A stretch of DNA of 64,000 nt from a virus (taxonomy: Duplodnaviria; Caudoviricetes). Below, one piece after another: positions 1 through 64,000 of the stretch; position 1 is the first letter of the stretch, and each line of letters opens with the position of its first letter. Below the pieces are notes generated by a model that worked only from the letters and a program-made list of their open reading frames with translations, searched no databases and was not told the origin of the DNA. Where the stretch lies: the IMG/VR virus record IMGVR_UViG_3300042318_000959, positions 5,802 to 69,801 of that record; one strand, given 5' to 3'. The translations under genes and the position numbers were made by a program.

Positions 1-2669
1 GTCTGCCCCATAACCATTTCTATGATTTGCTGAGCTTGTTCTTGTGGAATACCTGCTTCTACTAGTTGTTGTAATACTTGTTGAGGGTCTGCACCTTGTT
101 GTAACATAGTTGCAACTTCTTGTGTTATAGCTTGCATTTGATCACCACCTGCTTGTTGTGGTACTTCTCCTTGCTCTCCCATTTCAGATTGCATACCACC
201 TTCTTGGTAGTATGATTGCATAAAATTAGGAGCAAAATTAGTAGCTTTACCCCAAATATCTTCCATTTGCTGTTTGTTTAGTTTTTTATTGACTTTTGTA
301 TCAATAAAATCCATATCATCTTCTGGATAAGGTTGTTTATTTCTGTCAATATCATCTTGAAAAGCTGATTCCTCATATGCTTTTTTATAAATACCTTCTT
401 TGTACCACGTAGGGGATTTTTTATTAACTTTTACATCAATAAAATCCATATCTTCTGGGTAAGGTTGTTTATTTCTGTCAATATCATCTTTAAAATCTGA
501 CTCCTCGTATGCTTTTTTATATTTTCCTTCTTTGTACCACGTAGGGGATTTTTGTCCCCCTTCTTGGAAGAATCCTCCATTGCCAAAACCAAAACTTAGT
601 TGCCCAGTTTGTGCAGTTCCTTGTCCTAATCTTGGGGCTCCTTGTCCTAGTCTTAATACACCTTGTCCTAATTGTGCATTTTGGGCTCCAGCTGATAATT
701 CCGGTGTAAAATAATTTCTTAGTGGAGCTGCTCTACGGGCTGGACCAACTGCTGAACCTACTTTGTTCACTACTTGTAGGCCTTTACTTGTGGTCTGTGC
801 CAATCCTGGAACTTTTCCGGGCAAAGGTAAATATCTTACGTATTTAAGCTTGCCTAATGCTGGTGCTGCATCTAGTGCTTCTATAGCTGCCTTTTTATAT
901 TCTCCCTCTCCTGCATAATCTGCTGCATTACCTAAAGCATTTGCCCAATATAGTGGATTAGCTACACCTAAAACTTGATCATACGCATTCTTACTGTTTT
1001 TTGAAAATCCCTCTGCTGGTAGCTCTCCATATTTGGCGTAGTTACCAAGTGTTTGTACTGGATTAGCTAATCTTTCCCCAACTCTGCTTATCATAGTGCC
1101 GTCATCCGCAACTCCTATGTTTCCTTGGTTTCCGGAATACTTAGGCTTTCCTTTCATAGCATTCTGGAAGTCTTGGTATGTAAAATCTTTTGCTGTTTTA
1201 GCTGGTGTAACTTTTTTATCTGCTTTTCTAGGTGTAGACTTAGCCGGTGTTCCTGCTACTGGTTTAGATCTTAGATTTTCTTTTTTAAATCTTGGGTCAT
1301 TTAGCTCTGATAATAGTTTTGTATTGTCCTGGGCTGTTCCACTTGTATAGCCTAGTCTCTTAGCTTCTGCCCATGGCATACCTGTTTTTTGTTCCCAAGC
1401 ATCTCTAGCTGATGTAGATTTTTGGCTTGTTTGGTCTTTATTGTACATATCCATAAATGAAGCTGCTTGTTCGTCTGTCATTTCATTTGGATCACTATAT
1501 TCAGTTATTTGTTCTGAGTCATCGTATTCTCTATTCTGTGGTCCAAATACTGGATTTACTTCCATTATTGGCTCTACTTCTTCTTGCCCAGTTTTGTTTT
1601 TTAATTTACGTCTTTGCTCAGCAAATTGCGGATTTTTTAATGCCATATTTAGTGGTAATTCATCTCTATATGTACCTGCATCTTGAAAATATCCACCGTA
1701 TGCCAGGCTCTGCTCTCTTCCTTCCCCTGTCATAGTTTTGCGTTGGTCTTCTGCATAACCTTTCATAATCTGATTTTGCCTTTTTTGAGCACCCATTCCT
1801 TGTAAGAATGATTTTGTACCTTTTAGTGCTCCAAGAGCTGCTCCAGCTATACCCATTCCAGTATTACCTTTTGCAAACTGTTGCCCACTAAATCCAAGAG
1901 CATCTTCCATTCCCACATCTCCATAAGGATTGGCAAACTGAGTTATGCCAAACCCACCTGCATTTTCTCTTGCTGCTGCTCCTCCATCAGTTGTTAGTGG
2001 CTTTAGTTTTTCATCAGCCAAAGACATATTCATGTACTCCTTATTATAGTCAATTGGTTGTTTCAATTTTTCATCAGCTGTAGACATGCCCATATACATT
2101 TTATTGTAATCAGGTTTGGCAGTAGCTAAAGAGTTACTTTGTGGTTGTTGTGTTGGCGACTGTCCAAAATTAGTTTGCATACCTGCTGGGTTATTCTGAT
2201 ACCAGTTAGGTGTAGTTTGTCCAAAATTAGTTTGCATACCTGCTGGATTATTTTTGTACCATCCGGCATCTTGCATCATAGGAAGTTGTGTTCCCCCCAT
2301 CTCATGCTTCTGGTTCCACATAGAATAAGCTATTGCTATAGCTTGTTTTTGTGGTCGGCCTTCTCTCATTAAAATACCTATTTTTTCACTAATCCAATCG
2401 CTTTTTTGACCTCCGTCTTTATATGCTGGGACTTCTGCTACATAACTAGCTCCCCCAAATTTATATTCGTTGCCCGGCTCCATATATGTAGGATTGTCCA
2501 TAGCCATACCATTTTGGTCTAGGGGTTGTCCGTATACTGGGTAAGGAGTGTTCCTCATTGTTATATTCTCACTAGGTATGTAATTAATAGGGTTATTTTC
2601 AGAAGCGTATCCTGGAGTATAGCCTGTATTATTTACTAAATTCGATTTTTTCTTATACTTTCTCATCAT
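1..2669 (-). CDS. Large virion cargo/ejection-type protein, partial (runs off the left edge; >889 aa; absent from the ORF track)
   Basis: ATG at 2669 (MMRKYKKKSNLVNNTGYTPG...). The frame reads open to base 1 (...QQIIEMVMGQ). It contains modules ending in YKDGG, HEMGG, MQDAG, LAYGG, FQEGG and YQEGG, a KQAIAIAYS motif, a WAEAKRLGYTSGTAQDNTKLL motif and a Gln/Met-rich tail. It lies downstream of the muzzle gene, where crAss-like phages place cargo proteins. Confidence 0.8.
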   Translation of the reverse strand, partial: MMRKYKKKSNLVNNTGYTPGYASENNPINYIPSENITMRNTPYPVYGQPLDQNGMAMDNPTYMEPGNEYKFGGASYVAEVPAYKDGGQKSDWISEKIGILMREGRPQKQAIAIAYSMWNQKHEMGGTQLPMMQDAGWYKNNPAGMQTNFGQTTPNWYQNNPAGMQTNFGQSPTQQPQSNSLATAKPDYNKMYMGMSTADEKLKQPIDYNKEYMNMSLADEKLKPLTTDGGAAARENAGGFGITQFANPYGDVGMEDALGFSGQQFAKGNTGMGIAGAALGALKGTKSFLQGMGAQKRQNQIMKGYAEDQRKTMTGEGREQSLAYGGYFQDAGTYRDELPLNMALKNPQFAEQRRKLKNKTGQEEVEPIMEVNPVFGPQNREYDDSEQITEYSDPNEMTDEQAASFMDMYNKDQTSQKSTSARDAWEQKTGMPWAEAKRLGYTSGTAQDNTKLLSELNDPRFKKENLRSKPVAGTPAKSTPRKADKKVTPAKTAKDFTYQDFQNAMKGKPKYSGNQGNIGVADDGTMISRVGERLANPVQTLGNYAKYGELPAEGFSKNSKNAYDQVLGVANPLYWANALGNAADYAGEGEYKKAAIEALDAAPALGKLKYVRYLPLPGKVPGLAQTTSKGLQVVNKVGSAVGPARRAAPLRNYFTPELSAGAQNAQLGQGVLRLGQGAPRLGQGTAQTGQLSFGFGNGGFFQEGGQKSPTWYKEGKYKKAYEESDFKDDIDRNKQPYPEDMDFIDVKVNKKSPTWYKEGIYKKAYEESAFQDDIDRNKQPYPEDDMDFIDTKVNKKLNKQQMEDIWGKATNFAPNFMQSYYQEGGMQSEMGEQGEVPQQAGGDQMQAITQEVATMLQQGADPQQVLQQLVEAGIPQEQAQQIIEMVMGQ
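285..552. repeat. Tandem duplication of about 130 bp within the cargo CDS
   Basis: Two copies encode KSPTWYKEG.YKKAYEES.F.DDIDRNKQPYPED(D)MDFID.KVNK (44/45 aa). Confidence 0.9.
2160..2262. repeat. 57-bp tandem duplication within the cargo CDS
   Basis: Two copies of TGTCCAAAATTAGTTTGCATACCTGCTGG.TTATT encode WY.NNPAGMQTNFGQ. Confidence 0.9.
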
Positions 2670-2680
2670 TTTTTATAATA

Positions 2681-5293
2681 TTATTTTCTACTAAATAGTT
2701 TTTTTGCTAAGAAATTTGCATCTCTTTTTATTTTTGAATCTATTACCATAGTGGTATCTCCTTTTTTAAACCTGTCTGTCATATAATTTATGTCCGGCTT
2801 TCTACAGTTTACACAACCATAGCTTGCATATCTATTTTTTGCATCTTGTGCATATAGTGGATTCCTTTTCTCAAAATCATACGTAACATGTTGTGCAATG
2901 TCTTTAGCTCTGGCGGCTGGTTCCCCAAATGCTGCTACTGGCTGTAATCTAAACCCTGGTTGCCCGTATATATCACCCTTTGGGTTCATTGTATAAGTTC
3001 CTCTAGGTGTGGCTTTTGATTCTGGGTGTGTTTCTAGATAAGCAACCCCCCTATCATTTATGTTTACATCTGGATTTGCACCTGTAAGTACAGGAAATGA
3101 TTTTATAACTTTTCCATTTTCAAGTATGTAATTTGTATTTGTTCTTTTGTCTGTTACCACACCATTTTGTAATTTCATTTCATTACCTTGTGGTGAAAAG
3201 TCTCCTCTCATAACTTTTTCAAATAGGCTGATAACTTGATCTGCTTCTTTTATTTCTTTTTTTGCCTTTGCTACAGGGGCTTTTATTGTTTTTCTAGTTA
3301 CTGGTGGCTGTGTATTTTGCATACTGTTTTGCTCTTCTTGTGAGAATCCATTAAATTGCTTCATATCGCTTCGTTGTGAAGTTTTATTATTGTTATTTGC
3401 TATTGTAAAATTTTTATCTTTTAGTCGATTTAATAACTCTATGTTGGAACTAGCTGTCCCATCTGAATAGCCTAGTTTTTTAGCTTCTGCCCAAGATTTT
3501 CCTGTTCTCTTTACCCACCAATCTCTTGCTGAGTCATTGTCAAATTCTGAAAGTTCCCCACCATCTTCATATTTTTTCATTTCGTTATCTTTGCCACATT
3601 TATGACAGTTGTACATATCCTCTTTGCTAGAATCAGACTTGTTCCATGACCATCCACAGTTACTACATTTTACTTTTCCCTCTATTTCTCCTCCATCTTT
3701 ATAATATTGTCCTAATATATTCATAGACTCTTCATCTATTTTTCCTGAAAATGGGTGACTTTTTACTTTTTTTACATACTCATTTACTGTTGGGTTGTTT
3801 TTTATGACATTTTCTCTAAGGTCTACAACCCTTTTCCCATATAGTGGGTTCTTTCTCATATTTATGCCCTTTTTAGTTAGAGGCACTCCATATATTTTTT
3901 GCATGTTAAACCCATGATAGCCGCTTTCTGTTGTTGGGTATACATTACCTAACCCATTGTAAGCTTGTATTCTAGTAAGATCATCTTTTATGCCGAGTTT
4001 ATCTGCATATTTCATTTTATCTTTTATGGTTAGTACAAAGTACTCTTCTTCAGATTTTGCCCCAAGATCCTTTTCCGCCTGTGGCCCGGTAACGTGACCT
4101 ATGTTATCGTCAGTTTTACCTAATCCTGTCTCCTGTAATCCTATAGATACTGCAGTATATGGGTCAACTCCGTGTCTGTATGCTGCCTCAACTATTCTTC
4201 TTATTGTTGCGTCATCATAATAACCACTTTTTAGATCTGCGTTTGGGTTTATTGCTTTGCCTGTTGTGGCACTTATTTTTCTAAGGTCTTCAAATTTAAC
4301 TACCTTTCTTCCTCCAAGTTGGAATTGTGATGTGGTGTCTTCCCTATCTTCTAGGTTTGACATTTCCATAAATTTTTTATAATCAAATACAACATCTTGG
4401 TTTTCAAAGTCTTTAACCATTTGTTTAGCTATATTTGCTCTATTTTGTGGATCTTTTACTTGAGATAAAATATCTGCAATGCCATTAACCATTTCACGAT
4501 CATCATTTGTTTGACCACCATCTCTATACTGTTGCTCTTGTTGTTGCATCTGTTGAGGTGCTACATACTCTGGCAAAGCTATCTGAGGCATTTGATAATA
4601 CGCTTGATCTATTCCTGTATCTTGTTGTTGCTGTTGGTACTGTTCTTCTTGTTGCTGCCTTCTTTCAGAATCTTGCTCTTGTTGGTATTGCACTTCTGTC
4701 AAGAAATCCTTTTCTTTTTGTTTTTGTAGTAGCTCTGCTTTTGCTTTCTCTGCTTCTAAGTCTTCTTTACTGGCTATGTCTGGTGCTGTTTGATAGTCAC
4801 CGGTATTTATAGGTAAATTAAATGATGTATCTACTCCATAACCATAGTCATAGCCTTCAGTTGCAGAGGGTTTTATACTCATTTTCTTAGCTAACCAATT
4901 CTTTACAAAGCCTACAGTTTTTCCTTTTACAAAAGGGTTGTGAGCTATCTCTAATCTTGACATTACACTAGAGATAGGAGCATTATCTGCTGTCTGGTAT
5001 AAGTTTGCGTATCCTGCTGAACCTAAGAAATGTGCCCCGTATAAATCTGCATCTGTTGGATTTATCCCTAGTCTCTTTTTAAGATAGTTTGCATTATTTG
5101 TGGTTAATCTTAAAGCTGCCTCTTCTTGTAGTTGTGGATTATATATGTCTTTAAGATTATAGCCCATATTTTTCCAGGTGCTTGGTAAAAATTGATACCT
5201 GCCTGATGCCCCATGTGGGTTATGTGCTGAGTCATCACCTGAGCTTTCTGAGGCTCTAATTTTTGAAAGGTAGCTACTATAAGGATTTGACAT
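2681..5293 (-). CDS. Virion-associated multi-domain peptidoglycan enzyme (lysozyme-like + SLT transglycosylase + Zn ribbon + YkuD/L,D-transpeptidase-like)
   Basis: N-terminal ESSG...GRYQFLPSTW (lysozyme-like). Central AYRHGVDPYTAVSIGLQETGLG...AYNG (SLT). CSNC...CHKC ribbon. C-terminal FPVLTG...TPRGTY...H...SYGCVN (YkuD-like). Confidence 0.8.
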   Translation of the reverse strand: MSNPYSSYLSKIRASESSGDDSAHNPHGASGRYQFLPSTWKNMGYNLKDIYNPQLQEEAALRLTTNNANYLKKRLGINPTDADLYGAHFLGSAGYANLYQTADNAPISSVMSRLEIAHNPFVKGKTVGFVKNWLAKKMSIKPSATEGYDYGYGVDTSFNLPINTGDYQTAPDIASKEDLEAEKAKAELLQKQKEKDFLTEVQYQQEQDSERRQQQEEQYQQQQQDTGIDQAYYQMPQIALPEYVAPQQMQQQEQQYRDGGQTNDDREMVNGIADILSQVKDPQNRANIAKQMVKDFENQDVVFDYKKFMEMSNLEDREDTTSQFQLGGRKVVKFEDLRKISATTGKAINPNADLKSGYYDDATIRRIVEAAYRHGVDPYTAVSIGLQETGLGKTDDNIGHVTGPQAEKDLGAKSEEEYFVLTIKDKMKYADKLGIKDDLTRIQAYNGLGNVYPTTESGYHGFNMQKIYGVPLTKKGINMRKNPLYGKRVVDLRENVIKNNPTVNEYVKKVKSHPFSGKIDEESMNILGQYYKDGGEIEGKVKCSNCGWSWNKSDSSKEDMYNCHKCGKDNEMKKYEDGGELSEFDNDSARDWWVKRTGKSWAEAKKLGYSDGTASSNIELLNRLKDKNFTIANNNNKTSQRSDMKQFNGFSQEEQNSMQNTQPPVTRKTIKAPVAKAKKEIKEADQVISLFEKVMRGDFSPQGNEMKLQNGVVTDKRTNTNYILENGKVIKSFPVLTGANPDVNINDRGVAYLETHPESKATPRGTYTMNPKGDIYGQPGFRLQPVAAFGEPAARAKDIAQHVTYDFEKRNPLYAQDAKNRYASYGCVNCRKPDINYMTDRFKKGDTTMVIDSKIKRDANFLAKKLFSRK

Positions 5294-5329
5294 ATTTAAA
5301 AAAGTTAAACTTTTGCGTTATATTAGTGG

Positions 5330-5364
5330 CAAAATTAATAAAAATTATTGAGTTTACAAAATTA
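5330..5364 (-). promoter_or_regulatory. Bacteroidota sigma-A-type promoter, late variant
   Basis: TAATTTTG (5330-5337) with TTTG 19 nt upstream, the latter inside a second TTTAACTAATTTTG copy. Confidence 0.7.
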
Positions 5365-5365
5365 G

Positions 5366-6295
5366 TTAAATTTCTGACTCATTGAGAATAAACTTTAAAG
5401 CTATGCTATATCTACTATCTTTATCATATGTCAGCTTGTTTAAAAACCAGTCTCCCCCCATTCTTTCAAGTAAGGCTTTGCCTTTAAAACTCACGGCAGT
5501 GGAGTTAACAAATTTGTCTATTTGATTCTTATCTTGTAATAAAAAAGGTAGATTATTAGTGCTGCTTTTTACTCTATTGTAGAAGTAGTCATAATTCCAT
5601 TTAAAACCATCCGGGTTTGTAATCATAATATCTTGGGTATTATTTGTATTTGTTTTTGGATAATTTTTTGAATTCGCTATTTTTGTTTTTTCAGGTATTA
5701 GGTTTAAGTTACCAGAGCATACAATGTTATTGTATATCATAGACTTATTAAATGTTAACCCTATACTTGTTGAGTAATCATAATCATTGTGGTATCTTTT
5801 TGCTTCGGTCCAAATTTGAACATTATTCAAAGTCTTAGTCACAAACTCCTCCTTTACTGGGTACTCTACTATAAATGGTTGTTTTTTACCGTAGAATACT
5901 TGGTAGGATTTATTTGTAAGTAAATGTGACCATAGTCCAAACTCTGAGTAATCAGCTGTTGTATTTACTCCAGATTGGAAATAGTTATTGTGGTTTATGT
6001 AGTAGTTAGGTTTAAACCCGTAAAAACTCATCCAAGAACCCATTATTGGAGAGAAAGCTACTGTCCAAGAAACATCCTCAAAATCAGTTGGATTTATCTG
6101 TACTGGTACTACTATATTAGTGACTGTTGGGTCTACTGTATCTAAGCAATCACAATGTGCATTGCCACCAGGATCTAGTACTAGGGTACATCCTGGTGGA
6201 CATTTTACATTATTTTCTACTGTTATTTTTGTACAGATTACCGTGCCATTTACTGTTGACATTACATATTCTTCTGTTGGGCAACTACAATTCAT
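5366..6295 (-). CDS. Tail stabilization (muzzle) protein, separated C-terminal part
   Basis: SWTVAFSPIMGSWMSFYGFKPNYY resembles the C-terminal region of crAss-like/P22 gp10-like muzzle proteins. It starts 11 nt after the 2193-aa gene. Confidence 0.6.
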   Translation of the reverse strand: MNCSCPTEEYVMSTVNGTVICTKITVENNVKCPPGCTLVLDPGGNAHCDCLDTVDPTVTNIVVPVQINPTDFEDVSWTVAFSPIMGSWMSFYGFKPNYYINHNNYFQSGVNTTADYSEFGLWSHLLTNKSYQVFYGKKQPFIVEYPVKEEFVTKTLNNVQIWTEAKRYHNDYDYSTSIGLTFNKSMIYNNIVCSGNLNLIPEKTKIANSKNYPKTNTNNTQDIMITNPDGFKWNYDYFYNRVKSSTNNLPFLLQDKNQIDKFVNSTAVSFKGKALLERMGGDWFLNKLTYDKDSRYSIALKFILNESEI

Positions 6296-6306
6296 TTTTT
6301 ATTTTT

Positions 6307-9300
6307 TTATGATAACACTACTCCTGTACAAGGGTTGATTGTAAATGAGTTTAAGTTAGGACAAGCATTGTATACAGTCGATCCATTTCTTATAATTCTC
6401 ATGTGTGATGCAGAGGTGTGGCATCCACCAAGTCCAAATCCTTCATTATCAGTTATTGCTATGTTACAAGTTAGATTAAATGTTATGTTTCCGCCCACAG
6501 ATGCAGCTGCTATAGCTTGGGCTTGTGTAGTAGTTAGAGTAAACTCATTATATCTTGAAGATCCTCCTGTTGGTCCAACATTTCCTGCATCGTAAGTTCC
6601 TCCGGTATTACTAAGATGTGCTATTCCTACGTTTACTCCATTGGCATTAACTACAAAGTCTGCTGCATTACATCCGTGATTTCCTGTACAATCTGCAGCA
6701 TTTATATACTCTACTATTATTTTAAAATTTGCAAGACATTCTAGAATAGCTGCTTTTATATTCACTGTGTAATTTAGAGTATTAGTGCAACCATTTGGTG
6801 CTGTTGCTACTATGTTGTACACTGCTGTTCCATTGCCTGTTGCTGCTATTGTGTCTGTTATCGTTGTTCCTGTTCCTGAGTTTGTTCCTGTAACTCCTGC
6901 AGACGGTGTGACTGTCCATGAGAAAGTTGTACCTACAATATTACTACTTAGAGGTATAGCTATAGTATTGCCACTGTCTATGGTTTGTGGAGAAGTAGGT
7001 GTTGCAATTATATTTGGTACTGCGTTTACTGTAACTAATACGTCTTGTGGCTCTCCTTGACACCCACTTACTATTTCAAAAGGTCTTATTGTGTAAGTTA
7101 CTGTACCTTGTCCAGATAAGTTTTGTGATATAATATTGCTGCTTCCTGATGTAGCTCCAGTAACTCCTGATTGTGTAGCTGTCCATGAGTAGCCAATACC
7201 GGTTTCAGTGCTTGTTAGTGCTATACTTGTATTAGTGCCACTACAGATAGTTTGTGGACTTGCAAAAACATCTGCTGTACATATACATGTTGCATCTAGT
7301 GTATCTGTATAAGTACAAGTTTCTGTTAGTGGGTTATAAACCCAACCATCTAGACATAAATTTAATCCATTTGATTCTAGTTGACACACTCCATCCCCCA
7401 ATACATAGCCTGTTGGGCATGTTACTATTGGTTCTTCATCATCACATATAGTTTTGTCAATTACAAATCCTTTTCCTTCAACATACTGTATACAATCATT
7501 TTTGGGTATATAATCTCTCTTAGTTAATAAAACTCTTCTGTATCTACTATCCCATCCCATTGTAAGACCTAATCCATTATATGGATTATCTATATCTGTA
7601 TTTGGTATGTATTTTAGTATTTTAAATGGTAAGTGCTCTTTAAACCAGTTTCTCATTCCGCTGGATTTGTTACCTACCATAGAAGATATTTCTATCATTC
7701 CTTCTCCATTAGATGGTACCATCAATACTTGTCCTCTCTTTGCATCTGCAAAAAAGTGACCAAATTCATTTGATATAAATGCTGAATTTTGTGTTCCTCC
7801 ATATCCTAAATTAGTATTGTGAAAAGATGTCGATCTCCTTTGGAAGAAAGAGTTTCCTCCTAACAAAGATAACACTGGGCTAGACCCATCATCTATCTTA
7901 CTGTCAACCTTGTTATACAGTATTGATGTGTTAGCGAATCTTGCTAAGATAGCTTGTCCTTCAATGTCAATAATATCTTTTAATTTTCCAAAGTTTGTTT
8001 GGAATTCAAAAATATCTAGTGGTCTATATATTAGCCATGGGTCATATAGAGAGTTTTCAGTACTGTCTGGTAGACTTGCTATTATTCCATTTGGCATATC
8101 TTGTGTACACTCATTGAATGATCTTTCATAAGTGTCTGATAATGTTCTTTTTCTAGTTAGAGATATTTGCTTTGAATACTCTGAGTTATACAAAAATACA
8201 TTAGGCTCTCTAATAGAAACTGACTCTTCTTGTGTCCAAGTACCTAAATCACCTACTAATGGGTAAAAATTTCTACTCTGTTCTTTCCCTGCATATCTAT
8301 AATTAGTGTTAATCCTAGTTTCAGTTAAAAAATTAGTGATGCCATAGTAATAAAGATAAAACTTAGATGGTGGTAGAACATAGTTTCCAGATGATTTTAG
8401 GTTATCAAATGAGTATTTGCTATCAAGGTCTGGAAAAGCTTTTCCTCCATCTGAGAAGTCGTCCTCATTTTGTTCATAGCTGCAATAAAACTTTGGGTTT
8501 GTGCCAATGTTACTATAAAAAAAGTAATTAAACGGTGTTAGGTCTGCCTGTTTCATTGCTGTTACTAGGAACAATGGCATTTTTCTTTTAAGAGTGTGTC
8601 TTGAAATATAAGTATCCCCACCAAATATAGATAAGCATTGTGTCCCTATATTTTTCAAACTTCCAACATGCCCAGTTGACAACCACTTTATAGAATTAAT
8701 TGTTCCATATTGAGTTGGTAAGTAGTTCTTTATCGCTGCATATGGAGATGCAATATTTCTTATAACTTCTGGGCTACGTCCTTTAGTAACAAAACCTGCT
8801 TGTGATTGGTATGTAATGCTAGAGTCTGCCCCTTTATCATATGTTCTATAAAGTGGTCCAGAAGGAGTTGTTGTGCTTGGATAAGTTATTGGTTTATCCC
8901 CAAAAGATAATAATACTGACCTCTCTCTATCAATATTATTTATACTTAGTCTTTCCCCTGTTAATTCATTTGTAGTTACAAATCTACCATCATTCAAATA
9001 CTTTGCAATATGCAAGCCTCTTAGTTTATTTCCTTGTTCTTGTGCATTTGTTAAGTAGTTGTAATATCCATCTGCATAATAGTAGTAAGCAAAATTATGT
9101 GGGCTACCAAAGTCTCTGAATATCTTTAACCATTGGTATCTATATTGTCCTTGTTTATATATAATTCCCTCAGCAATCCCAAAAGCCGTAACTACCCCTG
9201 CTGCTATAAACGCTGGTAGTCCAAGACTTGCACCGAAAACCAGACCTCCCATACCCCAAACTTGAGCATTAGATGATATTTCAGCTGCTTTTATTATTAT

Positions 9301-12300
9301 TTCTCCTGCTACTTCTAGTGAGGCCAGTTTATTTGCTAAATTCCTTGCTTTAGAAGATAATATTACCCATTTAGGATGCCCTTTTACCTCATCAAAATGC
9401 CCTCTAGAATTCCCAAACATATAGCCTTGTACACTTAATTCAGACGGTAGTCCTTGTCTATAATAATCTGTTTCAGGTGAGTGGAAAGTATAATTTCTAT
9501 TTGAGGCTCCAAAAGTAACCCCATTTTCTACATCTAAATTTTCATCACCATTCATTATATCATTCTGATAACTATTAAATGGGTAATTTGAATAGTATAC
9601 TGTCTTTGCACCTTCTTTGTACTTTCTCATATCGTACAATAATCCTGATGCTACTATACTCCTATCTGTAGATATGTCTCCTCTAAATATTTCATAGTTG
9701 GAAATCTTATTCCTATCACTTTGTGTAATCAGACCATTTATTACGGCCACATCTAAAAATGTATTTATAAGGTTTTCATCTATTGTTACACCTAATGGGT
9801 ATATCACACTGCTACCAAATGGGCTTTGTTGCGAATTTGACATGAATGGTGCAATTTGATTATCTGGAAACTTGAAATGTCTTATTTTATTACATGTAAA
9901 ATTAGCATTATTATTTAATATATAGTTACCGTTTGCGGTGCTTTTTACAAAAGCTTCTTCAAATCTAAGTCTTGAGTCTTGTGGTATTAAGTTTATTGGG
10001 ACTACCAGTTTTCTTGAATCATATAATTCTGGATTATCTGGGTAAGTTTCTTCACTTTCCCAATAAGAAAATTCACCTTTTCTAAAAGGTACAGCATTAC
10101 AATTTTGCACTGTTGGTTGGTCAAATTCACATGATTTTACATATGTTATCTTTTTATCAAGTCTAATAGAATCCCAAGTTACTTCTATTCTGCTAAATTC
10201 AGTATCTCTCTTTGTAACTGTATAACATCCTTTACTTGGGGTAACTGCATATCTACTAATAAAGTCTTCATTCCACTCTATATCTTGATCAATATTATTT
10301 ATTAGTACTACTGGTGCTTCTACTGCAACATAATATTTTTTATTACTAAACCATCCGTTTGGAATATCTATAGATGCTCCTGCTGAGTTTGTTATTCTTA
10401 GTGTTGTTGGAGTTGCTGGATTTGTACTTTTTTCTAAAAGCCACATCCCACCAGAAGATAAATCTACTATTTGTGAATATATAGCTGTAGTATCAGAACA
10501 AGTTCTAAATATTGACATTCTTACTTTTGTACCCGATGGTAGAGCATCTTGGTACTGTGATATTTTTTGTTTGCTTATGTCAAGTACAAAGCTGGTTTTG
10601 CTATCTGTGTTTCCAAGAAACCAGAGTGCTCCTTTATGTATGTTTGTAAAAAAGTTATCTGGAGTGCTGGAAACAGCGGCTATTTTTGATGTGAAAAGAT
10701 CGCTTTGTGTACCACTAAAATAATAATTGTTAAAGTTAGCTGCATTTATATTATCTCCTGTATTTGTATAAGTTGTTATATCAACTGGAGCGGTGCAATC
10801 TTCATTTGCAAAATCTGAGTCTCTTAAATATACAGGTTTTGGAGCACCATCCGCAAAAAAGCTATCTGGTCTATTATAACCTAAAGGATTAGTTGGATCT
10901 TGTGCTGGGGTTCCTGTTGAGTTTGTTATTTTATGTATTGTACAATTTTTTGGTGCTCTCGCTGTAATGTATTCTGATGGAAATAGGCTACCAATTTTTC
11001 TTGTCACTTCGTTAGTTATCTCTCCTATAACTACCTCACTTACTTCAGAAATATCATCACACTCTGTTAGGCCTTCAAATACATTTACCGGACAAGTATT
11101 AGCTGAATAGTCTGCAGTTAATACCTGACAGATACCTGTATTTTCAAACTCATATGGGCAATTTTCTTTATTGTCTTCTATATGTTGAGCTAAGTCTATA
11201 TATTCTTCATTGTCTAACTCTATAAGTAATATTTTATTTAGCCCAGAAATACTAGCAACATTTTCTATTATACAAGTTTTTGTCAATTCTTCTGTAACCT
11301 TAACTGTTTGCATTTCAGATCCTTGGCATACTGGTACTTCACCAGGATATGCTGTGTTATAGAATTGCCATCTTTTATCTCTATTTGATGATGAACAAGA
11401 TTGTATATTCTTTATTATTGAATCCACATCATTACCAGACTTGCCTAAGTTATTCGCTACTGGCAATCCATTTACTATATTTACTAGTAAATCTAAGTCG
11501 CTAGATTTTGGCAGTCTTCCTATAAGAGGGAATATCGGTGTTTCATACCCACCCTCTAATAAAAATCTTATAGAAAATGGGACTACTTCATCTCTATTAT
11601 ACCCTAAAAATTTAGAGGAAAGAACTCCATTTTCATATAAGGTTTCTGATGCTATATGTGTTTGCCATTGCATAAACTGACCGAGTAAATTAATTACTGG
11701 CTGCAAGTTTATTTCTTTTTTTTGTGTAATCCCGTACTGGAATAATATGTTGTTTGAGGCTGTAAGACCTTCTACTTTTTCTATGTTTAGTTGATCAATC
11801 AACAGTTTATCAAAACTTGTCGTCACTTTATTTTGTTCTGTTGCGTAAACTACAGTGTTATCATTTATTGTATGTATTCCTTCAATAAAATATCTAGAAG
11901 CTCCTTCAATATCTGCTGTTTGTATTACTGCTACTTTGTAGTGAGAGTATGTTTTGTCAAGGTTAGATACTTCTAGTCTAATTGCTAGATTTGTTCTGCT
12001 TGCTAATTCTTTTTGCTCAAGTATTCTATTGTTCTTGTCAAATATTGCTATTGGATTTGTTATAGAATAATAAGGTGATATTTCATTTCCTGATGCATCT
12101 GAATAAGCAATTAAAAATTCATACATACCCATAGGAAGTCTACCACCTAATTCTATAGTAGCTGGTTCAATTTTTGGTATACTAAAAAGCTTAAATATTC
12201 TTAGTTCATCGTAGTTTATGCAAGTTGTTGTAATATTATCATCGCAAGATACATTTTGATCATTGTATCTACCTGCAAGTAATTCGGTAATATTTATATG

Positions 12301-12888
12301 TCTTGGTGGATTGTTGTTGTCAGAAAAATATATGTTTTTTCCACATTTCTCATTTTTTATTACAATCTTTTTTATGGGGTAGTTTATATCAAAATTAAAT
12401 CCGGATCCTGGGGTAAATGGTGTACATAGATTTGTATTTACATCAAGGTATCCATCTATATCTGTAAGTAATGTTGTATATGTTTGTAGGGGTGCTTGTG
12501 TTAAAGTCTCTAATGGATCTGACAGTTGGTTTACTTTATTACAGTTATCACAGTCTACTAATACATCTGATATATCATTTGTGTTTTGATTACTCTCTAT
12601 AACGCCAAATTCCCCTACGCTTGTAAGGGGATTTACTAAAAAGAAGAATGTAGAGTTTGAATCAATGTCGTTTTCAAATCCGATTACCCTAAAACCTGGC
12701 TTAAATTTAGAGGCTAAAATATTAGACTTCTCGTTTGTTAAGTTTAGGCTATTTCCAGATTCGTTTTCTATATTAGCATTAAAGGCATGTGTGTATTCAG
12801 CATCTGTTAATTGTGATGGATGTGTATCCTTCACCATTCCTGTCTTAGCAGAACTTAAATTTATTTTTTTATTCTGTTCTTGTGCCAT
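6307..12888 (-). CDS. Tail stabilization/muzzle protein (crAss-like, P22 gp10-like) with C-terminal PKD/Ig-like repeats
   Basis: 2193 aa. GMVKDTHPSQL...Y..A.NA start, F...ETYP and GGDTYISR-type blocks, and DAKRGQV...GLTMGWDSRYRRVLLTKRD. Ends with two QTI.SG...YSWT PKD-like units. Follows the ring-protein genes. Confidence 0.8.
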   Translation of the reverse strand: MAQEQNKKINLSSAKTGMVKDTHPSQLTDAEYTHAFNANIENESGNSLNLTNEKSNILASKFKPGFRVIGFENDIDSNSTFFFLVNPLTSVGEFGVIESNQNTNDISDVLVDCDNCNKVNQLSDPLETLTQAPLQTYTTLLTDIDGYLDVNTNLCTPFTPGSGFNFDINYPIKKIVIKNEKCGKNIYFSDNNNPPRHINITELLAGRYNDQNVSCDDNITTTCINYDELRIFKLFSIPKIEPATIELGGRLPMGMYEFLIAYSDASGNEISPYYSITNPIAIFDKNNRILEQKELASRTNLAIRLEVSNLDKTYSHYKVAVIQTADIEGASRYFIEGIHTINDNTVVYATEQNKVTTSFDKLLIDQLNIEKVEGLTASNNILFQYGITQKKEINLQPVINLLGQFMQWQTHIASETLYENGVLSSKFLGYNRDEVVPFSIRFLLEGGYETPIFPLIGRLPKSSDLDLLVNIVNGLPVANNLGKSGNDVDSIIKNIQSCSSSNRDKRWQFYNTAYPGEVPVCQGSEMQTVKVTEELTKTCIIENVASISGLNKILLIELDNEEYIDLAQHIEDNKENCPYEFENTGICQVLTADYSANTCPVNVFEGLTECDDISEVSEVVIGEITNEVTRKIGSLFPSEYITARAPKNCTIHKITNSTGTPAQDPTNPLGYNRPDSFFADGAPKPVYLRDSDFANEDCTAPVDITTYTNTGDNINAANFNNYYFSGTQSDLFTSKIAAVSSTPDNFFTNIHKGALWFLGNTDSKTSFVLDISKQKISQYQDALPSGTKVRMSIFRTCSDTTAIYSQIVDLSSGGMWLLEKSTNPATPTTLRITNSAGASIDIPNGWFSNKKYYVAVEAPVVLINNIDQDIEWNEDFISRYAVTPSKGCYTVTKRDTEFSRIEVTWDSIRLDKKITYVKSCEFDQPTVQNCNAVPFRKGEFSYWESEETYPDNPELYDSRKLVVPINLIPQDSRLRFEEAFVKSTANGNYILNNNANFTCNKIRHFKFPDNQIAPFMSNSQQSPFGSSVIYPLGVTIDENLINTFLDVAVINGLITQSDRNKISNYEIFRGDISTDRSIVASGLLYDMRKYKEGAKTVYYSNYPFNSYQNDIMNGDENLDVENGVTFGASNRNYTFHSPETDYYRQGLPSELSVQGYMFGNSRGHFDEVKGHPKWVILSSKARNLANKLASLEVAGEIIIKAAEISSNAQVWGMGGLVFGASLGLPAFIAAGVVTAFGIAEGIIYKQGQYRYQWLKIFRDFGSPHNFAYYYYADGYYNYLTNAQEQGNKLRGLHIAKYLNDGRFVTTNELTGERLSINNIDRERSVLLSFGDKPITYPSTTTPSGPLYRTYDKGADSSITYQSQAGFVTKGRSPEVIRNIASPYAAIKNYLPTQYGTINSIKWLSTGHVGSLKNIGTQCLSIFGGDTYISRHTLKRKMPLFLVTAMKQADLTPFNYFFYSNIGTNPKFYCSYEQNEDDFSDGGKAFPDLDSKYSFDNLKSSGNYVLPPSKFYLYYYGITNFLTETRINTNYRYAGKEQSRNFYPLVGDLGTWTQEESVSIREPNVFLYNSEYSKQISLTRKRTLSDTYERSFNECTQDMPNGIIASLPDSTENSLYDPWLIYRPLDIFEFQTNFGKLKDIIDIEGQAILARFANTSILYNKVDSKIDDGSSPVLSLLGGNSFFQRRSTSFHNTNLGYGGTQNSAFISNEFGHFFADAKRGQVLMVPSNGEGMIEISSMVGNKSSGMRNWFKEHLPFKILKYIPNTDIDNPYNGLGLTMGWDSRYRRVLLTKRDYIPKNDCIQYVEGKGFVIDKTICDDEEPIVTCPTGYVLGDGVCQLESNGLNLCLDGWVYNPLTETCTYTDTLDATCICTADVFASPQTICSGTNTSIALTSTETGIGYSWTATQSGVTGATSGSSNIISQNLSGQGTVTYTIRPFEIVSGCQGEPQDVLVTVNAVPNIIATPTSPQTIDSGNTIAIPLSSNIVGTTFSWTVTPSAGVTGTNSGTGTTITDTIAATGNGTAVYNIVATAPNGCTNTLNYTVNIKAAILECLANFKIIVEYINAADCTGNHGCNAADFVVNANGVNVGIAHLSNTGGTYDAGNVGPTGGSSRYNEFTLTTTQAQAIAAASVGGNITFNLTCNIAITDNEGFGLGGCHTSASHMRIIRNGSTVYNACPNLNSFTINPCTGVVLS

Positions 12889-12899
12889 TCTGGTTTTAA

Positions 12900-13763
12900 T
12901 TATGTATTAGGAAACATTCTTTCAAATCTGTTGGTCTCTTGGATCATTTTCATTTTTAACTTATCTTGCCAATTTCTTCCAAGGCCCTCAAATTTAACTT
13001 GTGTCATTGCAAGTGTGAAATATTCTCTTTCTTGCTGTTTTATATAAGTTAGTTTGTTTATTAAATTAACGTCATCATCATTCATCCACAAACCCTCTAA
13101 TATTTTTCTCTTCACAAAGTACATCAAATACTCTTGTAGGCTTACTACATCTGGTATATAAAGATCTCCAGTTTCATCTGATGGTATCGCATTATACTGC
13201 ATGTATATATACCCTTTATCAAAATTGGTCTGTATCTTATTGCCAAGTATGTTTATTTCATGTTGTGCTGAGTGTGTAAGCTGCGTTTGTAAGTTCTTAC
13301 AGCCTGGACTACAATATTCTTTTTTTATGCCTTTGGTAAGCTTTAAAATAACTGGGTTTGTATATCTGAAATTTATAATGGTATTATTATAATATTTCTT
13401 TTCAATTATTTCTTTGTAGCTTGTTTTTTTATGTGAGCCTGATAAGTTATCCCACTCATATGTATTCTCTAGCTTTTGAGTATAGTACTGTGAGTCTTGT
13501 ACATCTTGTCTAGATCCTTGCTCAAATTCGTGACTATCTTGTGTGCATTTTACTGCTAAGTGCAAGCTCCAAAAATCTTCTGGTAAATCTACTTGCCCAT
13601 TCTCAACTTCTAATACTTTTTCAGTAAGTGTTGTTATATTGGCACCAAATCTTTTTAGCTCGCTTTTAATCCATAGATTAACTGACCTATAATCTATAAG
13701 TCCAGATTCATCATACTGTCTTAAATCAGATAGTATCTCTGCTATTAGTTGTTTTCTAGTCAT
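12900..13763 (-). CDS. Tail ring/tubular protein
   Basis: Helical N-terminus with VENGQVDLPEDF motif. Immediately upstream of the muzzle, as in crAss-like phages. Confidence 0.65.
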   Translation of the reverse strand: MTRKQLIAEILSDLRQYDESGLIDYRSVNLWIKSELKRFGANITTLTEKVLEVENGQVDLPEDFWSLHLAVKCTQDSHEFEQGSRQDVQDSQYYTQKLENTYEWDNLSGSHKKTSYKEIIEKKYYNNTIINFRYTNPVILKLTKGIKKEYCSPGCKNLQTQLTHSAQHEINILGNKIQTNFDKGYIYMQYNAIPSDETGDLYIPDVVSLQEYLMYFVKRKILEGLWMNDDDVNLINKLTYIKQQEREYFTLAMTQVKFEGLGRNWQDKLKMKMIQETNRFERMFPNT

Positions 13764-13765
13764 TT

Positions 13766-13978
13766 TTAGTCAAGTAAGATATATGTCCAATACTCTGTAG
13801 TGTATGCTATCCACACTCTTGATGCGTTTGGCTGAACTACTATTTGGCCAACGTATTCTGGGACCATTCCTAAGTTATAAGGTGATTCTTCTACAACTAA
13901 TGGTCTAACTTGAGTCTCTAGTTTTAGAACTCTTGTAAATAGTTTTTTAATGTTTGATTTAACTTCTAGTAGTGTCAT
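13766..13978 (-). CDS. Hypothetical protein (tail module)
   Basis: 70-aa ORF, tightly packed on the module strand. Confidence 0.6.
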   Translation of the reverse strand: MTLLEVKSNIKKLFTRVLKLETQVRPLVVEESPYNLGMVPEYVGQIVVQPNASRVWIAYTTEYWTYILLD

Positions 13979-14015
13979 AGTTTGTATTTTTTATTAACTT
14001 ATTATCAAAGTTCTT

Positions 14016-14339
14016 TTAGAATCTTATTTGTATGAGCTCTTCATTAACTTTGCAATTTAATATACCTCTTACTCTTTCAGTCTCTATTGTGACATCCATC
14101 CTTACAAAAAGGTAAACCTCTGTATCTTTAATGATAGGTTTTATCTCTGCATATTTTGCGTTAGCAATAGCGGCATCCAAGTCTTTGGGTATGACTTCAG
14201 TTCGCTCTTTTATTTGTAGTCGTAGAGCATTTTTTGCATCCGTATCTTCTGATTTAAGAATAGCGATTTCCTCACTTGTACATGGTTCTTGTTTTATTTC
14301 TATCCAAGACCCTTCTGTTATTGATTTTAATTGTTTCAT
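14016..14339 (-). CDS. Hypothetical protein
   Basis: 107-aa ORF with A-rich start context, co-oriented. Confidence 0.65.
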   Translation of the reverse strand: MKQLKSITEGSWIEIKQEPCTSEEIAILKSEDTDAKNALRLQIKERTEVIPKDLDAAIANAKYAEIKPIIKDTEVYLFVRMDVTIETERVRGILNCKVNEELIQIRF

Positions 14340-14350
14340 TTTATTTTGAT

Positions 14351-14893
14351 TTATAAGTCATTACCTTTTTTTCTCGCTTTCCTAAAAAATAATGAGGCAT
14401 TAAATGTATATTTTTTACCGGCTTTTAAATTATCACAAAGTAACTTTTTTACTTTTCTAGAAAAGCTGTAATCAAATACCCAAGATTTGAATATGTTGTC
14501 TTTTTCTATAGGTACAAAGGCTAGATTATATATTTTGTTATCTGTCCTTGGGTTTAGCTTTATTGATCCATCTACTGGGTTGTGTGAGCTTCTGTTATCC
14601 ATTTCTTGAATTACACCAAAGTATCCTAATCCATCTACAAAAACTCCCCCCGATTTTGAGGCTATCTTTTCTCCGACTATCTCATAGAACTTTGATATGA
14701 TTTTTCCATGCTCGGTAAAATTTTCAATATCTTCTAGGTTTGCTAGTTTTGAGTTATCCCTGTAATATTGATAAGCTTTGTAGTCTCTTAGTGAAAAGCT
14801 TCCGCCAAGATCCCCTATGGATTTCTTTCTGCCCCTACTTCTAAAAATATACTTAAAGGCCTCCTTAGTAAATGGTTTACTAGGTGTCTTCAT
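14351..14893 (-). CDS. HU/IHF-like DNA-binding protein
   Basis: Basic protein with GGVFVDGLGYFGV (HU-like beta-arm). It sits among tail genes like the IHF homologue of crAss-like phages. Confidence 0.5.
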   Translation of the reverse strand: MKTPSKPFTKEAFKYIFRSRGRKKSIGDLGGSFSLRDYKAYQYYRDNSKLANLEDIENFTEHGKIISKFYEIVGEKIASKSGGVFVDGLGYFGVIQEMDNRSSHNPVDGSIKLNPRTDNKIYNLAFVPIEKDNIFKSWVFDYSFSRKVKKLLCDNLKAGKKYTFNASLFFRKARKKGNDL

Positions 14894-14895
14894 AC

Positions 14896-15564
14896 TTACT
14901 TCTCGTTACTGTTTAGGTTAGGGTTTTCGTCAGAAGGTATTTGTTTTTTCATAGCTATTTCTTTTACTGTCTCTGCTATTATTAACTCTTCTAATTTATC
15001 TGGGACTACAAAATCATATTCCCATAAACTTTTACATCCTGGTGTGCTGCAAGAAGATACATTGTCGATCTCTGCTGTTTCTACAGTTAATAAATATAGA
15101 TTTACTATTTCTATTTCTGTATCTAGGAGATAAAGATAGCCATCTTTTACATAATAGTCTATATAATCTGTTCCTGAAACTCTATTTTTATCTCTTCTGT
15201 ACTGTGATGGAATTGTTGCTTTGAATTCTTTTTCTCCATCTATTGTTGTTACTTCTTTTAGTGTATTACCATATCTGCTATAAATAAGTTTTGGTAACTT
15301 CTTTTTTGATTTCATAATAGAGTTACATTTTCTAAACTCTATGATGTCACACTTTACAGACTCGATTTTTTCTACTTCAAAGCAGTCTAGTGTAGTATAC
15401 AAATTGTCTTCCCTAAAAAGACTTCTATCATTAAGCTTTTGTGATATGTAAAACATAGATTTTTGCTTCCCTACGTGTAAGATATATCTACGTGAAATTC
15501 TATCATCCTTAGATAATGCGTTTAGTCCATTTAATACTCTCGATGTAAATTCTGAATTAGTCAC
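14896..15564 (-). CDS. Tail ring/tubular protein (GTG start at 15564)
   Basis: VTNSEFTSRVLNGLNALSKDDRISRRYIL...KKLPKL. The first 41 codons in the ORF track overlap a terminator and a promoter, so they are judged spurious. Confidence 0.65.
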   Translation of the reverse strand: MTNSEFTSRVLNGLNALSKDDRISRRYILHVGKQKSMFYISQKLNDRSLFREDNLYTTLDCFEVEKIESVKCDIIEFRKCNSIMKSKKKLPKLIYSRYGNTLKEVTTIDGEKEFKATIPSQYRRDKNRVSGTDYIDYYVKDGYLYLLDTEIEIVNLYLLTVETAEIDNVSSCSTPGCKSLWEYDFVVPDKLEELIIAETVKEIAMKKQIPSDENPNLNSNEK

Positions 15565-15584
15565 TTTTTTGCGATTTAAGTTTA

Positions 15585-15619
15585 CAAAATTAGTTAAAAA
15601 TTTTCTGTTTACCAAATTA
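15585..15619 (-). promoter_or_regulatory. Bacteroidota-type promoter, late variant
   Basis: TTTAACTAATTTTG with TTTG 20 nt upstream, inside a second TTTAACTAATTTG copy. Confidence 0.75.
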
Positions 15620-15630
15620 GTTAAAAATTT

Positions 15631-15657
15631 AAAAAAGAAAGAGGGCCGAAGCCCTCT
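15631..15657 (-). terminator. Rho-independent terminator
   Basis: AGAGGGC-TTCG-GCCCTCT followed by TTCTTTTTT on the minus strand. Confidence 0.85.
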
Positions 15658-15736
15658 CTCACCCAACAGAAAAAAGAGGAAAACCAAAAACCTCTTCTCT
15701 TTTAAATTATACTATTATCATTTTATATCTATGTTA

Positions 15737-17350
15737 TTATACACATGTACTGTAAAGTGCTTGCCCTCCAGTTCCATAAGTTAGTGAATTTGGCCAAATA
15801 CATCTTCTATTACCGCCATAAACGCTGCTACTACCTACCCATTGACCTGGATTTAGTGTGCCCCCTATGATTTCATCAACTAAGCTACCAACACTAGGTG
15901 TATAAGCTTTCCAAGTTATTGGGGAACTACCGTTGTTAGTTAGTTTCCAACTTGTGGAAGTGACATTGCTGTTATCAGTATAACCAGGTGTACTTGTAGA
16001 GTTTATAGGTATAGTTCTTTGATTAGTTACTAGATTACCAGTAATATATAAAATATCAATAGTTAATGTAGTATCATAAGTACTTGGATCAATAGTCCCA
16101 GTAAACATAGAATTTGGGTCATAAAAAACGATGTCCTTTTCATACCCTGGAATATCTTCAGAAGGTGATACTACTAAAGTTGAACTATTTAATGGCACTT
16201 CTCCAACGTTAAGCAGTTTCCAAAAATTAAAACTTCCACTTAAATAGCTATAGTAGTTAGTACCTCCAGGTATCTCCCTATCACAAGGTTGGCAAGGGTT
16301 ATTTCCATATAGATCAAATGGATCTCCTGTGCAGCAAGAGTCATATTCTGTGGTTGCCTCATAAGTTACTCCCTCAGTATCACTAGTCCATGAATCTTCA
16401 TATAAATTTTGTGTAAGAAGAGCACATTGATTACTAAAAGCATATGATACCGGATTTAATCCGGCTGTATAATCAGTATATGGACTAGTGATATTATCTA
16501 AAGTTACTAGACCACCATTATCAGTTAATATATATCCTGAAAATGTAAATGTATCAACTGCCTCATTAACCTGACCTTGATTTATAAATATGCTTGGGAA
16601 CTGTCCTGTAGATGAACCTGTAGAAAATTGTAATTGTCCAGCTCCACTAGGGACATTAAATATAGTTCCTGAACCAATAGTAGTGTATGATACTATATTT
16701 ACAAAACTGCCACTTGGGTCTACGGTTTCTCCGTTAAGTTCTGAGTCAAAATTTACTGCTCCACTTATTATATTCTCAGAATAACCAGTTTGTGGATTCA
16801 TGTTGCTTTGCCAATCTCCGCATAAAATACCGGATATTGTGCTTGTACATGACCTTGTTTCAACTAGTGTAGGACATGCTGCTCCTCCACCAGATGCTGG
16901 TGTAACTTCAGTTCTTGTTCTTGTCTCTGTTCCATTTATACATGCTGACCAAGCTGACCAATCTGACACTACACAATCTACTGGTACTGTACATGACCTT
17001 GTTTCAACTAGTGTAGGACATGCTGCTCCTCCACCAGATGCTGGTGTAATTTCAGTTCTTGTTCTTGTCTCTGTTCCATTTATACATGCTGACCAAGCTG
17101 ACCAATCTGACACTACACAATCTACTGGTAATACTGATACTACTGGTATATCTTGGTGGTTTATACACTCTCCTTTAGATTGCACTCTAGTTATTGTTGT
17201 ATTATCTGGAATTGTTAATGAATACCCTGCTTCTAGCAATGCTTTATCTACAGAAGATGCCACTAATAAAAAAGTTCCTGTAGAATTACTGTATATATCA
17301 AATGGTCCAGCATCCCCTCCTAGCAAGTCTATTGTTATCTTTACTATCAT
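15737..17350 (-). CDS. Tail-associated adhesin-like protein with two thrombospondin type-1 (spondin-type) repeats
   Basis: Two copies of VDCVVSDWSAWSAC.NGTETRTRTE.TPASGGGAACPTLVETRSC, followed by a Ser/Thr/Gly-rich beta region. Confidence 0.8.
   Translation of the reverse strand: MIVKITIDLLGGDAGPFDIYSNSTGTFLLVASSVDKALLEAGYSLTIPDNTTITRVQSKGECINHQDIPVVSVLPVDCVVSDWSAWSACINGTETRTRTEITPASGGGAACPTLVETRSCTVPVDCVVSDWSAWSACINGTETRTRTEVTPASGGGAACPTLVETRSCTSTISGILCGDWQSNMNPQTGYSENIISGAVNFDSELNGETVDPSGSFVNIVSYTTIGSGTIFNVPSGAGQLQFSTGSSTGQFPSIFINQGQVNEAVDTFTFSGYILTDNGGLVTLDNITSPYTDYTAGLNPVSYAFSNQCALLTQNLYEDSWTSDTEGVTYEATTEYDSCCTGDPFDLYGNNPCQPCDREIPGGTNYYSYLSGSFNFWKLLNVGEVPLNSSTLVVSPSEDIPGYEKDIVFYDPNSMFTGTIDPSTYDTTLTIDILYITGNLVTNQRTIPINSTSTPGYTDNSNVTSTSWKLTNNGSSPITWKAYTPSVGSLVDEIIGGTLNPGQWVGSSSVYGGNRRCIWPNSLTYGTGGQALYSTCV
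16844..17130. repeat. 144-bp tandem duplication (TSP1 unit)
   Basis: Two copies with a single visible mismatch (GTAACTTCA vs GTAATTTCA). Confidence 0.95.
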
Positions 17351-17367
17351 TTTGTTATTTTAATTAT

Positions 17368-18018
17368 TTAATAAAAAACTACACTTGCTACTTTTGTAAC
17401 TAGGTTATAGGATACAGTACCCACATGTGTTTTAGCAGTTAGGGGATCTACACCACAACACCCATCACCACTAGCATCTGGAACTAAGACTGCGTTGCTT
17501 GAAAAAGTGTTAATAACTGTACCTGTAGAAGTTATAGTATTACCTCCAGGTGTTATAGTCAGAGTTCCCCCTGTATAAGTTACTGCACTCACGTTTGTTA
17601 GTCTATCGGTAGCTGCATCACACCAACCTGCATATAATTCTACTCTTACATCATTGTTTAAGCTAATATTTGCTAATTCTAGATTTTTGAAGTTGATAAC
17701 AATTGACTCTCCTTGTCCATTTCCAAAATCATCCCCTCCTTGGAATAAGTAAGCATTACTTAATAATGTTGCTGGTGTTGGTGTAGCATATTGACTAGGT
17801 TGTCCACATCCTATAAATTTATTATCTTCAACTGTGCCTGTGTTTTGAAATGTAGTAGCTGAGTCTAAATCTCTACCACCTGCATCTGAACCTGTATTAT
17901 CATATTGGTAAGTTACAATCATGTAATCAAAAGGGTCTAAGATTATTTCCTCTGCTATACCCGTAAAATCACAATCTGAGCTGCTAAGTCTATATATATT
18001 TCTTTTAAAATTTTTCAT
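17368..18018 (-). CDS. Putative tail-associated structural protein
   Basis: 216 aa, Gly/Thr/Cys-rich beta-type composition, inside the fibre cluster. Confidence 0.55.
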   Translation of the reverse strand: MKNFKRNIYRLSSSDCDFTGIAEEIILDPFDYMIVTYQYDNTGSDAGGRDLDSATTFQNTGTVEDNKFIGCGQPSQYATPTPATLLSNAYLFQGGDDFGNGQGESIVINFKNLELANISLNNDVRVELYAGWCDAATDRLTNVSAVTYTGGTLTITPGGNTITSTGTVINTFSSNAVLVPDASGDGCCGVDPLTAKTHVGTVSYNLVTKVASVVFY

Positions 18019-18021
18019 ACT

Positions 18022-19203
18022 TTATGCTGTTGTATTTCCCAACAAATAAAAAGTGCTTGTTGCAAGTTTCTTTTCAAGAAAAACTTGGTAGTTCTGTCCT
18101 TTTATTTTAAGTCCATTTACTGTATTTATAGTCGTTCCTGTTCCAGAAAATGTGACTACCCCTGTCCCTTCTTGTATAAAGCCTGCGTTAAAATTTGCTG
18201 GCAATCCAGTTGGAACTGTTATAGTTATAGGCGTTGCTCCATTCTCTATGAATATGGTGTACTCTGTATCTGTAGGTAACAATGTATAATTTGCTGCTGG
18301 AATAGTTTTTTGTAAATTTTGTACGCTAAATGTTGTTCCAGATAAGCTTAGTCCTGTTCCTGCTGAATATGTTGTGCTATTGTCAGTTGAGCTTATAGTA
18401 AAGTTTGGGTAAGTCCCTGTAACTGTAGTTGCACCGCCTCCTGTTATCACTACAGTTTGGTCTGGTGCTGTATTTGTAATAGTAAAGCTTGGGTATGTTC
18501 CAGTAGCTGAGATTCCTGTACCTGATGTGAGTGCCACTGTTTGGTCTGGTGCTGTATTTGTTACTACGTAAGGTGAGACAAATGTCCCAACCCCTGTTAC
18601 TGATACTCCAGATCCTTGTTGTACTTTTGTTTCGCTACCATCTGTAGTTATTACTATATCGTCTCCGCTTTCTACTATAGAAAAAGAGCTTTGTGTAGAT
18701 TTTATTTTTCTAAGTTTAAAATCTACATTGTCCCCAGTTCTTATTGCTTGTTTATAGACTCCTGCACCAGTACCAACATTTGATGCTGAGTAGGTTATTT
18801 GGTTATCTTGTATAAAACTTTTTAGTACCACGCTGTTTAGTCCAATTTGAACTTCTTTGTCGTCTGTAGATAGTCCTATAGTAATTATACTATTTGTTGG
18901 CACAAGTGATCTAATTTCTTTTCTCCCTATTCCGTCTACTCCTCTATACACCCTAGTTCCAGAGCCTACGCTTATTAAACTAAAAGAATTGGCTAACTGC
19001 TCTGATAAATCACAAAGGTATGTATCTAGTTGGCCAATTACCTCTGTCATCAATGTCCCTTGCAGTATCTCTGTACACGGTAGATTTTCTCCTGTATATT
19101 GTATACAATCTGTACTGAAATCCTTTATTGGGCATGCACAATCAGTTGGTACACAAGTTGTGCAAATTGTATTTGTTGTTATTGTATTTCCGCAGTTACA
19201 CAT
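18022..19203 (-). CDS. Tail fibre protein
   Basis: Cys-rich N-terminus (STDCIQYTG). Repeats TNTAPDQTV and GTYP.FTI, plus AGTGLSLSGTTF. Confidence 0.7.
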   Translation of the reverse strand: MCNCGNTITTNTICTTCVPTDCACPIKDFSTDCIQYTGENLPCTEILQGTLMTEVIGQLDTYLCDLSEQLANSFSLISVGSGTRVYRGVDGIGRKEIRSLVPTNSIITIGLSTDDKEVQIGLNSVVLKSFIQDNQITYSASNVGTGAGVYKQAIRTGDNVDFKLRKIKSTQSSFSIVESGDDIVITTDGSETKVQQGSGVSVTGVGTFVSPYVVTNTAPDQTVALTSGTGISATGTYPSFTITNTAPDQTVVITGGGATTVTGTYPNFTISSTDNSTTYSAGTGLSLSGTTFSVQNLQKTIPAANYTLLPTDTEYTIFIENGATPITITVPTGLPANFNAGFIQEGTGVVTFSGTGTTINTVNGLKIKGQNYQVFLEKKLATSTFYLLGNTTA

Positions 19204-19228
19204 TTTTATAGTTTTAGTTTGTTATTAT

Positions 19229-19489
19229 TTATTCTTGCGTTCTCTCTAATCCAAGATAAGCTATTACTATATCTTCAATATAAGTATTATCACTGCCCCA
19301 ATTTGCATATTGCTCCTCTGTAATAGGGCATTCGCCAGTAGCTAATATTTCTCCTACTTCTGTGCTTACTTCATAATAAGTGTAGCAATCTAAGTCTTTA
19401 GTGCTTAGTATAACTGGTCTAATCATTATTCTAGTAGCTGTTTTTGCTGGTAAACCAAGTGTTATTGGTTGAATTTCAATTGTGTTCAT
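19229..19489 (-). CDS. Small protein, possible fibre assembly chaperone
   Basis: 86 aa directly after a fibre gene, with a ...QYANWG.D..YI..... pattern. Confidence 0.45.
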   Translation of the reverse strand: MNTIEIQPITLGLPAKTATRIMIRPVILSTKDLDCYTYYEVSTEVGEILATGECPITEEQYANWGSDNTYIEDIVIAYLGLERTQE

Positions 19490-19521
19490 GTTTTTTAATT
19501 TTTAATTTTTAATTTTTAATT

Positions 19522-21207
19522 TTACCAGCTTAATAATGCTGATCTTTTCCAAGTGTTAGTTGCAACACACACATAAATATAGTCTGTTCCGTATCTTATA
19601 TCTCCTACTGTTCCTGTTTCGTTTGCATTCGCAGGAGCTGTGTTTAAAGCGGTTAGTTTATATTGGGTAGCTTTTGTGGGTCCATTTACTATTAACTTGT
19701 CTAAAGCATTGCTGGTAGCACCTGCTATTAAAGTAGTTCCTTGTAATACTGTTTCTGTTATAAGCGAATTTCCTATAACAACCTGATTATTTTTAGTTGT
19801 AAATGCCTTGTAGCCTATGGCAGTACTATTAATAGTAGTAGAGTTTTGATCTGCTACTCCTCCAGCAAGTGCTCCAATAAAAGTGTTTTGGAAACCTGAT
19901 ATGAGATTTGTTCCTGCTCCGTAGCCAAGTGATGTATTATAGTTTGTTGTTGTGATAGAGTTAAGTGCATATCTACCAATAGCCGTGTTAAAATTTCCTG
20001 AGTTGTTGGCGAAAAGTGCATTTGCTCCAATAGCTGTATTTTGGTATCCTATAGTGTTAAGCCTTAGTGTTTCAGATCCAACAGCTGTGTTAAAGTTTGC
20101 TGAGGTGTTAGAGATAAGTGAGTCTATACCAATGGCGGTATTATTATCTCCATCTAAATTACTTTTAAGTGATTGTACTCCAATAGCTGTGTTTTTTAAT
20201 CCAGTGGTATTTTCTAAAAGTGCATTTTTACCGGCTGCTGTGTTTAAGTTTCCACTGGTGTTTCCTTTAAGTGTGCCTGCTCCAATAGCTGTATTTTCAA
20301 ATCCTATTTGATTTCCATATAGTGCTTCTATTCCAATAGCTGTATTGGTATTTCCTATCGTATTGTTTGCAAGTGCACTTTTACCAATAGCTGTGTTTAA
20401 GATTCCTGAAATATTAGAAAAAAGTGCCTCTTTACCAATGGCTGTATTTTCGGATCCACCTATGTTATTTTTAAGTGCGTCTGCTCCAACAGCTGTATTT
20501 TGGAATCCTGTAGCGTTTTTACTTAGTGCTGCAGATCCAATAGCTGTATTGTAATTACCTCCTGTGTTTAAAAATAATGAGTCTTTACCAACTGCTGTAT
20601 TGTAGTCTCCATCTATGTTATTGTGAAGTGCGTTTGCTCCAACAGCTGTATTTTGAAATCCTTCTGTGTTTTCACTTAGTGCTGCAGTTCCAATAGCTGT
20701 ATTAAAGTTTGCTATTGTATTGCTCATAAGTGCATCCTTACCAACTGCTGTGTTGTGTGTTCCTAGTGTGTTAGCTAAAAGTGCATCTTTACCAATGGCT
20801 GTGTTGAGTAAAAAATTTCCTCCTCCTCTACCAACAACTATACTATTTGCAATTAGATCTTTAGTAAATGTTTTGGTTCCTGCAATAGTTTCATCTCCAG
20901 TTTTATGTACAAGATTTTGGTCTAATGCTAGAAACGCATCTTGTAAATCTTCTACGTCTGTCTCTATAGCTAGTATTTGATTTGCCTGTACTGCATTTTC
21001 TTCTTCTAATTGCGTTGTTCTAGTATTATTACTTTGTAAAGATAACACCATAGCTTGTATTACTGCTGTGAGATCTTCGTTTGGGTTTATGAATAGGTAT
21101 GTTATCGCTTCCGGATAAAATATGCAATTTGTAGAAGTATGTATTCCATTGCAAGGGTCTATTTGTTGGTTTAAAATTGGTATGTCTGTTTGACTACATG
21201 TTGCCAT
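19522..21207 (-). CDS. Tail fibre/spike with about 19 x 17-aa NTAxG beta-solenoid repeats
   Basis: NTA(I/V)G..AL..N..G repeats at a 17-aa period, an N-terminal coiled coil, and a C-terminal GDIRY...IYVCVATNTWKR motif. Confidence 0.85.
   Translation of the reverse strand: MATCSQTDIPILNQQIDPCNGIHTSTNCIFYPEAITYLFINPNEDLTAVIQAMVLSLQSNNTRTTQLEEENAVQANQILAIETDVEDLQDAFLALDQNLVHKTGDETIAGTKTFTKDLIANSIVVGRGGGNFLLNTAIGKDALLANTLGTHNTAVGKDALMSNTIANFNTAIGTAALSENTEGFQNTAVGANALHNNIDGDYNTAVGKDSLFLNTGGNYNTAIGSAALSKNATGFQNTAVGADALKNNIGGSENTAIGKEALFSNISGILNTAIGKSALANNTIGNTNTAIGIEALYGNQIGFENTAIGAGTLKGNTSGNLNTAAGKNALLENTTGLKNTAIGVQSLKSNLDGDNNTAIGIDSLISNTSANFNTAVGSETLRLNTIGYQNTAIGANALFANNSGNFNTAIGRYALNSITTTNYNTSLGYGAGTNLISGFQNTFIGALAGGVADQNSTTINSTAIGYKAFTTKNNQVVIGNSLITETVLQGTTLIAGATSNALDKLIVNGPTKATQYKLTALNTAPANANETGTVGDIRYGTDYIYVCVATNTWKRSALLSW
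19738..19806. repeat. 69-bp exact repeat shared by two fibre genes (copy 1)
   Basis: Identical to 24060-24128; encodes AFTTKNNQVVIGNSLITETVLQG. Confidence 0.9.
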
Positions 21208-21220
21208 AATATTAAGATGT

Positions 21221-21649
21221 TTATGTGTTATTTACTAAGTATTGTAGCAACTCTCCTAAAGTGCTAATTTGTTCATTGCAAGCATCTACTATTCCAGTTA
21301 AGTCTACACAGTCTGTGATAATTTTATCACATATTGCTTCGTTCTCTAGATAGTTAACTTTACTTTTTAAGTCGCATATTTCTTGTTCATATTTTAAAAG
21401 AACATTCTTTACGATATTACGCCCTTCTTCTTTTACGTAGGTTAGACAATCATCTCCTAAACTAGATAGGTCAATTTCTGATTTAACTTCTCCTACTGCT
21501 AAATATAAATCAGCAGTTGTCTCTTCTATTGTGATGCAATCTTGATCTAATAGTGTTGAGAATGTTGGTACTTCTAGTTCATAGTAAGTACATGTGGCGT
21601 AGGTTTTTTCGCCACACATATTTTTTATTTTATTTCCACAATTTTTCAT
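21221..21649 (-). CDS. Cys-rich tail-associated protein
   Basis: Shares the TY.TC.YY-type N-terminal motif with the neighbouring fibre genes. Confidence 0.55.
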   Translation of the reverse strand: MKNCGNKIKNMCGEKTYATCTYYELEVPTFSTLLDQDCITIEETTADLYLAVGEVKSEIDLSSLGDDCLTYVKEEGRNIVKNVLLKYEQEICDLKSKVNYLENEAICDKIITDCVDLTGIVDACNEQISTLGELLQYLVNNT

Positions 21650-21816
21650 CCTTGCCCTTTATTTAATTTTAAGTAATTTTTTGAATTTTTAGATATTGAG
21701 GATTTTGATTTCGCATGTATTCCTTTTCTTCTAATTTTTATCTTCAGTTTTGCACCTCCAGATTCTGCTGATTTTTTTGCCATTCTTCTTGTTTGTTTTT
21801 AATTTTCTATTTATTC

Positions 21817-22791
21817 TTATGCTATTACAATATTTCTAGTTACTCCAGAAGTAGTGCCAAATACATTAGTCGTAGTTAATGAAAATGTCCATCTTAAAGT
21901 TGCAGTTGAATACACCATTAAGAATTGACCTTTAGTATATGTTGTGCTACCTATTGTTAGTGTACTCCAATTAGTAGGTGGGACAGTACTTGGTACGTCT
22001 TTAATTATAAAATAAAGAATACCTGATGCCCAATATAAACTCTCAATAATGGCGTTAGTGCCAAATAATGGAATACTAGGATTAACAAGACTACCATATG
22101 CAATTTGAGTATATCCCCATACTTGTGTTCCTCCCTGTCCAACTGTCAAAACTCCACTATACAAAGTATTTGCTGGAGCTGAAACTGAAGTTATTGGGTC
22201 TGTTAATTTTAGTGTTATATTAGTATTACCCGATGCACCTGCCCCATATGAAAAGCCATTTGTATAGTAGGGGGCTAGAGTGTTAAGGCAGGGATTTGAA
22301 GATGGTATATCCTTAAATCCTAGGTGACTTTGAAATAACAATGTGTTCGAGCTATTTCTAATTTGAATGGCAAGGGATTGACCTGGAGTCATAGGTATAA
22401 AACCAAAAAGTATACTGCCATTACATTGCGGAAGGGTTTGTTGTGTACTTAACTGAATCCAGGTTTTATTAAGTGGGTAAGGTTGTGTACCATCATAAGT
22501 ACTTGATACATAATACCAAATTGTTGCATTTATTGTAGAAAGTGAAGGAGCAACAGCCCCAAATATAGTTAGCCCATTAAGTATATTAGACAACGCACTT
22601 TTAGGGATTAGTTGTAGAGCACTGTATGCATTCATACTAGCTGTGTCTAAGTTATACTTTGCTAGTGCATCAGTTTTATTCATACATTGATTTGATGTCA
22701 CAGCTGATTGTCCGGATTTTAGAGTAAATCCTCCACCTTGTGCATCTGTAAAACTAACCATCTGATTTGCTAATAAATCATTCCAACCCAT
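21817..22791 (-). CDS. Putative tail-associated structural protein
   Basis: 324 aa, Thr/Ser/Gly-rich, between fibre genes. Confidence 0.55.
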   Translation of the reverse strand: MGWNDLLANQMVSFTDAQGGGFTLKSGQSAVTSNQCMNKTDALAKYNLDTASMNAYSALQLIPKSALSNILNGLTIFGAVAPSLSTINATIWYYVSSTYDGTQPYPLNKTWIQLSTQQTLPQCNGSILFGFIPMTPGQSLAIQIRNSSNTLLFQSHLGFKDIPSSNPCLNTLAPYYTNGFSYGAGASGNTNITLKLTDPITSVSAPANTLYSGVLTVGQGGTQVWGYTQIAYGSLVNPSIPLFGTNAIIESLYWASGILYFIIKDVPSTVPPTNWSTLTIGSTTYTKGQFLMVYSTATLRWTFSLTTTNVFGTTSGVTRNIVIA

Positions 22792-25700
22792 TATTTCTCT
22801 AGTTGTTTTATTCTATTTTCTAATTCTTGTATCTTTGCAACCAACACTTCAATGTAATTTACCGTAAGCATTCCATTAGTATCTTCACTAACCTGATCTG
22901 GATATTTTTTTTGCACTTCTTGTGCAATATATCCTATATGTATTTTATTATCTTGTCCATCCTTCCAGGTAAATTTAACAGTATCTCCATCCTGTTCAAT
23001 AATATCTTTTAGCCTAGCATCAGATGAGTTAAAGAACCCAGTAGCTGTTACTGAACCAGTAAAAGTGGCGTTATTGTTGGTGGCAATATTCAGTGCAGTG
23101 CCTCCACCTACTTGTAACTGTATAGTTCTATCAGAGTTAGATGAGATTCCAGTTGAATATCCATTTACGTCAGGGAGACCATAGAAATCTGCATAAACAT
23201 TTCCTGCAAATTGAGCAGTCCCAGATTGATCCAATGCTAAAGAATTAACATTTCCTGCCGAATTTTTAAATAACCATCCAGAAGAATTAATTGCCTGAAA
23301 TTGATAGAAAGATGAATTACAAATTATTGTTCCAGTAGTAGTCCCATTAGAGTCAAATCCTAAACTTGCACTACTAGTTGTGGTTGTAATTTGTAAATTG
23401 TCAGTAAATTTTTTACCAGTACTAAAAGTTTGATTGCCTGAAGTTACTACACCCCCATTAGTTGGATTAGCTGCTGCTAAATTTAATACGCTTCCTGTAA
23501 TTGTAGCACCATTTGCATTAGCCGTTGCACTTATACCGCCTACTGATGATACTGTTCCAGTATTACTTGTAAAACCACTTGGATTTGATGATAAGTAGTA
23601 TGTATTAGTATCATAGCTAATAGTTCCAGCAGTAGACTTAACAAATCCTGTACCAGATAATAAAGGCTGACCTCCTAATCCTGTTAGTGTGTATGTTGGT
23701 ATATTTAATACGTTAGATACTAATGTAGCTGCTCCAGAAGAACCAGTGACAGTTAAAGAAGTTATTCTATTCGTATATGCAGTATTCCAGTTTCCACTAT
23801 TGTCTGCAGCATATGATATTGTACCAGCGGTTGATTTAACTAGACCTGTTCCACTTAAAGTGTTTTGTTTTGTGTTTAAAGCGGTTTGTGTAGCAGTTGA
23901 TATTGGTTTATCTGAGTCTGACGTATTATCCACATTAGATAATCCAACCATTGATTTAGTTATCTCAATAATTTTTTCAATACTTCCACTAGTTGTATTT
24001 CTTGTTAAAATATTATAGGATCCAATACTTGTTATTGGAGTGTCAGTTAATTTAATTACTCCTTGTAATACTGTTTCTGTTATAAGCGAATTTCCTATAA
24101 CAACCTGATTATTTTTAGTTGTAAATGCATTATAACCTATGGCAATGCTATTGTTAACGGTGGCTACCTGTGGTGATGTAAGAAGATCATCTTGTGATCC
24201 AAGAAAAGTGTTTCTAGCACCAGTTACAGTATAACCTGCTTTATAGCCGAGTCCTGTGTTATAATTTGATATTGTATTATCTTTAAGTGAGTCTACACCA
24301 ATTGAAGTGTTATACGCACCACTAGAATTTGATAAAGAGGCAAATCTACCGACAGCAGTATTTTGAAAACCTCCAAAATTACTTGAGAGTGCACTTGAAC
24401 CAACTGCAGTGTTCCAATTTGCATCAGCATTATTTCTAAGTGCATCTTTACCAACTGCGGTATTTTCTTCTCCATTAGTGTTATTTCTGAGTGCTTCTGA
24501 ACCAACTGCAGTGTTTTGGAAACCCATAGTGTTACTTGCGAGTGTACCAATACCAACTGCAGTATTGTTATTTGAAATATTTAATTTAAGAGCTTCATAA
24601 CCAACTGCTGTATTATACACTCCAATATAAGAAACTCCTGGAATTGCAGAACTAGCTTGTCCAACATTAGTCTGAAGTGCATTTGCACCAATAGCAGTAT
24701 TTTGATAACCTCCAACATTATTTGAAAGTGCGTTTGCTCCAATAGCTGTACTATTATTTGCATTATTAAATTGAAGTGCATTAAACCCAATAGCTGTGGT
24801 ATTAATTGCGGTATTTCCTATAGCACCTCCTCTGCCGACAGTTATGGTGTTTACAACTAGGTCTTCAACAAATGTCTTTGCTCCAGAAAATGTTTGCGGT
24901 AATGTTGTAACAACACCGCCAGATCCAATTGAAGCAGGTTCTAGGTTTAATACTGAACCTGTTAATGTAGCACCATTTGCGTTAGGTGCTGTGCCAATAG
25001 CAGATAATGTTATTGTTCCTCCAGCACTAACTCCGATAGCAGTCCTAAAAGCTGCCGCATCTAAAAAGCTTACTGTATTATTTGCATTTGCTCTTAAAAA
25101 CGTTATTGCATTGGGGTTTGCTGCTGTAAAAATACTTGATCCAACTGTAGTTGCACCTAAACTAGTCCTTGCTAATGGTGCGGTAGTAGCTCCTGTTCCT
25201 CCATTTGCAATGGCTAAAGTGCCACTTAATGTAATTATTCCAGATGAAGCTGTACTAGGAAATAATCCTGTTGTCCCCCCTGAAAATGTAGTAACTGCTG
25301 AAGTTAAGTATGTGCTATTATCATAAGTGATAACTCCGGAATTAGCTTTAACAAATCCAGGCCCTGTTAATTTATCTTGTTTTAGTGCACCTAAAGCACT
25401 TACATCAGAAGTTAAGGCAATAATTCCTGAAATATTTGGTAAGGAATACGTTCTAGATGCTGTTAATAAACTATTTGATATGTCTGCAACTATGCTATTT
25501 GTTTTAAAAAATGATATAGTACTATTATTGAAATCCAGTAATTTATTTCCAGTGGTATTACTAAATTGCCACTTATTAGTGTTGGCGTATATCTGCATAA
25601 TATTCCCCGTTAAATCTAAGTCTGTAAAATTTACAATACCTGAATTCATAAGGGGGGTGGCATTAAATGTTTTTATGCCATCAATAACTTCGTTGCCAGT

Positions 25701-26405
25701 TTTGTGGACTACGTTTGCATCGTCTGCAGGAGTGTATCCAAGCCATCCGGCAATAGTCTTATTTACCCATAGTGTTCCGTTAAAGCCTAATATATGGCCA
25801 TTGACTGGGACTGTAGTTTTTAAATCTATGTCGTGTATCTCATCGAGCTCAAATCCGTTTTGTACCTTGACAAATATCTCTCCGTTATTTATATTAACTC
25901 TTGTTACAATACCTATGAATACAAGATGTGCAGGTGCGTATGGTTTGCCTATTAACCCATATATAAGATTACCATTGGTTCCTAACCATACCGGATCACC
26001 AATAACAGCGGTGCTTGTATTTAATCCTGCTAGTAAGCCTTCTGTAACAACGTTTGCAAAACCATTTATAGCAACAGTTGCATCTAGTAATCCCATTGTT
26101 TTACTTGAAGTTGCCTCAGAATTGTTTGATGCCAAAGAGGCAAGCATATTTGTGCCATCTGATCCAGATATATAAATTGCTTGCCCTTTGTTTATTGCGA
26201 CTGCTGCTTTTACTACATGTTGCACTTTAGCTGTTGGTAATCCTGCACCTATTCCTAAGTCTGATAGCAGTTCATTACCTGTTCTATATTTAATAAGACC
26301 TCCATCAGACACAAGGAATTTATCTGTATCTAACGTGGCACTAGGTATGCTATTGATAGTAGCAGTTCCTTTTACATCTAAGTCTGAATATATTTTTTGC
26401 GACAT
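22791..26405 (-). CDS. Long tail fibre with NTAxG repeats and C-terminal peptidase S74 intramolecular chaperone domain
   Basis: 1204 aa. NSSDARLKDI...IGYIAQEV...VNY...L...IQEL is the S74/ICA signature. Confidence 0.85.
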   Translation of the reverse strand: MSQKIYSDLDVKGTATINSIPSATLDTDKFLVSDGGLIKYRTGNELLSDLGIGAGLPTAKVQHVVKAAVAINKGQAIYISGSDGTNMLASLASNNSEATSSKTMGLLDATVAINGFANVVTEGLLAGLNTSTAVIGDPVWLGTNGNLIYGLIGKPYAPAHLVFIGIVTRVNINNGEIFVKVQNGFELDEIHDIDLKTTVPVNGHILGFNGTLWVNKTIAGWLGYTPADDANVVHKTGNEVIDGIKTFNATPLMNSGIVNFTDLDLTGNIMQIYANTNKWQFSNTTGNKLLDFNNSTISFFKTNSIVADISNSLLTASRTYSLPNISGIIALTSDVSALGALKQDKLTGPGFVKANSGVITYDNSTYLTSAVTTFSGGTTGLFPSTASSGIITLSGTLAIANGGTGATTAPLARTSLGATTVGSSIFTAANPNAITFLRANANNTVSFLDAAAFRTAIGVSAGGTITLSAIGTAPNANGATLTGSVLNLEPASIGSGGVVTTLPQTFSGAKTFVEDLVVNTITVGRGGAIGNTAINTTAIGFNALQFNNANNSTAIGANALSNNVGGYQNTAIGANALQTNVGQASSAIPGVSYIGVYNTAVGYEALKLNISNNNTAVGIGTLASNTMGFQNTAVGSEALRNNTNGEENTAVGKDALRNNADANWNTAVGSSALSSNFGGFQNTAVGRFASLSNSSGAYNTSIGVDSLKDNTISNYNTGLGYKAGYTVTGARNTFLGSQDDLLTSPQVATVNNSIAIGYNAFTTKNNQVVIGNSLITETVLQGVIKLTDTPITSIGSYNILTRNTTSGSIEKIIEITKSMVGLSNVDNTSDSDKPISTATQTALNTKQNTLSGTGLVKSTAGTISYAADNSGNWNTAYTNRITSLTVTGSSGAATLVSNVLNIPTYTLTGLGGQPLLSGTGFVKSTAGTISYDTNTYYLSSNPSGFTSNTGTVSSVGGISATANANGATITGSVLNLAAANPTNGGVVTSGNQTFSTGKKFTDNLQITTTTSSASLGFDSNGTTTGTIICNSSFYQFQAINSSGWLFKNSAGNVNSLALDQSGTAQFAGNVYADFYGLPDVNGYSTGISSNSDRTIQLQVGGGTALNIATNNNATFTGSVTATGFFNSSDARLKDIIEQDGDTVKFTWKDGQDNKIHIGYIAQEVQKKYPDQVSEDTNGMLTVNYIEVLVAKIQELENRIKQLEK
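24060..24128. repeat. 69-bp exact repeat shared by two fibre genes (copy 2)
   Basis: Identical to 19738-19806. Confidence 0.9.
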
Positions 26406-26428
26406 GTTGGTTTTAGTCTATTGGGTTA

Positions 26429-28318
26429 TTAGTCAATTTTTTGAACTAATGCTCTTACTGGATTTGCTGGTGCAGTTATGAATGTTACTGTAACTGCGAA
26501 TGGAGTGGTCATTGATCTAGCTATATCTGCATAGACTACTTCTCCATTACTAGTGTCAAATAGTTGTACTATTACATCTGATGTGCCTAGTCCGTGTGCT
26601 ACTGTTTGTGCTCCAGCTGTTGCTGTTAGTGTAGTAGCAAATGAATCGGCTGCTGCTTGTGCTGCTACATATGTTGCAAGAGTCGCAGGAGTTACAGCTC
26701 TAACTGTATCAGTTCCAGTATTTACTTCTGTTTGTGTAGCTAATTCAATTACGCCTGATTGAGTTTCTGTTGCTGCTTGGATTGTATCTAAACTTACAGC
26801 GGTTACAGAACCCAAAGCATCCACAGTTATGTCTGCTACAAATGATAAACCTCCACCATTTAAAGTTGCGGTAGTATATGCAGGGTGTACATATAAGTTA
26901 GCACCTGTTGCAATACCGTCTAATTTTGTTTTGTCAGCAGCACTCATTACACCGGCAGCTGATGTGGTGGCATTGGATAAATCTCTGGTTGTTACTGATG
27001 TAACGTGTCCTAAAGTATTAACAACAACGCTATCAATAACATTAATACCATTATTTGTAGCATCAACAGTTATAGCTGTTTGTGTGGGGTGTACGTAAGC
27101 GGTGTACTCAGTAGGTATTGGTATATTATAAAATGTTGTACCATCATTTGTAAATTTCCATCTATCTATAGATTCATCCCATATTAACGATACATTTGTT
27201 AAAGTACCTCTTTCTACTTCGATACCACCGTTTTCAGTTGGTGTTGCTCCAGTGTAGTTGCTATTTAGTGTAATTATGTTATCAGCTAATAAGATGGTCT
27301 CTGTATTTACTGTAGTGGTAGTACCACTTACTGTTAAATCTCCAGATATAATTACATTATTTGAGAATGTTTTATCTCCTGCAAAAGTTTGTGCATTAGT
27401 TGTTACAACTCCTGATGCAGATGCTGTTGCTGATGGTATTGCTGGATATGATACGGCTGACATACCAACCCCTGTTAGAGATCCTGTAGGTCCTGCTGTA
27501 GTTCCTCCAGTCCATGCAAATGCTGTAGGATACCAGTTGGTATCTGGATTTGCTGGAAGTGTAAGTGTTAAGTTACTTTTTGTTACAAGGTGTCCTTGTG
27601 CATCATATGTTACATAAGGTACAACAAATGTTCCACCAAAAGCTAAAGTTCTTGTTATACCAGTATCTCCAAAGTTACTTGCTGTTATAGCGTTTGAGTG
27701 GTTGAATGTGGTTCCGCTTAATGATAAACCTGTTCCAGCTGTATATGTTGTGTTTAAAGATGCTATTGTAATAGTATCTGTTAAAGCATCTGTGGTTATT
27801 GTTACATTAGAGCCTCCTACAAGTGTTAAAGTATCATTATTAGTATCTGCTACTACATTAGTTTGTCCAGATACTGCTATGTTTTTAAATATGTTTTGAG
27901 AAGATCCAAGATCTGTATTTGTTACTGTGACTGCTCCTGTAGCACTGTTTACTGATATTCCAGTACCTGCTATTATTGATGTAACAGATGCTGTTCCTGC
28001 TGCTATATAGTCAAAAAGTAAATCAGATGTTACAAGTCCAGTACCTCCGTTTGTAACTGAGGTTGCTATATCTAGTGCTAATGATACAGATCCAGTAGTT
28101 CCACTAGTAACTGTTAATTGAGATGTGGTTGATGCTACACTTGTAATATCACCAACTGGTACCCATGTGGTGCCATCATAGATATATAATTTCTTGTCTC
28201 CAACAGTAGAATTATAATAAATTTGCCCTTCTGTACCTGCTGGTGCAGTCCCAAGTGGGTGTATTATTGCATTTTGTAATTGGTTCTTACTTAAATCAAT
28301 GTGGGCTAAAAATTTCAT
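26429..28318 (-). CDS. Tail fibre protein
   Basis: GQIYYNS...IYDGTTW N-terminus, ELATQTEVNTGTDTVRAVTP fibre motif, and C-terminal HGLGT.DVIVQ module. Confidence 0.75.
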   Translation of the reverse strand: MKFLAHIDLSKNQLQNAIIHPLGTAPAGTEGQIYYNSTVGDKKLYIYDGTTWVPVGDITSVASTTSQLTVTSGTTGSVSLALDIATSVTNGGTGLVTSDLLFDYIAAGTASVTSIIAGTGISVNSATGAVTVTNTDLGSSQNIFKNIAVSGQTNVVADTNNDTLTLVGGSNVTITTDALTDTITIASLNTTYTAGTGLSLSGTTFNHSNAITASNFGDTGITRTLAFGGTFVVPYVTYDAQGHLVTKSNLTLTLPANPDTNWYPTAFAWTGGTTAGPTGSLTGVGMSAVSYPAIPSATASASGVVTTNAQTFAGDKTFSNNVIISGDLTVSGTTTTVNTETILLADNIITLNSNYTGATPTENGGIEVERGTLTNVSLIWDESIDRWKFTNDGTTFYNIPIPTEYTAYVHPTQTAITVDATNNGINVIDSVVVNTLGHVTSVTTRDLSNATTSAAGVMSAADKTKLDGIATGANLYVHPAYTTATLNGGGLSFVADITVDALGSVTAVSLDTIQAATETQSGVIELATQTEVNTGTDTVRAVTPATLATYVAAQAAADSFATTLTATAGAQTVAHGLGTSDVIVQLFDTSNGEVVYADIARSMTTPFAVTVTFITAPANPVRALVQKID

Positions 28319-28324
28319 ATAATT

Positions 28325-28684
28325 TTAGTTTAAATAAGCTTTTCCTGAAAAGGAGGCTTGAAAGGTTACTGTTACTTTATTGTTATCGTTGTATTCTATA
28401 TCCCCAACTACTACACTTTCTCCAGAATCTACAATAACTACTGAAACGTATTTGTTTAAGTTATGTTGTATTTCCCAAGTGTTTGAAGCGGATAGCTGTA
28501 AGTGTACATAATTTTTGTCTCCTACGACTGTTCCTGTTTGGTCTATAAGCGGTACTGGTACCCCATTTAGATCTGTAATATAAGTTGTTACATCTTCTTC
28601 CCCAGTATTTTTTACATAGTATACTGAATTTGGTCTAGGGTTGATTGGTAAAACTTTTACTTTATAGTGTTTTACTTCTTGCAT
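28325..28684 (-). CDS. Small tail-associated protein
   Basis: WEIQHNLNKYVSVVIVD...FSGKAYLN, which resembles the C-terminal module of the next gene. Confidence 0.6.
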   Translation of the reverse strand: MQEVKHYKVKVLPINPRPNSVYYVKNTGEEDVTTYITDLNGVPVPLIDQTGTVVGDKNYVHLQLSASNTWEIQHNLNKYVSVVIVDSGESVVVGDIEYNDNNKVTVTFQASFSGKAYLN

Positions 28685-28685
28685 A

Positions 28686-29033
28686 TTACCATTCTAGTTT
28701 TTCCCAATCGCAACATTCATTTGCCATTGTGTTTAGTTGATCAATACCGTATGGTATATCGTATAGCTTAAAGTCTTTAATTTTGATTTTATATTTCGAT
28801 CCTTCTAAATCGCCATTTATTTTTTTAAAAACCCAGTCTATTAATTCACACTCATCTGTGCAAAGTATGTTGTAAAACATCTGAGAGTGTTTCAGCTTAT
28901 CTCTATCTAATTCATTACCTACTCCAAATTTCTTGTTTAGGTAATATAAGTCAGCATTAATTAATATATCTTTTTCAAATTTATCAAAATAATTTTCCTG
29001 ACTTAGTTCTAAGTAATTTTCTTGCCCTGCCAT
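28686..29033 (-). CDS. Hypothetical protein
   Basis: 115 aa, tightly packed. Confidence 0.6.
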   Translation of the reverse strand: MAGQENYLELSQENYFDKFEKDILINADLYYLNKKFGVGNELDRDKLKHSQMFYNILCTDECELIDWVFKKINGDLEGSKYKIKIKDFKLYDIPYGIDQLNTMANECCDWEKLEW

Positions 29034-29034
29034 A

Positions 29035-29583
29035 TTATATACAGTCTAAACATTCTCCAAATCCTTTTAGTAGAGATTTTGCTTCTGAAAAAAATCTATC
29101 TGCTTTTACAATATCTCCTACTTTTGCGTGTGATTTAGCTACTTTTATTAGCCAATCAATATCATATACTTTTTCCCTAAAACTTTTATCGTTTTTAGAA
29201 TACTCAAACCCGTGTTTTATTATTACTTTTGATAGTTCTAATTCTGTCCTGTCTGTTTTTAAATAGTACTTGGTTTTTTCAAAATTACTATACCCACTTT
29301 TTAAGCATATTGTATAAACTCCATCTGGAAGATCGGCATATACTTCATCTTTACAGTCGTTTGTAAAACATGTTATTCCAAGATTATGGCTATTGAAAGA
29401 TGCTATGGCTTTTTTCTTAAAAGAAAATGTAAATGCTTTTTTTGATCCAGGTAGTGTTATTAGTATATTTGCCGGTAAAGTTTCTGCATGTACCCAGTCA
29501 CTGTTATCTCCTATCCAAAGTGTCTGTACTGTTGATTGTATTACATCAAAGTCTATTTTTATCTCTCCTATTACTTGTGGCAT
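29035..29583 (-). CDS. Hypothetical structural protein
   Basis: 182 aa with DLPDGVYTI motif, tightly packed. Confidence 0.6.
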   Translation of the reverse strand: MPQVIGEIKIDFDVIQSTVQTLWIGDNSDWVHAETLPANILITLPGSKKAFTFSFKKKAIASFNSHNLGITCFTNDCKDEVYADLPDGVYTICLKSGYSNFEKTKYYLKTDRTELELSKVIIKHGFEYSKNDKSFREKVYDIDWLIKVAKSHAKVGDIVKADRFFSEAKSLLKGFGECLDCI

Positions 29584-29642
29584 TGGTTTTTTTATTTATT
29601 AGTTATATTCTATTTAATGCAGAGTCTTTTATTTGCTGTTTT

Positions 29643-30599
29643 TTAAGGTGCACAGATATAAGTACCATTAATATACATTTTACTATTGGTAGTAAATGTA
29701 ACTGGAGTTCCTTGAATTAATAAACTTTCAATTAAAGGTTTAGGGGTTGCTGTAGTTTCTTTTAGCCAATGTAAGTCTAACACTAAAGAGTTAGGTAAGT
29801 GGTCAGCAACCATTTGTATGTGACCATTTAATTCATCAGGGGGTAATGTTGTATTAACCCAAGACCATGCAGAAAAATGATTTGCTGCTGTAGGTATAGG
29901 TAAAAATGGAAGTTCTGTTTTAAACTGCCCTGTACCAAAATTGGTAACAGTTGACAAATCTATAACAATATTGAATGAAACCATTTGCCCAAATCTTACA
30001 TAATAAGAATTGTATGTGGGATAAGTAGCGTCAGTTCCTGTAAAAACTAATCCTGTAGCTTGAAATATAGGAGACCATCTAACTGCTACTTCTGCTCTTG
30101 AATATATTAAAACCCAAACAGCGGCTCCTTCTGTATTAGCAGTACATAAATAAATATCTCCATTATCTAATATCCATCTACTGTCAGGTACAAATCCTCT
30201 AGTAGAATCATCATTAGCTCCTGGGGTAAGTGTAAAGTTATACTTTACTTCACGAATAGTGAATCCATCTTGTTGTAGAACATACTGTCTTCCTGCTTCC
30301 CATTTTAATTCGTAATCTATAGAACATACCTGAGCAATACCACCATTACCTCCATTGTAACTGTTAGTGGTTCCTTTTTGTAATCTTGAACCATTATCAA
30401 AAGTTACTTTAGCAGTATCAAGTAATTCAATATTATTTGTAGTTGTATTACCTTCAGTTGTAACTTCTTGTAAGTCTTGTGAACCTGCTCCTCCTGTTTC
30501 AATATCATCTACTATTTTTGTTAATGCTTCGACTTCCTCTGGGAGTCTCCACCAGTTAACTTTTGGCTCTAGTGGGAATTTATTTTTTTGACTTTTCAT
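29643..30599 (-). CDS. Putative tail fibre/spike-like protein
   Basis: 318 aa with DLQEVTTEGNTT and IYLCTANTEGAAVW motifs of the type seen in fibre proteins. Confidence 0.55.
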   Translation of the reverse strand: MKSQKNKFPLEPKVNWWRLPEEVEALTKIVDDIETGGAGSQDLQEVTTEGNTTTNNIELLDTAKVTFDNGSRLQKGTTNSYNGGNGGIAQVCSIDYELKWEAGRQYVLQQDGFTIREVKYNFTLTPGANDDSTRGFVPDSRWILDNGDIYLCTANTEGAAVWVLIYSRAEVAVRWSPIFQATGLVFTGTDATYPTYNSYYVRFGQMVSFNIVIDLSTVTNFGTGQFKTELPFLPIPTAANHFSAWSWVNTTLPPDELNGHIQMVADHLPNSLVLDLHWLKETTATPKPLIESLLIQGTPVTFTTNSKMYINGTYICAP

Positions 30600-30602
30600 T
30601 TT

Positions 30603-31079
30603 TTAAAATATTTTATATTGAACTATTATACCCCAACTAGCTTTTTCTTCGCTTCTAATATTATAGTTTAAGCCGGTTGCCCATTTACTGTGTTCTATTA
30701 ACAAATTGCCATATGCTGTGATGCTTGATGTAGATAGTTCATTCGACCTCACTCCTGCATAGCCATGGAATTCTATTTTCTTAGGCTTTTTTAATATTTC
30801 ATTTTGTACTTGTATGTAGTCTTTTTGGCCAGATATTATATCATTGTTTATTGATACTTGATTCTCAAGATTTGTGACTACTTTCTGTAAGTTAACTATT
30901 CTATTGTCTTTCTCTTTTACTAGCTCTTTGCAAGAATCATATTTTACTAAATCTATTGCTGTAAGTCTTGCCTCTCTTTCTGATAATACTACAATGCTAT
31001 CTTTCTTCTGAGTATCTATCTGTGAAAAACTTTTGAAGCCCACTAATAGGAAGACTATCAATAACTTTAATTTGTACAT
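30603..31079 (-). CDS. Putative outer-membrane spanin component without a lipobox; C-terminal beta-strand anchor
   Basis: Signal peptide ending FKSFS|Q, a coiled coil, and four amphipathic strands ending GIIVQYKIF. It overlaps the i-spanin-like gene by 83 nt. Confidence 0.55.
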   Translation of the reverse strand: MYKLKLLIVFLLVGFKSFSQIDTQKKDSIVVLSEREARLTAIDLVKYDSCKELVKEKDNRIVNLQKVVTNLENQVSINNDIISGQKDYIQVQNEILKKPKKIEFHGYAGVRSNELSTSSITAYGNLLIEHSKWATGLNYNIRSEEKASWGIIVQYKIF

Positions 31080-31329
31080 ATTCTTTTTCTTTTATTTTTT
31101 TTATTCTATCTACTATAATAGTATCTATTTTTTTAAGCTCTGACTCTTCTTTTTTATATGTGGCTGCCTTTTTTTCTAGGCTTTCTATTTTAGTTTTTAA
31201 AGTCTCTGACTCTTTTACTAATTGATCTCTATTATTTTGATATAGTACTATTGAAAGTAGCCATATAATTATTAATGCTGATCCAAGCCATTGTTCTTTA
31301 AAAAAACTTAATACTTTAATAGTGTTCAT
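30997..31329 (-). CDS. Putative inner-membrane spanin (Rz-like)
   Basis: One N-terminal TM segment (WLGSALIIIWLLSIVLY) plus a coiled coil, directly after the endolysin. Confidence 0.65.
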   Translation of the reverse strand: MNTIKVLSFFKEQWLGSALIIIWLLSIVLYQNNRDQLVKESETLKTKIESLEKKAATYKKEESELKKIDTIIVDRIKKIKEKEYVQIKVIDSLPISGLQKFFTDRYSEER

Positions 31330-31331
31330 TT

Positions 31332-31796
31332 CTAATTTTTAATTTGGAAGTGCATCCAATCATAGTTTTTTTCTCTGCCTAAAGATTCAAACCCGTGTTT
31401 GTAAAAAATATCAATCATTGGTTTATATTCAGGTCTTGCAAATCGTGCAGTCTTTGATGTCTCTTTTAGCGTATTTCTTGCAGGGTCTAAGTCTATTGCT
31501 ATTCCCCAAGAATGTGTAGACCAAGCTGATCCACCTCTCATTTTTCTGTAGTTGAAACACCCACCAAATAAATCAATTCCTAGCTCCTTTATTTTATCAT
31601 AGCTATAAGCTTTATGTATTTCATTAAATACAGATAAAAACTTATCAGCTACTAGTTTATGACACATCATTGTATTTACTTTAGTGTCTAAATCCCAAGC
31701 AAGTCGCATAGGATATGGGAGTTGGATTTTAACTAAATACCCTGCTCCAGTTTCATTTGGAGTTCCGTATTTTTTTATTATCTGTGCTGTTGTCAT
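31332..31796 (-). CDS. Endolysin, peptidase M15 family (L-Ala-D-Glu peptidase-like)
   Basis: FNYRKMRGG...STHSWGIAID...DWMHFQ Zn-peptidase motifs. Confidence 0.9.
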   Translation of the reverse strand: MTTAQIIKKYGTPNETGAGYLVKIQLPYPMRLAWDLDTKVNTMMCHKLVADKFLSVFNEIHKAYSYDKIKELGIDLFGGCFNYRKMRGGSAWSTHSWGIAIDLDPARNTLKETSKTARFARPEYKPMIDIFYKHGFESLGREKNYDWMHFQIKN

Positions 31797-31797
31797 A

Positions 31798-32226
31798 TTA
31801 CTTTAATTCGTCTATTCCGTCTTTTAATTCCTTAGATCTTCTTAGTAAGGCTTTAAGTTTTTGAAAAATATCAACTTTAAAAGCCGCTTCAAAGTTCTCT
31901 TTCATACTAGTTAGTTCAATAAATATTATCACTATTGCTATCACCTTTGTAAAAAAGAATGGTATACTAAACCATATCTTAAAGAACTCCCCTAATAAAA
32001 ATTTATCAATTGTGTATAGTAATAGTATTGCTGATTGGTATAGTACAAATTTTGATACTATGTTACTAAGTTTTCTTGATGTAACTTTATCTTTTAATAT
32101 TACTGCCTTTGCTATCCCAAGTATTGTGTCTAAAGCAATGGCAACGCCAACTGCTACTAGTATTCCAACCACTGGTGCAAAAAACATTAATAATGATGTC
32201 CCTATATAAAATGCATAAGTTTTCAT
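31798..32226 (-). CDS. Holin (phage holin 4/TcdE-like)
   Basis: Several TM segments, a DTILG..KA......SRK motif and a basic C-terminus; precedes the endolysin. Confidence 0.8.
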   Translation of the reverse strand: MKTYAFYIGTSLLMFFAPVVGILVAVGVAIALDTILGIAKAVILKDKVTSRKLSNIVSKFVLYQSAILLLYTIDKFLLGEFFKIWFSIPFFFTKVIAIVIIFIELTSMKENFEAAFKVDIFQKLKALLRRSKELKDGIDELK

Positions 32227-32267
32227 TTTTTGTTTTTTTTATTCTATTGTATATAGAGTTAGATTAT

Positions 32268-32296
32268 AAAAAAAGGGAGGAGTAATGCTCCTCCCT
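32268..32296 (-). terminator. Rho-independent terminator
   Basis: AGGGAGGAG-CATTA-CTCCTCCCT plus T-run on the minus strand. Confidence 0.9.
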
Positions 32297-32309
32297 GATT
32301 ATTTTTAGA

Positions 32310-34004
32310 TTACGGTATCACCACTGGTGTAGGATAAGCTTCTACAGTAGGTAATCCTGCTGCGGTTGCTAAGTCGTTGATTAACTCTTCGACTCCTTGG
32401 TACTTACAAGCATCTACTAAGATGTGGTAGTCGATGTTCTCTACTACTTCTCCTGAGAATGATTGTGCAAATCTATTTGTTCTAATTCTGATAGAATAAT
32501 CTACGTATTGTGTAGTTGGTTTCAAGTGTGATTCTTGTCCTAGTACTAATTTACCGTAGTTGTTTCCTGCCAATCTCTGACGATTTTCAAAATATACTCT
32601 GGTACGCTCTTCTAAATCATAGAATTGTCCACCTACTGCTTCTGGTTCTGTTCCAATTGAAAGTAATTTCACTGCAAATCTTCCGTTGCTTCCAGCACTA
32701 AATGATTCTGAAACTGCTCCTGGAGCTGCATTTGCAACAGATATTCTTGTAGATGAGTATACGAATGGTAAATCATCTCTGTATTCTTCTGATCCTGCAA
32801 AGATATTAACTTTTGATTTCAAATGAATACCCATTTTTGCTGTTCCACTATAAGTTACTGCTGCTGCTTCCCAAGCTACAAATTCGTAAGGCTCTGGTGC
32901 AGATGCAACAAATAAATCTCTTAGGATTGGTGAACACTCTTCTGATACTACGTCAGTAAGTACTGTAGTAGTATATACGGTTTGACATGCTGTAGATGTA
33001 CCTGCTGTAATTGTCAATTGTGGATAAGCTGCTTGTAGTTCTGAAGTTTTAGGATCTCCACAGTTATCGTCTGCTAATTGCAAAGTATATGTTTTTGCTA
33101 TTGCTTTTCCTGTTGCTCCTGCAATCCATTCAATAGCTGTAGTGACATCTGTACAATCTGGTGCTCCTGCACAATCAGAATCTTGTGATGTAATTGTTTG
33201 CACAAAATCTGCCAATACTGTAGCTGTAGGTGCTAAGATTACATACTTAGATACTCCTCCACCTGCTCCTACTGAAAAAGATTCTCTTTTTACTAAGTGT
33301 GCTGGGTATTGAGCTTGAACTAATGCTAACGCACTTGCATTTCCAGCATCTTGAACTGACAAGCTTGAGAATGTATAAGCTGTACCTGTAACTGTACCTG
33401 GGTTAGTGCTGTTTACTGGAGTAATGTCGATATAATCTGTAATTGGAACTCCTCCTGATAATGTTATATCTTTTAATCTTTCTACTCCTTTTTCTACAAT
33501 TTCATGCATTGTAAATGTTCCTGTGTTTGGTGCCTCTAAGTAAAGTTTTACTGTAACTTTTGCTTCTGGGTATCCTAACATACCAATTGCTTCTCCAGAT
33601 AATGTAATATCAATTACCTCATTATCACCGTTGCTTAATACAATTGCTGTATCGTTGTTAATACCGTCATATCCGATGATAAACTCATCTACAGATACTC
33701 CTAGTTTTGGTGCGTTTACTTTAATGTCTACAATCTCTGAAAGTTTGAAAGGCATTGAAGAATATGCTTTGTTAGATTGTGAACGAGTTGGTGTTAAAGG
33801 TGCGATACCTAATTTCAACTCAAATAATCTGTCTTTTGGTGTTGCTGGAAAAGTGTCAACTACTGCCATACCTAGTGCAGATGGTGTAGCTCCTTTATCA
33901 ACAATACCAAACTGTCCTTTTGCTAATCTTGTAGAATAGCCATTATTCATTACTAAACCTTCGTTAGTAACAAATAAAATTGTTTGTGGTGCGTGACTTG
34001 CCAT
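32310..34004 (-). CDS. Abundant virion structural protein (auxiliary capsid/head decoration-like)
   Basis: 564 aa, Thr/Ala-rich, three genes downstream of the MCP and followed by a strong terminator. Function inferred from position. Confidence 0.5.
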   Translation of the reverse strand: MASHAPQTILFVTNEGLVMNNGYSTRLAKGQFGIVDKGATPSALGMAVVDTFPATPKDRLFELKLGIAPLTPTRSQSNKAYSSMPFKLSEIVDIKVNAPKLGVSVDEFIIGYDGINNDTAIVLSNGDNEVIDITLSGEAIGMLGYPEAKVTVKLYLEAPNTGTFTMHEIVEKGVERLKDITLSGGVPITDYIDITPVNSTNPGTVTGTAYTFSSLSVQDAGNASALALVQAQYPAHLVKRESFSVGAGGGVSKYVILAPTATVLADFVQTITSQDSDCAGAPDCTDVTTAIEWIAGATGKAIAKTYTLQLADDNCGDPKTSELQAAYPQLTITAGTSTACQTVYTTTVLTDVVSEECSPILRDLFVASAPEPYEFVAWEAAAVTYSGTAKMGIHLKSKVNIFAGSEEYRDDLPFVYSSTRISVANAAPGAVSESFSAGSNGRFAVKLLSIGTEPEAVGGQFYDLEERTRVYFENRQRLAGNNYGKLVLGQESHLKPTTQYVDYSIRIRTNRFAQSFSGEVVENIDYHILVDACKYQGVEELINDLATAAGLPTVEAYPTPVVIP

Positions 34005-34046
34005 TTTTAATTTTAATTTTAGTTATTATTTATTTATTTATTGTTA

Positions 34047-34712
34047 TTATACTTTTTGTAAAGCCCTTTGCATATCAATTTGATATTTTGGGTCTGATCT
34101 ATTTCCTTCAAATATACTTGCTGCCATTGAAATAATTCTATCTAAGAATTTGTCATCAAATTCTGGTGCAAATAACTCATTAAACGGGCTTTCGGGATCA
34201 TCTTCTACTACTGTTCTTATTTGTACTGGGTATCGGTAATAAGATAAGAATAATTCATCATTAGAAAAACAATCTTTGTAAACATGTAGTTTATTTGAAG
34301 CTATTGAAAATGGTGCTTCTCTGGCTATAAAAGAGGGCTTATTAAATTCGTCTTGTAGTATCTCTACTTTATTGTCATCTTTTATTTCGTATAGACTAAT
34401 TTTTTGGTCTTTACAAGTACTGTTAGATGCTTTTGTGTAAGCAGAAGAAAGATCGAAATAATCTTTTGGTAGTGAAAAAGTATCTGCATATTCTACAGAT
34501 GCTGTTTTTAATATTTTGTAGTTTGAGACTAGTATTTGTTGTATGTATCTACTCTCATCATTTTTTTTATTGTCTAAGATGTATTCTATCATCTTATTCT
34601 GAGCTTCGTTAAATGTAACTACAAATCTTCCTCTATCTCCGGCAACATTTGAGTTTTCAAAGTTGTCATTTACTTTTAGTAAAAATTTTATATAAGTTTG
34701 TTCTGTAGTCAT
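34047..34712 (-). CDS. Head-tail connector/ring protein
   Basis: FNEAQ...LPKDY...YYRYP pattern of crAss-like ring proteins. Confidence 0.55.
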   Translation of the reverse strand: MTTEQTYIKFLLKVNDNFENSNVAGDRGRFVVTFNEAQNKMIEYILDNKKNDESRYIQQILVSNYKILKTASVEYADTFSLPKDYFDLSSAYTKASNSTCKDQKISLYEIKDDNKVEILQDEFNKPSFIAREAPFSIASNKLHVYKDCFSNDELFLSYYRYPVQIRTVVEDDPESPFNELFAPEFDDKFLDRIISMAASIFEGNRSDPKYQIDMQRALQKV

Positions 34713-34721
34713 TTCCTATTT

Positions 34722-34746
34722 AAAAAGGGGGTAATTAAATACCCCC
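34722..34746 (-). terminator. Rho-independent terminator
   Basis: GGGGGTA-loop-TACCCCC plus TTTTT on the minus strand. Confidence 0.8.
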
Positions 34747-34755
34747 GTATTTATG

Positions 34756-35727
34756 TTACTCAAGAAGTCCTGTAAAAATCTGTTTTAGTTCTTTGTCTTC
34801 TTTTACTTTCCTAGCAGCATTTTTCCAGCCGCTTTCAACAAAGACATCATCTATCCAGATTTCTCCTTTTTTATTTTTTACTTTACCTTTGATGTAAAGT
34901 TCTTTTAGTTTTGAGTGGATAAAAATTTCTTCTTCTCCTTCTTCGGTCTGGTACCTTTCTACTGTCTCAATAAAGATTTTATCATTTTGATATTTATCTT
35001 CTTTTGATTTGATAAAGTTACCGAATATTGTGTATAGTACTGCGTCTTCTGTAGCATTTGTAGCACTAATTCCTAAGTAGTCTAATACTCTTATTAATCC
35101 TTCTCTGTCTGTGCTTAACAAATTATAAAATAAGGCTGATGCTTTAGCTTGTCTCATTTCTTTTTCTGCTTCTCTACTAACCGAACTGTCTTTATCTACT
35201 ATACAGTACATTGAGATTGGCTGCTTAAACTCTGGGTGTGACTCCATATGTTTAGGTGTAACTCTTTTGTGGATAAGTAGTAAGTATAGTCTAAGTAAGT
35301 CTTCTGCCTTTGCAGTATCAAACACTTTACCTCTTTGTAAATCAATTCTGAAAGAGTCCCAGAATCTGTTATTACTTGAATTTTGATCTAGGACATTTTC
35401 TCCTTTTTCTTCTTCAATAGGTTTTATTATGTTTTCTTTTAGTGCTTTTAGTGCAGCTACTCTAATCTCTGGTTGAATTGCTCTCATAAAAGAGCTTGAA
35501 GTTGGATATAAACCCGTATCCCAAATACCTCGTTCTCTATCAAAAACGGCCCCTGGAAATGTGTCAACTACGGTGTCGCTTAACACTTTTGTTGTATTAT
35601 ATTCCTTAAATCCATCTGGTGCAGATGTATCTAACTTTTCTTTTATTTCATACAATGTATTTTTTTTAATCTCAAAGTCGTAGATCTTCAATATTACATT
35701 GTCTGTATCTTTGCTTTTTACTGCCAT
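34756..35727 (-). CDS. Conserved hypothetical protein downstream of the MCP
   Basis: 323 aa, charged, with its own promoter. Confidence 0.7.
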   Translation of the reverse strand: MAVKSKDTDNVILKIYDFEIKKNTLYEIKEKLDTSAPDGFKEYNTTKVLSDTVVDTFPGAVFDRERGIWDTGLYPTSSSFMRAIQPEIRVAALKALKENIIKPIEEEKGENVLDQNSSNNRFWDSFRIDLQRGKVFDTAKAEDLLRLYLLLIHKRVTPKHMESHPEFKQPISMYCIVDKDSSVSREAEKEMRQAKASALFYNLLSTDREGLIRVLDYLGISATNATEDAVLYTIFGNFIKSKEDKYQNDKIFIETVERYQTEEGEEEIFIHSKLKELYIKGKVKNKKGEIWIDDVFVESGWKNAARKVKEDKELKQIFTGLLE

Positions 35728-35797
35728 AATACTTTAGTTTTGGTTACTTAACTTTTTTCTGTGTTGGGTTGTATTCTTTGGTTGGTTAATTCTTATG

Positions 35798-35829
35798 CAA
35801 AATTACAAATTTAATTCGTTATCTGCAAA
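35798..35829 (-). promoter_or_regulatory. Bacteroidota-type promoter
   Basis: TTTG-N20-TAATTTTG on the minus strand. Confidence 0.7.
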
Positions 35830-35842
35830 TTCGTTAAATTTC

Positions 35843-35867
35843 CTACCCCACCAATCTAGGTGAGGTA
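35843..35867 (-). terminator. Hairpin after the MCP gene (terminator or stabiliser)
   Basis: TACC.CACC/GGTG.GGTA stem with a weak T-tract. Confidence 0.4.
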
Positions 35868-35889
35868 AGAACTATTTAACTATTTAATC

Positions 35890-37584
35890 TTAGTTGAAAC
35901 CTTTTCTTCCAGCTTCGTCTAATTCAATCATTACAAAACGAGTTAAATCTCTAACGTGAATATCTGCGATATTAAATGCCCAGAACTCTTGTCCGATTTG
36001 TTTCATAGATGACATTACGTCTCCTGCTTTTCTGTAATCGTAACGTCCATTTGTTGTACCCCAGTAAGTCATCTCACCTTGTGGTTTAACTAAATAGATG
36101 TTAGCTCCAGAGTTACCACCTTCTACTAATGTAGATCCTTTTGGTAATGCTTTGTTGTTTGAATACATTTGATCCTCAACATCCCAAATAACCATTGAGT
36201 AAGCAGTTGGTGATAAGTTCTCTGGGTGGAAACCACCTGCTAAACGATCAACACCTTCCATCATGTTCAATGATGTATCTTCTTCAATTTCTACGCTTCC
36301 AATTCCTGGAATGAATACTTTTGTAAAACGGATTGGCACATACTCCAAGTTAAATGGATCATTTCCACGAACTGGATTCGGGATAGTTCTTTCTGTACCT
36401 AAGAATGTATTCAATGATGCGTTTTGTGAGTTCACCTCGTCAGAGAAAATCTCTAGGATATTTTGGTATGCATATTTACCACATTTGAATTTCAAACGTC
36501 TTTCAACATCTTGTTTGAATGGGTTAATACGGAATACATATTCTGCAGCTTCTTTTAAGTGATCACGAGTGATTCCGCCTGGACGACCATACTTAACAAG
36601 TTTTCCACGTCTCAATTGGTGCCATAAACCTTCGTTTAATCTAGCAACTCCATTTGAATCACGAACTGTAGCAGCACGTTGAAATAAAAGTTTTTGTGCG
36701 GTCAATCTTTCAAGCTCTCTCATTGTCAAGAACTCCATTGTAGCTCCGATTTTTGCATTTTTCATATCTGGAACTTTTTTACCACCTTTGGTAACTAAGT
36801 TTGTCAATACTGCATAATCGTTACCTCCAAATTCTGATTGTAATTTATCTAAGTATGATTTAGATTGTGCATCTGCTCCAGAAAATGATTTAGAGTCAGC
36901 CATACCAGTGATATAAGCCTCAACCCCTGATGCAGAACCCAAACGGAATTCACATCTCATTGTTCCTACTGTATCTGGTAAGTCAAAGTGAGAGAAGTTA
37001 GTTCCTCTTTCTCCTAGGATAGCATGACCTACTTTAAAGTATTGGATACCTTTAGCTAAGTTTGATGCTAAGAACCAAGTGCTCTTGTCATTGTCTGCCA
37101 ATTTAACTGTGTGTTCAAATCCTTCTCCAACAGATACTACAGGCTCTTCACCAGAAACGATGATTTGTTGTCCGTAATATTTATCATTTGCTAATACATC
37201 TCCAGTTGTAAAAGCTCTGTTCAAGATAATCTTGAAAGTACTTCCATCAACTCCAGGATATGCTTGTCCAGAAGTATCACGAGTAGTATAACATCCTTTG
37301 TATTCTTCTACAGCGATGTCGTAAGTGAAACCTCCGTCCCATCCATTAACTTCAAGGATAGCTTTGTTTTGTAATAATTCTCTAAGAATACCGTAGCTTC
37401 TTACTGCTTGTTTACCCCATAAGTTCATCAAACCTAAGTGATGCTTGTTTGGGTCTTCTTTGTACCATGAGTAAAGTGAAGGTAAGTCTTGTGCTCCACC
37501 GATTGAAGAAACTGTTTTCTTGTCTGTGAACATTATTACTTGGTCTCCATTTACAACGAAAGGAATGTTTTGTTGTGTTACCAT
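35890..37584 (-). CDS. Major capsid protein (crAss-like HK97 fold)
   Basis: 564 aa following the portal and an acidic scaffold. Strongly biased high-expression codons (CGT, AAC, TTC). NEGLWHQL motif. Confidence 0.8.
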   Translation of the reverse strand: MVTQQNIPFVVNGDQVIMFTDKKTVSSIGGAQDLPSLYSWYKEDPNKHHLGLMNLWGKQAVRSYGILRELLQNKAILEVNGWDGGFTYDIAVEEYKGCYTTRDTSGQAYPGVDGSTFKIILNRAFTTGDVLANDKYYGQQIIVSGEEPVVSVGEGFEHTVKLADNDKSTWFLASNLAKGIQYFKVGHAILGERGTNFSHFDLPDTVGTMRCEFRLGSASGVEAYITGMADSKSFSGADAQSKSYLDKLQSEFGGNDYAVLTNLVTKGGKKVPDMKNAKIGATMEFLTMRELERLTAQKLLFQRAATVRDSNGVARLNEGLWHQLRRGKLVKYGRPGGITRDHLKEAAEYVFRINPFKQDVERRLKFKCGKYAYQNILEIFSDEVNSQNASLNTFLGTERTIPNPVRGNDPFNLEYVPIRFTKVFIPGIGSVEIEEDTSLNMMEGVDRLAGGFHPENLSPTAYSMVIWDVEDQMYSNNKALPKGSTLVEGGNSGANIYLVKPQGEMTYWGTTNGRYDYRKAGDVMSSMKQIGQEFWAFNIADIHVRDLTRFVMIELDEAGRKGFN

Positions 37585-37614
37585 TTTTAATTTAATTTAA
37601 TTTATTGTTTATTT

Positions 37615-38754
37615 TTAATCGAAATTCAATGTTTCAAGAGCTGATATTGCTGATGTTTCCTCTTGTTTTGTTCTCGAAACTTTTGTAGTATCTTGTACAA
37701 TTTTAATCTTTTTAAGATTTTCTAGTTGTACATTTTTCTTAGTTTCTGATGTCACCCTCTTAATATAGGTATCTTTATCTAACATAAACTGGATAAGCTC
37801 TCTTGCTTTTTTTGGATCATTCATCCACTCTTCATATATGTTGTCAATCTCAAAAGATCCATTTTGGTCTTTCTTTGTAGCAACATCTACAAATTTTCTA
37901 GTCAAACTTTCTGAAACGCCCTCTGTTTTAAATTCTTGGGCTAGTCCTTTTCTATATTCTTTTATTCTTTCTTGCTCTTCTTTCTGATCTTCAATTAGCT
38001 CTTGTTCTTTATTTTCAAGACCTTTGTAGAATTGCTGTCTTTGATATTCTACTATTTTTTGTGCCTTAACATCTAGTGTTAAGTCCTTCTTAGACGCTTC
38101 TACTAATGCTCTTGCTTCTGAATTACTGTGGCCCATTACTTTTTGGTAGTACCACCCTAATACATCCGTGTTATGTGCGTCATTATCTTCATCGTATCCT
38201 TGGAAAGGCTCTTTTAATGAATCTGGATTTTCAAACAATGCTTTGGCTAACTCAAGATCTCCGCTTTTAACTATGTTGATAAGACGTTTTTTAACTTCGT
38301 CTAATCCATCAACTTCAACGTATTTAGACTTAAATTCTTCAGCCTTTTGATCTTTGATAGCTCTCTCTAAGTTTTTAAATGTGTCTTTATCCACATTATC
38401 CAGCTCTGAAAGTAGTTTTTCTGTGCCGTCTTCTGTTTCAATCAGTACGTCTTCCCATTCTCCAGAATCTAGCCTATCCTTAATAATATCAAAATAAACT
38501 GCATCTGTGTTATTGAAAGATATTTTTTCTTCCTTCTCTTCTTTTTTTGGAGTCTCTTTTTTCTCTGGTATAATAACTTTTTCTTCTTTTTCTAGATCTA
38601 AGTTATCTACCTTATCTTCATCCTCATTAGTATCTTCTGATAAATCAATGTCTACTTCTTCCTTCTTTGGATTTTCTCCGTCCTCTAGTGAAAAGTCATT
38701 GAATTCTAATAATTGTTCAAATGACAGTTCTTGTTGGTTTTGTTCTGTTTTCAT
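37615..38754 (-). CDS. Putative scaffolding protein
   Basis: Highly acidic and helical 379 aa between portal and MCP. Confidence 0.6.
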   Translation of the reverse strand: MKTEQNQQELSFEQLLEFNDFSLEDGENPKKEEVDIDLSEDTNEDEDKVDNLDLEKEEKVIIPEKKETPKKEEKEEKISFNNTDAVYFDIIKDRLDSGEWEDVLIETEDGTEKLLSELDNVDKDTFKNLERAIKDQKAEEFKSKYVEVDGLDEVKKRLINIVKSGDLELAKALFENPDSLKEPFQGYDEDNDAHNTDVLGWYYQKVMGHSNSEARALVEASKKDLTLDVKAQKIVEYQRQQFYKGLENKEQELIEDQKEEQERIKEYRKGLAQEFKTEGVSESLTRKFVDVATKKDQNGSFEIDNIYEEWMNDPKKARELIQFMLDKDTYIKRVTSETKKNVQLENLKKIKIVQDTTKVSRTKQEETSAISALETLNFD

Positions 38755-38762
38755 TTCCTGTG

Positions 38763-38797
38763 CAAAATTAGTGGTTTTTTTTGTAACTGCAAAATTA
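38763..38797 (-). promoter_or_regulatory. Bacteroidota-type promoter, late variant
   Basis: Two TAATTTTG copies 27 nt apart, the upstream one preceded by TTTAAC. Confidence 0.75.
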
Positions 38798-38858
38798 GTT
38801 AAAATTTGCTTTTAGTAACTTCCTGTTGTTAAATTATTTTTAATTAGTTAAATATTCT

Positions 38859-41636
38859 TTAATTCTTATTTATTTCTGCTATATATCTATCATTCATCAT
38901 GCCTCTATCTTTCTGTTCAAGTTGCTTTAGCTTTACCTCTAGATCCTTGCTCATGGCAGATGCTTTATCGGAAACTTGCTGTTCCTGAATATTTAGTTTC
39001 CTATTATTTGTATCAATATCATTGCCCATCTTCATTTCTTTCAGTGCCATATCAGCTTGTACGCTAATATTTTTGAATGATTGTGCATCTGCTTGTTTAT
39101 CTGCTGCTCTTCCCTGTGCTTGTATTTCTTCTTGCATAATTCTAGCTTCTCTATCTCTTTGATTTTGATCAGCTTGCCAAGTTCTTTCTGCATCTTTCTC
39201 AGCAGAAGCTCCTTGTATTTGTTTATCAGCAAGTTCTTGTTCGTGAGCTCTTTGTGCTTCAGTTTCTTTTTGTTTTTCTCCTCTTCCTTTTTTACCTATA
39301 GCTACAAGTTCAACTATTGTGTCTGCTGAGAATAATTCAGCATAGTCAAGTAAATCACTTCCTAATGTATTCATATTTAATAAAGCTTGCTTCATTGTTT
39401 CAAGCTCTCTTCGTTTTTTAGGGTCGTTTACTGGAAATACCCCAATTCTTCTTAGTGGGAAGTCTGGGTCTGATAAGTGCATAAATATTTTATCCCCGTC
39501 AGAGTTTGAAAATACAAAATCAACATCTAAGTAATCTTTTTGGCAATACTGTGCAATTGATAAATGTAGCTCCATTGCTTTTCTCCTAGCTACAGCCATA
39601 GTATTAAATATGTCTGCTGTCTGCATATAAGATGCCTCTGTACCTTGTTTTACACCAGTTGCTGTTTCATATACACTTGGCTGCCCAAGTCTTTGTGGTG
39701 TTATGCCAATTTGCTCTAAGGCTTTCTTTTGGTAATACTCTGACAACTGAATTCTACTATTGATTTGTTTATCAAAAGATATATCCTGTGTCATAAAAGT
39801 ATTCATTTGGCCATTGGCCCCAGCCATGTTTTGTTTTGTAGTATCTAAAGGTACTAATCCAACATCTTTTGCTAAGTCTCTTAGTTTTCCTAAAGATTCC
39901 TCAATCGTTCCATGGTCTTTATACTCAGATGGTAAAAAGTTTATGTCAAATAAGAAGAACATTCCTATTTCTTTTTCTAACAAATTAAATATCTGATTTA
40001 AGCAAATATTATATCCGATCTGGTATGGTCTTAATTTTTGTGCTATCGATGAACCTATTACTCCACCAACTGGTATCTTTACATCAAATACATTTGATTC
40101 CCCTCTAATTTGATAAGGTAGTGGCTCAATTCCTAGATATAAATTTTCTGTTAGAAATGAATTCCCAGCATTTATTTTTGTACCTTGCCAAATTTCTGGT
40201 ACCCAAAATTCATACATACAGTTTGGCTCTAGATTTTTTTGTATATCTTTTAGTGCCTTTGTTGTAACTTTTTTTATACCATTTTCCTTTACAAATTCTG
40301 GTAATATGTCATCTGTTATGATTGCTGTATCATCATATCCGGCCTCTGTTGTGTAGTTGATAAACCACATTCTTTTCCAACTTCTCCAATATGATTCTGT
40401 AACTTGTAGTAAATCTTTTCTAACATTTATGTCGTCTCTTTGTATTCTACTATAGTTGTAAGCAAGGTTATTATTATTTTGAAATGGGCTTAGCCAGTTT
40501 GGTATTCTTTGTTGGCCGTCTGGTGTGTCTACGAGTACTTCCCCCATTGGTATATCCAATGCATCTTGTATTTGTAAACCCATATCGTAATTGTAATAGT
40601 TATGAAAAGGTAGAGTTTGAACTTGTCCAAACATACCGTTATTCATAGCACTTTTCCAGGACTGAATTTGGGAATTTGCATTTCCTCCGTCTGTCTCTGC
40701 ATAGTTTATATTCAATCTCTTTATTTCTACTGATGTAAGTAGATGAGAATACCTTTTAATTATATCTGATGGAGATATATAGAAAACTCTTCCTACATAT
40801 TCACAGTCTTGTGGGTTCTCTGCCGTAACATCTTGAGAAAAGAACGTCTCAAGTGGAGACCATCTTTCTGGTTTATAAAAGTCATACCCAATGTAATAGT
40901 TTCTAAAAAATCTACCTGTTATCAAGTAATCTTCCATCTCCTGCTTGTCAAGCTTATCCATGTAAAATCTCTGTTGATCTTTTTCAATTACATGTTCTGC
41001 CCATTCTGCTGCTTTTGTTTTCCAGTCTTTCATCTCCTTCTCAATCTGAGAAGGTGATATAATTTTTGCTTTTTCTTGTTCGAGCATTTGCATATATTGC
41101 TGTTGCTCTTCTTCTGTTTTGAAATCCTGCTTATTGGGGTTTACTCCTATCTTTGCAAGCTCAATATCTAATTCTTTTTTGAATGTGTCAAGTGCGTACT
41201 CTCTAACTCTTCCGGATCTTTCTCTTAGATATTCGTTTTGAGAAATGTCATCAATAGTGTCAACCTTAAAATCATCTTTTTGTTCTAGCCACTCTCCTAC
41301 AAGCTGTCTGGTTATTATACCAATGAAATCGTAGTGTTTAACAAATGTTGGTATACCTACGCTGTCTCCTAGATCTCTAACTCTATTTAAAACTTGGTTG
41401 TCTGTTTCATAATCAGAGTACGCAAGTCTTCCTTCGAGCATTTTATACAAATCTCTAAATTTTATATTCTCGCCAAGTTGGGATATACCTATTGATTCAA
41501 GTGCATCCATGTTTTTCTTCTTCCAAGAATCCTTTTCCTTTTGTGAGTCAGGAACAGTTTGTGTTGGTAGAGAGTGCGTTGAGGAAACTGATGTTCCTAC
41601 CCCATTATAAAAAGAGTGTGTATTATGACTATCCAT
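38859..41636 (-). CDS. Portal protein
   Basis: 925 aa directly downstream of the terminase. KHYDFIG.I...L.GE, GITPQRLG...ETATG motifs and a long C-terminal coiled coil (barrel). Confidence 0.85.
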   Translation of the reverse strand: MDSHNTHSFYNGVGTSVSSTHSLPTQTVPDSQKEKDSWKKKNMDALESIGISQLGENIKFRDLYKMLEGRLAYSDYETDNQVLNRVRDLGDSVGIPTFVKHYDFIGIITRQLVGEWLEQKDDFKVDTIDDISQNEYLRERSGRVREYALDTFKKELDIELAKIGVNPNKQDFKTEEEQQQYMQMLEQEKAKIISPSQIEKEMKDWKTKAAEWAEHVIEKDQQRFYMDKLDKQEMEDYLITGRFFRNYYIGYDFYKPERWSPLETFFSQDVTAENPQDCEYVGRVFYISPSDIIKRYSHLLTSVEIKRLNINYAETDGGNANSQIQSWKSAMNNGMFGQVQTLPFHNYYNYDMGLQIQDALDIPMGEVLVDTPDGQQRIPNWLSPFQNNNNLAYNYSRIQRDDINVRKDLLQVTESYWRSWKRMWFINYTTEAGYDDTAIITDDILPEFVKENGIKKVTTKALKDIQKNLEPNCMYEFWVPEIWQGTKINAGNSFLTENLYLGIEPLPYQIRGESNVFDVKIPVGGVIGSSIAQKLRPYQIGYNICLNQIFNLLEKEIGMFFLFDINFLPSEYKDHGTIEESLGKLRDLAKDVGLVPLDTTKQNMAGANGQMNTFMTQDISFDKQINSRIQLSEYYQKKALEQIGITPQRLGQPSVYETATGVKQGTEASYMQTADIFNTMAVARRKAMELHLSIAQYCQKDYLDVDFVFSNSDGDKIFMHLSDPDFPLRRIGVFPVNDPKKRRELETMKQALLNMNTLGSDLLDYAELFSADTIVELVAIGKKGRGEKQKETEAQRAHEQELADKQIQGASAEKDAERTWQADQNQRDREARIMQEEIQAQGRAADKQADAQSFKNISVQADMALKEMKMGNDIDTNNRKLNIQEQQVSDKASAMSKDLEVKLKQLEQKDRGMMNDRYIAEINKN

Positions 41637-41653
41637 TATCTTTGTTTAAACCG

Positions 41654-41688
41654 CAAAATTAGTTAAAATTTTTGACAACACAAAATTA
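41654..41688 (-). promoter_or_regulatory. Bacteroidota-type promoter, late variant
   Basis: TTTAACTAATTTTG twice, 27 nt apart. Confidence 0.75.
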
Positions 41689-41696
41689 GTTAAAAA

Positions 41697-44462
41697 TTAG
41701 AAATACTTTTTTGGTCTACTTGAAGCTCCATATAGTCTTTCTGCTAAACTTTTTTCTGGTTGTTTTTTAGTATTTTCTTCTTTGTTTGTTTTTCTACTAT
41801 TTAATACAGGTAGCATGTAATTATTAAATAAATAAAACTCATAACCAAGACATGACATAAATGAGGTAATCCTATCTACGTTATTATCTTTTTTATAGGA
41901 TATTATTTCATCTAGTAAACCAATATCATTTATCATTTGTACGCCTAGTACTGTCTTTTCTTCCCCGTTCTCATCTAGTATTACAAACTCTTGTCTCATA
42001 TAGTTTTTTACTAATCCTAACAAGAATCGTTTATTTTCTGGGCTTGGGTTCCATCCATATCTTCTTCTCCCATTTGATTGCTGTGTCATATCTGATTTGA
42101 AGTCCATTGACTCAACAAGCCATAGGTCTGTAGCTCTTTTCCTGTCTAGATATTCCTTGAATCCCATATCGGCATTCTCCATAAATGCTTTTGCATTATA
42201 GGCCTGCATTAATAAAAATATCTGCCTGTATAGCTTATTATGTGGGTCTGGTCTTGCTGCCACAGATGCTACAATTCTACCACACCATTTATCCATTCCT
42301 ATATTTACTTTGTATATGTGGAATGATCCAACAGAGTCTGTTCCAGATTCTTCTTGTTTATAATCATCAAATCCCCCTACATATAAATAAGGCACTGGTT
42401 TTGTTGTTGGTAATTCTTCGTATAATACAACTGGTGCATCAACAAATCCTCCGTTATGTGGGTATTCTGCAAGTTCCCTATTGTTCATTTCATAGAATAT
42501 CTTGCCTGAACCATCTTGCATAATAGTTACCTTTTTGCCACATTCTCCTGACTCTAGTAAATATTCTTTATGTCTTTTTGCTTCAAGTGCCGGGAATGGG
42601 TTTTCTTCAGATGACATAAAACAATCTTCTGGGTCTAGTGGGTATTGAACTCTTTTCTGTTGTTCTAATAACTGCCCTTTTGATCCACCAATTGCTCTTG
42701 CATCCAGCAATGTCTTTTTTAATAGGTTCGTATTATTCTCCCAGTTTGTTGTGTGTATCATTATTTTATCCAACTCGTCTGAGTCATCTACACCTAAGAA
42801 CCTTGAGAATGCTTGTTGTTTTTTTATAAATCCGTCTTCATATGCCATTTGTCCTGGAAAAAATGTAGCGAACTTTCTGCGTTTCCATGTGATATGCTCT
42901 GGGTCAATATTATTTTCTAAGAGGTCCCAATCCATAGGTAATAGATCATAGGCTTCCGGATTTGATAATACATCTACAGCATCTTTAGATAAATCTGCCT
43001 CCCCACCGGTACCTGCAAGTACTGTTACACACTTGAATCCAAATGGTGTTTTAAATGATGGTAATGCGGCTAGATAGGGCTTTAAAAATGCATACTTACC
43101 TATCTCATCATATATCGAAACAGATGGTGCTAAACCTGCTGTTTTTTGTGTTTTTGATTTGGCACCAGATTCAAGATTCTGTACAATCAAAGTAGAAAAT
43201 ACTATTGGGTTTGATGCGTCCTCTTTAATCCCAAATGTTGTCTCTCCATTATCCCATTCTTGTTTTAGAATATCTATTTGTAATGGCTTATCAATATAAG
43301 TCATTGATGTTTTTATTTTACTAGTCAAAGCGTTAATATCAGAAGAGCTACCTCCAATAATTGATCCGAAAGAGTTAAATTTTGTTATTGTTCTCCAATG
43401 GGCTAATGATGCTAGAATAACCGACTTACCAAAACGTCTTGTGCCATACATTAGTAAGGCCTTTGCGTAGTAATTTTGGTTCTCTGGGTTTACTGCTTTT
43501 TTTAAATTCTCTGCAAAAAACCATTCATTATCTCTTAGGTCTGGCTGTGTATTTGGTTCAGAGCCGTTTTGTTGTGGTATCGGTGTTCTAAAAAAATTAA
43601 GGTGAAAGTACAGCCATGGATGAATGAAGTATCCAGATATTGTTACACCATGAATTATCTTATTTACTTCCTCTGACCAAAATTGTAAGACTACTGGATC
43701 TTGATCAAAAAAATGTTTTTTGGTATTCCATTTTGGAATATCTCTTGGGTTCATGTTTATGAACATCTCTTTTGATGTTCTTAGGTGCCAGTCAACCGGT
43801 ACTCTTTCTATTGCTTCTTTTGCATCTTCTCTCAATAACATCAATGGCTCTCTCATAAGTAATGAGGCCTTTTCGTCCTTAAAAAACTTTATGTTTGTAT
43901 TGTCCGGCTCGTTTGTTATTTTTAATTTTGATAGCTTTTCTTGTATTTTTATTTTTTCATTAAACACACCATCTTGAAAAACTATCTCATAAGACTTATA
44001 ATCAATATCGTTTTCAGTTTCAACCTCTTGTGTTAATACATCCATATTATACTTTAAGTAATCATCACACTTAATAATATGTAGATTTATTATTTCAACA
44101 GTTTCGTCTATAAAATCTTGTGTCTTTTTAAGTGCCCTATCCCCATCTGCTTCTGCTATAAACACAGAAAGCCTACCAAGTATAGACGTGGTAAGCTCAT
44201 TCTCCTGTTTAAATAAAGACTCTTTTGTTTTTTTAGTGTAGTCGGCTAGCTCTTTTATTCTTTTTTCTACCTCTTTTAGCTTTTTACTAGTGCTAGAAGA
44301 GTCACTATCCTGTACTTGAAGACTTAAAATCTCTTGCGAGAACTCAGTCATTCTTTCTTCGTATTTGGAAGTATTGTTCCAAGTATTTGATTCAATGACT
44401 TTTTTATTTCTTTTAAAGTACTCTTTATGATTTTTTATAAAATTGTCAATGTATTCAGACAT
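41697..44462 (-). CDS. Terminase large subunit with a long N-terminal coiled-coil extension
   Basis: GTRRFGKS (Walker A-like), IYDEIG (Walker B), GTGG coupling motif, and a C-terminal nuclease region with GGFDDY...NVDR. Confidence 0.9.
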   Translation of the reverse strand: MSEYIDNFIKNHKEYFKRNKKVIESNTWNNTSKYEERMTEFSQEILSLQVQDSDSSSTSKKLKEVEKRIKELADYTKKTKESLFKQENELTTSILGRLSVFIAEADGDRALKKTQDFIDETVEIINLHIIKCDDYLKYNMDVLTQEVETENDIDYKSYEIVFQDGVFNEKIKIQEKLSKLKITNEPDNTNIKFFKDEKASLLMREPLMLLREDAKEAIERVPVDWHLRTSKEMFINMNPRDIPKWNTKKHFFDQDPVVLQFWSEEVNKIIHGVTISGYFIHPWLYFHLNFFRTPIPQQNGSEPNTQPDLRDNEWFFAENLKKAVNPENQNYYAKALLMYGTRRFGKSVILASLAHWRTITKFNSFGSIIGGSSSDINALTSKIKTSMTYIDKPLQIDILKQEWDNGETTFGIKEDASNPIVFSTLIVQNLESGAKSKTQKTAGLAPSVSIYDEIGKYAFLKPYLAALPSFKTPFGFKCVTVLAGTGGEADLSKDAVDVLSNPEAYDLLPMDWDLLENNIDPEHITWKRRKFATFFPGQMAYEDGFIKKQQAFSRFLGVDDSDELDKIMIHTTNWENNTNLLKKTLLDARAIGGSKGQLLEQQKRVQYPLDPEDCFMSSEENPFPALEAKRHKEYLLESGECGKKVTIMQDGSGKIFYEMNNRELAEYPHNGGFVDAPVVLYEELPTTKPVPYLYVGGFDDYKQEESGTDSVGSFHIYKVNIGMDKWCGRIVASVAARPDPHNKLYRQIFLLMQAYNAKAFMENADMGFKEYLDRKRATDLWLVESMDFKSDMTQQSNGRRRYGWNPSPENKRFLLGLVKNYMRQEFVILDENGEEKTVLGVQMINDIGLLDEIISYKKDNNVDRITSFMSCLGYEFYLFNNYMLPVLNSRKTNKEENTKKQPEKSLAERLYGASSRPKKYF

Positions 44463-44902
44463 TACGTTACTTGTGTTTTCTTTAAAATCTCCTTAAAAAA
44501 ATCACTATCTAAGAATTTTGCTCTTTCCTCTTCTAATAACCCCGTTTCTGTTTCAACCAAGTTTCCTTTTTCAATCATAAAGACTCTCTTTGGGGACCAA
44601 CTTTTCATATCTGAATAGAACTTAACTATCTCTTCGGGTAAACTTTCAGAAAAGAATTCTTGATAGTCTTCAATTGAGTTTACTAATTTTAAAAACATTA
44701 ACTGCAAATCCTTATTATACAGTATTGTATCTACATATACATGTACTAGAACTTTTTGTAGTTCATCAATATCTTTTCCTGCTACTACATCTTTTAGATT
44801 ACTCTTATCTTTTGCGAGATCTTCATTTTTAGTTTTTACTATGCTCTCAAACTCTTTATACTCTGTGTATAGATCTATAACTTTTTGCTTAATTAATTCC
44901 AT
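44462..44902 (-). CDS. Hypothetical protein (possible small terminase)
   Basis: 146 aa, helical, coupled to the terminase start. Function inferred from position only. Confidence 0.5.
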   Translation of the reverse strand: MELIKQKVIDLYTEYKEFESIVKTKNEDLAKDKSNLKDVVAGKDIDELQKVLVHVYVDTILYNKDLQLMFLKLVNSIEDYQEFFSESLPEEIVKFYSDMKSWSPKRVFMIEKGNLVETETGLLEEERAKFLDSDFFKEILKKTQVT

Positions 44903-44903
44903 A

Positions 44904-45101
44904 TTATATATTTTCTTTTTCTTCTTGTTTAGTTTTTTCTATTGCTGAGAATAGGTCTTCATCTGATACTAATAATAAATCAGATATTTTAGTAACATTA
45001 GTTAGTCTTAATGTGCTATAAAGTAATTCCCCTAAAGTATAACTTGGAAAATCTTTTGAGAAGTCTTGTAACTCTCTTATTGCGTTGTTTTTATAGTTCA
45101 T
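44904..45101 (-). CDS. Hypothetical protein
   Basis: 65 aa, tightly packed. Confidence 0.6.
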   Translation of the reverse strand: MNYKNNAIRELQDFSKDFPSYTLGELLYSTLRLTNVTKISDLLLVSDEDLFSAIEKTKQEEKENI

Positions 45102-45103
45102 AT

Positions 45104-45421
45104 TTATTCTGTTATGTTACCTTTTAAATTAAAAATTATTGTTCTCTGTGATCCAGATTTATCTGCACACATTTCTGTAACTCTTTGGTTAATTGCACCA
45201 ATTTTTTGGCTATCATAAGAAATAGATATTTGTATCTCATCTGCTTTTGATTCCACACTTGGTGAGGTACAACCACATGTTTTAGATATTGATAAGTGCT
45301 CAACATCTGTTATCTTTACATTAATTTGAGTACCATCTCCACGCTTTAGTGTTCCATACTCTATATTGTACTCTTGATTTTTTACAACTTCTTTTAGTTG
45401 TGGGCTTCCTGTTATTATCAT
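45104..45421 (-). CDS. DUF1573-like (Ig/ASH-like) protein
   Basis: ISKTCGCTSP...ISYDS..IG matches the (S/T)CGCT motif of Bacteroidota DUF1573. No signal peptide. Confidence 0.55.
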   Translation of the reverse strand: MIITGSPQLKEVVKNQEYNIEYGTLKRGDGTQINVKITDVEHLSISKTCGCTSPSVESKADEIQISISYDSQKIGAINQRVTEMCADKSGSQRTIIFNLKGNITE

Positions 45422-45431
45422 TTTTTTAGTT

Positions 45432-45749
45432 TTATAAATTATTCCATTTGTTTTTTGGGCACATATTTTCAGGGTCTTCCTGAGAGCTTTTAAAAATAAG
45501 ATTGCATGTGCATATTGTGCATATTGAATCTTCTGTAACTTTCACTTTCATTATGAAATTAAGTATCTTATTTGCTCTATACATAATAGTTTCAACTATG
45601 GATAACTCTTTATTATTATCAGAGTTAAATTGACATTTTCTACAAACTTCTAGTCTTTTAATCTGCCTATCTGTTAAAGTCTCACTATAATCTAACCTGC
45701 TTTTAATTGCTAAATAAGGTATCTTAAAAATATTTTTTATGGTCTTCAT
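45432..45749 (-). CDS. Zn-finger-like protein
   Basis: RLEVCRKC...CTICTC...CPKNKW. Confidence 0.65.
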   Translation of the reverse strand: MKTIKNIFKIPYLAIKSRLDYSETLTDRQIKRLEVCRKCQFNSDNNKELSIVETIMYRANKILNFIMKVKVTEDSICTICTCNLIFKSSQEDPENMCPKNKWNNL

Positions 45750-46185
45750 TATGTATTGTTTCTAATATTTTCCAGTATTTGTAGAATGATGTTATGATAT
45801 TCCTATCTACATTCTCTTCTTTTTTTCTAATTGATATAAACAACAAAGGTTTATTAAAATTCTTTATGTCATTCCCTCCGGGATTTTTTAAAACCTCTTT
45901 TAGGTATTTAATCTTATTAGAAATATAGTTATAGTATTTTAAGTTGTTGTTATCTGATATTACACATAATCCAAGATAGTAGTTAAATCTCATTTTCCCA
46001 AGATTTGGAAAGTTTATTAGTACTAGTTTCTCATCTGCTATAATTGATTTTTTTAAATAGGAAATATTATGTTTGATAATGTCAGCCAAAAGTGGTATAT
46101 CTTTCCCTGTTTTGGCTGATAATAGCTCTAAAATATCCTCTGTAAAACAGATTGGGTTATCAATCTTTTTGGAAGGCAAGAACAT
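45724..46185 (-). CDS. HU/IHF-like protein
   Basis: ILELLSAKTGKD....DII......INFPNLGKM follows the HU helix-helix-beta pattern. Confidence 0.45.
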   Translation of the reverse strand: MFLPSKKIDNPICFTEDILELLSAKTGKDIPLLADIIKHNISYLKKSIIADEKLVLINFPNLGKMRFNYYLGLCVISDNNNLKYYNYISNKIKYLKEVLKNPGGNDIKNFNKPLLFISIRKKEENVDRNIITSFYKYWKILETIHNEDHKKYF

Positions 46186-46516
46186 ATATTTGCTTTTTGT
46201 TTTTTATAAAACTTGTTCTTACACTCTCCATATCTGGAGAAAGTTTACTCATCCTAAGATTTTTTTCGCTTGACATTAAGTAACCTTTTTCTCTAAGGTG
46301 CACATCTGCAACTCTAATGTCACCATCTTTTTTACCCGTGTCCTCTTTTATAAACTCTTTTGTTTCTTTGCTATAACCACTTCGGATATAGTAAACAAGA
46401 ATAAGCCTCTCAAAATTTCTAAGAGAAACTTCTTGGGATATTGAGTAAACACGTAGTATCTTATCTATAAGATCTATCTCGTTTTTATATTTTGTTTTTA
46501 GCGTTGGAAAACTCAC
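46160..46516 (-). CDS. Putative winged-HTH DNA-binding protein (GTG start)
   Basis: 118 aa basic protein with a ...IRVADVHLREKGYL wHTH-like ending and its own promoter. Confidence 0.45.
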   Translation of the reverse strand: MSFPTLKTKYKNEIDLIDKILRVYSISQEVSLRNFERLILVYYIRSGYSKETKEFIKEDTGKKDGDIRVADVHLREKGYLMSSEKNLRMSKLSPDMESVRTSFIKNKKQIYVLAFQKD

Positions 46517-46533
46517 AGGCTTATATTTTTATG

Positions 46534-46565
46534 CAAAGATATAAACAATTTTTGAATTATCCAAA
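46534..46565 (-). promoter_or_regulatory. Bacteroidota-type promoter
   Basis: TTTG-N20-TATCTTTG. Confidence 0.75.
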
Positions 46566-46579
46566 TTTTTAACAAAAAA

Positions 46580-46867
46580 TTAACTATACTTATCAATTAT
46601 TTCTTTCACATTCTTTGTCATAGGTTGTAACCTAAACAAATTAAATAAAAATGCTTCTGTTATTCTTGATAATACTCTTATCGTTAACGCTGGATTCATC
46701 TGATATAATCTGTACAAATCAAAAGTTAGATTACTAATGAAATCTTCATTCTCATCTAAATATGATGTTGATACAATTTTTTCAGATACGTCCTCCCAAA
46801 GGACATCATAGAACTCTTCGTATGTTAACTCTTGAAATTCAGAGTAGGCAAAATCTTTTACTGACAT
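46580..46867 (-). CDS. Hypothetical protein, first gene of the leftward module
   Basis: 95 aa with a promoter upstream. Confidence 0.65.
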   Translation of the reverse strand: MSVKDFAYSEFQELTYEEFYDVLWEDVSEKIVSTSYLDENEDFISNLTFDLYRLYQMNPALTIRVLSRITEAFLFNLFRLQPMTKNVKEIIDKYS

Positions 46868-46884
46868 AATATATGGTTTTTATG

Positions 46885-46916
46885 CAAAATTACAAAAAAG
46901 ATTTGGAAAAACCAAA
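46885..46916 (-). promoter_or_regulatory. Bacteroidota-type promoter (leftward)
   Basis: TTTG-N20-TAATTTTG. Confidence 0.75.
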
Positions 46917-46940
46917 CAAGTTAAAAAAATAGTTAACAAA

Positions 46941-47024
46941 TTTGGAAATTATAAATATTAATTATATCTTTGCAAAAAGTTTTTGTACATTTTGTAATTT
47001 ATCCAATTATTATTTGTACCTTTG
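46941..47024 (+). promoter_or_regulatory. Two rightward Bacteroidota-type promoters
   Basis: TTTG(46941)-N20-TATCTTTG(46965) and TTTG(46991)-N22-TACCTTTG(47017). Confidence 0.75.
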
Positions 47025-47042
47025 CAAAAAATTATAATTCAA

Positions 47043-47335
47043 TGACGTGTGGCTATCTGAAAAGATTCACGTTGCGGTTGTAAAACCTAAGCTAAATGGA
47101 AGAGGACATTACTGTTGTAATGGAGACCGCCAGAGCAAGGCTAGTTAAGGTTCTAGCCTATTTCACGTATGTAGAGGGATAAATAAAATATTCTCTCGAA
47201 GAAATCAATGAGGATTCCAGTGATAAATCAAAAAAACTTACAGCAGGTCTTTGGATTCGGTGTTTTTCCGCTGCTGGTCCTTTTACTACCTCTTTGTCTT
47301 ATTTAAAGAGGGGGTAAGGGGGTGTTTTACCTATT
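47043..47335 (+). ncRNA. Candidate structured ncRNA of unknown class
   Basis: ORF-free, GC-elevated segment just after promoters. Stems: ACGTG/CACGT enclosing ATCT-GAAA-AGAT, GCGGT/ACCGC, CATTAC/GTAATG, AGGCTAG/CTAGCCT, CAGCAG/CTGCTG, CCTCTTT/AAAGAGG. Confidence 0.45.
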
Positions 47336-47436
47336 TGAGAAATAAAAAACAATTAGCATCCGTCTTTTACAGTTGAAAACAGTAGCATGCTCACAACAAT
47401 AATCATAAAAAACTGCAAAAAAATAACTGTAAATAT

Positions 47437-47467
47437 TTTGTAGTTTAATATATTAGTTGTATCTTTG
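47437..47467 (+). promoter_or_regulatory. Bacteroidota-type promoter
   Basis: TTTG-N19-TATCTTTG. Confidence 0.75.
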
Positions 47468-47481
47468 CAAAAAATATAAGT

Positions 47482-48861
47482 ATGTATAAATTAAGGGATT
47501 ACCAAAGCATATCAGTAAGTAAAGGTTTAAGCGTATTAAATAGTGAAAAGGCAAAAAGAGAACTATTAGTATTGCCTACTGGTGCAGGAAAATCAATTGT
47601 AATAGCAGAGATTGTTAAGCAACTAAACGAACCCATCGTTATTCTACAGCCCTCAAAAGAGTTATTGGAGCAGAACTATCAAAAGTTTATTAATGTTGGT
47701 GGAGAAGCTAGTGTATACTCGGCATCGGCAGGCTCAAAAGAAATAGGAAAGGTAACATTCGCTACAATAGGCTCTATAAAAAAAGCTGTAGCCCAATTAA
47801 AAAGTTTAAAGGTTACTAAGATTATTATTGATGAATCACACATTGGGGTAAAGGGCGGTTCTCAACTACGTCTATTTTTAAATAGTCTAGGGGTGAATAA
47901 TGTCTTAGGGTTAACTGCGACTCCTTTTATTTTAGCAAGTTCTATGAATGGGGCCGAACTTAAAATGCTTACAAAGATTAAAGGTAAACTATTTACAGAT
48001 ATTTGTTATGTGCACCAGATAAATACTATGCTAGGGGATAATCATTGGACACCGTTGGAATACAGAGTTGTTGAACAAGACGATACTTTCTTAAAAATAA
48101 ACTCTTCCGGCTCTGATTATACAGAAGATAGTATGCAAAGCTTTTATAAGAATAATGACCTACAATCACAAATAGTTGATAATATAGAATTTTGTGTTGG
48201 GGAGGGTTCTAAGTCTATATTGGTATTTGTGCCAACAATAGAAGAAGCTGATAATCTAGCAAAAAGAATACCCGGCTCAAAGTCTGTAAGCTCTCTTACA
48301 CCAAAAAAAGAAAGGGACAGCATAATATCAGATTTTAAAAATAGAGATCTGCATGTTGTTATAAACGTAGGTATACTAACAACAGGATTTGACTACCCAG
48401 AACTTGAGACAATTATATTAGCTAGATCAACCATGTCGTTTGCACTGTACTACCAAATGATAGGACGTGGTGTGCGTATACATGATGATAAATATAAAAC
48501 TGTAGTTATAGACCTAAGCGAGAACTACAAAAGGTTTGGTAAGGTAGAAGATTTTACAGTAGACTATGTAGAGGGCTATGGGTGGGGTCTGTTTAAAGGT
48601 GAGAGTTTGATAAGTAATTATCCAATTGAAGCAAAGCATAGACCAAACAAAGCTAACTTAGTAAAGAAAAAGAACATAGCAACCCCCGTACTGCAAGTTG
48701 GGAGTAATAAAATGCCTTTTGGTAAATATAAAGACTTCACACTCCTAGATATTTTGAAAAAGGATAAAGGATACCTAGTTTGGATGTATGAGAAGTTTAC
48801 ATTCTACCCAAATCAAAAATGGCTAAAACTAGAAATAGCAACATTGTTAAATTTATCTTAA
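47482..48861 (+). CDS. SF2 DEAD/DEAH helicase (RadD/UvsW-like) with a C-terminal MPFGKY domain
   Basis: LPTGAGKS, IDESH, TAT, QMIGRGVR; C-terminal MPFGKYKD...L.DI...DKGYL.W. Confidence 0.9.
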   Translation: MYKLRDYQSISVSKGLSVLNSEKAKRELLVLPTGAGKSIVIAEIVKQLNEPIVILQPSKELLEQNYQKFINVGGEASVYSASAGSKEIGKVTFATIGSIKKAVAQLKSLKVTKIIIDESHIGVKGGSQLRLFLNSLGVNNVLGLTATPFILASSMNGAELKMLTKIKGKLFTDICYVHQINTMLGDNHWTPLEYRVVEQDDTFLKINSSGSDYTEDSMQSFYKNNDLQSQIVDNIEFCVGEGSKSILVFVPTIEEADNLAKRIPGSKSVSSLTPKKERDSIISDFKNRDLHVVINVGILTTGFDYPELETIILARSTMSFALYYQMIGRGVRIHDDKYKTVVIDLSENYKRFGKVEDFTVDYVEGYGWGLFKGESLISNYPIEAKHRPNKANLVKKKNIATPVLQVGSNKMPFGKYKDFTLLDILKKDKGYLVWMYEKFTFYPNQKWLKLEIATLLNLS

Positions 48862-48864
48862 AAA

Positions 48865-48896
48865 TTTGCATATTATAAATATTTTTTGTATCTTTG
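48865..48896 (+). promoter_or_regulatory. Bacteroidota-type promoter
   Basis: TTTG-N20-TATCTTTG. Confidence 0.75.
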
Positions 48897-48922
48897 CATA
48901 GAATATTAAAAATTAATAAAGT

Positions 48923-49906
48923 ATGGCAGAAGAAAAAGATCCGTTATTAGATGTTTTAGCTAATATGGATAAAAGGTTTGGAAAAGGTGCAGTTATTGTT
49001 GGCGACACTGTTATCCAAACTGAAAGACAAAGTACAGGATCATTAGGAATTGATATAATCACCGGTGGTGGTTGGGGAAAAGGAAGAATGGTTGAGATAT
49101 ATGGTCCGGAAAGCTCTGGTAAAACTACTCTTTGTATCCATACTATGATACAAGCACAAATAGACACTCCAGAAAAAAGAGTTGCTTTTATAGATGCAGA
49201 GCACGCATTTGATAGAAATTACGCAGAACATCTTGGATTAGATATGTCACAAGTGATAATTTCACAACCGGATAGTGGCGAACAAGCTCTTGAAATAGCA
49301 GAAGCTTTGATTGCATCAGGAAAAATATCAGTCTGTGTTATTGACTCAGTTGCCGCACTTACACCAAGAGCAGAGATTGAAGGCGAAATGGGAGATTCTA
49401 AGATGGGCCTACATGCCAGACTAATGTCACAAGCTTGTAGAAAATTAACAGGTGTTGTTAGTAAGACAAATACTGTACTACTTTGGACCAATCAGATTAG
49501 AATGAAAATAGGAGTGATGTTCGGTAGCCCAGAAACGGTTCCTGGAGGAGAGGCTCTTAAATTTTATGCCTCTACTAGAATAGATATTCGTAAAAGCAAA
49601 GGTGATGAAGATAAAGATGGAAATGTTATTAATAGCCACGTAAAAGTAAAAACTATTAAGAATAAATTGGCACCCCCTTTTCAAGTGACTAAGTTTGACA
49701 TTGTATTTGGAGAAGGTATTGATAGATCAAGTGAGATACTAGCAATTGGGGAAGAGATTGGAGTTATTGAGAAAAAAGGTTCGTGGTTTAACTATGGAGA
49801 AACCAAACTGGGCCAAGGAGGAGTGAATGTTAAGCAGTTATTGAAAGATAATCCAGAACTATCAGATGAAATTGAAATTAAGATTAGACAATACTTTAAT
49901 ATCTAG
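48923..49906 (+). CDS. recA: RecA recombinase
   Basis: GPESSGKTT, FIDAEHA, IDSVAALTPRAEIEGEMGD, ARLMSQA.RKL, GG.ALKFYAS.RIDIR. Confidence 0.97.
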   Translation: MAEEKDPLLDVLANMDKRFGKGAVIVGDTVIQTERQSTGSLGIDIITGGGWGKGRMVEIYGPESSGKTTLCIHTMIQAQIDTPEKRVAFIDAEHAFDRNYAEHLGLDMSQVIISQPDSGEQALEIAEALIASGKISVCVIDSVAALTPRAEIEGEMGDSKMGLHARLMSQACRKLTGVVSKTNTVLLWTNQIRMKIGVMFGSPETVPGGEALKFYASTRIDIRKSKGDEDKDGNVINSHVKVKTIKNKLAPPFQVTKFDIVFGEGIDRSSEILAIGEEIGVIEKKGSWFNYGETKLGQGGVNVKQLLKDNPELSDEIEIKIRQYFNI

Positions 49907-49908
49907 AT

Positions 49909-50373
49909 ATGCCGATATATAATTGGATTCATAATGGACACGACATTACTAGTATAGCAGATATGCAAAGACATTGCCCCAAAGTATGGGGCTTTGTTTA
50001 CAAGTTGGTCCTATATAAGAAAGGTACTAGAACTATTGAGTTTGAGTACATAGGAAAAAAGAATGTGTATTCTAAACGCAAAAGAGTCTTTGGAAAAAAA
50101 GAAACAGAAGCACTAGGAGACAAACGTAAGAAAAACTACGAGCATGTTATCAAAGAATCAGACTGGAAAAAATATATTTCTAGCAATAAGTTTATAAAGC
50201 TCAATAGCACAAAGTTTGACATCTCTAGGGAGATACTAATTTTTTCTACAAATGACAATGATCTAACATATCAAGAAGCAAAAGAAATTATTTGCTCAGG
50301 GGCTTTAGAAGACTGTAGATTTTTAAACGATGCAGTTTCAATACGTAGATTTGGTAAAAAAATAGTTAATTAA
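49909..50373 (+). CDS. GIY-YIG-like nuclease
   Basis: GFVYKL...YIGKK...ESDWKKY...REIL. Confidence 0.65.
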   Translation: MPIYNWIHNGHDITSIADMQRHCPKVWGFVYKLVLYKKGTRTIEFEYIGKKNVYSKRKRVFGKKETEALGDKRKKNYEHVIKESDWKKYISSNKFIKLNSTKFDISREILIFSTNDNDLTYQEAKEIICSGALEDCRFLNDAVSIRRFGKKIVN

Positions 50374-51056
50374 TGAGACCGACAAAAGAAAAAGCAAATC
50401 CTGCTAGAGAACCAAGAGTTTTAAAAAATGAAATCAAATACAAAATAACTCTTGACGAAGATCAAAAAAAAGTAAAAGAGTCTATTTATTCAAGCGAGAT
50501 TATCGTTATAACAGGGTATGCCGGATCAGGTAAATCTTTAGTTACCGCACAAAGCATACTTGATCTAGTATTTAAGAAAGAAGCCAACCAAGTGTACGTT
50601 ACTAGATCCGCAGTAGAAGTTGGTAAATCACTAGGGTTTCTACCCGGAGAATTAGATGCTAAGTTTGATCCATATATTGAGGCCTTTAGAGATAACTTAT
50701 ACAAATGCTACGATAAGGACAAAGTAGACAAACATATTAAGGACGGTCAGATACAAGGCCTACCGGTACAGTATATACGAGGTAAGACTGTTGATAATGG
50801 CCAAGTGTTGGTTGTAGAAGAAGCCCAAAACTTGACAAAACACGAAATGTTGGCTATCCTAACAAGACTAGGAAAAGGTGGTAAGATAATTATCAATGGG
50901 GATAATGAACAAAGTGATATTAAAGAGGCCTACACAGGATTACACTATGTTATGGATTTAGCAAAAGCAATACCAGAAATAAGATGGCATAAACTAAAAT
51001 CTAATCATAGATCAGAGCTTATTTCAAAAATATTAGATTTTGAGCATAAAAAATAA
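50373..51056 (+). CDS. phoH: PhoH-like ATPase
   Basis: GYAGSGKS, LGFLPG, YIRGKT, EEAQN, LTRLG...GD..Q.D, HRS. Confidence 0.92.
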   Translation: MRPTKEKANPAREPRVLKNEIKYKITLDEDQKKVKESIYSSEIIVITGYAGSGKSLVTAQSILDLVFKKEANQVYVTRSAVEVGKSLGFLPGELDAKFDPYIEAFRDNLYKCYDKDKVDKHIKDGQIQGLPVQYIRGKTVDNGQVLVVEEAQNLTKHEMLAILTRLGKGGKIIINGDNEQSDIKEAYTGLHYVMDLAKAIPEIRWHKLKSNHRSELISKILDFEHKK

Positions 51057-51063
51057 AAATAAA

Positions 51064-51095
51064 TTTGGTAGTTTCAAAAAATTGTTGTACCTTTG
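51064..51095 (+). promoter_or_regulatory. Bacteroidota-type promoter
   Basis: TTTG-N20-TACCTTTG. Confidence 0.75.
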
Positions 51096-51115
51096 CAAAG
51101 AATTAAAAGATATAT

Positions 51116-51292
51116 ATGAGTGAAGAGATAAAATTTACTTATTACCTAGATGGGGAAAAAGTAGAAAGAGATAGTATAAACTGGGAGACTAATATAACAG
51201 TCAGAGTAGTTGGGGATAAAGTAAATATTACAACACTAAAAGAAGGCTACCTCTCAACTAGGCACAAAGCAAGAATAAACGATTTTATTTAA
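51116..51292 (+). CDS. Small hypothetical protein (58 aa, not in the ORF track)
   Basis: MSEEIKFTYYLDGEKVERDSINW... directly after a promoter. Confidence 0.65.
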   Translation: MSEEIKFTYYLDGEKVERDSINWETNITVRVVGDKVNITTLKEGYLSTRHKARINDFI

Positions 51293-51301
51293 AATAGAAG
51301 T

Positions 51302-51712
51302 ATGAGTGAATTTATAGGATTAACTGTTATAACAGTAAGATTAAAAAAAGAAACAGAAGACAACATCACAAAATCATTTTTAGGAGACACTAAAAAAGGC
51401 TCATCTAAAGATGATTATGGAAGAGATGCAGAGTTTTATAGAGAGCTTGGGATAAATCCTCCAGAGGAATTAGAGTCCGGCAAACAAAAAAATAAAACCG
51501 GATCATTCAAAGTAAGCGAGAGTGATTTAGAAACTATAGAAAGCCCGGCAATGTTTAGGCTAGATAGCCTAGTATTTTTTGTAGCAGGTGAGAAGGAAGG
51601 ATCTACAATCTACCTAGATATAGATTATAAAGCTTCTGTAAAAGAAACAGTAAGAGAGATTGAATTAAAAATTAATAAGTTAAGTAAAAAAAGTAAAGAT
51701 GTCGTTAAGTAA
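51302..51712 (+). CDS. Hypothetical protein
   Basis: 136 aa, AGT-ATG start context. Confidence 0.65.
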   Translation: MSEFIGLTVITVRLKKETEDNITKSFLGDTKKGSSKDDYGRDAEFYRELGINPPEELESGKQKNKTGSFKVSESDLETIESPAMFRLDSLVFFVAGEKEGSTIYLDIDYKASVKETVREIELKINKLSKKSKDVVK

Positions 51713-52436
51713 AAATTATTTGCAGTTAGAGTTCGGATCAGGTCATTTCTTTGACTATTCAAAAGAACAAAAAGATGGGTATGTAAAACATGTATCTACA
51801 AAAGGTAACGAGAGTTATAGAAAATACTACAAAGATGGAGTAGAAGGTACTCTAGACTCTGTATCTATCTATGACGGTAAGTTTGGACAACAAATATCTA
51901 TCAGCCTAAAGAAAGATGATGAGATATACTACTTACCAGTAGCTATCTATGATCAAAAAGGCCAAGTAGACAATACGTATGCTGAGAGTTTGATTAAATT
52001 GTTACCACAATTAGAAAAAGGGCAGAACCTAGCTATAATGGGTTATAATTTTAAACCAGAAGATAGCCAGTACTCAAAAATTGGGTTTAGCATAAAAGTT
52101 AGTGGTGAAAAATTAAAATCTACTATCACTAATAGCTACTACAAAGATGGAGCGTTAGTTGAAGGAGATGTTCCACCAATGGTTTGGGTAGAAAAACTAG
52201 GAAAGAAAAAACCATCTGCCGCATCTATCGAAGCAAAAGATTCTTACTTGCTAGAGTTATTACAGAGAGAGGAAAAAAGGTTGACTTGGAAAAAAGAAGA
52301 TTCTAACTCTACAGAGCAAGCCCCAAAAGAGGAAAAATCAGCTCCAGCTAAAATCCCAACACCAACAGCAGAGGAAGCATTTGGTACACCGCCAGCAGCC
52401 TTATTAGAGGATGATGAAGATGATTTACCATTTTAA
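51699..52436 (+). CDS. Putative single-stranded DNA-binding protein
   Basis: Beta-rich N-terminus, low-complexity linker and acidic C-terminal EDDEDDLPF tail. Confidence 0.65.
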   Translation: MSLSKNYLQLEFGSGHFFDYSKEQKDGYVKHVSTKGNESYRKYYKDGVEGTLDSVSIYDGKFGQQISISLKKDDEIYYLPVAIYDQKGQVDNTYAESLIKLLPQLEKGQNLAIMGYNFKPEDSQYSKIGFSIKVSGEKLKSTITNSYYKDGALVEGDVPPMVWVEKLGKKKPSAASIEAKDSYLLELLQREEKRLTWKKEDSNSTEQAPKEEKSAPAKIPTPTAEEAFGTPPAALLEDDEDDLPF

Positions 52437-52458
52437 TTATTAAACCAAATTTATAAAA

Positions 52459-52752
52459 ATGTCAAAAGAGAACAAAATTTCAGAAGAGCATTTAGATGCA
52501 CTAAAAGTATTCACTAATTTTTTTACAAATGCTAAGTTGGCATTTGGTGAAGCAGCCCTAAAATACGAAGGTATAAAAGAGAATATCATATCTCAAACAA
52601 AAGCCAAAGACGAGGAGTTTGTAGAATTTCAAAAGGAGCTCCAAGCAGCTTATGGTAGAGTTCATATCAGCATTGATACTGGTATCTATACACCAGTAGA
52701 AGAAGAAGAGCAATCTGGCGAGTATTCAGAAGTTATTGAAGATATAAAATAG
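52459..52752 (+). CDS. Coiled-coil protein, prefoldin-like size and pattern
   Basis: Long helix - short beta (YGRVHISIDTG) arrangement, 97 aa. Confidence 0.45.
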   Translation: MSKENKISEEHLDALKVFTNFFTNAKLAFGEAALKYEGIKENIISQTKAKDEEFVEFQKELQAAYGRVHISIDTGIYTPVEEEEQSGEYSEVIEDIK

Positions 52753-52755
52753 ATT

Positions 52756-53166
52756 ATGATAGAAGAAATAAAAAATCCAATGAACTATGGTTACTTTGGA
52801 GACGAGCAGATTATAATTAGTGCTAGAGAATTTATGTCGCTAAAAGCGGCTGTTGAACATGGTATAAATGCTACATCAGAGAGCTATATGCCAGAAGTAT
52901 TAAAGTATGTAAATACTGAAGACTCTTCTTTAGTAGAATCACCAAGTGAGGAAGATTTAATCTCTGGAAAAGTTGTACCTGTAACAGACAGAGAAGCTAC
53001 ATTTAATCCCAGAAATGTTAAATTTAAGTATTCTACAAAACTTACCCCAGATATGGTAGACGCACAGCAATTGATTATGGAAATCCATACTCGTAACGTT
53101 GAGAGCGGAAATGCCAAAACTAGAGAAGAGTTAGAAGCAGCAAGTACAGCTAAAGAAAGTAAATAG
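52756..53166 (+). CDS. Hypothetical protein
   Basis: 136 aa, tightly packed. Confidence 0.65.
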   Translation: MIEEIKNPMNYGYFGDEQIIISAREFMSLKAAVEHGINATSESYMPEVLKYVNTEDSSLVESPSEEDLISGKVVPVTDREATFNPRNVKFKYSTKLTPDMVDAQQLIMEIHTRNVESGNAKTREELEAASTAKESK

Positions 53167-53168
53167 TT

Positions 53169-53477
53169 ATGGAGAATGATCAATTACTTTCGATCTATCT
53201 CAAACAAAGCTTAGCTGCTGTTAAACAGCAATTAGGGGGGGTATGTACTTACCTCTCCTTTTCAAAAGAGAAATCAGTAAATAAGGACACTGGTATTTTG
53301 GAAGAGTATGATGCATTTATCGCACAAATCAAGAATAATCTTGGGGGTAAAGATAAAGTTATATACAGAATAGATAAACCGCTAGAATTATTAGTGGCAG
53401 AAGATTTCAAAACGCTGATGTATAACCTAAATGAAAAAATATATGAGCGAGGAGAATCCGATACAGAAGGAATATAA
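53169..53477 (+). CDS. Hypothetical protein
   Basis: 102 aa, tightly packed. Confidence 0.6.
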   Translation: MENDQLLSIYLKQSLAAVKQQLGGVCTYLSFSKEKSVNKDTGILEEYDAFIAQIKNNLGGKDKVIYRIDKPLELLVAEDFKTLMYNLNEKIYERGESDTEGI

Positions 53478-53631
53478 CTCTTTCAAAGAATCAGGAGATT
53501 TAAAAATCTTATTTCCTGGTCTTTCCGGGAATTGGGAAAAAGATAAAGCAAAATTTACAAAGATTTGGCAAGAAAATCAGAGTTTTTTAAAAGAGGCCGA
53601 CAGTTTCTATGCAAATAAAAAAGAAAAATAA
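53443..53631 (+). CDS. Hypothetical protein
   Basis: 62 aa (MSEENP...); its stop abuts the groEL start. Confidence 0.55.
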   Translation: MSEENPIQKEYNSFKESGDLKILFPGLSGNWEKDKAKFTKIWQENQSFLKEADSFYANKKEK

Positions 53632-55170
53632 ATGTTAAAAATAGGAAAAGAAGCTAAAGAATCTTTAATAAAAGGTATTAACACAGTATCAGATGCTGTT
53701 AAGACTACAATGGGTGCAGAAGGAAAAACTGTTATCATCGAAAATAAAATGGGTTTTAAACCACATATTACTAAAGACGGAGTAACTGTTGCAGAAAGTA
53801 TTCATCTTGAAGATGCTTATGAAGAACTTGGTGCAAAACTTATAAAGGAGGCCGCAAGAAGAACTGTAGATTTAGTAGGGGACGGAACAACAACTGCCAC
53901 TGTTATTACACAAGAGTTGATAAATAGAGGAATAGAAAAACTTGATTCTGGGGTATCTCATGTAGAGCTTAGAGAAGGAATGGCTATTGCACTAGATGAT
54001 ATAAAATCTGCTTTGAAGTCTCTTAAAAAAGACGTAGGAGAAAAAGAAGTAAAGCAAATTGCAACTATCTCTGCAAATAACGATACTATCATTGGAGAGA
54101 TTATTGCAGATGTCTACAAAAAGATCGGTGTAGACGGTACAGTTGACGTACAAGAAGGTGTTGCCAAAGACACTACGGTTAACTATATTGAGGGTATGTC
54201 TTTAGATCGAGGTTGGGCTTTGCCACACTTTATATCAGACTCTAGTACAGCTACAGCAGAACTTATTGACACTTACATTCTAATATACGATGGGAAGATC
54301 AATGCAGTAAACGATATTGCAGAGCATGTAAGAAAAGCTCAGTCAGAAGGCAAAGGATTACACATATTTGCAGAAGATCTAGACGAAGGTGTAATGACTA
54401 TGCTTGTTAAGAGTAAAATACAAGGTACTTTTAGAGTATCTGTTACTCTGAACCCAGACTTTGGTGCAAATAGAACGAGCATCCTTGAGGATCTCGCTAT
54501 TTTCACAGGGGCTGAAGTCTTCACCCCCAAATTTTCGACAAAAGTAGTTCTTGGGTATGCCGCAAAGACCATATCTGATAAAATTAGAACTGTTGTAATT
54601 TGTGATTCGCAAAGTGAGAATCTATCAAGCCGAATTGAGGACTTAAAACAGCAAGTGGACAACACAGAAGATGTTGTAGACAAAGGTAAATTAATCAAAA
54701 GACTGTCTAACTTGAGAAACGCAGTAGCAATCGTCACTGTTGGGGGAGTTACAGATCTTGAAGTTAAAGAAAAGAAGGATAGAATTGACGATGCCGTTAG
54801 TGCAGTGAAATCTGCATTAGAGGGGGGTTATGTAGCAGGAGGTGGAGCAACACTTCTGTTCATATCTAAGTATCGAATGAAAAGAAAGCTAAAAGGAGGC
54901 AAAAAAGATGGATATGAGTTGTTGAAAGCAGCAATACAAAAACCATTTGAGCAAATTTTAGCAAATGCAAGCTTAGAAAAAGACAAGTATGAGCCAAGAC
55001 TCCGAGTTTACGGTAAAGGCATCAATGTCAAAACTAGAAAAGTTGAGAATTTACTAGAAAGAGGGGTCATAGACTCAGCAAAAGTGGTGGAAGTCTCTCT
55101 AGAGAATGCGAATTCAGTGGCATCACTGGTTCTACAAACAGATTGTATCATAACAAGTGCCGGACTATAA
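53632..55170 (+). CDS. groEL: Group I chaperonin GroEL-like
   Basis: ITKDGVTVA, GDGTTTAT, QIATISAN, EGMSLDRG, KEKKDRIDDAVSA, VAGGG, GVIDSAKV. No GGM tail. Confidence 0.95.
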   Translation: MLKIGKEAKESLIKGINTVSDAVKTTMGAEGKTVIIENKMGFKPHITKDGVTVAESIHLEDAYEELGAKLIKEAARRTVDLVGDGTTTATVITQELINRGIEKLDSGVSHVELREGMAIALDDIKSALKSLKKDVGEKEVKQIATISANNDTIIGEIIADVYKKIGVDGTVDVQEGVAKDTTVNYIEGMSLDRGWALPHFISDSSTATAELIDTYILIYDGKINAVNDIAEHVRKAQSEGKGLHIFAEDLDEGVMTMLVKSKIQGTFRVSVTLNPDFGANRTSILEDLAIFTGAEVFTPKFSTKVVLGYAAKTISDKIRTVVICDSQSENLSSRIEDLKQQVDNTEDVVDKGKLIKRLSNLRNAVAIVTVGGVTDLEVKEKKDRIDDAVSAVKSALEGGYVAGGGATLLFISKYRMKRKLKGGKKDGYELLKAAIQKPFEQILANASLEKDKYEPRLRVYGKGINVKTRKVENLLERGVIDSAKVVEVSLENANSVASLVLQTDCIITSAGL

Positions 55171-55417
55171 TATGAAACCACTATTTCAAAGAGTTCTACT
55201 AAGAGTAGAGACAGCAAAAGCAGCAGAATTATTCGGAGAAGAGCCGGATAAACCCAAGGTATATCTAGAGGACATAGCAGAGGACTGCAATCAGTGCCTT
55301 ATAGCACTATTGGGTAAACAGGTTCTATTCAATGGTGTTATCGCAGAGGTTGTAGAAGAGACTGATGATCACAAAATAGTATTAACACATGAGACCAATT
55401 TATTGATGTCTTATTAA
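55157..55417 (+). CDS. Divergent GroES-like co-chaperonin
   Basis: 86 aa; MKPLFQRVLLRV resembles the GroES (I/L)KPL.DRVLV start; ends HETNLL like E.DIL. Overlaps the groEL stop. Confidence 0.55.
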   Translation: MPDYNMKPLFQRVLLRVETAKAAELFGEEPDKPKVYLEDIAEDCNQCLIALLGKQVLFNGVIAEVVEETDDHKIVLTHETNLLMSY

Positions 55418-55440
55418 CCCCCCTATAAGGCACAAGTTAA

Positions 55441-55526
55441 GCCCTGTCGCTATTGGGGTGTCTCCCAGTAGTTCTGAATCCAGCCAAAAGGCGTAGGTGG
55501 TGTTAAGGTACAGGTACAATTAGGGC
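55441..55526 (+). ncRNA. Candidate structured RNA or cis-regulatory leader
   Basis: Closing stem GCCCT/AGGGC, hairpin CTATTGGG/CCCAGTAG, hairpin GCC-AAAA-GGC. Confidence 0.35.
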
Positions 55527-55547
55527 ATTTTAAAAAAAACACAAGAA

Positions 55548-55931
55548 ATGGATTATTCAAATTTATTAGGGATTAGCGGTAACGGCTCATTACTGGGCTA
55601 CAGCGGAACAACACATGGTGGATCAACAACTGGCATATCCACACCCACAGTATCATGGCCAACCACAAACTTCCCAACATACGATGGTTCAAGTTTATTA
55701 GCCGTATCAAGTTTTAACATAAAAAACACAAAAAACATGCAATCAAAATTAGTAGTATTTAAAGTAGAAAGAGACGAAAAAGGGGATGTAAAATCATCTA
55801 CTTTCTTGAAAGAGTTCTGGGTAGAGAAACTACCAAATGTATCAATCGAGTTATTAGCAGTGAAAGAATTAGAGCCAGGGTTTGAGCCTAATGACATAGT
55901 AGTCAAAGAGATTCTTACAGTATACTTGTAA
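55548..55931 (+). CDS. Hypothetical protein (true start may be ATG at 55738)
   Basis: Low-complexity S/T/G N-terminal half and a globular C-terminal 64 aa. Confidence 0.55.
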   Translation: MDYSNLLGISGNGSLLGYSGTTHGGSTTGISTPTVSWPTTNFPTYDGSSLLAVSSFNIKNTKNMQSKLVVFKVERDEKGDVKSSTFLKEFWVEKLPNVSIELLAVKELEPGFEPNDIVVKEILTVYL

Positions 55932-55934
55932 TAA

Positions 55935-56158
55935 GGAAATTAGCCCTCTGGCGGTGCACCGTTATGGATCGAAGATGGAGATTACTGATACGATTGAAAT
56001 AAAAACCTCTTCGGAGTTATCGTATAGGCGAGGATGCTCCCCGGAACGTATGCCGGCACAGTTGTAGCTCTGGGGATAATTCAAAAGCTACAAAAAATTG
56101 GGGGCAGGACAAAAACCTGGACAGCTTCTAAGGCAGGGTTAAATCTGGACAGCCCCCA
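55935..56158 (+). ncRNA. Candidate structured ncRNA upstream of the tRNA
   Basis: ATACGAT/ATCGTAT enclosing CTC-TTCG-GAG, CCGG/CCGG, TTGTAGCT/AGCTACAA, GGGGGC/GCCCCC-A. Confidence 0.45.
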
Positions 56159-56164
56159 TAATAT

Positions 56165-56238
56165 TGCGTTAAAGTGTAATGGTTGCATGGGACTCTCATA
56201 AGGTCTACGGGGTGGTTCGATTCCACACTACGCTACTA
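56165..56238 (+). tRNA. Degenerate tRNA with CAT anticodon (Met/Ile2-type), possibly a pseudo-tRNA
   Basis: D-arm GTGT-AATGGTT-GCAT, anticodon arm GGACT-CTCATAA-GGTCT, T-arm GTGG-TTCGATT-CCAC. The acceptor stem has mismatches and there is no encoded CCA. Confidence 0.6.
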
Positions 56239-56249
56239 AAATATAAAGT

Positions 56250-56519
56250 ATGAAAGCAGGATATATAGCAATGAGAAATGCTAAAAAGGTGGACATCAAC
56301 TGGTTCTACCATTATTACATACAAGAGAAAGGGCCAATAGAGCCACAGAAATTTGTAGATGTTTTTGAATATGAGGTCCAAAGAATCCAGGTTCCAGGAG
56401 GATATGTAGAAAACAAAACAGTAAGAAATAAGCAGCCTATAATAGAGCACTTAGACAAAAAGTTTGAATTAACCATACTCTTCAGCAAAGAAGGAGAGTT
56501 CATAAAAGTAGTAGAGTAA
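56250..56519 (+). CDS. Hypothetical protein
   Basis: 89 aa, AGT-ATG start. Confidence 0.65.
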   Translation: MKAGYIAMRNAKKVDINWFYHYYIQEKGPIEPQKFVDVFEYEVQRIQVPGGYVENKTVRNKQPIIEHLDKKFELTILFSKEGEFIKVVE

Positions 56520-56520
56520 G

Positions 56521-56775
56521 ATGGCAGAAGTAGAAGCAATAAAATTTTCAGCAACATGGTGCGGTCCATGTAGAGTAGTATCAAAACAATTAGAAGGCCT
56601 AGACTTCACAAACATAGATATTGACGAAGACCAAGAGGGTCTAGCAAAAAAATCAAATGTAAGAAGCGTTCCCACAATTATCTTTATGAAAGATGGGGAA
56701 GAAGTAGGAAGACATTCAGGACTAATAACAAGAGAAGAATACATAACCAAACTAGAAACATTTAAAAACCAATAA
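56521..56775 (+). CDS. Thioredoxin
   Basis: FSATWCGPC...VRSVPT. Confidence 0.92.
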   Translation: MAEVEAIKFSATWCGPCRVVSKQLEGLDFTNIDIDEDQEGLAKKSNVRSVPTIIFMKDGEEVGRHSGLITREEYITKLETFKNQ

Positions 56776-56778
56776 GCC

Positions 56779-57018
56779 ATGTTAAACCTTTTATGCCCAA
56801 CAACAACAGCTGCCTCACTAGGCAAAAAGAAATCCCAAATACTAGGGATATTTACAAGAACTCATGCAGAGTTAGTAGCCCTATCAATAGAACACGATAA
56901 CTACCACAGTAAATTATCAGACCAGATGTCTAAGATAGCAGAAGAGATGTCTGCTGTAGAGAACGAAGTAGCAAGCACCAACAAGCTGCTATCTCAGATC
57001 AAGAAGTTTATCGACTAG
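56779..57018 (+). CDS. Hypothetical coiled-coil protein
   Basis: 79 aa with a heptad pattern. Confidence 0.6.
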   Translation: MLNLLCPTTTAASLGKKKSQILGIFTRTHAELVALSIEHDNYHSKLSDQMSKIAEEMSAVENEVASTNKLLSQIKKFID

Positions 57019-57022
57019 TACG

Positions 57023-57313
57023 ATGGTAAAAACTTACAGAAAAAAACCTGTTGATATACAGGCAGTCCAATTTACTAGAGATAATTGGGAAGAGATCAAA
57101 GAGTTTACAGATGGTACCGCCAAAGACCTTACAATCGAAAGAAGAATAGACGGTGTAGCCACATGTATTATCCCAACATTAGAGGGACAGCATATTGCAA
57201 CAGAATGGGATTATATTATCCGAGGAGTAGAGGGGGAATTTTACCCTTGCAAACCAGGAATATTTGAGAAGACTTACGAGATAAGTTCTAAAACATCTGA
57301 ATTGCAATGCTAG
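57023..57313 (+). CDS. Conserved phage protein (KKPV..AVQ / TLEG / DYII / FYPCKP family)
   Basis: YRKKPVDIQAVQFT...IPTLEG...DYIIRGVEGEFYPCKPGIFEKTYE. Confidence 0.8.
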   Translation: MVKTYRKKPVDIQAVQFTRDNWEEIKEFTDGTAKDLTIERRIDGVATCIIPTLEGQHIATEWDYIIRGVEGEFYPCKPGIFEKTYEISSKTSELQC

Positions 57314-57552
57314 AGAGTATAATAGAACAGTACGAGGAAGAAACCTTTTTGAAAGCAGATGGTTTTGATCAAGCTGTCCTGGGGGTAGAAGAATCTACAA
57401 TGAGATTGATCTATTCAGTCAAAAAGTGTATAGAGATCCTGACAGAAGACATGTCAGAAGAAGATGCCCTAGAATACTTCAACTATAATACCTTGAGAAG
57501 CTACGCAGGAGAAAAGACCCCAATATGGTGTCACGATATATTAAATAATTAA
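57307..57552 (+). CDS. Conserved phage hypothetical protein
   Basis: KADGFD.AVLG...LIYS..KCIEIL...ALEYF.YN...GE.TP motif. Confidence 0.75.
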   Translation: MLESIIEQYEEETFLKADGFDQAVLGVEESTMRLIYSVKKCIEILTEDMSEEDALEYFNYNTLRSYAGEKTPIWCHDILNN

Positions 57553-57568
57553 AAAACACAATAAAAAA

Positions 57569-57808
57569 ATGACAACAGTAATTGATAAAGTAAGAGTAAA
57601 GCAAGGAAGACTTATCCTAGTAGAGAATACAGAAAGAACATTTGGTTCACCAGATGTTTATATAGCAGTACAAGTAGAAGATGCAGATGGAAGCAATGAA
57701 AGATGCCTACTATTTACAGAAAAAGAAATCAAAGATGCCCAAGAAAGAGCAGACAAAAACAAAGGAGACTTAACAAAAAAAGATTTCTTAACTGGCTTAT
57801 TAGATTAA
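57569..57808 (+). CDS. Hypothetical protein
   Basis: 79 aa, last gene before the terminator. Confidence 0.65.
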   Translation: MTTVIDKVRVKQGRLILVENTERTFGSPDVYIAVQVEDADGSNERCLLFTEKEIKDAQERADKNKGDLTKKDFLTGLLD

Positions 57809-57841
57809 ACCCCAATAGGTAAGTGTACCACAAACCAAACT

Positions 57842-57868
57842 AGCCCCGGCACATTGCTGGGGTTTTTT
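57842..57868 (+). terminator. Rho-independent terminator
   Basis: GCCCCGGC-ACATT-GCTGGGGT plus TTTTT. Confidence 0.85.
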
Positions 57869-57869
57869 A

Positions 57870-58460
57870 TACCCCCCCGGTATATGTTAAGGAAATGTTA
57901 ATGCTATATTTTAAAATTGACTATAAAAATTGATTATATGTGGGGGATACCCTAACCACCATAGGAAAAACCCCCGGCAAGTTTGGGAAATTTTACCCCA
58001 CCCCCCCTATGCTCCGGACCAAGAAAGATCGTCCCGGAAACGGGCCAGAAAGAGTTTTGACTTTTCCTAGCTTTATTTATTTTTTTTATCTATACTATAC
58101 TAGTATACTATAAGGTTACTCTATACCTATAAAGTAGGTAGGTAGGCAGCCTAGTTAGTTTTAGACTAGCTTATTTAGACTAGATATAAACTATATAATT
58201 GTTAATAACTTTATACAATTTTGTATTGCTATGTAATCCTAATTACAGGGGTACGATTTTAGTGGTAAATTGCTTCTAATGGATAAACTTATACAAAGTG
58301 ACACTAAGATACCTAATCGTAATTATCGTGCCGCAAATGGCTTCTATTCAATTTTGGGGGTGTATTAATACTATGTACTATATAGTACTATAATACCTTA
58401 TTTAGAATGAATATAAACTATATCTTTTTTTTACTTTATATTAGTTTATATGAAATTTAA
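57870..58460. other. Gene-free region, candidate genome terminus/packaging-site region
   Basis: C/G homopolymer runs (ACCCCCCCGG, GGGGGATACC, ACCCCACCCCCCC) followed by TATAC/TAGTA low-complexity repeats. It separates a terminator from the early promoters. Confidence 0.35.
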
Positions 58461-58463
58461 TTG

Positions 58464-58471
58464 TATCTTTG
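58464..58471 (+). promoter_or_regulatory. Bacteroidota -7 element
   Basis: TATCTTTG upstream of the first early gene. Confidence 0.6.
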
Positions 58472-58628
58472 TGCTGTTGAATTACTGTTAGCTATTTGTA
58501 TTGTCGGAATAGCTTTTAAGTCGCAACGAAGCCGAAAGGCGGACTTCTTTGACATACCGAATACTACTATTGATTGAGGTGTTATAGCCTACCTACACAA
58601 GTGGCTATTTACTTTTATACTTTATCAC

Positions 58629-58829
58629 ATGAAAAAGTTGAATGAGTTTCAGTTGTTTTTGATTAGTGCAGGATTAGAATTGGTTGCGGAAGCCTATAAA
58701 AAGGATATTGCCGAAGCCAAAGATAGGGGTAGGAATCATATTTTTAGTGAAGCCTATGTGGACATGTTTACTAAGGAAACCTTAGAAGCCGTCCAAGCCT
58801 TGACTAAGCGGTCTAAAAAGACTAAGTAA
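58629..58829 (+). CDS. Early hypothetical protein
   Basis: 66 aa. Confidence 0.65.
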   Translation: MKKLNEFQLFLISAGLELVAEAYKKDIAEAKDRGRNHIFSEAYVDMFTKETLEAVQALTKRSKKTK

Positions 58830-58893
58830 GACAAGCACCTAAGCAAGTGTATAAAAGGCTTAATCTTTAACTATTCACTTAATACTTTACAGT

Positions 58894-59091
58894 ATGGACT
58901 ATTCAAACCTTGAGTTGAATCACGAAGCCAACGTATTGGCACAATTTGAAGCTACCCTAATTGAGCAGGGGTACATTATTACTTGTAAAATTGAGGACGT
59001 TAAACTAGATAGTTTAAACCGACCTTATGAGCAAACCGAAAGCGGTAAAATGATGTTACCTAACAAAAATTTGAGAGTAAATAAACACTAA
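58894..59091 (+). CDS. Early hypothetical protein
   Basis: 65 aa, AGT-ATG start. Confidence 0.6.
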   Translation: MDYSNLELNHEANVLAQFEATLIEQGYIITCKIEDVKLDSLNRPYEQTESGKMMLPNKNLRVNKH

Positions 59092-59118
59092 TTATTAATT
59101 AACCCCCGAAAGGGGGTT
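59087..59118 (+). repeat. Direct repeat with a GAAA-tetraloop hairpin (copy 1)
   Basis: ACTAATTATTAAT-(T)-AACCCCCGAAAGGGGGTT; copy 2 is at 60013-60045. Confidence 0.85.
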
Positions 59119-59135
59119 ACAATACCTTACTTAAC

Positions 59136-60017
59136 ATGAATATCTTATCTGATTTACAAGGCGGAAACGCAAACATCGAAGCTATCAAAAGCAAATTGTT
59201 TGATGTGGTAAAGATACCACTAATCACAGGGGACGAACGCTTCATAAACCCCGATAGTTTTGCAACCTATCGAGCCACAGGTGGTGCTTCGCTAGGCACA
59301 GTTGGAAAGGACTTTACCCCAACCCAACCGAAGTTGTTATTTGACGAATTTGAAAATTGCTTATACGATACCGATGCTAGAATGCAGGACGTAAAGTACC
59401 TTGAATTGAAAGGCGGTAAAAAAGTAGTTTTTGAAGCACCTATCAAAACAATAGGTTTCAGGAACTTGAAAGGCGAACAGGACGAAATGATTGTTAAGAT
59501 TAATCTTGCCACAGGTTTTGATGGCTTAACTAAAACTAGCTTGTTTATTAGTTGTTACCGCATGGTATGTGCCAACGGAATGAAAGCATGGCGAACTGAA
59601 TTTGCAGTATCTTTTAAAAATACCAAAGGTAACGTTGGAAAGGCTTCGTCTTTATGCTATGACATAGCTAAAGCAACCGACCAAATAAACGATTTTGAAG
59701 CCTATCTTAGGAAACTAAATTCAGTTCGTGTCAATACCGCTAAGGTTGAAGAATTTGTTTTTAAAACAATAGGTTACAACGAAGCTATGAGAAGCGAACT
59801 AGGTACGGCAAAAAAGAATACTTTAGATGCAGTACAACAAAGCATAGCTAGAGAATTTAGTCGCACAGGTGCAACGCTATGGGGCTTAGTTAATGGTATC
59901 ACACATTATACCAACCACGAAGCTAGAACCGATGACAGAAACGACTACTTACTAGTAGGTGGTGGTTTGAAACTGAATGACCTAGCACAAAAGGTTGCAC
60001 TTGAAATGGCTTACTAA
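59136..60017 (+). CDS. DUF932 (TIGR03299-like) family protein
   Basis: ATYR..G...LG.VGKDF...Q, GGKKV, GFDG, R.VC.NGM, H...., T.WG.VNGITHY.NH pattern. Confidence 0.75.
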   Translation: MNILSDLQGGNANIEAIKSKLFDVVKIPLITGDERFINPDSFATYRATGGASLGTVGKDFTPTQPKLLFDEFENCLYDTDARMQDVKYLELKGGKKVVFEAPIKTIGFRNLKGEQDEMIVKINLATGFDGLTKTSLFISCYRMVCANGMKAWRTEFAVSFKNTKGNVGKASSLCYDIAKATDQINDFEAYLRKLNSVRVNTAKVEEFVFKTIGYNEAMRSELGTAKKNTLDAVQQSIAREFSRTGATLWGLVNGITHYTNHEARTDDRNDYLLVGGGLKLNDLAQKVALEMAY

Positions 60018-60045
60018 TTATTAATCAAACCCCCGAAAGGGGGTT
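60013..60045 (+). repeat. Direct repeat with a GAAA-tetraloop hairpin (copy 2)
   Basis: ACTAATTATTAAT-CA-AACCCCCGAAAGGGGGTT. Confidence 0.85.
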
Positions 60046-60060
60046 TAAATCACACTAAAA

Positions 60061-60219
60061 ATGGGAAACCTTATAATCATTATAATAGCTATCTTTGGGT
60101 TTATCTTCCACGCAAAGGTAACAGAAAATAAAGTACAATTTAACTACCTTGACTATTGTTTAACAGTTACCTTTGTACTAGTTAGTTTAATATCATTTAT
60201 AGACTTAATCTTTAGTTAA
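60061..60219 (+). CDS. Small two-TM membrane protein (52 aa, not in the ORF track)
   Basis: MGNLIIIIIAIFGFIFHAK...CLTVTFVLVSLISFIDLIFS. Confidence 0.55.
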   Translation: MGNLIIIIIAIFGFIFHAKVTENKVQFNYLDYCLTVTFVLVSLISFIDLIFS

Positions 60220-60220
60220 T

Positions 60221-60349
60221 ATGAAGACATTGCAAGTTACACAAAGTACATTTACAGCTATGCTATCAGGCTTAATCCAATCAGGTGTTACATTTGAAGC
60301 AAAGCAATACGGAGCAGAAATTTTAATAACTTTTACAGGTGGTTTCTAA
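60221..60349 (+). CDS. Small hypothetical protein (42 aa)
   Basis: MKTLQVTQSTFTAMLSGLIQSGVTFEA...; tightly packed. Confidence 0.55.
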   Translation: MKTLQVTQSTFTAMLSGLIQSGVTFEAKQYGAEILITFTGGF

Positions 60350-60363
60350 CAACCAATAGAATT

Positions 60364-60537
60364 ATGAAGACAGTATTTTTAACTCAGAAAAGTATCAATA
60401 TAGATAGACTTAATAGCGACATCGAAAGGCTTACAATAGAGGGCTACAAAGTAGTTGATTATAAAATTGTTGGTTCAGCAGTACACGACCAATACAATCA
60501 ATACACAGTTATAGTTGTACAACTTAATCAGGAATAA
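60364..60537 (+). CDS. Small hypothetical protein (57 aa)
   Basis: MKTVFLTQKSINIDRLNSDIE... Confidence 0.55.
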   Translation: MKTVFLTQKSINIDRLNSDIERLTIEGYKVVDYKIVGSAVHDQYNQYTVIVVQLNQE

Positions 60538-60541
60538 TCTA

Positions 60542-60600
60542 AGGGGGGGCAAAAAATCCCCCTTTATTTTAGTTTATATCAAATATTTTTTTTATCTTTG
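60542..60600 (+). promoter_or_regulatory. Terminator-like hairpin followed by a TATCTTTG promoter element
   Basis: AGGGGG...CCCCCTTT then TATCTTTG at 60593. Confidence 0.65.
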
Positions 60601-60636
60601 CAATGGCAATGAAGCCAACCCTTATACCTTATACGA

Positions 60637-61416
60637 ATGAAAGCACAAATTAACACGAATGTATTTCCTATTATTTCAGTAGGAATGTATTACACCCCTT
60701 TATCTCCGGACAGTATCTTTGACGGTTCACAAATTGATGATGACAGGCTTGAGGGCTACATCAATTACGGTAGCGACTACTTCGATGACAACTTTCAGAA
60801 TGATCTTTATGTGAAAGCTATTGAAGAACGTGCTGACTATTTTTTGACAGGCTCACATGAAGCCAACGGTATTGAAATCGAAATCAAAACAGGCGAAATT
60901 TACAGCCCAAAGTACTACAACTTTGCCACAGATAACATGGACTTGGAGGTTACTTTTAATAAGACAAAAGTGCTTCAATATGCCAAAGCAAATAAGGACG
61001 AACTAGATAGCTTTTTAAACAAGCACTTTACAAGCTATGACGGTTTCCACAGTCACACTCCTAATAACTTCGATGACTGGGCTAAGGACTTCAAAGATAA
61101 CACAGCCCAAAGTATTGGTGCAGTTCTTACTTTTATTTTCTTGGACGAACTAGATGATTTTAAAGAGGGTTTCTATCAAGCATGCCACAGCGAACTATAC
61201 TATTGGGACTTCGTTGATACTACTAGCATAGACCTGGAGCAAAAAATTATCGAAGACTATGTTTGCAACCACTACCAGGAAATCTTTGTCAATACCTTTT
61301 TAGATAGTCTATATGAATGGGGGTTTGAACACTTCGACAAAGATGATATTCTAGCTGTGGCACTTCGCAAATGTGCTGAAATTGAAAGCCACACTTTAGA
61401 ACTTGAATTAGTATAA
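60637..61416 (+). CDS. Acidic early protein of unknown function
   Basis: 259 aa, rich in Asp/Glu/Tyr/Phe; SP.YYNFATD motif. Confidence 0.75.
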   Translation: MKAQINTNVFPIISVGMYYTPLSPDSIFDGSQIDDDRLEGYINYGSDYFDDNFQNDLYVKAIEERADYFLTGSHEANGIEIEIKTGEIYSPKYYNFATDNMDLEVTFNKTKVLQYAKANKDELDSFLNKHFTSYDGFHSHTPNNFDDWAKDFKDNTAQSIGAVLTFIFLDELDDFKEGFYQACHSELYYWDFVDTTSIDLEQKIIEDYVCNHYQEIFVNTFLDSLYEWGFEHFDKDDILAVALRKCAEIESHTLELELV

Positions 61417-61423
61417 ATCTAAC

Positions 61424-61448
61424 AGCCCCCTTTCGAGGGGGTTTCTTT
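61424..61448 (+). terminator. Rho-independent terminator
   Basis: CCCCCT-TTCG-AGGGGG plus TTTCTTT. Confidence 0.75.
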
Positions 61449-61527
61449 AAATTAACTTATATGGTTGTTTACATTATAATTACGGTTGTTGCAGTAGTAG
61501 TATTAAGAACTTTAAAAAAGTAACGGT

Positions 61528-61689
61528 ATGTTAGTAGAAGTAGAACTATTAGATTTTGGCTACAAAGCAGTCATAATCAAAGATAAAAAAGTTATTGGTG
61601 AAATGTTAGGGGTTACTCTAGCTAACCTTTATAAGAGTTTATTTCAAGTGTATAGGATAGACCTATACGGTACAATAAGTTTAAATTAA
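61528..61689 (+). CDS. Small hypothetical protein (53 aa)
   Basis: MLVEVELLDFGYKAVIIKDKKVIG... Confidence 0.5.
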   Translation: MLVEVELLDFGYKAVIIKDKKVIGEMLGVTLANLYKSLFQVYRIDLYGTISLN

Positions 61690-61694
61690 GTAGT

Positions 61695-61790
61695 ATGAAA
61701 AAGTTTATTATTGAGGGTTATGAGGTATGGGCGAATACCTATTCAGATGCAAAAGAAAAATATAGGTTGTGGTGCTTGGTGCCAAACTAG
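61695..61790 (+). CDS. Small hypothetical protein (31 aa)
   Basis: AGT-ATG start, MKKFIIEGYEVWANTYSDAKEKY... Confidence 0.45.
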   Translation: MKKFIIEGYEVWANTYSDAKEKYRLWCLVPN

Positions 61791-61794
61791 TACA

Positions 61795-61865
61795 AGGGGG
61801 GACAAAAGTTTCCCCTTTTTTTATGCCCAAAAGTTTGGTAGACTAAAAACTATTTTGTATATTTG
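61795..61865 (+). promoter_or_regulatory. Terminator-like hairpin plus TTTG-N20-TATATTTG promoter
   Basis: GGGGGGA...TCCCC-TTTTTTT then TTTG(61834) and TATATTTG(61858). Confidence 0.7.
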
Positions 61866-61900
61866 TACTAGCAATGATGCTAAACTTTACACTAACTAAT

Positions 61901-62119
61901 ATGGCACAAGAATTTATTTTAAGAGAGAATGTATTGACTGATGATACATTACTACTAGCTGATGAGGGCAAAGTATTCAAAGGGGGTTATATAGCCATAA
62001 TCAAAGCGTATACCTATCAAAACTCTTGGTCGGATAAACTAGGGGTAAAGAGGTTTAGAAACGAGGATAAGCTAAACAACTATTTAGAAAAGAACTATCC
62101 ACAATTTGAAATGTATTAA
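61901..62119 (+). CDS. Early hypothetical protein
   Basis: 72 aa from ATG 61901 (MAQEFILRE...). The upstream ATG lies too close to the promoter. Confidence 0.65.
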   Translation: MAQEFILRENVLTDDTLLLADEGKVFKGGYIAIIKAYTYQNSWSDKLGVKRFRNEDKLNNYLEKNYPQFEMY

Positions 62120-62135
62120 TTAACTAATCTAAAGA

Positions 62136-62218
62136 TAGGGGGGCAAATTGTCCCTCTTTTTTTTATTAAAACTTTAACACTTTTTTCTTGCAGTTGTCAT
62201 TTGTTTGGCGTATCTTTG
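62136..62218 (+). promoter_or_regulatory. Terminator-like hairpin plus TATCTTTG promoter
   Basis: GGGGGGCA...TGTCCCTC-TTTTTT then (C)TTG-N20-TATCTTTG(62211). Confidence 0.7.
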
Positions 62219-62264
62219 TTTAACAATAAGAGGGAACGATATGGATAGATAGACCACATAGGAA

Positions 62265-62405
62265 TAAGGATTTGACAAAGGGCGATGTGTAACACCAACA
62301 CAGGAAGAGTAGACTCCGTCCTACCTTATAGTGAAATCGGGGGGTGGGTGGGGGGTGCGTTGGAGTCTACCCTATGCGTGTCAAAAAAAACACGAACCCC
62401 CGAAT
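62265..62405 (+). ncRNA. Candidate G-rich structured RNA
   Basis: GTAGACTCC/GGAGTCTAC 9-bp stem, TTTGAC/GTCAAA, TGTGT/ACACA, and TCGGGGG able to pair with CCCCCGA. It has its own promoter. Confidence 0.4.
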
Positions 62406-62517
62406 TGCGTTACTCTGGCAATTATCTAATACAAAGGTACGACAAAAATCAACACAAGTCAAGATAAAACTGTAAAAGTTATCAACATAATTTTGTTAAT
62501 AACTTGATAAAAAAAAT

Positions 62518-62549
62518 GTTGCACAAGTCAAACTAGTGCCGTATATTTG
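62518..62549 (+). promoter_or_regulatory. Bacteroidota-type promoter
   Basis: GTTG-N20-TATATTTG. Confidence 0.7.
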
Positions 62550-62590
62550 CAATGTGGTTGTAACGAAACAACTACTTTATATTATATAGT

Positions 62591-62941
62591 ATGGAGAATT
62601 TCATCATTAACATTGGATTGAACGTAGGTTATAGAGAACCTAAAATACAACTAGATAGTGTATTATTCCACTTAAAAAGTGCATTCCCTAGAGGTACTGA
62701 AAATACCCTAAAAGAAGAAAATAAAGGGGGTTTTTGGGGCAAAGAGAGAGTACTTATAGTTGAGGGCAAAACAGATTTAGATATAGAGAGTTTCGATAAG
62801 TTAGTACAGAACCTTTGTTATTTGACTACTCAAGATGCAATGCCGTTTTGTTTAGGGGAGAATTGTAGATTAGTTTATGCAAAAGATTATATGGGGGAGA
62901 AGCCTTGTAGTTTTGATGATATATATTTTTTACGAAAATAA
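62591..62941 (+). CDS. Early hypothetical protein
   Basis: 116 aa; INIGLN...W..ERVLIV...L...L...TQDA motif. Confidence 0.7.
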   Translation: MENFIINIGLNVGYREPKIQLDSVLFHLKSAFPRGTENTLKEENKGGFWGKERVLIVEGKTDLDIESFDKLVQNLCYLTTQDAMPFCLGENCRLVYAKDYMGEKPCSFDDIYFLRK

Positions 62942-62952
62942 ATGCAAATTGT

Positions 62953-62984
62953 TTTGGTAGTTTCAATTTAAAAAACTATCTTTG
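62953..62984 (+). promoter_or_regulatory. Bacteroidota-type promoter
   Basis: TTTG-N20-TATCTTTG. Confidence 0.75.
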
Positions 62985-63013
62985 TTTAACGAAAATTTAA
63001 AACCTTATTCAGT

Positions 63014-63220
63014 ATGGAAAATTCAATGATTATTACAGATGACAATTTTGTCTTTTTGAACGTAGCAGAAAAAGCTAAAGAGATTTTTAGTAGTGGTTTA
63101 TTTGACTTGTACGTTATTCATCACGACAATAGCGAAAGTCTAGTAGAAAAGTATGCAGATATAAATGATGCACTAGAAATGGGATTGAGTATAGCAATAG
63201 AAGTAGGACAATTAAATTAA
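63014..63220 (+). CDS. Early hypothetical protein
   Basis: 68 aa, acidic. Confidence 0.65.
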   Translation: MENSMIITDDNFVFLNVAEKAKEIFSSGLFDLYVIHHDNSESLVEKYADINDALEMGLSIAIEVGQLN

Positions 63221-63225
63221 CTAAT

Positions 63226-63807
63226 ATGAAAACATTAAAAGTAGTACAAGATAGTTGTGGGGACAGCCCTAGAGAGTGGGATAATTTAGGAACAATGGTA
63301 TGTTTCCATGGTCGTTATGATTTAGGGGATAAACATAAATACTACTCCGATGATTATTCGGGTTGGGAAGAGTTGGAAAAAGCAATCCTAAAAGAGGGGG
63401 GTAGGGGAACGATAGTTTTACCTTTGTACCTATACGACCATTCGGGTATAACAATGCGTACAAGTCCGTTTGGTTGCCGTTGGGATAGTGGTCAAGTTGG
63501 TTTCATATTAACTAATAGAGAAACTATACTATCGGAGTTCGGGGGTAAGAGAGTAACCAAGAAGATAAGAGAAAAAGTATCGGGGATACTAGAGGGGGAA
63601 GTGGAAACTTATACCCAATACCTAGAGGGAGATATTTACGGCTTTCAGATAGTAGATGAAGAGGGAGAGATAGTTGATAGTTGTTATGGATTTTATGGAA
63701 CAGACTTCGCTACTAATGGTATGCTAGATTATATAGATGCAGACTTGTTAGGGGTAAGCGAGGGAGAAGTTATAAGTTTGTTAGAGGGGGTTGAAATTGA
63801 ATATTAA
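63226..63807 (+). CDS. Conserved acidic early phage protein
   Basis: SPREWDNLG...H.RY.LGD, LPLYLYDHSGITM.T..F.C.WDSGQVGFI, and DSC.GFYG motifs. Confidence 0.75.
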   Translation: MKTLKVVQDSCGDSPREWDNLGTMVCFHGRYDLGDKHKYYSDDYSGWEELEKAILKEGGRGTIVLPLYLYDHSGITMRTSPFGCRWDSGQVGFILTNRETILSEFGGKRVTKKIREKVSGILEGEVETYTQYLEGDIYGFQIVDEEGEIVDSCYGFYGTDFATNGMLDYIDADLLGVSEGEVISLLEGVEIEY

Positions 63808-63946
63808 GTAGTAGTAGAGGGTTATTATTCCCCCTTGTTGTAAGGTACGAGGGGGGTAATAAAAAAAGTAGTAAAAAAATTAGGATAATTAAAAAATAAG
63901 AAGTACATTTGTATAGGCAAATAAGCCAAACTTAAAATTAGATAGT

Positions 63947-64000
63947 ATGAAAATTGTAACACAAAATGCAGTAAATTGTTTCAACAAAGGGGGGAACGCA
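63947..64000 (+). CDS. Partial ORF running off the right edge
   Basis: AGT-ATG after TACATTTG (63904); MKIVTQNAVNCFNKGG... Confidence 0.55.
   Translation, partial: MKIVTQNAVNCFNKGGNA

Follow-up and report, generated by a model that had tools for sequence, protein, structure and literature searches.

Two or three large proteins, probably carried in the particle of this phage, are each built from small modules that can be swapped, and most of the joints between modules bear a short Gly-Gly peptide. In its strict form the peptide reads [YF]-x-[DENQ]-G-G, it is shown here to be under strong purifying selection as protein, and it is shown to be specific to joints and termini and to belong to no module's fold. 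The motif is real and appears to be new. As to its role, it is a tentative candidate for a protein processing site, to be weighed mainly against a part in loading or threading chains that are never cut.

Probable cargo genes of a marine crAss-like phage

The window, i.e., the whole stretch of 64,000 nucleotides analysed, belongs to a contig (G000) that is approximately 46% complete, from a phage group in which most genes are without annotation. The phage is a marine crAss-like podophage related to the Cellulophaga phages phi4:1 and phi17:2, a kinship reached via the major capsid protein, which is 47% identical to the phi4:1 capsid protein. Crass-like phages are among the most abundant viruses of both gut and sea. 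No near-identical phage record was found in the phage collection, either by megablast with window positions 1-6300 or by tblastn with the 1024-aa protein.

The genes of interest are ordered as ring protein 2 (PF25702), ring protein 1 (PF24228) and muzzle protein, followed by ORFs of 309, 870, 1024 and 642 aa. The muzzle homologue (2193 aa; 6307..12888, minus strand; phrog_37948, 1463 bits) adjoins ring protein 1, with ring protein 2 farther upstream, and this ring-muzzle-cargo order is that of crAss001 gp43-gp46. Given the gene order, with the muzzle gene directly upstream as it is for C1 and C2 of crAss001, the proteins of 870, 1024 and 642 aa (working labels P0001, P0003 and P0004, the last lying outside the window) are probably cargo (ejection) proteins carried in the particle. 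The proteins gp040 and gp041 of phi4:1, annotated as virion proteins from MS/MS, share PHROGs and Pfam domains with them, and the N-terminus of the 1024-aa protein matches phrog_36695, a 'virion structural protein'. Between the portal and capsid genes lies a 379-aa ORF encoding an acidic, helical, scaffold-like protein.

The portal-binding family crAss_CARG1 (PF25725) is found in some homologues (e.g., P0085). It had no match at E<=0.1 in the 870-aa, 1024-aa and 642-aa proteins, residues 67-138 of the 642-aa protein aligning to the crAss_CARG1 region only at E=0.34, and PDB sequence searches with the 1024-aa and 642-aa proteins gave chance matches only. The three proteins differ from the crAss001 cargo protein C1 (gp45) in the missing PF25725 match and in having no detectable sequence similarity to gp45; they also have far more modules, including three peptidoglycan enzymes, and the C1 equivalent seems to be split over two genes. 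Like C1, they are encoded directly after the muzzle gene, are long and mostly disordered with small ordered islands, and feature a basic N-terminal leader followed by F-x-x-G-G as well as a Gly-rich hydrophobic stretch. Cargo proteins account for approximately 5 MDa of the crassvirus particle (PMC10172136). The homologues are mosaic, with CHAP, SET, LysM, DUF5754, DUF5872 and DUF3597 domains present; many have a pre-computed assignment to PF26555, and among them are the split forms P0248 and P0253.

A Gly-Gly peptide at module joints and termini

The 870-aa protein (2681..5293, minus strand; ORF and translation) has at least six modules in its AlphaFold (AF2) model, laid out as a lysozyme-like lytic transglycosylase, a coiled coil, a helical unit, a second lytic transglycosylase, a zinc ribbon, a WAEAK unit and a YkuD domain. 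The lytic-transglycosylase fold and the YkuD domain had been proposed in the first-pass annotation of the DNA, and both were recovered, by Pfam (YkuD 7e-11, SLT weak) and by Foldseek, which matched phiKZ gp144 lytic transglycosylase. That annotation had also given positions for six copies of the motif, four in this protein and two in the next, and these proved exact.

All four copies in the 870-aa protein lie in segments of pLDDT<50, 0-9 residues ahead of the next folded element, and all are on the minus strand. YRDGG (residues 256-260; 4514..4528) falls within the low-confidence segment 222-263, with a helix from 264, and 31 BLAST HSPs end in 260-269. FQLGG (residues 324-328; 4310..4324), the least conserved of the four, ends the segment 313-327 and is followed by a strand from 329, with 61 HSP starts in 320-339. 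YKDGG (residues 531-535; 3689..3703; segment 516-538) stands ahead of the CxxC..CxxC ribbon and reads YQDGG, YEEGG or YVDGG in homologues, and YEDGG (residues 575-579; 3557..3571; segment 557-586) stands ahead of the WAEAK unit, with 81 HSP starts in 570-589. Two joints of this protein, lysozyme/coiled coil and WAEAK unit/YkuD, are without the motif.

The 1024-aa protein, of which 889 aa lie in the window (3..2669, minus strand; full length L001:5396-8470), has at least seven modules in its AlphaFold model. A basic leader at the N-terminus precedes a beta module and a small helical module; a Gly-rich hydrophobic stretch, a WAEAK unit and two UBA-like three-helix modules follow, and another beta module lies at the C-terminus. 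Its junction copies, again on the minus strand, are likewise in low-confidence linkers at module edges. YKDGG (residues 83-87; 2409..2423) separates the N-terminal beta module from the small helical module in a pLDDT dip at 84-87, between a strand at 76-81 and a helix at 89-102, and G86 and G87 are at least 90% conserved (50 sequences). HEMGG (residues 122-126; 2292..2306) ends the small helical module and is absent from its free-standing copies. A tandem pair, LAYGG and YFQDAG (residues 322-332; 1674..1706), has G325, G326 and Y327 invariant in 50 homologues, a homologue consensus of YQDGG for the second copy, and 38 HSPs ending in 330-339. A second pair, FGNGG and FFQEGG (residues 695-705; 555..587), lies in a low-pLDDT stretch with Q702, G704 and G705 at least 90% conserved. 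YQEGG (residues 821-825; 195..209) is found 17 residues before the first UBA-like module, where pLDDT is low to 840 and a helix runs from 842, and 102 HSP starts fall in 820-829. Three further copies, LRRGG, YQEGG and MKSGG, were found in the full-length protein on the whole contig. Several copies in this protein occur in tandem internal duplications and are therefore not independent.

The enrichment of the motif in these two proteins, relative to the other ORFs, was confirmed by strict-motif counts and by shuffling. The 1024-aa protein has five copies, the 870-aa protein three, and the next cargo gene (at residue 21) and the muzzle gene one each, with none in the other approximately 55 ORFs of the contig, including those for the capsid, portal and scaffold-like proteins. 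Composition-preserving shuffles gave expectations of 0.10 for the 870-aa protein (3 observed) and 0.28 for the 1024-aa protein (5 observed), and for neither protein did any of 5000 shuffles attain the observed count. The looser pattern first proposed, [YFHML].{2}[GA]G, is less enriched (P about 0.02 for the 870-aa protein) and takes in non-members such as LGSAG, MGIAG and LVEAG. Confinement to cargo genes was also found in phi4:1, L004, L005 and L006, and across approximately 240 homologues the motif is over-represented roughly 8-fold (3.85 per 1000 aa, with 0.45 expected).

The main form of the motif is Y-Q-[D/E]-G-G and the second form [L/M]-[K/R]-x-G-G. In an alignment of 50 sequences with a mean column identity of 32%, no Gly-Gly pair falls below 90% conservation and some are invariant; conservation extends to the aromatic, Gln/Lys and acidic positions. 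The codon pairs for Gly-Gly differ (GGT GGT, GGG GGA, GGA GGT and others), with no common RNA word, which places the selection at the protein level and rules out an RNA-level signal such as a Shine-Dalgarno-like GGAGG or a recombination word. Information is concentrated in P5-P1; at P1', Glu is 4.4x and Met 5.4x enriched, and Ala, Leu, Arg and Gly are depleted, a distribution that resembles a protease site.

The motif tracks the edges of homology. The second Gly is the exact end point of 14% of all internal BLAST HSPs, and HSPs start most often at the aromatic residue. A motif is found within 6 residues of 36-41% of HSP starts and ends, compared with 11% for random positions. Among the homologues, 37 of 255 have an N-terminal leader of 4-30 aa, often basic, followed by the motif. 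One module also exists free-standing, as proteins of 37-60 aa, where the motif is absent; when the module is embedded in cargo proteins the motif is present on both sides, and eight proteins that begin with this module have no motif upstream of it. Together, the HSP ends, the low-confidence linkers and the motif-free standalone module identify the motif as a tag of joints and termini outside any fold, and the free-standing copies rule it out as part of that module's fold. The earlier proposal that the motifs sit at domain boundaries was thus upheld, in the AlphaFold linkers at module edges and in the conservation of these boundary positions in homologues.

Cleavage, docking or flexibility

Our preferred reading, held at a little short of an even chance, is that the motif is a processing site with a putative cut after Gly-Gly. 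The cargo modules, among them peptidoglycan enzymes, UBA-like helical bundles, a zinc ribbon and tiny helical units known elsewhere as free-standing proteins, fold independently and have been exchanged freely among related phages, and most joints and many N-termini present a disordered linker ending in hydrophobic-x-x-Gly-Gly. Under this proposal the end of the linker would act as a recognition peptide, most likely for a candidate endopeptidase cutting after Gly-Gly, in the head or post-ejection, so that short basic leaders would be trimmed and modules freed. The candidate enzyme may be encoded by a phage gene in the missing half of the genome, may be a giant virion protein without annotation, or may come from the host. 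A wider claim, possible but doubtful, is that crAss-like cargo proteins in general are true polyproteins, from which a dedicated phage or host endopeptidase acting at hydrophobic-x-x-Gly-Gly would strip basic leaders and free changeable effectors and cell-wall enzymes.

Gly-Gly-directed processing is familiar from adenain, ASFV pS273R, poxvirus I7, coronavirus PLpro, Ulp1/DUBs and the C39 double-glycine leader peptidases, and the usual cleavage site of viral papain-like proteases follows a Gly-Gly that has a hydrophobic residue upstream of it. The motif shares with these systems a hydrophobic residue a few positions upstream, and its [L/M]-[K/R]-[K/R]-G-G flavour resembles the ubiquitin tail; however, the hydrophobic residue is here at P5 and not at P4, and C48, C5, C39 and JAB proteases were undetected in five phage records. 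The leaders also differ from C39 leaders of the LSxxELxxIxGG type in being basic and ending in aromatic-x-x-G-G. Among tailed phages, the prohead protease gp21 of T4 cuts after L/I-x-E and gp175 of phiKZ-like phages after S/A/G-x-E; the proteins that these phages package and eject have short consensus sites, frequently more than one to a chain, and short N-terminal targeting leaders that are removed. Several short sites per chain and N-terminal leaders are found here too, but with Gly-Gly rather than Glu at P1, no S77/S78 protease, and a capsid protein without the motif. Proteolytically processed head-internal proteins are thus known in T4 and phiKZ-like phages, which bears on the novelty of the concept.

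The suggestion that a polyprotein cargo system would be undescribed for tailed phages was overstated, since polyvalent proteins with predicted processing were described in 2017 (Iyer, Burroughs, Anand, de Souza, Aravind 2017, PMC5512222). These are large proteins that phages package or conjugative elements transfer; each combines 2-15 domains, effector and structural, that have been shuffled, peptidoglycan hydrolases and zinc ribbons among them, and peptidases are predicted to process the chains into pieces (PMC5512222). The cargo proteins resemble them in carrying many unrelated shuffled domains per polypeptide, with homology that breaks at the seams. They differ in that the predicted processor of polyvalent proteins is an in-cis zincin-like metallopeptidase, of which there is none here, and that no conserved joint motif is given in that paper, where 'linker' and 'glycine' occur 0 times in the text (PMC5512222). 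Our searches of the crassvirus literature turned up neither the motif nor a case of cleaved cargo, no published proteomics reporting such cleavage, and a marine phage proteomics paper contained nothing relevant. The concept of processed packaged proteins is therefore already described, and only the motif appears new.

Protease searches were negative throughout. As the first-pass annotation had supposed, no protease is evident in the window by Pfam, PHROGs or HExxH searches; with Pfam and PHROGs, approximately 40 ORFs of the contig gave no candidate apart from an M15 endolysin and an S74 chaperone of the tail fibre. HExxH occurs in no contig ORF, and an HExxH module was found in only 14 of 256 homologues. 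A search of the rest of the genome for a Ulp1/adenain-like or other Cys protease had been proposed, and its outcome was negative: across the contig (approximately 46% complete), the complete phi4:1 genome and three related contigs, Peptidase_C48, C39, C5, Prok-JAB, S78 and S77 were absent, with no match to PF02902 or PF00770 at E<=1 and none to PF03412 (C39) or to the prohead proteases PF03420 and PF04586. The 379-aa protein between portal and capsid was rejected as a protease candidate, as it looks like an acidic helical scaffold; nothing pointed to a protease in the 323-aa protein encoded 3' of the capsid gene, and gp035, gp038 and gp039, giant virion proteins of phi4:1, are without Pfam domains. 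Of the polyprotein reading, then, what stands is a motif that is real, confined to cargo, conserved and placed at boundaries; what is missing is a detectable protease of the Ulp1/adenain, C39, JAB or prohead type.

The main rival, and a serious possibility although short of probable, is that the motif is an uncut handle, a short linear peptide for docking or threading that always stays intact; a tag for packaging or portal binding had been raised from the outset as an alternative and is still live. Such a handle might help to load cargo chains into the procapsid, e.g., against the scaffold-like protein, which is very acidic and whose gene lies between those for portal and capsid. It might otherwise provide the thinnest, most flexible points as twelve chains pass the portal and tail constrictions, with modules like beads on a string. 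The negative protease searches favour this reading, and the tandem double motifs and the N-terminal arrangement of basic leader plus motif resemble multivalent handles; tandem motifs suit avidity better than cleavage, and the two joints of the 870-aa protein without a motif also count against cutting, as does the fact that the ejection proteins of T7 and N4 function uncut. However, exactly one site or tandem pair per joint, just before the next module, is the pattern of processing sites and not of scattered stickers, and module copies stand free without the tag.

The crAss001 cargo protein bears on both readings. Bayfield et al. (2023, PMC10172136) interpreted C1 as a single chain that reaches through the portal, from the capsid into the tail, and mention neither processing nor the motif. 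A single chain across the portal neatly explains why the N-terminal part of C1 is found in the tail at the same 12-fold copy number. The resolved parts are a helix bound to the tail (214-245) and a domain bound to the portal (425-552) (PMC10172136), and comparable aromatic-Gly-Gly motifs flank both, FAEGG (260-264) lying between them and FAYGG being found at 559-563. One chain on either side of the portal would favour an uncut handle, but the C1 motifs are not in the ordered, bound parts of the symmetric cryo-EM maps, whereas neighbouring modules are. NAFGG (424-428) is uncut, being within the continuously modelled segment 425-552; it is of a different class, with the aromatic directly before Gly-Gly. 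By peptide-mass fingerprinting of published crAss001 gel-band spectra (Shkoporov 2018), covering the bands up to band 10, we found gp20, gp22, gp23, gp25, gp26, gp44, gp47, gp49 and gp50; full-length gp45 was at chance level in the 70-100 kDa bands (4 matches in the ~100 kDa band, where shuffled sequences gave 4.1 +/- 2.1), which is weak evidence. If gp45 is cut, its predicted fragments would be of about 25, 33 and 30 kDa.

It is improbable that the motif is a passive hinge, in which Gly-Gly only decouples modules mechanically and the shuffling of modules has spread flanks of accidental origin. No dipeptide is more flexible than Gly-Gly, and the motif is always within predicted disordered linkers. 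However, Gly-Ser, Ser-Gly or Ala-Gly should be acceptable in a hinge, whereas Gly-Gly is here invariant or at least 90% conserved with conserved flanking positions; moreover, motifs 4-6 residues from an N-terminus have nothing to hinge, and two joints do without one. That the motif is no functional unit at all (chance or composition, an internal Shine-Dalgarno-like GGAGG, or a fold end cap) is largely refuted and very unlikely, for although Gly, Gln and Tyr are abundant in these proteins and some Gly-Gly pairs are encoded GGAGG, the shuffles, the approximately 55 motif-free ORFs, the varying Gly codons and the motif-free standalone modules all speak against it.

Implications for crAss-like phages

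A single conserved seam peptide offers a handle on how cargo is loaded, stored and expelled. It shows where modules are exchangeable or taggable and, as a sequence signature, offers a way to pick out metagenomic cargo proteins that homology searches miss. If the seams are cut, the motif predicts where the products start and end, and there would be a new tailed-phage protease to be found, with a Gly-Gly specificity familiar from eukaryotic viruses; such maturation would differ from that of T4 and phiKZ, whose prohead proteases are Glu-directed. If the seams stay uncut, the motif would point to a docking or threading step in particle assembly.

Cargo genes and their setting

The contig measures 69.8 kb (CheckV completeness ~46%), of which the window covers positions 5802-69801, and its relatives (phi4:1, L004, L005) are 122–146 kb; as roughly half of the genome is missing, and with it the polymerase genes and any other virion proteins, claims of absence for this phage are weak. 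On the minus strand, terminase, portal, an acidic scaffold-like protein and the major capsid protein come first, followed by lysis genes, fibres, ring protein 2 and ring protein 1, then a 2193-aa muzzle homologue with a 309-aa piece matching the muzzle C-terminus, and after these P0001 (870 aa, 2681-5293) and P0002, which runs off the window. In the whole contig the complete form of P0002 is P0003 (1024 aa), followed by P0004 (642 aa) and P0005 (962 aa). The major capsid protein is 47% identical to those of Cellulophaga phages phi4:1 and phi17:2 and 38% to that of a gut crAss-like phage, the order ring-muzzle-cargo is that of crAss001 gp43-gp46, the phi4:1 counterparts gp040 and gp041 are annotated as virion proteins by MS/MS, and the PHROG built on gp040 is matched by P0003 and P0004 together. 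On these grounds P0001, P0003 and P0004 are assigned as cargo/ejection proteins of a marine crAss-like podophage.

A 379-aa protein encoded between portal and capsid (37615-38754) is helical throughout and extremely acidic at its N-terminus, and is probably the scaffold. Its nearest named protein-atlas neighbours are scaffolding/capsid-assembly proteins, plus a low-scoring Prp-protease cluster, and its phi4:1 homologue is annotated without a virion-MS note.

A Gly-Gly peptide at module joints

The first-pass annotation had described the cargo proteins as punctuated at domain boundaries by a [YFHML]-x-x-[GA]-G peptide. This observation is confirmed and extended here; the six nucleotide coordinates quoted are exact (in residues: YRDGG 256-260, FQLGG 324-328, YKDGG 531-535 and YEDGG 575-579 in P0001; YKDGG 83-87 and HEMGG 122-126 in P0003). 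In the strict form [YF]-x-[DENQ]-G-G the motif occurs five times in P0003, three times in P0001, and once each in P0004 (residue 21) and the muzzle, with no copies in ~55 other ORFs of the contig. From composition-preserving shuffles 0.10 copies would be expected in P0001 and 0.28 in P0003, and none of 5000 attained the observed count in either protein. The looser expression originally proposed takes in non-members and is only marginally enriched in P0001 (P ~0.02). In phi4:1 (five copies in gp040) and three related metagenomic contigs, too, the motif is confined to the two or three genes behind the muzzle, and its positions are kept among relatives, e.g., FAEGG in the third protein, at residue 20. 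Across ~240 homologues from a large protein collection the most frequent forms are YQEGG, YQDGG and YKDGG, and the motif reaches a density of 3.85 per 1000 residues where 0.45 would be expected. A 50-sequence alignment whose columns average 32% identity shows the Gly-Gly pairs as invariant (G325, G326) or conserved to 90% or more. Glycine codons differ between copies; selection therefore works at the level of the peptide, and an RNA word as its target is ruled out.

When P0001 and P0003 were compared with their homologues by BLAST, homology began and broke at the motifs. In an all-against-all comparison of homologues (~68,000 internal HSP ends), the second glycine was the exact end point in 14%, the aromatic residue was the mode of HSP starts, and 36–41% of starts and ends lay within six residues of a motif, compared with 11% of random positions. 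In AlphaFold models built on homologue alignments, the four P0001 motifs fall inside segments with pLDDT<50 (222-263, 313-327, 516-538 and 557-586), each 0–9 residues before the next folded element. P0003 has folded islands at 29-81, 89-124, 421-456, 564-606, 842-891, 930-978 and 996-1023, and its junction motifs occupy the low-confidence gaps that separate these islands, one of them a dip of four residues (84-87); several P0003 copies fall within internal duplications. Two P0001 joints lack the motif (lysozyme to coiled coil; WAEAK unit to YkuD).

The lytic-transglycosylase fold and YkuD domain of P0001 were both confirmed. The WAEAK unit, a three-helix element of ~36 aa (SARD.W...TG..WAEAK.LGY..GT), is common to both cargo proteins (3422-3529, P0001 589-624; 1302-1409, P0003 421-456), and is followed in each by a basic Lys/Pro/Thr-rich linker without Gly-Gly motif; it is the most confident part of P0003 (pLDDT >90), with several residues invariant in 50 homologues. 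Directly after the FFQEGG seam, P0003 ~706-795 (285-554) carries a tandem ~44-residue repeat, SPTWYKEG.YKKAYEES.F.DDIDRNKQPYPED..DFID.KVNKK, predicted to be disordered. Two Gln/Glu-rich three-helix bundles (P0003 842-891 and 930-978; 3-146, L001:5534-5947 in the whole contig) have weak UBA-like and RadC-N-like Pfam matches (E ~1e-3), which is why some homologues are called 'RadC' or 'CtsR' in source databases; no JAB domain is present. Cargo homologues elsewhere (P0044, P0057 and ~12 others) carry a SET methyltransferase (PF00856) or a CHAP papain-like amidase/peptidase (PF05257) as swappable modules.

Cleavage or an uncut handle

That the motif is a processing site cut by a protease is a tentative reading, to which we give rather less than an even chance. 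Viral papain-like and ubiquitin-like proteases cut at hydrophobic-x-Gly-Gly sites, which the seam motif resembles, and we count this for cleavage. Sequence information centres on the five residues ahead of the putative scissile bond, after which Glu or Met is preferred and Ala, Leu, Arg and Gly are under-represented; this pattern, the single site or single tandem pair at each joint, and N-terminal leaders compatible with trimming would all favour cutting. The polyprotein interpretation is partly supported. Pfam and PHROGs searches on ~40 ORFs yielded no protease, as the first-pass annotation had noted for the window, and HExxH occurs nowhere in the contig (~46% complete). Peptidase_C48, C39, C5, Prok-JAB, S78 and S77 had no matches in the contig, complete phi4:1 or three related contigs; C48 and C5 are the families of the Ulp1/adenain-like cysteine proteases proposed in the first-pass annotation. 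The giant phi4:1 virion proteins have zero Pfam domains, so a protease of unrecognised type could still exist.

The counterpart of the lysozyme-bearing cargo protein in phi4:1, gp041 (L002:11751-13970), has two tandem HExxH zincin-like motifs without Pfam match. Such a module, found in 14 of 256 homologues, may serve some members of the group as a processing or cell-wall peptidase.

That the motif is instead an uncut handle for packing or threading is a real possibility, well short of probable, and the failure to find a protease speaks for it. Avidity is also a better fit than cutting for the tandem double motifs, and the crAss001 cargo protein C1 (gp45) was read as one chain through the portal, with no mention of processing (Bayfield et al., PMC10172136). 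C1, among the closest known counterparts, shares gene position and general build with the proteins studied here but has no detectable sequence similarity to them, and its CARG1 domain is absent from P0001, P0003 and P0004. Comparable motifs in gp45, which we count on the side of cleavage, bracket the two cryo-EM-resolved segments: SAYGG (206-210) stands before and FAEGG (260-264) after the tail-bound helix 214-245, and FAYGG (559-563) comes after the portal-bound domain 425-552. Against cleavage, a Gly-Gly of another class falls within the continuously modelled C1 segment, and that site is therefore not cut.

Peptide-mass fingerprinting, run on the deposited MALDI peak lists of the 2018 crAss001 paper, assigned gel bands 1-9 (gp44, gp50 + gp47, gp49, gp20, gp26 + gp22, gp22 + gp25, gp25, gp23). 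Full-length gp45 (90.8 kDa) gave no more than chance-level matches in the 70–100 kDa bands (~100 kDa band: 4 matches against 4.1 ± 2.1 for shuffled sequence), and the paper's text does not name it among gel-identified proteins. The spectrum of the relevant band is poor and the data sheets of the three smallest bands are truncated, so this is weak support for cleavage. The two top bands (>300 kDa) are assigned to the muzzle gp44 (1371 aa, ~150 kDa), which suggests SDS-resistant oligomers.

Known systems and the specificity of the motif

In T4 and phiKZ-like phages, head-internal proteins are processed by Glu-directed prohead proteases, of which there is no sign here (S77 and S78 unmatched). Polyvalent proteins are packaged, shuffled, multidomain and predicted to be processed by an in-cis zincin peptidase (Iyer et al. 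2017, PMC5512222), which is absent here and present in just 14 of 256 homologues. Processed cargo in tailed phages is therefore not a new idea, and the earlier claim of novelty was overstated; for the hydrophobic-x-x-Gly-Gly seam peptide itself, the literature searched gave no description.

YKDGG and HEMGG enclose a 34-residue helical module (P0003 88-121, 2307-2408; ..W[IV]S.KI..L..EG.PQ.QA.AIAYSM..). It is widespread, occurring both as free-standing proteins of 37–60 aa (phrog_2423) and at the C-terminus (~30 residues) of unrelated 250–330 aa proteins, there with KSKS before it and GRS+K after. Searched without its motifs against 1.84 billion representative proteins, it gave 61 matches. Copies embedded in cargo-type proteins have the motif on both sides, and free-standing and C-terminal copies have none, which rules out the motif as part of the module fold; eight proteins that start Met-x-module lack the upstream motif and keep the downstream one. 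Moreover, 37 of 255 homologues open with a short, often basic leader (4–30 residues) and then the motif, a site at which a passive hinge would have no purpose, and we regard that explanation as unlikely. An artefact is scarcely credible given the shuffles. From its occurrence with embedded modules and at N-terminal leaders, we infer that the motif acts as a recognition element and is specific for joints and termini.

Follow-up and report, generated by a model that had tools for sequence, protein, structure and literature searches.

Spanin surveys all define the outer subunit by its lipobox, and they count phages of Bacteroides and Croceibacter as spanin-less (PMC6139136, PMC12596118), which raises the question of how Bacteroidota phages get through the outer membrane (OM) of their hosts. 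A protein encoded in the lysis cassette of an uncultured crAss-like phage with hosts of the Flavobacteria type may answer it, and published detection pipelines, which demand a lipobox, would miss this protein (PMC6139136, PMC12596118). The nearest cultured phages by structural protein have Cellulophaga hosts. In the 64,000-nt stretch of DNA analysed here (the window) a holin gene and an endolysin gene are directly followed by two overlapping genes on the same strand, whose products we term inner and outer protein (Table 1). The open reading frames and their coordinates agree with the cassette described in the initial annotation, i.e. the genes of a holin and of an M15 endolysin, one for a 110-aa protein with transmembrane (TM) segment and coiled coil, and an overlapping 158-aa gene. 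The outer gene is read in the +1 frame relative to the inner gene, its second codon position being the wobble position of the inner gene. We propose that the gene pair encodes a two-component, spanin-like complex that spans the periplasm and has a beta-anchored outer partner, and we put the chance that this is correct at about even.

Table 1. Features of the lysis cassette and of the outer protein, with positions in the window.
Feature	Position	Strand	Evidence
Holin, 142 aa, several TM segments	31798..32226	(-)	PF05105 Phage_holin_4_1 E 4.1e-9; PHROG 199 holin
Endolysin, peptidase M15_4, 154 aa	31332..31796	(-)	PF13539 E 7.3e-11; PHROG 17001 endolysin E 6e-60
Inner component, 110 aa, TM segment and coiled coil	30997..31329	(-)	Weak match to PHROG 739 'Rz-like spanin' E 1.4e-4
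Outer component, 158 aa	30603..31079	(-)	57 representative clusters; dN/dS 0.04-0.08; without Pfam/PHROG family
Overlap of inner and outer genes, 83 nt	30997..31079	(-)	Gene coordinates; codon analysis, 29 distinct overlaps
Type I signal peptide, residues 1-19, predicted cut before Gln20, without lipobox Cys	31023..31079	(-)	Codon analysis
Mature N-terminal domain, residues 20-53, putative docking site of the inner C-terminus	30921..31022	(-)	Column entropy; relatives; P0065
Long helix, residues 34-97	30789..30980	(-)	AF2 helix, block pLDDT 77-97; heptad table
Four-strand C-terminal domain, residues 102-158, ends YKIF, proposed OM anchor	30606..30776	(-)	AF2 pLDDT 88.6; structure searches

Both genes are paired in every complete locus among about 115 IMG/VR loci. 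In the 39 loci found via the outer protein they are adjacent and overlap in 39/39, and the same holds for every complete one of the 80 loci found via the inner protein, with overlaps of approximately 77-92 nt. An inner homologue lies immediately upstream of every member of the outer family, and in the window as well as in all complete related loci the overlapping pair is part of a lysis cassette. The neighbouring endolysin is an M15_4 peptidase located upstream (window) or downstream (L012), an M15_3 peptidase (L026, L029, L030) or a DUF5675 protein (L008). Thus, the spanin-like pairing claimed for the locus is borne out by a partnership that is obligate, overlapping and found beside at least three types of endolysin. 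In the 64-kb window we found no credible lipoprotein gene able to act as a canonical o-spanin, all candidates being antisense or implausible open reading frames, which were rejected. A programmed frameshift fusing the two window proteins was likewise rejected, as the inner gene lacks a slippery site at its stop.

As judged from its sequence the inner protein has the build of an i-spanin, with an N-terminal TM segment (approximately residues 14-30) predicted to anchor it N-in, followed by a heptad-rich helix, i.e. a coiled-coil domain predicted to be periplasmic. This architecture is kept over 80 loci. The C-terminus forms a highly conserved block with LQKFFTDRY as last residues, and D91, L98, F102 and Y106 are invariant in the alignment of the inner family (A4). 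In many homologues a small residue and a Gln directly follow the hydrophobic segment, making signal cleavage formally possible; the length of the segment, 17-19 residues, argues for a membrane anchor over cleavage. Comparison with the PHROG 'Rz-like spanin' families yielded weak matches (PHROG 739, E 1.4e-4; PHROG 7584, E 0.019), and this weak resemblance to known i-spanin families counts against a spanin reading.

The outer protein starts with n- and h-regions followed by KSFS/Q, the slash denoting the predicted cleavage site. Its S-F-S/Q sequence, in which positions -1 and -3 are small residues and +1 is Gln, has the signal peptidase I (SPI) 'Q-rule' pattern that is specific to Bacteroidota (PMC5837995), and Gln occupies +1 in 39/39 representatives. 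Residue 15, the place of a lipobox Cys, is Phe in the window protein, which does not carry a Cys before residue 50; this is the sole Cys of the 158-aa protein, as had been noted. The overlap of the two genes allows selection at these positions to be read from the codons. Although the inner gene leaves the wobble base free at both S19 and Q20, these residues are kept in 29/29 distinct overlaps. Residue 15 (Phe in 22, Cys in 3, Tyr in 2 and Ser in 2 of these overlaps) lies over a Leu codon (CTN) that is invariant in the inner gene; all four bases occur at its wobble position, and Cys15 is found only where the codon is CTG. As residue 15 drifts while S/Q is fixed at wobble bases, we conclude that the SPI Q-rule site is selected and lipidation is not, which sustains the earlier claim of a Sec signal without lipobox Cys. 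Members of the family with Cys15 had been overlooked. A lipobox-like Cys is present at this position in about one sixth to one fifth of the family (approximately 10/63 partner genes; 3/29 distinct overlaps), a minority that is explained by wobble drift. These members, as well as a close relative with 89% identity (L003), have the pattern L-V-G/S/A/T-C at residues 12-15. In another locus (L025) a GIY-YIG endonuclease is inserted between the inner and the outer gene, and the outer gene has a new, independently acquired signal peptide that is free of Cys and still ends before Gln.

The outer family comprises 57 clusters at 50% identity. The dN/dS of the outer gene against close relatives is 0.04-0.08, being equally low in coil and beta domain and in comparisons with relatives that have or lack Cys15, and Y155 and F158 are nearly invariant in the family. 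Taken together, these values show that the outer gene is not a chance open reading frame. No family was assigned in searches of Pfam, PHROGs or PDB sequence profiles, the latter returning coiled-coil noise only, and a search of the ESM Atlas gave unnamed viral clusters, apart from a weak lead to DUF6808. Among 50,697 deposited phage genomes neither the protein nor its gene had a match by DNA or protein search, and the four-strand form is absent from the cultured phages covered. A search of bacterial contigs, one genome per species, was also without match; this set thus yielded neither prophage copies nor a direct host call. No homologues longer than 277 aa were found. In many database entries the outer gene begins at Val13, which removes its signal peptide.

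The mature protein begins with its most conserved part, an N-terminal domain (column entropy 1.51 vs 2.22 for the coil) that is shared with the helix-anchored relatives described below. The coiled coil of about 60 aa that had been postulated corresponds to a 64-residue helix (34-97) in the AlphaFold2 (AF2) model. Canonical heptads start at residue 61; their 'a' positions are taken by Ile and their 'd' positions by Leu, Tyr, Lys or Gln, and the Ile-rich 'a' layer in combination with Gln at 'd' is at most suggestive of a homotrimer. Only about 80 residues precede the strands and there is no head domain, so the protein lacks the passenger of a trimeric autotransporter (TAA).

In the full-length AF2 model (pLDDT 84) strands comprise residues 103-112, 120-130, 133-142 and 148-155, which match the four strands named before, and the protein ends in the proposed Y-x-x-F motif (YKIF). 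As the VIA search with the full-length model was dominated by the long helix and uninformative on the strands, residues 80-158 were folded alone (pLDDT 88.6). TAA anchors top three structure searches, weakly so in the two against solved structures. Foldseek-PDB gave the TM domain of AtaA first, with Hia and YadA also among the matches, and none of the solved structures reached E 1e-3. In the VIA search (48,161 chains) AtaA ranked first (Z 5.3, rmsd 2.3 Å over 55 residues), Z barely exceeding unrelated rows at 5.1-5.2, Hia ranked fourth, and CusC was low in the list (Z 4.1). In BFVD eight matches had E <= 1e-3, five of them phage proteins with names of YadA-like anchors or adhesins (E 4e-4 to 9e-4) and three with uninformative names. 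PF03895 (YadA_anchor) did not match the window protein, 39 relatives or 10 further relatives at E <= 1. Hence, of the TAA-type anchor claimed initially, the protomer fold is supported, as the AF2 models contain a helix, four strands and a C-terminal aromatic residue and rank TAA anchors first, whereas sequence support from PF03895 is missing and the PDB statistics are weak. If the helix is included the rmsd to TAA protomers is about 20 Å, the AF2 models placing it off the sheet, unlike TAAs.

The pattern of residues in the strands would suit a membrane anchor. On one face, 20 alternating positions do not contain a charged residue in 39 sequences (mean Kyte-Doolittle +2.4), and the polar face is more conserved than this uncharged face (entropy 1.82 vs 2.22). 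The strands are 10-11 residues long with aromatic residues at their ends, the turn 131-132 is short and basic, and indels are confined to the two other, putatively outer loops. Gly109, Gly136 and Gly150 are conserved on the lumen-facing side; TAA barrels that house a helix likewise carry lumen-facing Gly. The terminal Y-x-x-F differs from the classical Y-x-F beta-signal, which counts against an anchor. Prediction of the homotrimer (three copies of residues 21-158, alignment A2) gave run scores of 0.49, 0.23 and 0.01, whose median falls short of the mark, and weighs neither way.

Two kinds of variants bear on the topology of the pair. In P0065, found on two Logan contigs, residues 4-107 of the inner protein are joined in frame to residues 26-158 of the outer protein, without the signal peptide, a fusion that agrees with a coil located in the periplasm and with inner and outer proteins meeting end to end. 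A scan of viral contigs for P0065 returned a distant locus only. In gp186 of the cultured Flavobacterium phage immuto and in P0096, P0100, P0102 and P0103 the N-terminal domain and the coil are kept and a single hydrophobic helix of GxxxG type replaces the four strands. If this helix resided in the inner membrane, the simple outer-anchor reading would not extend to these relatives. Their occurrence in a cultured Flavobacterium phage had escaped the initial annotation.

Different explanations of these data have to be weighed. The pair might be a spanin-like or lysis-linked periplasmic complex whose four-strand domain is not embedded in a membrane, being instead a soluble oligomerisation core with coiled-coil arms, similar to Skp or prefoldin, or a binder of an OM component or peptidoglycan. 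The alternating hydrophobic/polar pattern would also suit the buried core of a soluble beta oligomer, and both the weak statistics for solved TAA anchors and the non-classical terminal motif agree with this. However, a polar face that is better conserved than the hydrophobic one is unusual for a solvent-exposed surface, strand length, strand-end aromatics, the short basic turn and the terminal Phe suit OM proteins, the swap for a hydrophobic membrane helix in relatives suggests an anchor role, and neither Skp nor prefoldin is among the fold matches (Foldseek-PDB, VIA); we regard a soluble domain as unlikely. Distinctly unlikely is that the 158-aa protein is a miniature version of an ordinary TAA that displays coil and N-terminal domain on the cell surface for receptor masking, superinfection exclusion or cell clumping, its link to the inner protein being regulatory or chaperone-like. 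Here, the obligate overlap with the gene of an inner-membrane protein that has its conserved end in the periplasm, the connection of the coil to an inner-membrane anchor in P0065, the location in lysis cassettes, the lack of a head or passenger and the deviating helix placement (rmsd ~20 Å) stand against the fact that the nearest structures are TAA anchors and phage-encoded YadA-like adhesins and that the lumen-facing glycines are conserved. It also speaks for such a protein that phage YadA-like genes are already known, having been interpreted as adhesin or virulence cargo (PMC10654107).

We also do not think it likely that the pair acts on the envelope, late in infection or in connection with lysis, in another way than by disrupting the OM, e.g. 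in antiholin-like control of timing or jointly with a third protein. The helix-anchored relatives would then represent an ancestral form confined to the inner membrane. These relatives appear to keep both partners in the inner membrane and the resemblance to known i-spanins is weak, but neither Pfam nor PHROGs revealed similarity to known antiholins or regulators, a type II TM protein with coil and overlapping exported partner is the spanin pattern, and recognisable spanins are otherwise missing from Bacteroidota phages (PMC6139136). Finally, the lipobox-like sequence of L003 and of about one sixth to one fifth of the family could indicate an ordinary lipoprotein o-spanin. The sequence of the window protein (Phe15, no Cys before residue 50) refutes this for that protein, and it is highly improbable in general, as Cys15 is tied to the CTG Leu codon with F, S, Y and C all occurring, the presence of Cys makes no difference to the low dN/dS, and the replacement signal peptide of L025 is entirely free of Cys.

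In the beta-anchored, spanin-like complex that we propose, the inner protein would sit in the cytoplasmic membrane with its N-terminal TM segment, its coiled coil and conserved C-terminal block reaching into the periplasm. The outer protein would be exported by Sec, cut by SPI before Gln20 according to the Q-rule of Bacteroidota and never lipidated. Its last ~57 residues would enter the OM as an oligomeric beta-barrel of the YadA/Hia/AtaA type, most simply with three protomers contributing four strands each, so that the Ile-rich coiled coil would hang from the OM into the periplasm and the N-terminal domain would contact the C-terminus of the inner protein. Acting like Rz/Rz1, the complex would disrupt or fuse the OM once holin and endolysin have cleared the peptidoglycan. 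What we infer is the oligomer number, insertion into the OM, a coil that points into the periplasm, binding between inner and outer protein, and a role in lysis. In real TAAs the helix passes through the barrel to the cell surface. This topology would put the coiled coil on the surface, which is the opposite of what a spanin needs and counts against the proposed complex. The problem of surface export had not been considered in the initial annotation, which had read the outer protein as an o-spanin that trimerises into a 12-stranded OM barrel; the spanin-like pairing, the SPI site and the TAA-like protomer fold of that reading are supported, whereas relatives with Cys15, helix-anchored relatives and the surface-exported coil of TAAs weigh against it. 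In its wider form our proposal is that of a first class of non-lipoprotein o-spanins, i.e. oligomeric, YadA-anchor-like barrels inserted by BAM with a periplasmic coil docking on an inner-membrane partner, which together with the helix-anchored and fused variants constitutes the missing OM-disruption system of many 'spanin-less' Bacteroidota phages, and its chance falls slightly short of even. Our literature searches found no non-lipoprotein or barrel-anchored spanin. If true, the proposal would widen the definition of spanins by a beta-barrel-anchored outer subunit, tie phage lysis to the BAM machinery of the host, provide a large group of environmental crAss-like phages with a candidate that can be tested, require changes in annotation pipelines and give the YadA-like anchor fold a function outside adhesion.

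The pair shares with the overlapped spanins, exemplified by lambda Rz/Rz1 (Kongari et al. 2018, PMC6139136), a type II inner-membrane coiled-coil protein with an out-of-frame, overlapping exported partner in a holin-endolysin cassette, a similar total periplasmic length and conserved distal ends. The outer partner of the Rz/Rz1 type, however, is a lipoprotein, whereas the outer protein here is a mostly helical non-lipoprotein that ends in a four-strand domain and has 138 residues in its mature form, as compared to 40 for Rz1. Rz and Rz1 contact each other C-terminus to C-terminus, whereas here the C-terminus of the inner protein is proposed to meet the N-terminus of the outer protein, and, unlike the Rz/Rz1 type, the pair does not have conserved periplasmic Cys pairs. 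P0065, known from two metagenome contigs only, would be the single-chain equivalent, comparable to the unimolecular spanin T1 gp11 in that one chain crosses from one membrane to the other; gp11 has an N-terminal lipid anchor in the OM and a C-terminal inner-membrane helix, whereas P0065 would have reversed polarity and a beta anchor. With the anchors of YadA, Hia and AtaA (PF03895; type Vc), including phage YadA-like proteins, the outer protein has in common a coiled-coil helix, four long antiparallel strands and a C-terminal aromatic residue. Unlike them, it does not match PF03895, lacks a passenger or head, has a helix that is proposed to be periplasmic rather than pore-filling, and is associated with lysis genes and a partner in the inner membrane instead of with adhesion. 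The trimer of the TolC family forms a 12-stranded barrel from four strands per protomer, and its long periplasmic helices meet a partner anchored in the inner membrane, which is the same geometry as proposed here. In the TolC protomer, which has about 430 aa and functions in efflux, strands alternate with helical hairpins, and there is no sequence or clear fold relationship between this family and the outer protein. The disruptin gp28 of phage phiKT takes a spanin-independent route through the OM (bioRxiv 10.1101/515445) as a small cationic amphipathic peptide without membrane-spanning complex, partner gene or beta domain, and, as the proposed complex would, it offers 'spanin-less' phages a way of breaching the OM.

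The lysis cassette of the window, as resolved by ORF, Pfam and PHROG analysis, comprises four genes on the minus strand running from position 32226 to 30603, in agreement with the initial annotation, which had read it as holin, M15 endolysin, a 110-aa TM/coiled-coil protein (inner protein) and an overlapping 158-aa gene (outer gene). The features ascribed there to the 158-aa outer protein, i.e. a signal without lipobox Cys, a coil, four strands and a Y-x-x-F end, were likewise recovered at the coordinates given. No plausible candidate for a canonical lipoprotein o-spanin was found in the window. Only 3 nt separate the outer gene from a 318-aa gene downstream of it (29643-30599, minus strand), which has no Pfam family, is present in only some related loci (L003, L011) and probably encodes a virion or fibre protein instead of belonging to the cassette.

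Features of the lysis cassette in the window and in related loci (L-numbers)
Feature	Location	Strand	Remarks
Holin	window, within 32226-30603	-	PF05105
Endolysin M15_4	window, within 32226-30603	-	PF13539
Inner protein, 110 aa	window 30997-31329	-	single N-terminal hydrophobic segment and coiled coil; matches to PHROG 'Rz-like spanin' weak
Outer gene, 158 aa	window 30603-31079	-	start 83 nt inside inner gene, different frame
M15_4	window, L002-L006, L037		upstream of pair
M15_4	L011-L013, L016, L023, L038		downstream of pair
M15_3	L026, L029, L030		upstream of pair
DUF5675	L008		upstream of pair
gp187/gp186 pair	L041:2387-3050 (vB_FspM_immuto_2-6A, NC_055915 45825-46488)		downstream of endolysin and holin
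GIY-YIG endonuclease	L025:2438-2962 (whole region L025:2121-3423)		PF19835, E 2e-6

The outer gene belongs to a real, conserved and unannotated family. A word-index search yielded 47 relatives of its product (42-100% identity) and an exhaustive HMMER search 57 clusters at 50% identity, nearly all of 130-160 aa; none of these proteins falls into a Pfam or PHROG family, and there was no match among 50,697 deposited phage genomes or in the bacterial genome collection. Compared with close relatives dN/dS is 0.04-0.08, in the coil as in the strand region. Many database entries (e.g. the relatives P0002-P0016) start at a GTG codon (Val13), giving a 146-aa protein that has lost its signal peptide, presumably because gene callers avoid the overlap, and start miscalls of the same kind have been reported for o-spanins. 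The full-length N-terminus is kept in frame down to 42% identity. The phage genome itself is incomplete (CheckV 46% in the IMG/VR record). Its 564-aa structural protein shows 40% identity to that of Cellulophaga phages phi17:2 and phi4:1 and 28% to that of the human-gut phage csAssE-Sib, suggesting that the phage is crAss-like; given these relatives and this affiliation, the host is probably a member of Flavobacteriia.

All 39 IMG/VR loci retrieved with the outer protein carry an inner-protein homologue directly upstream, with an overlap of ~77-92 nt. Conversely, among 80 loci retrieved with the inner protein the four-strand partner was present in every one not ended by a contig edge, and a short lipoprotein took its place in none. 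The pair is thus constant while the neighbouring endolysin is exchanged, and such retention is a classical mark of a lysis accessory, so that the inner and outer genes form an obligate, lysis-linked module. In the place immediately upstream of the pair that an M15 endolysin takes in other phages, one subgroup has a DUF5675 protein (PF18925, E 8e-35; L008:2371-2766, with equivalents in L020 and L025), which may represent an unrecognised endolysin family.

The outer protein begins with a basic n-region and a hydrophobic core of 10 residues, after which come K-S-F-S and Gln, and the only Cys of the protein is residue 50. As the outer frame is shifted by +1 against that of the inner gene, the second position of each outer codon is a wobble position of the inner gene, and 29 distinct overlap sequences were analysed on this basis. 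Residue 15, which follows L-V-G at the place of a lipobox Cys, is Phe in 22, Cys in three, and Tyr and Ser in two sequences each; the middle position of its codon (window 31035-31037) takes every one of the four bases, with the overlapping inner codon encoding Leu in 29 of 29. Cys15 arises only where this Leu codon is CTG, indicating no selection for or against it. In contrast, Gln20 (window 31020-31022) is CAA or CAG in all 29 overlaps, its middle base being invariant and yet the wobble base of a four-fold-degenerate inner Thr/Ser/Ala codon, and Ser19 is always TCA, lying over an inner Phe codon that is always TTC in this AT-rich genome. Fixation at these wobble bases implies that selection in the outer frame keeps a small residue at -1 and Gln at +1, which is the Bacteroidota 'Q-rule' site for type I signal peptidase (SPI) (PMC5837995). 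In L025 (also in L076) the two genes are separated by an inserted homing endonuclease of the SegE-like GIY-YIG type, the old outer-gene start survives as a remnant (L025:2329-2466), and the outer gene has gained a different, Cys-free signal peptide again ending just before Gln, a natural experiment that agrees with cleavage by SPI. That the outer protein is a Sec/SPI substrate and not a lipoprotein is well supported.

AlphaFold2 (39-sequence alignment, pLDDT 84) predicts a helix (34-97) and strands at 103-112, 120-130, 133-142 and 148-155 with the C-terminal end Y-K-I-F, and the four strands were unchanged when residues 80-158 were modelled alone (pLDDT 88.6). Foldseek comparison of residues 80-158 with the PDB placed the transmembrane domain of AtaA, a trimeric autotransporter adhesin (TAA), at the top and also listed Hia, YadA and an EspP barrel fragment, with weak E-values (0.03-0.3); the full-length model gave the identical order. 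VIA, which is independent of Foldseek and covered 48,161 chains, also ranked AtaA top (Z 5.3, rmsd 2.3 Å over 55 residues) and Hia fourth (Z 4.7), with other outer-membrane barrel fragments lower and Z barely above that of unrelated rows. Eight predicted viral structures in BFVD matched at E ≤ 1e-3, three without informative name and five, from Yersinia, Proteus, Salmonella, Escherichia and Erwinia phages, named 'YadA-like C-terminal membrane anchor' or 'agglutinating/autoagglutinating adhesin'. The TAA-anchor architecture proposed in the initial annotation hence recurs at the level of predicted structure, but does not extend to membership of the YadA_anchor sequence family (PF03895). Small proteins of this YadA-like anchor type are encoded by many Proteobacteria phages, with Yersinia phages TG1 and phiR1-RT, Phieco32 and Proteus phage P59 as examples among the BFVD matches.

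The strands show strict alternation throughout 39 divergent sequences. One face (20 positions) has a mean hydropathy of +2.4 and zero charged residues, whereas the opposite face (19 positions) is polar, with 27% of its residues charged, and is the better conserved of the two (entropy 1.82 vs 2.22), conserved positions including Glu/Lys103, His105, Tyr107, Gly109, Tyr123, Glu129, Gly136, Glu154 and Lys156; higher conservation of the polar face is expected of a lipid-exposed barrel, not of a soluble sheet. Outer-membrane proteins have short periplasmic turns, variable outer loops and a C-terminal Phe, and the sequence pattern of the putative anchor fits these rules, as the 131-132 turn consists of two basic residues and is indel-free and length variation is confined to loops 113-121 and 143-148. 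Since four strands cannot close a barrel an oligomer is implied, of three protomers if the analogy with TAAs is followed. The heptads at 61-96 (Ile at 'a'; Leu, Tyr, Lys or Gln at 'd'; three I-I-x-x-Q-x-x repeats) are compatible with a trimer, without proving one.

The Flavobacterium phage vB_FspM_immuto, cultured on Flavobacterium sp. LMO8, encodes a homologous overlapping pair. Its gp187 is an inner-protein homologue with the same terminal F-F-T-D-R-Y motif, and gp186, which follows with an 89-nt overlap and has lost its signal peptide through an annotated start 14 codons too far downstream, has the S-F-S/Q site (cut between S and Q), the N-terminal domain and the coil in common with the outer protein. 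In place of the four strands gp186 ends with a basic stretch and a single GxxxG-type hydrophobic helix, as do the relatives P0096, P0100, P0102 and P0103, suggesting that the membrane anchor at the C-terminus can be exchanged; a helix anchor would normally be retained in the inner membrane, which a simple outer-anchor model leaves unexplained. In the 238-aa relative P0065, present on two Logan contigs, inner residues 4-107 are joined in frame to outer residues 26-158, so that TM, coil and ...Y-F-A-D-R-Y precede an outer part without signal peptide. Judged from its sequence, P0065 could be either a natural single-chain form or an artefact of a single inserted or deleted base within an A-rich stretch; if genuine, it would argue for a coil in the periplasm and for an inner C-terminus next to the outer N-terminus.

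In the mechanism we propose, the inner protein would be held in the cytoplasmic membrane, and the outer protein would be exported, cut before Gln20 and assembled, presumably by BAM, as a YadA-anchor-like oligomeric barrel whose coiled coil projects into the periplasm by ~10 nm. Inner and outer protein would bind each other through their conserved distal modules, residues ~85-107 and 20-53 respectively, and upon degradation of peptidoglycan the complex would collapse or destabilise the outer membrane, as proposed for Rz/Rz1. The gene structure, family conservation, pairing, selection on the signal peptide and predicted protomer fold are shown by the analyses above; we infer oligomer number, outer-membrane insertion, coil orientation, inner/outer contact and lysis function, and give this barrel-anchored mechanism as a whole roughly an even chance.

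The pore of a genuine TAA is filled by the helix, with the N-terminal part outside the cell, whereas a spanin role needs the coil in the periplasm, and similarity of fold cannot decide the orientation. A surface-displayed mini-TAA is unlikely. Slightly less so, and about equal to each other in their low probability, are another lysis-linked envelope role of the pair and a soluble or peripheral beta domain, the latter being opposed by the stronger conservation of the polar face. A lipobox-like motif occurs in about 1/6 to 1/5 of the relatives, including that of L003 (89% identity), and is explained as drift; with residue 15 varying between F, C, Y and S while Ser19 and Gln20 stay fixed, a lipoprotein is very improbable.

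Our literature search found no description of a barrel-anchored or non-lipoprotein spanin, in line with the initial annotation, in which a barrel-anchored o-spanin was a lysis design not known to be described. Both large spanin surveys filter on the lipobox (PMC6139136, PMC12596118), and Bacteroides B124-14 and Croceibacter phages were counted as spanin-less by Kongari et al. (PMC6139136). Phage-borne YadA-like anchors are already known and have been interpreted as adhesin or virulence cargo (PMC10654107). A barrel-anchored spanin, as suggested here by sequence and model, would surprise lysis specialists and be directly testable, although its topology would be the reverse of that of a genuine TAA. 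The periplasmic parts of inner and outer protein together come to ~160 residues, similar to Rz plus Rz1. By definition the outer protein is excluded from the o-spanins, as it has no lipobox, and by sequence it stands outside YadA_anchor; it appears to work like an o-spanin and to be built like a YadA anchor.
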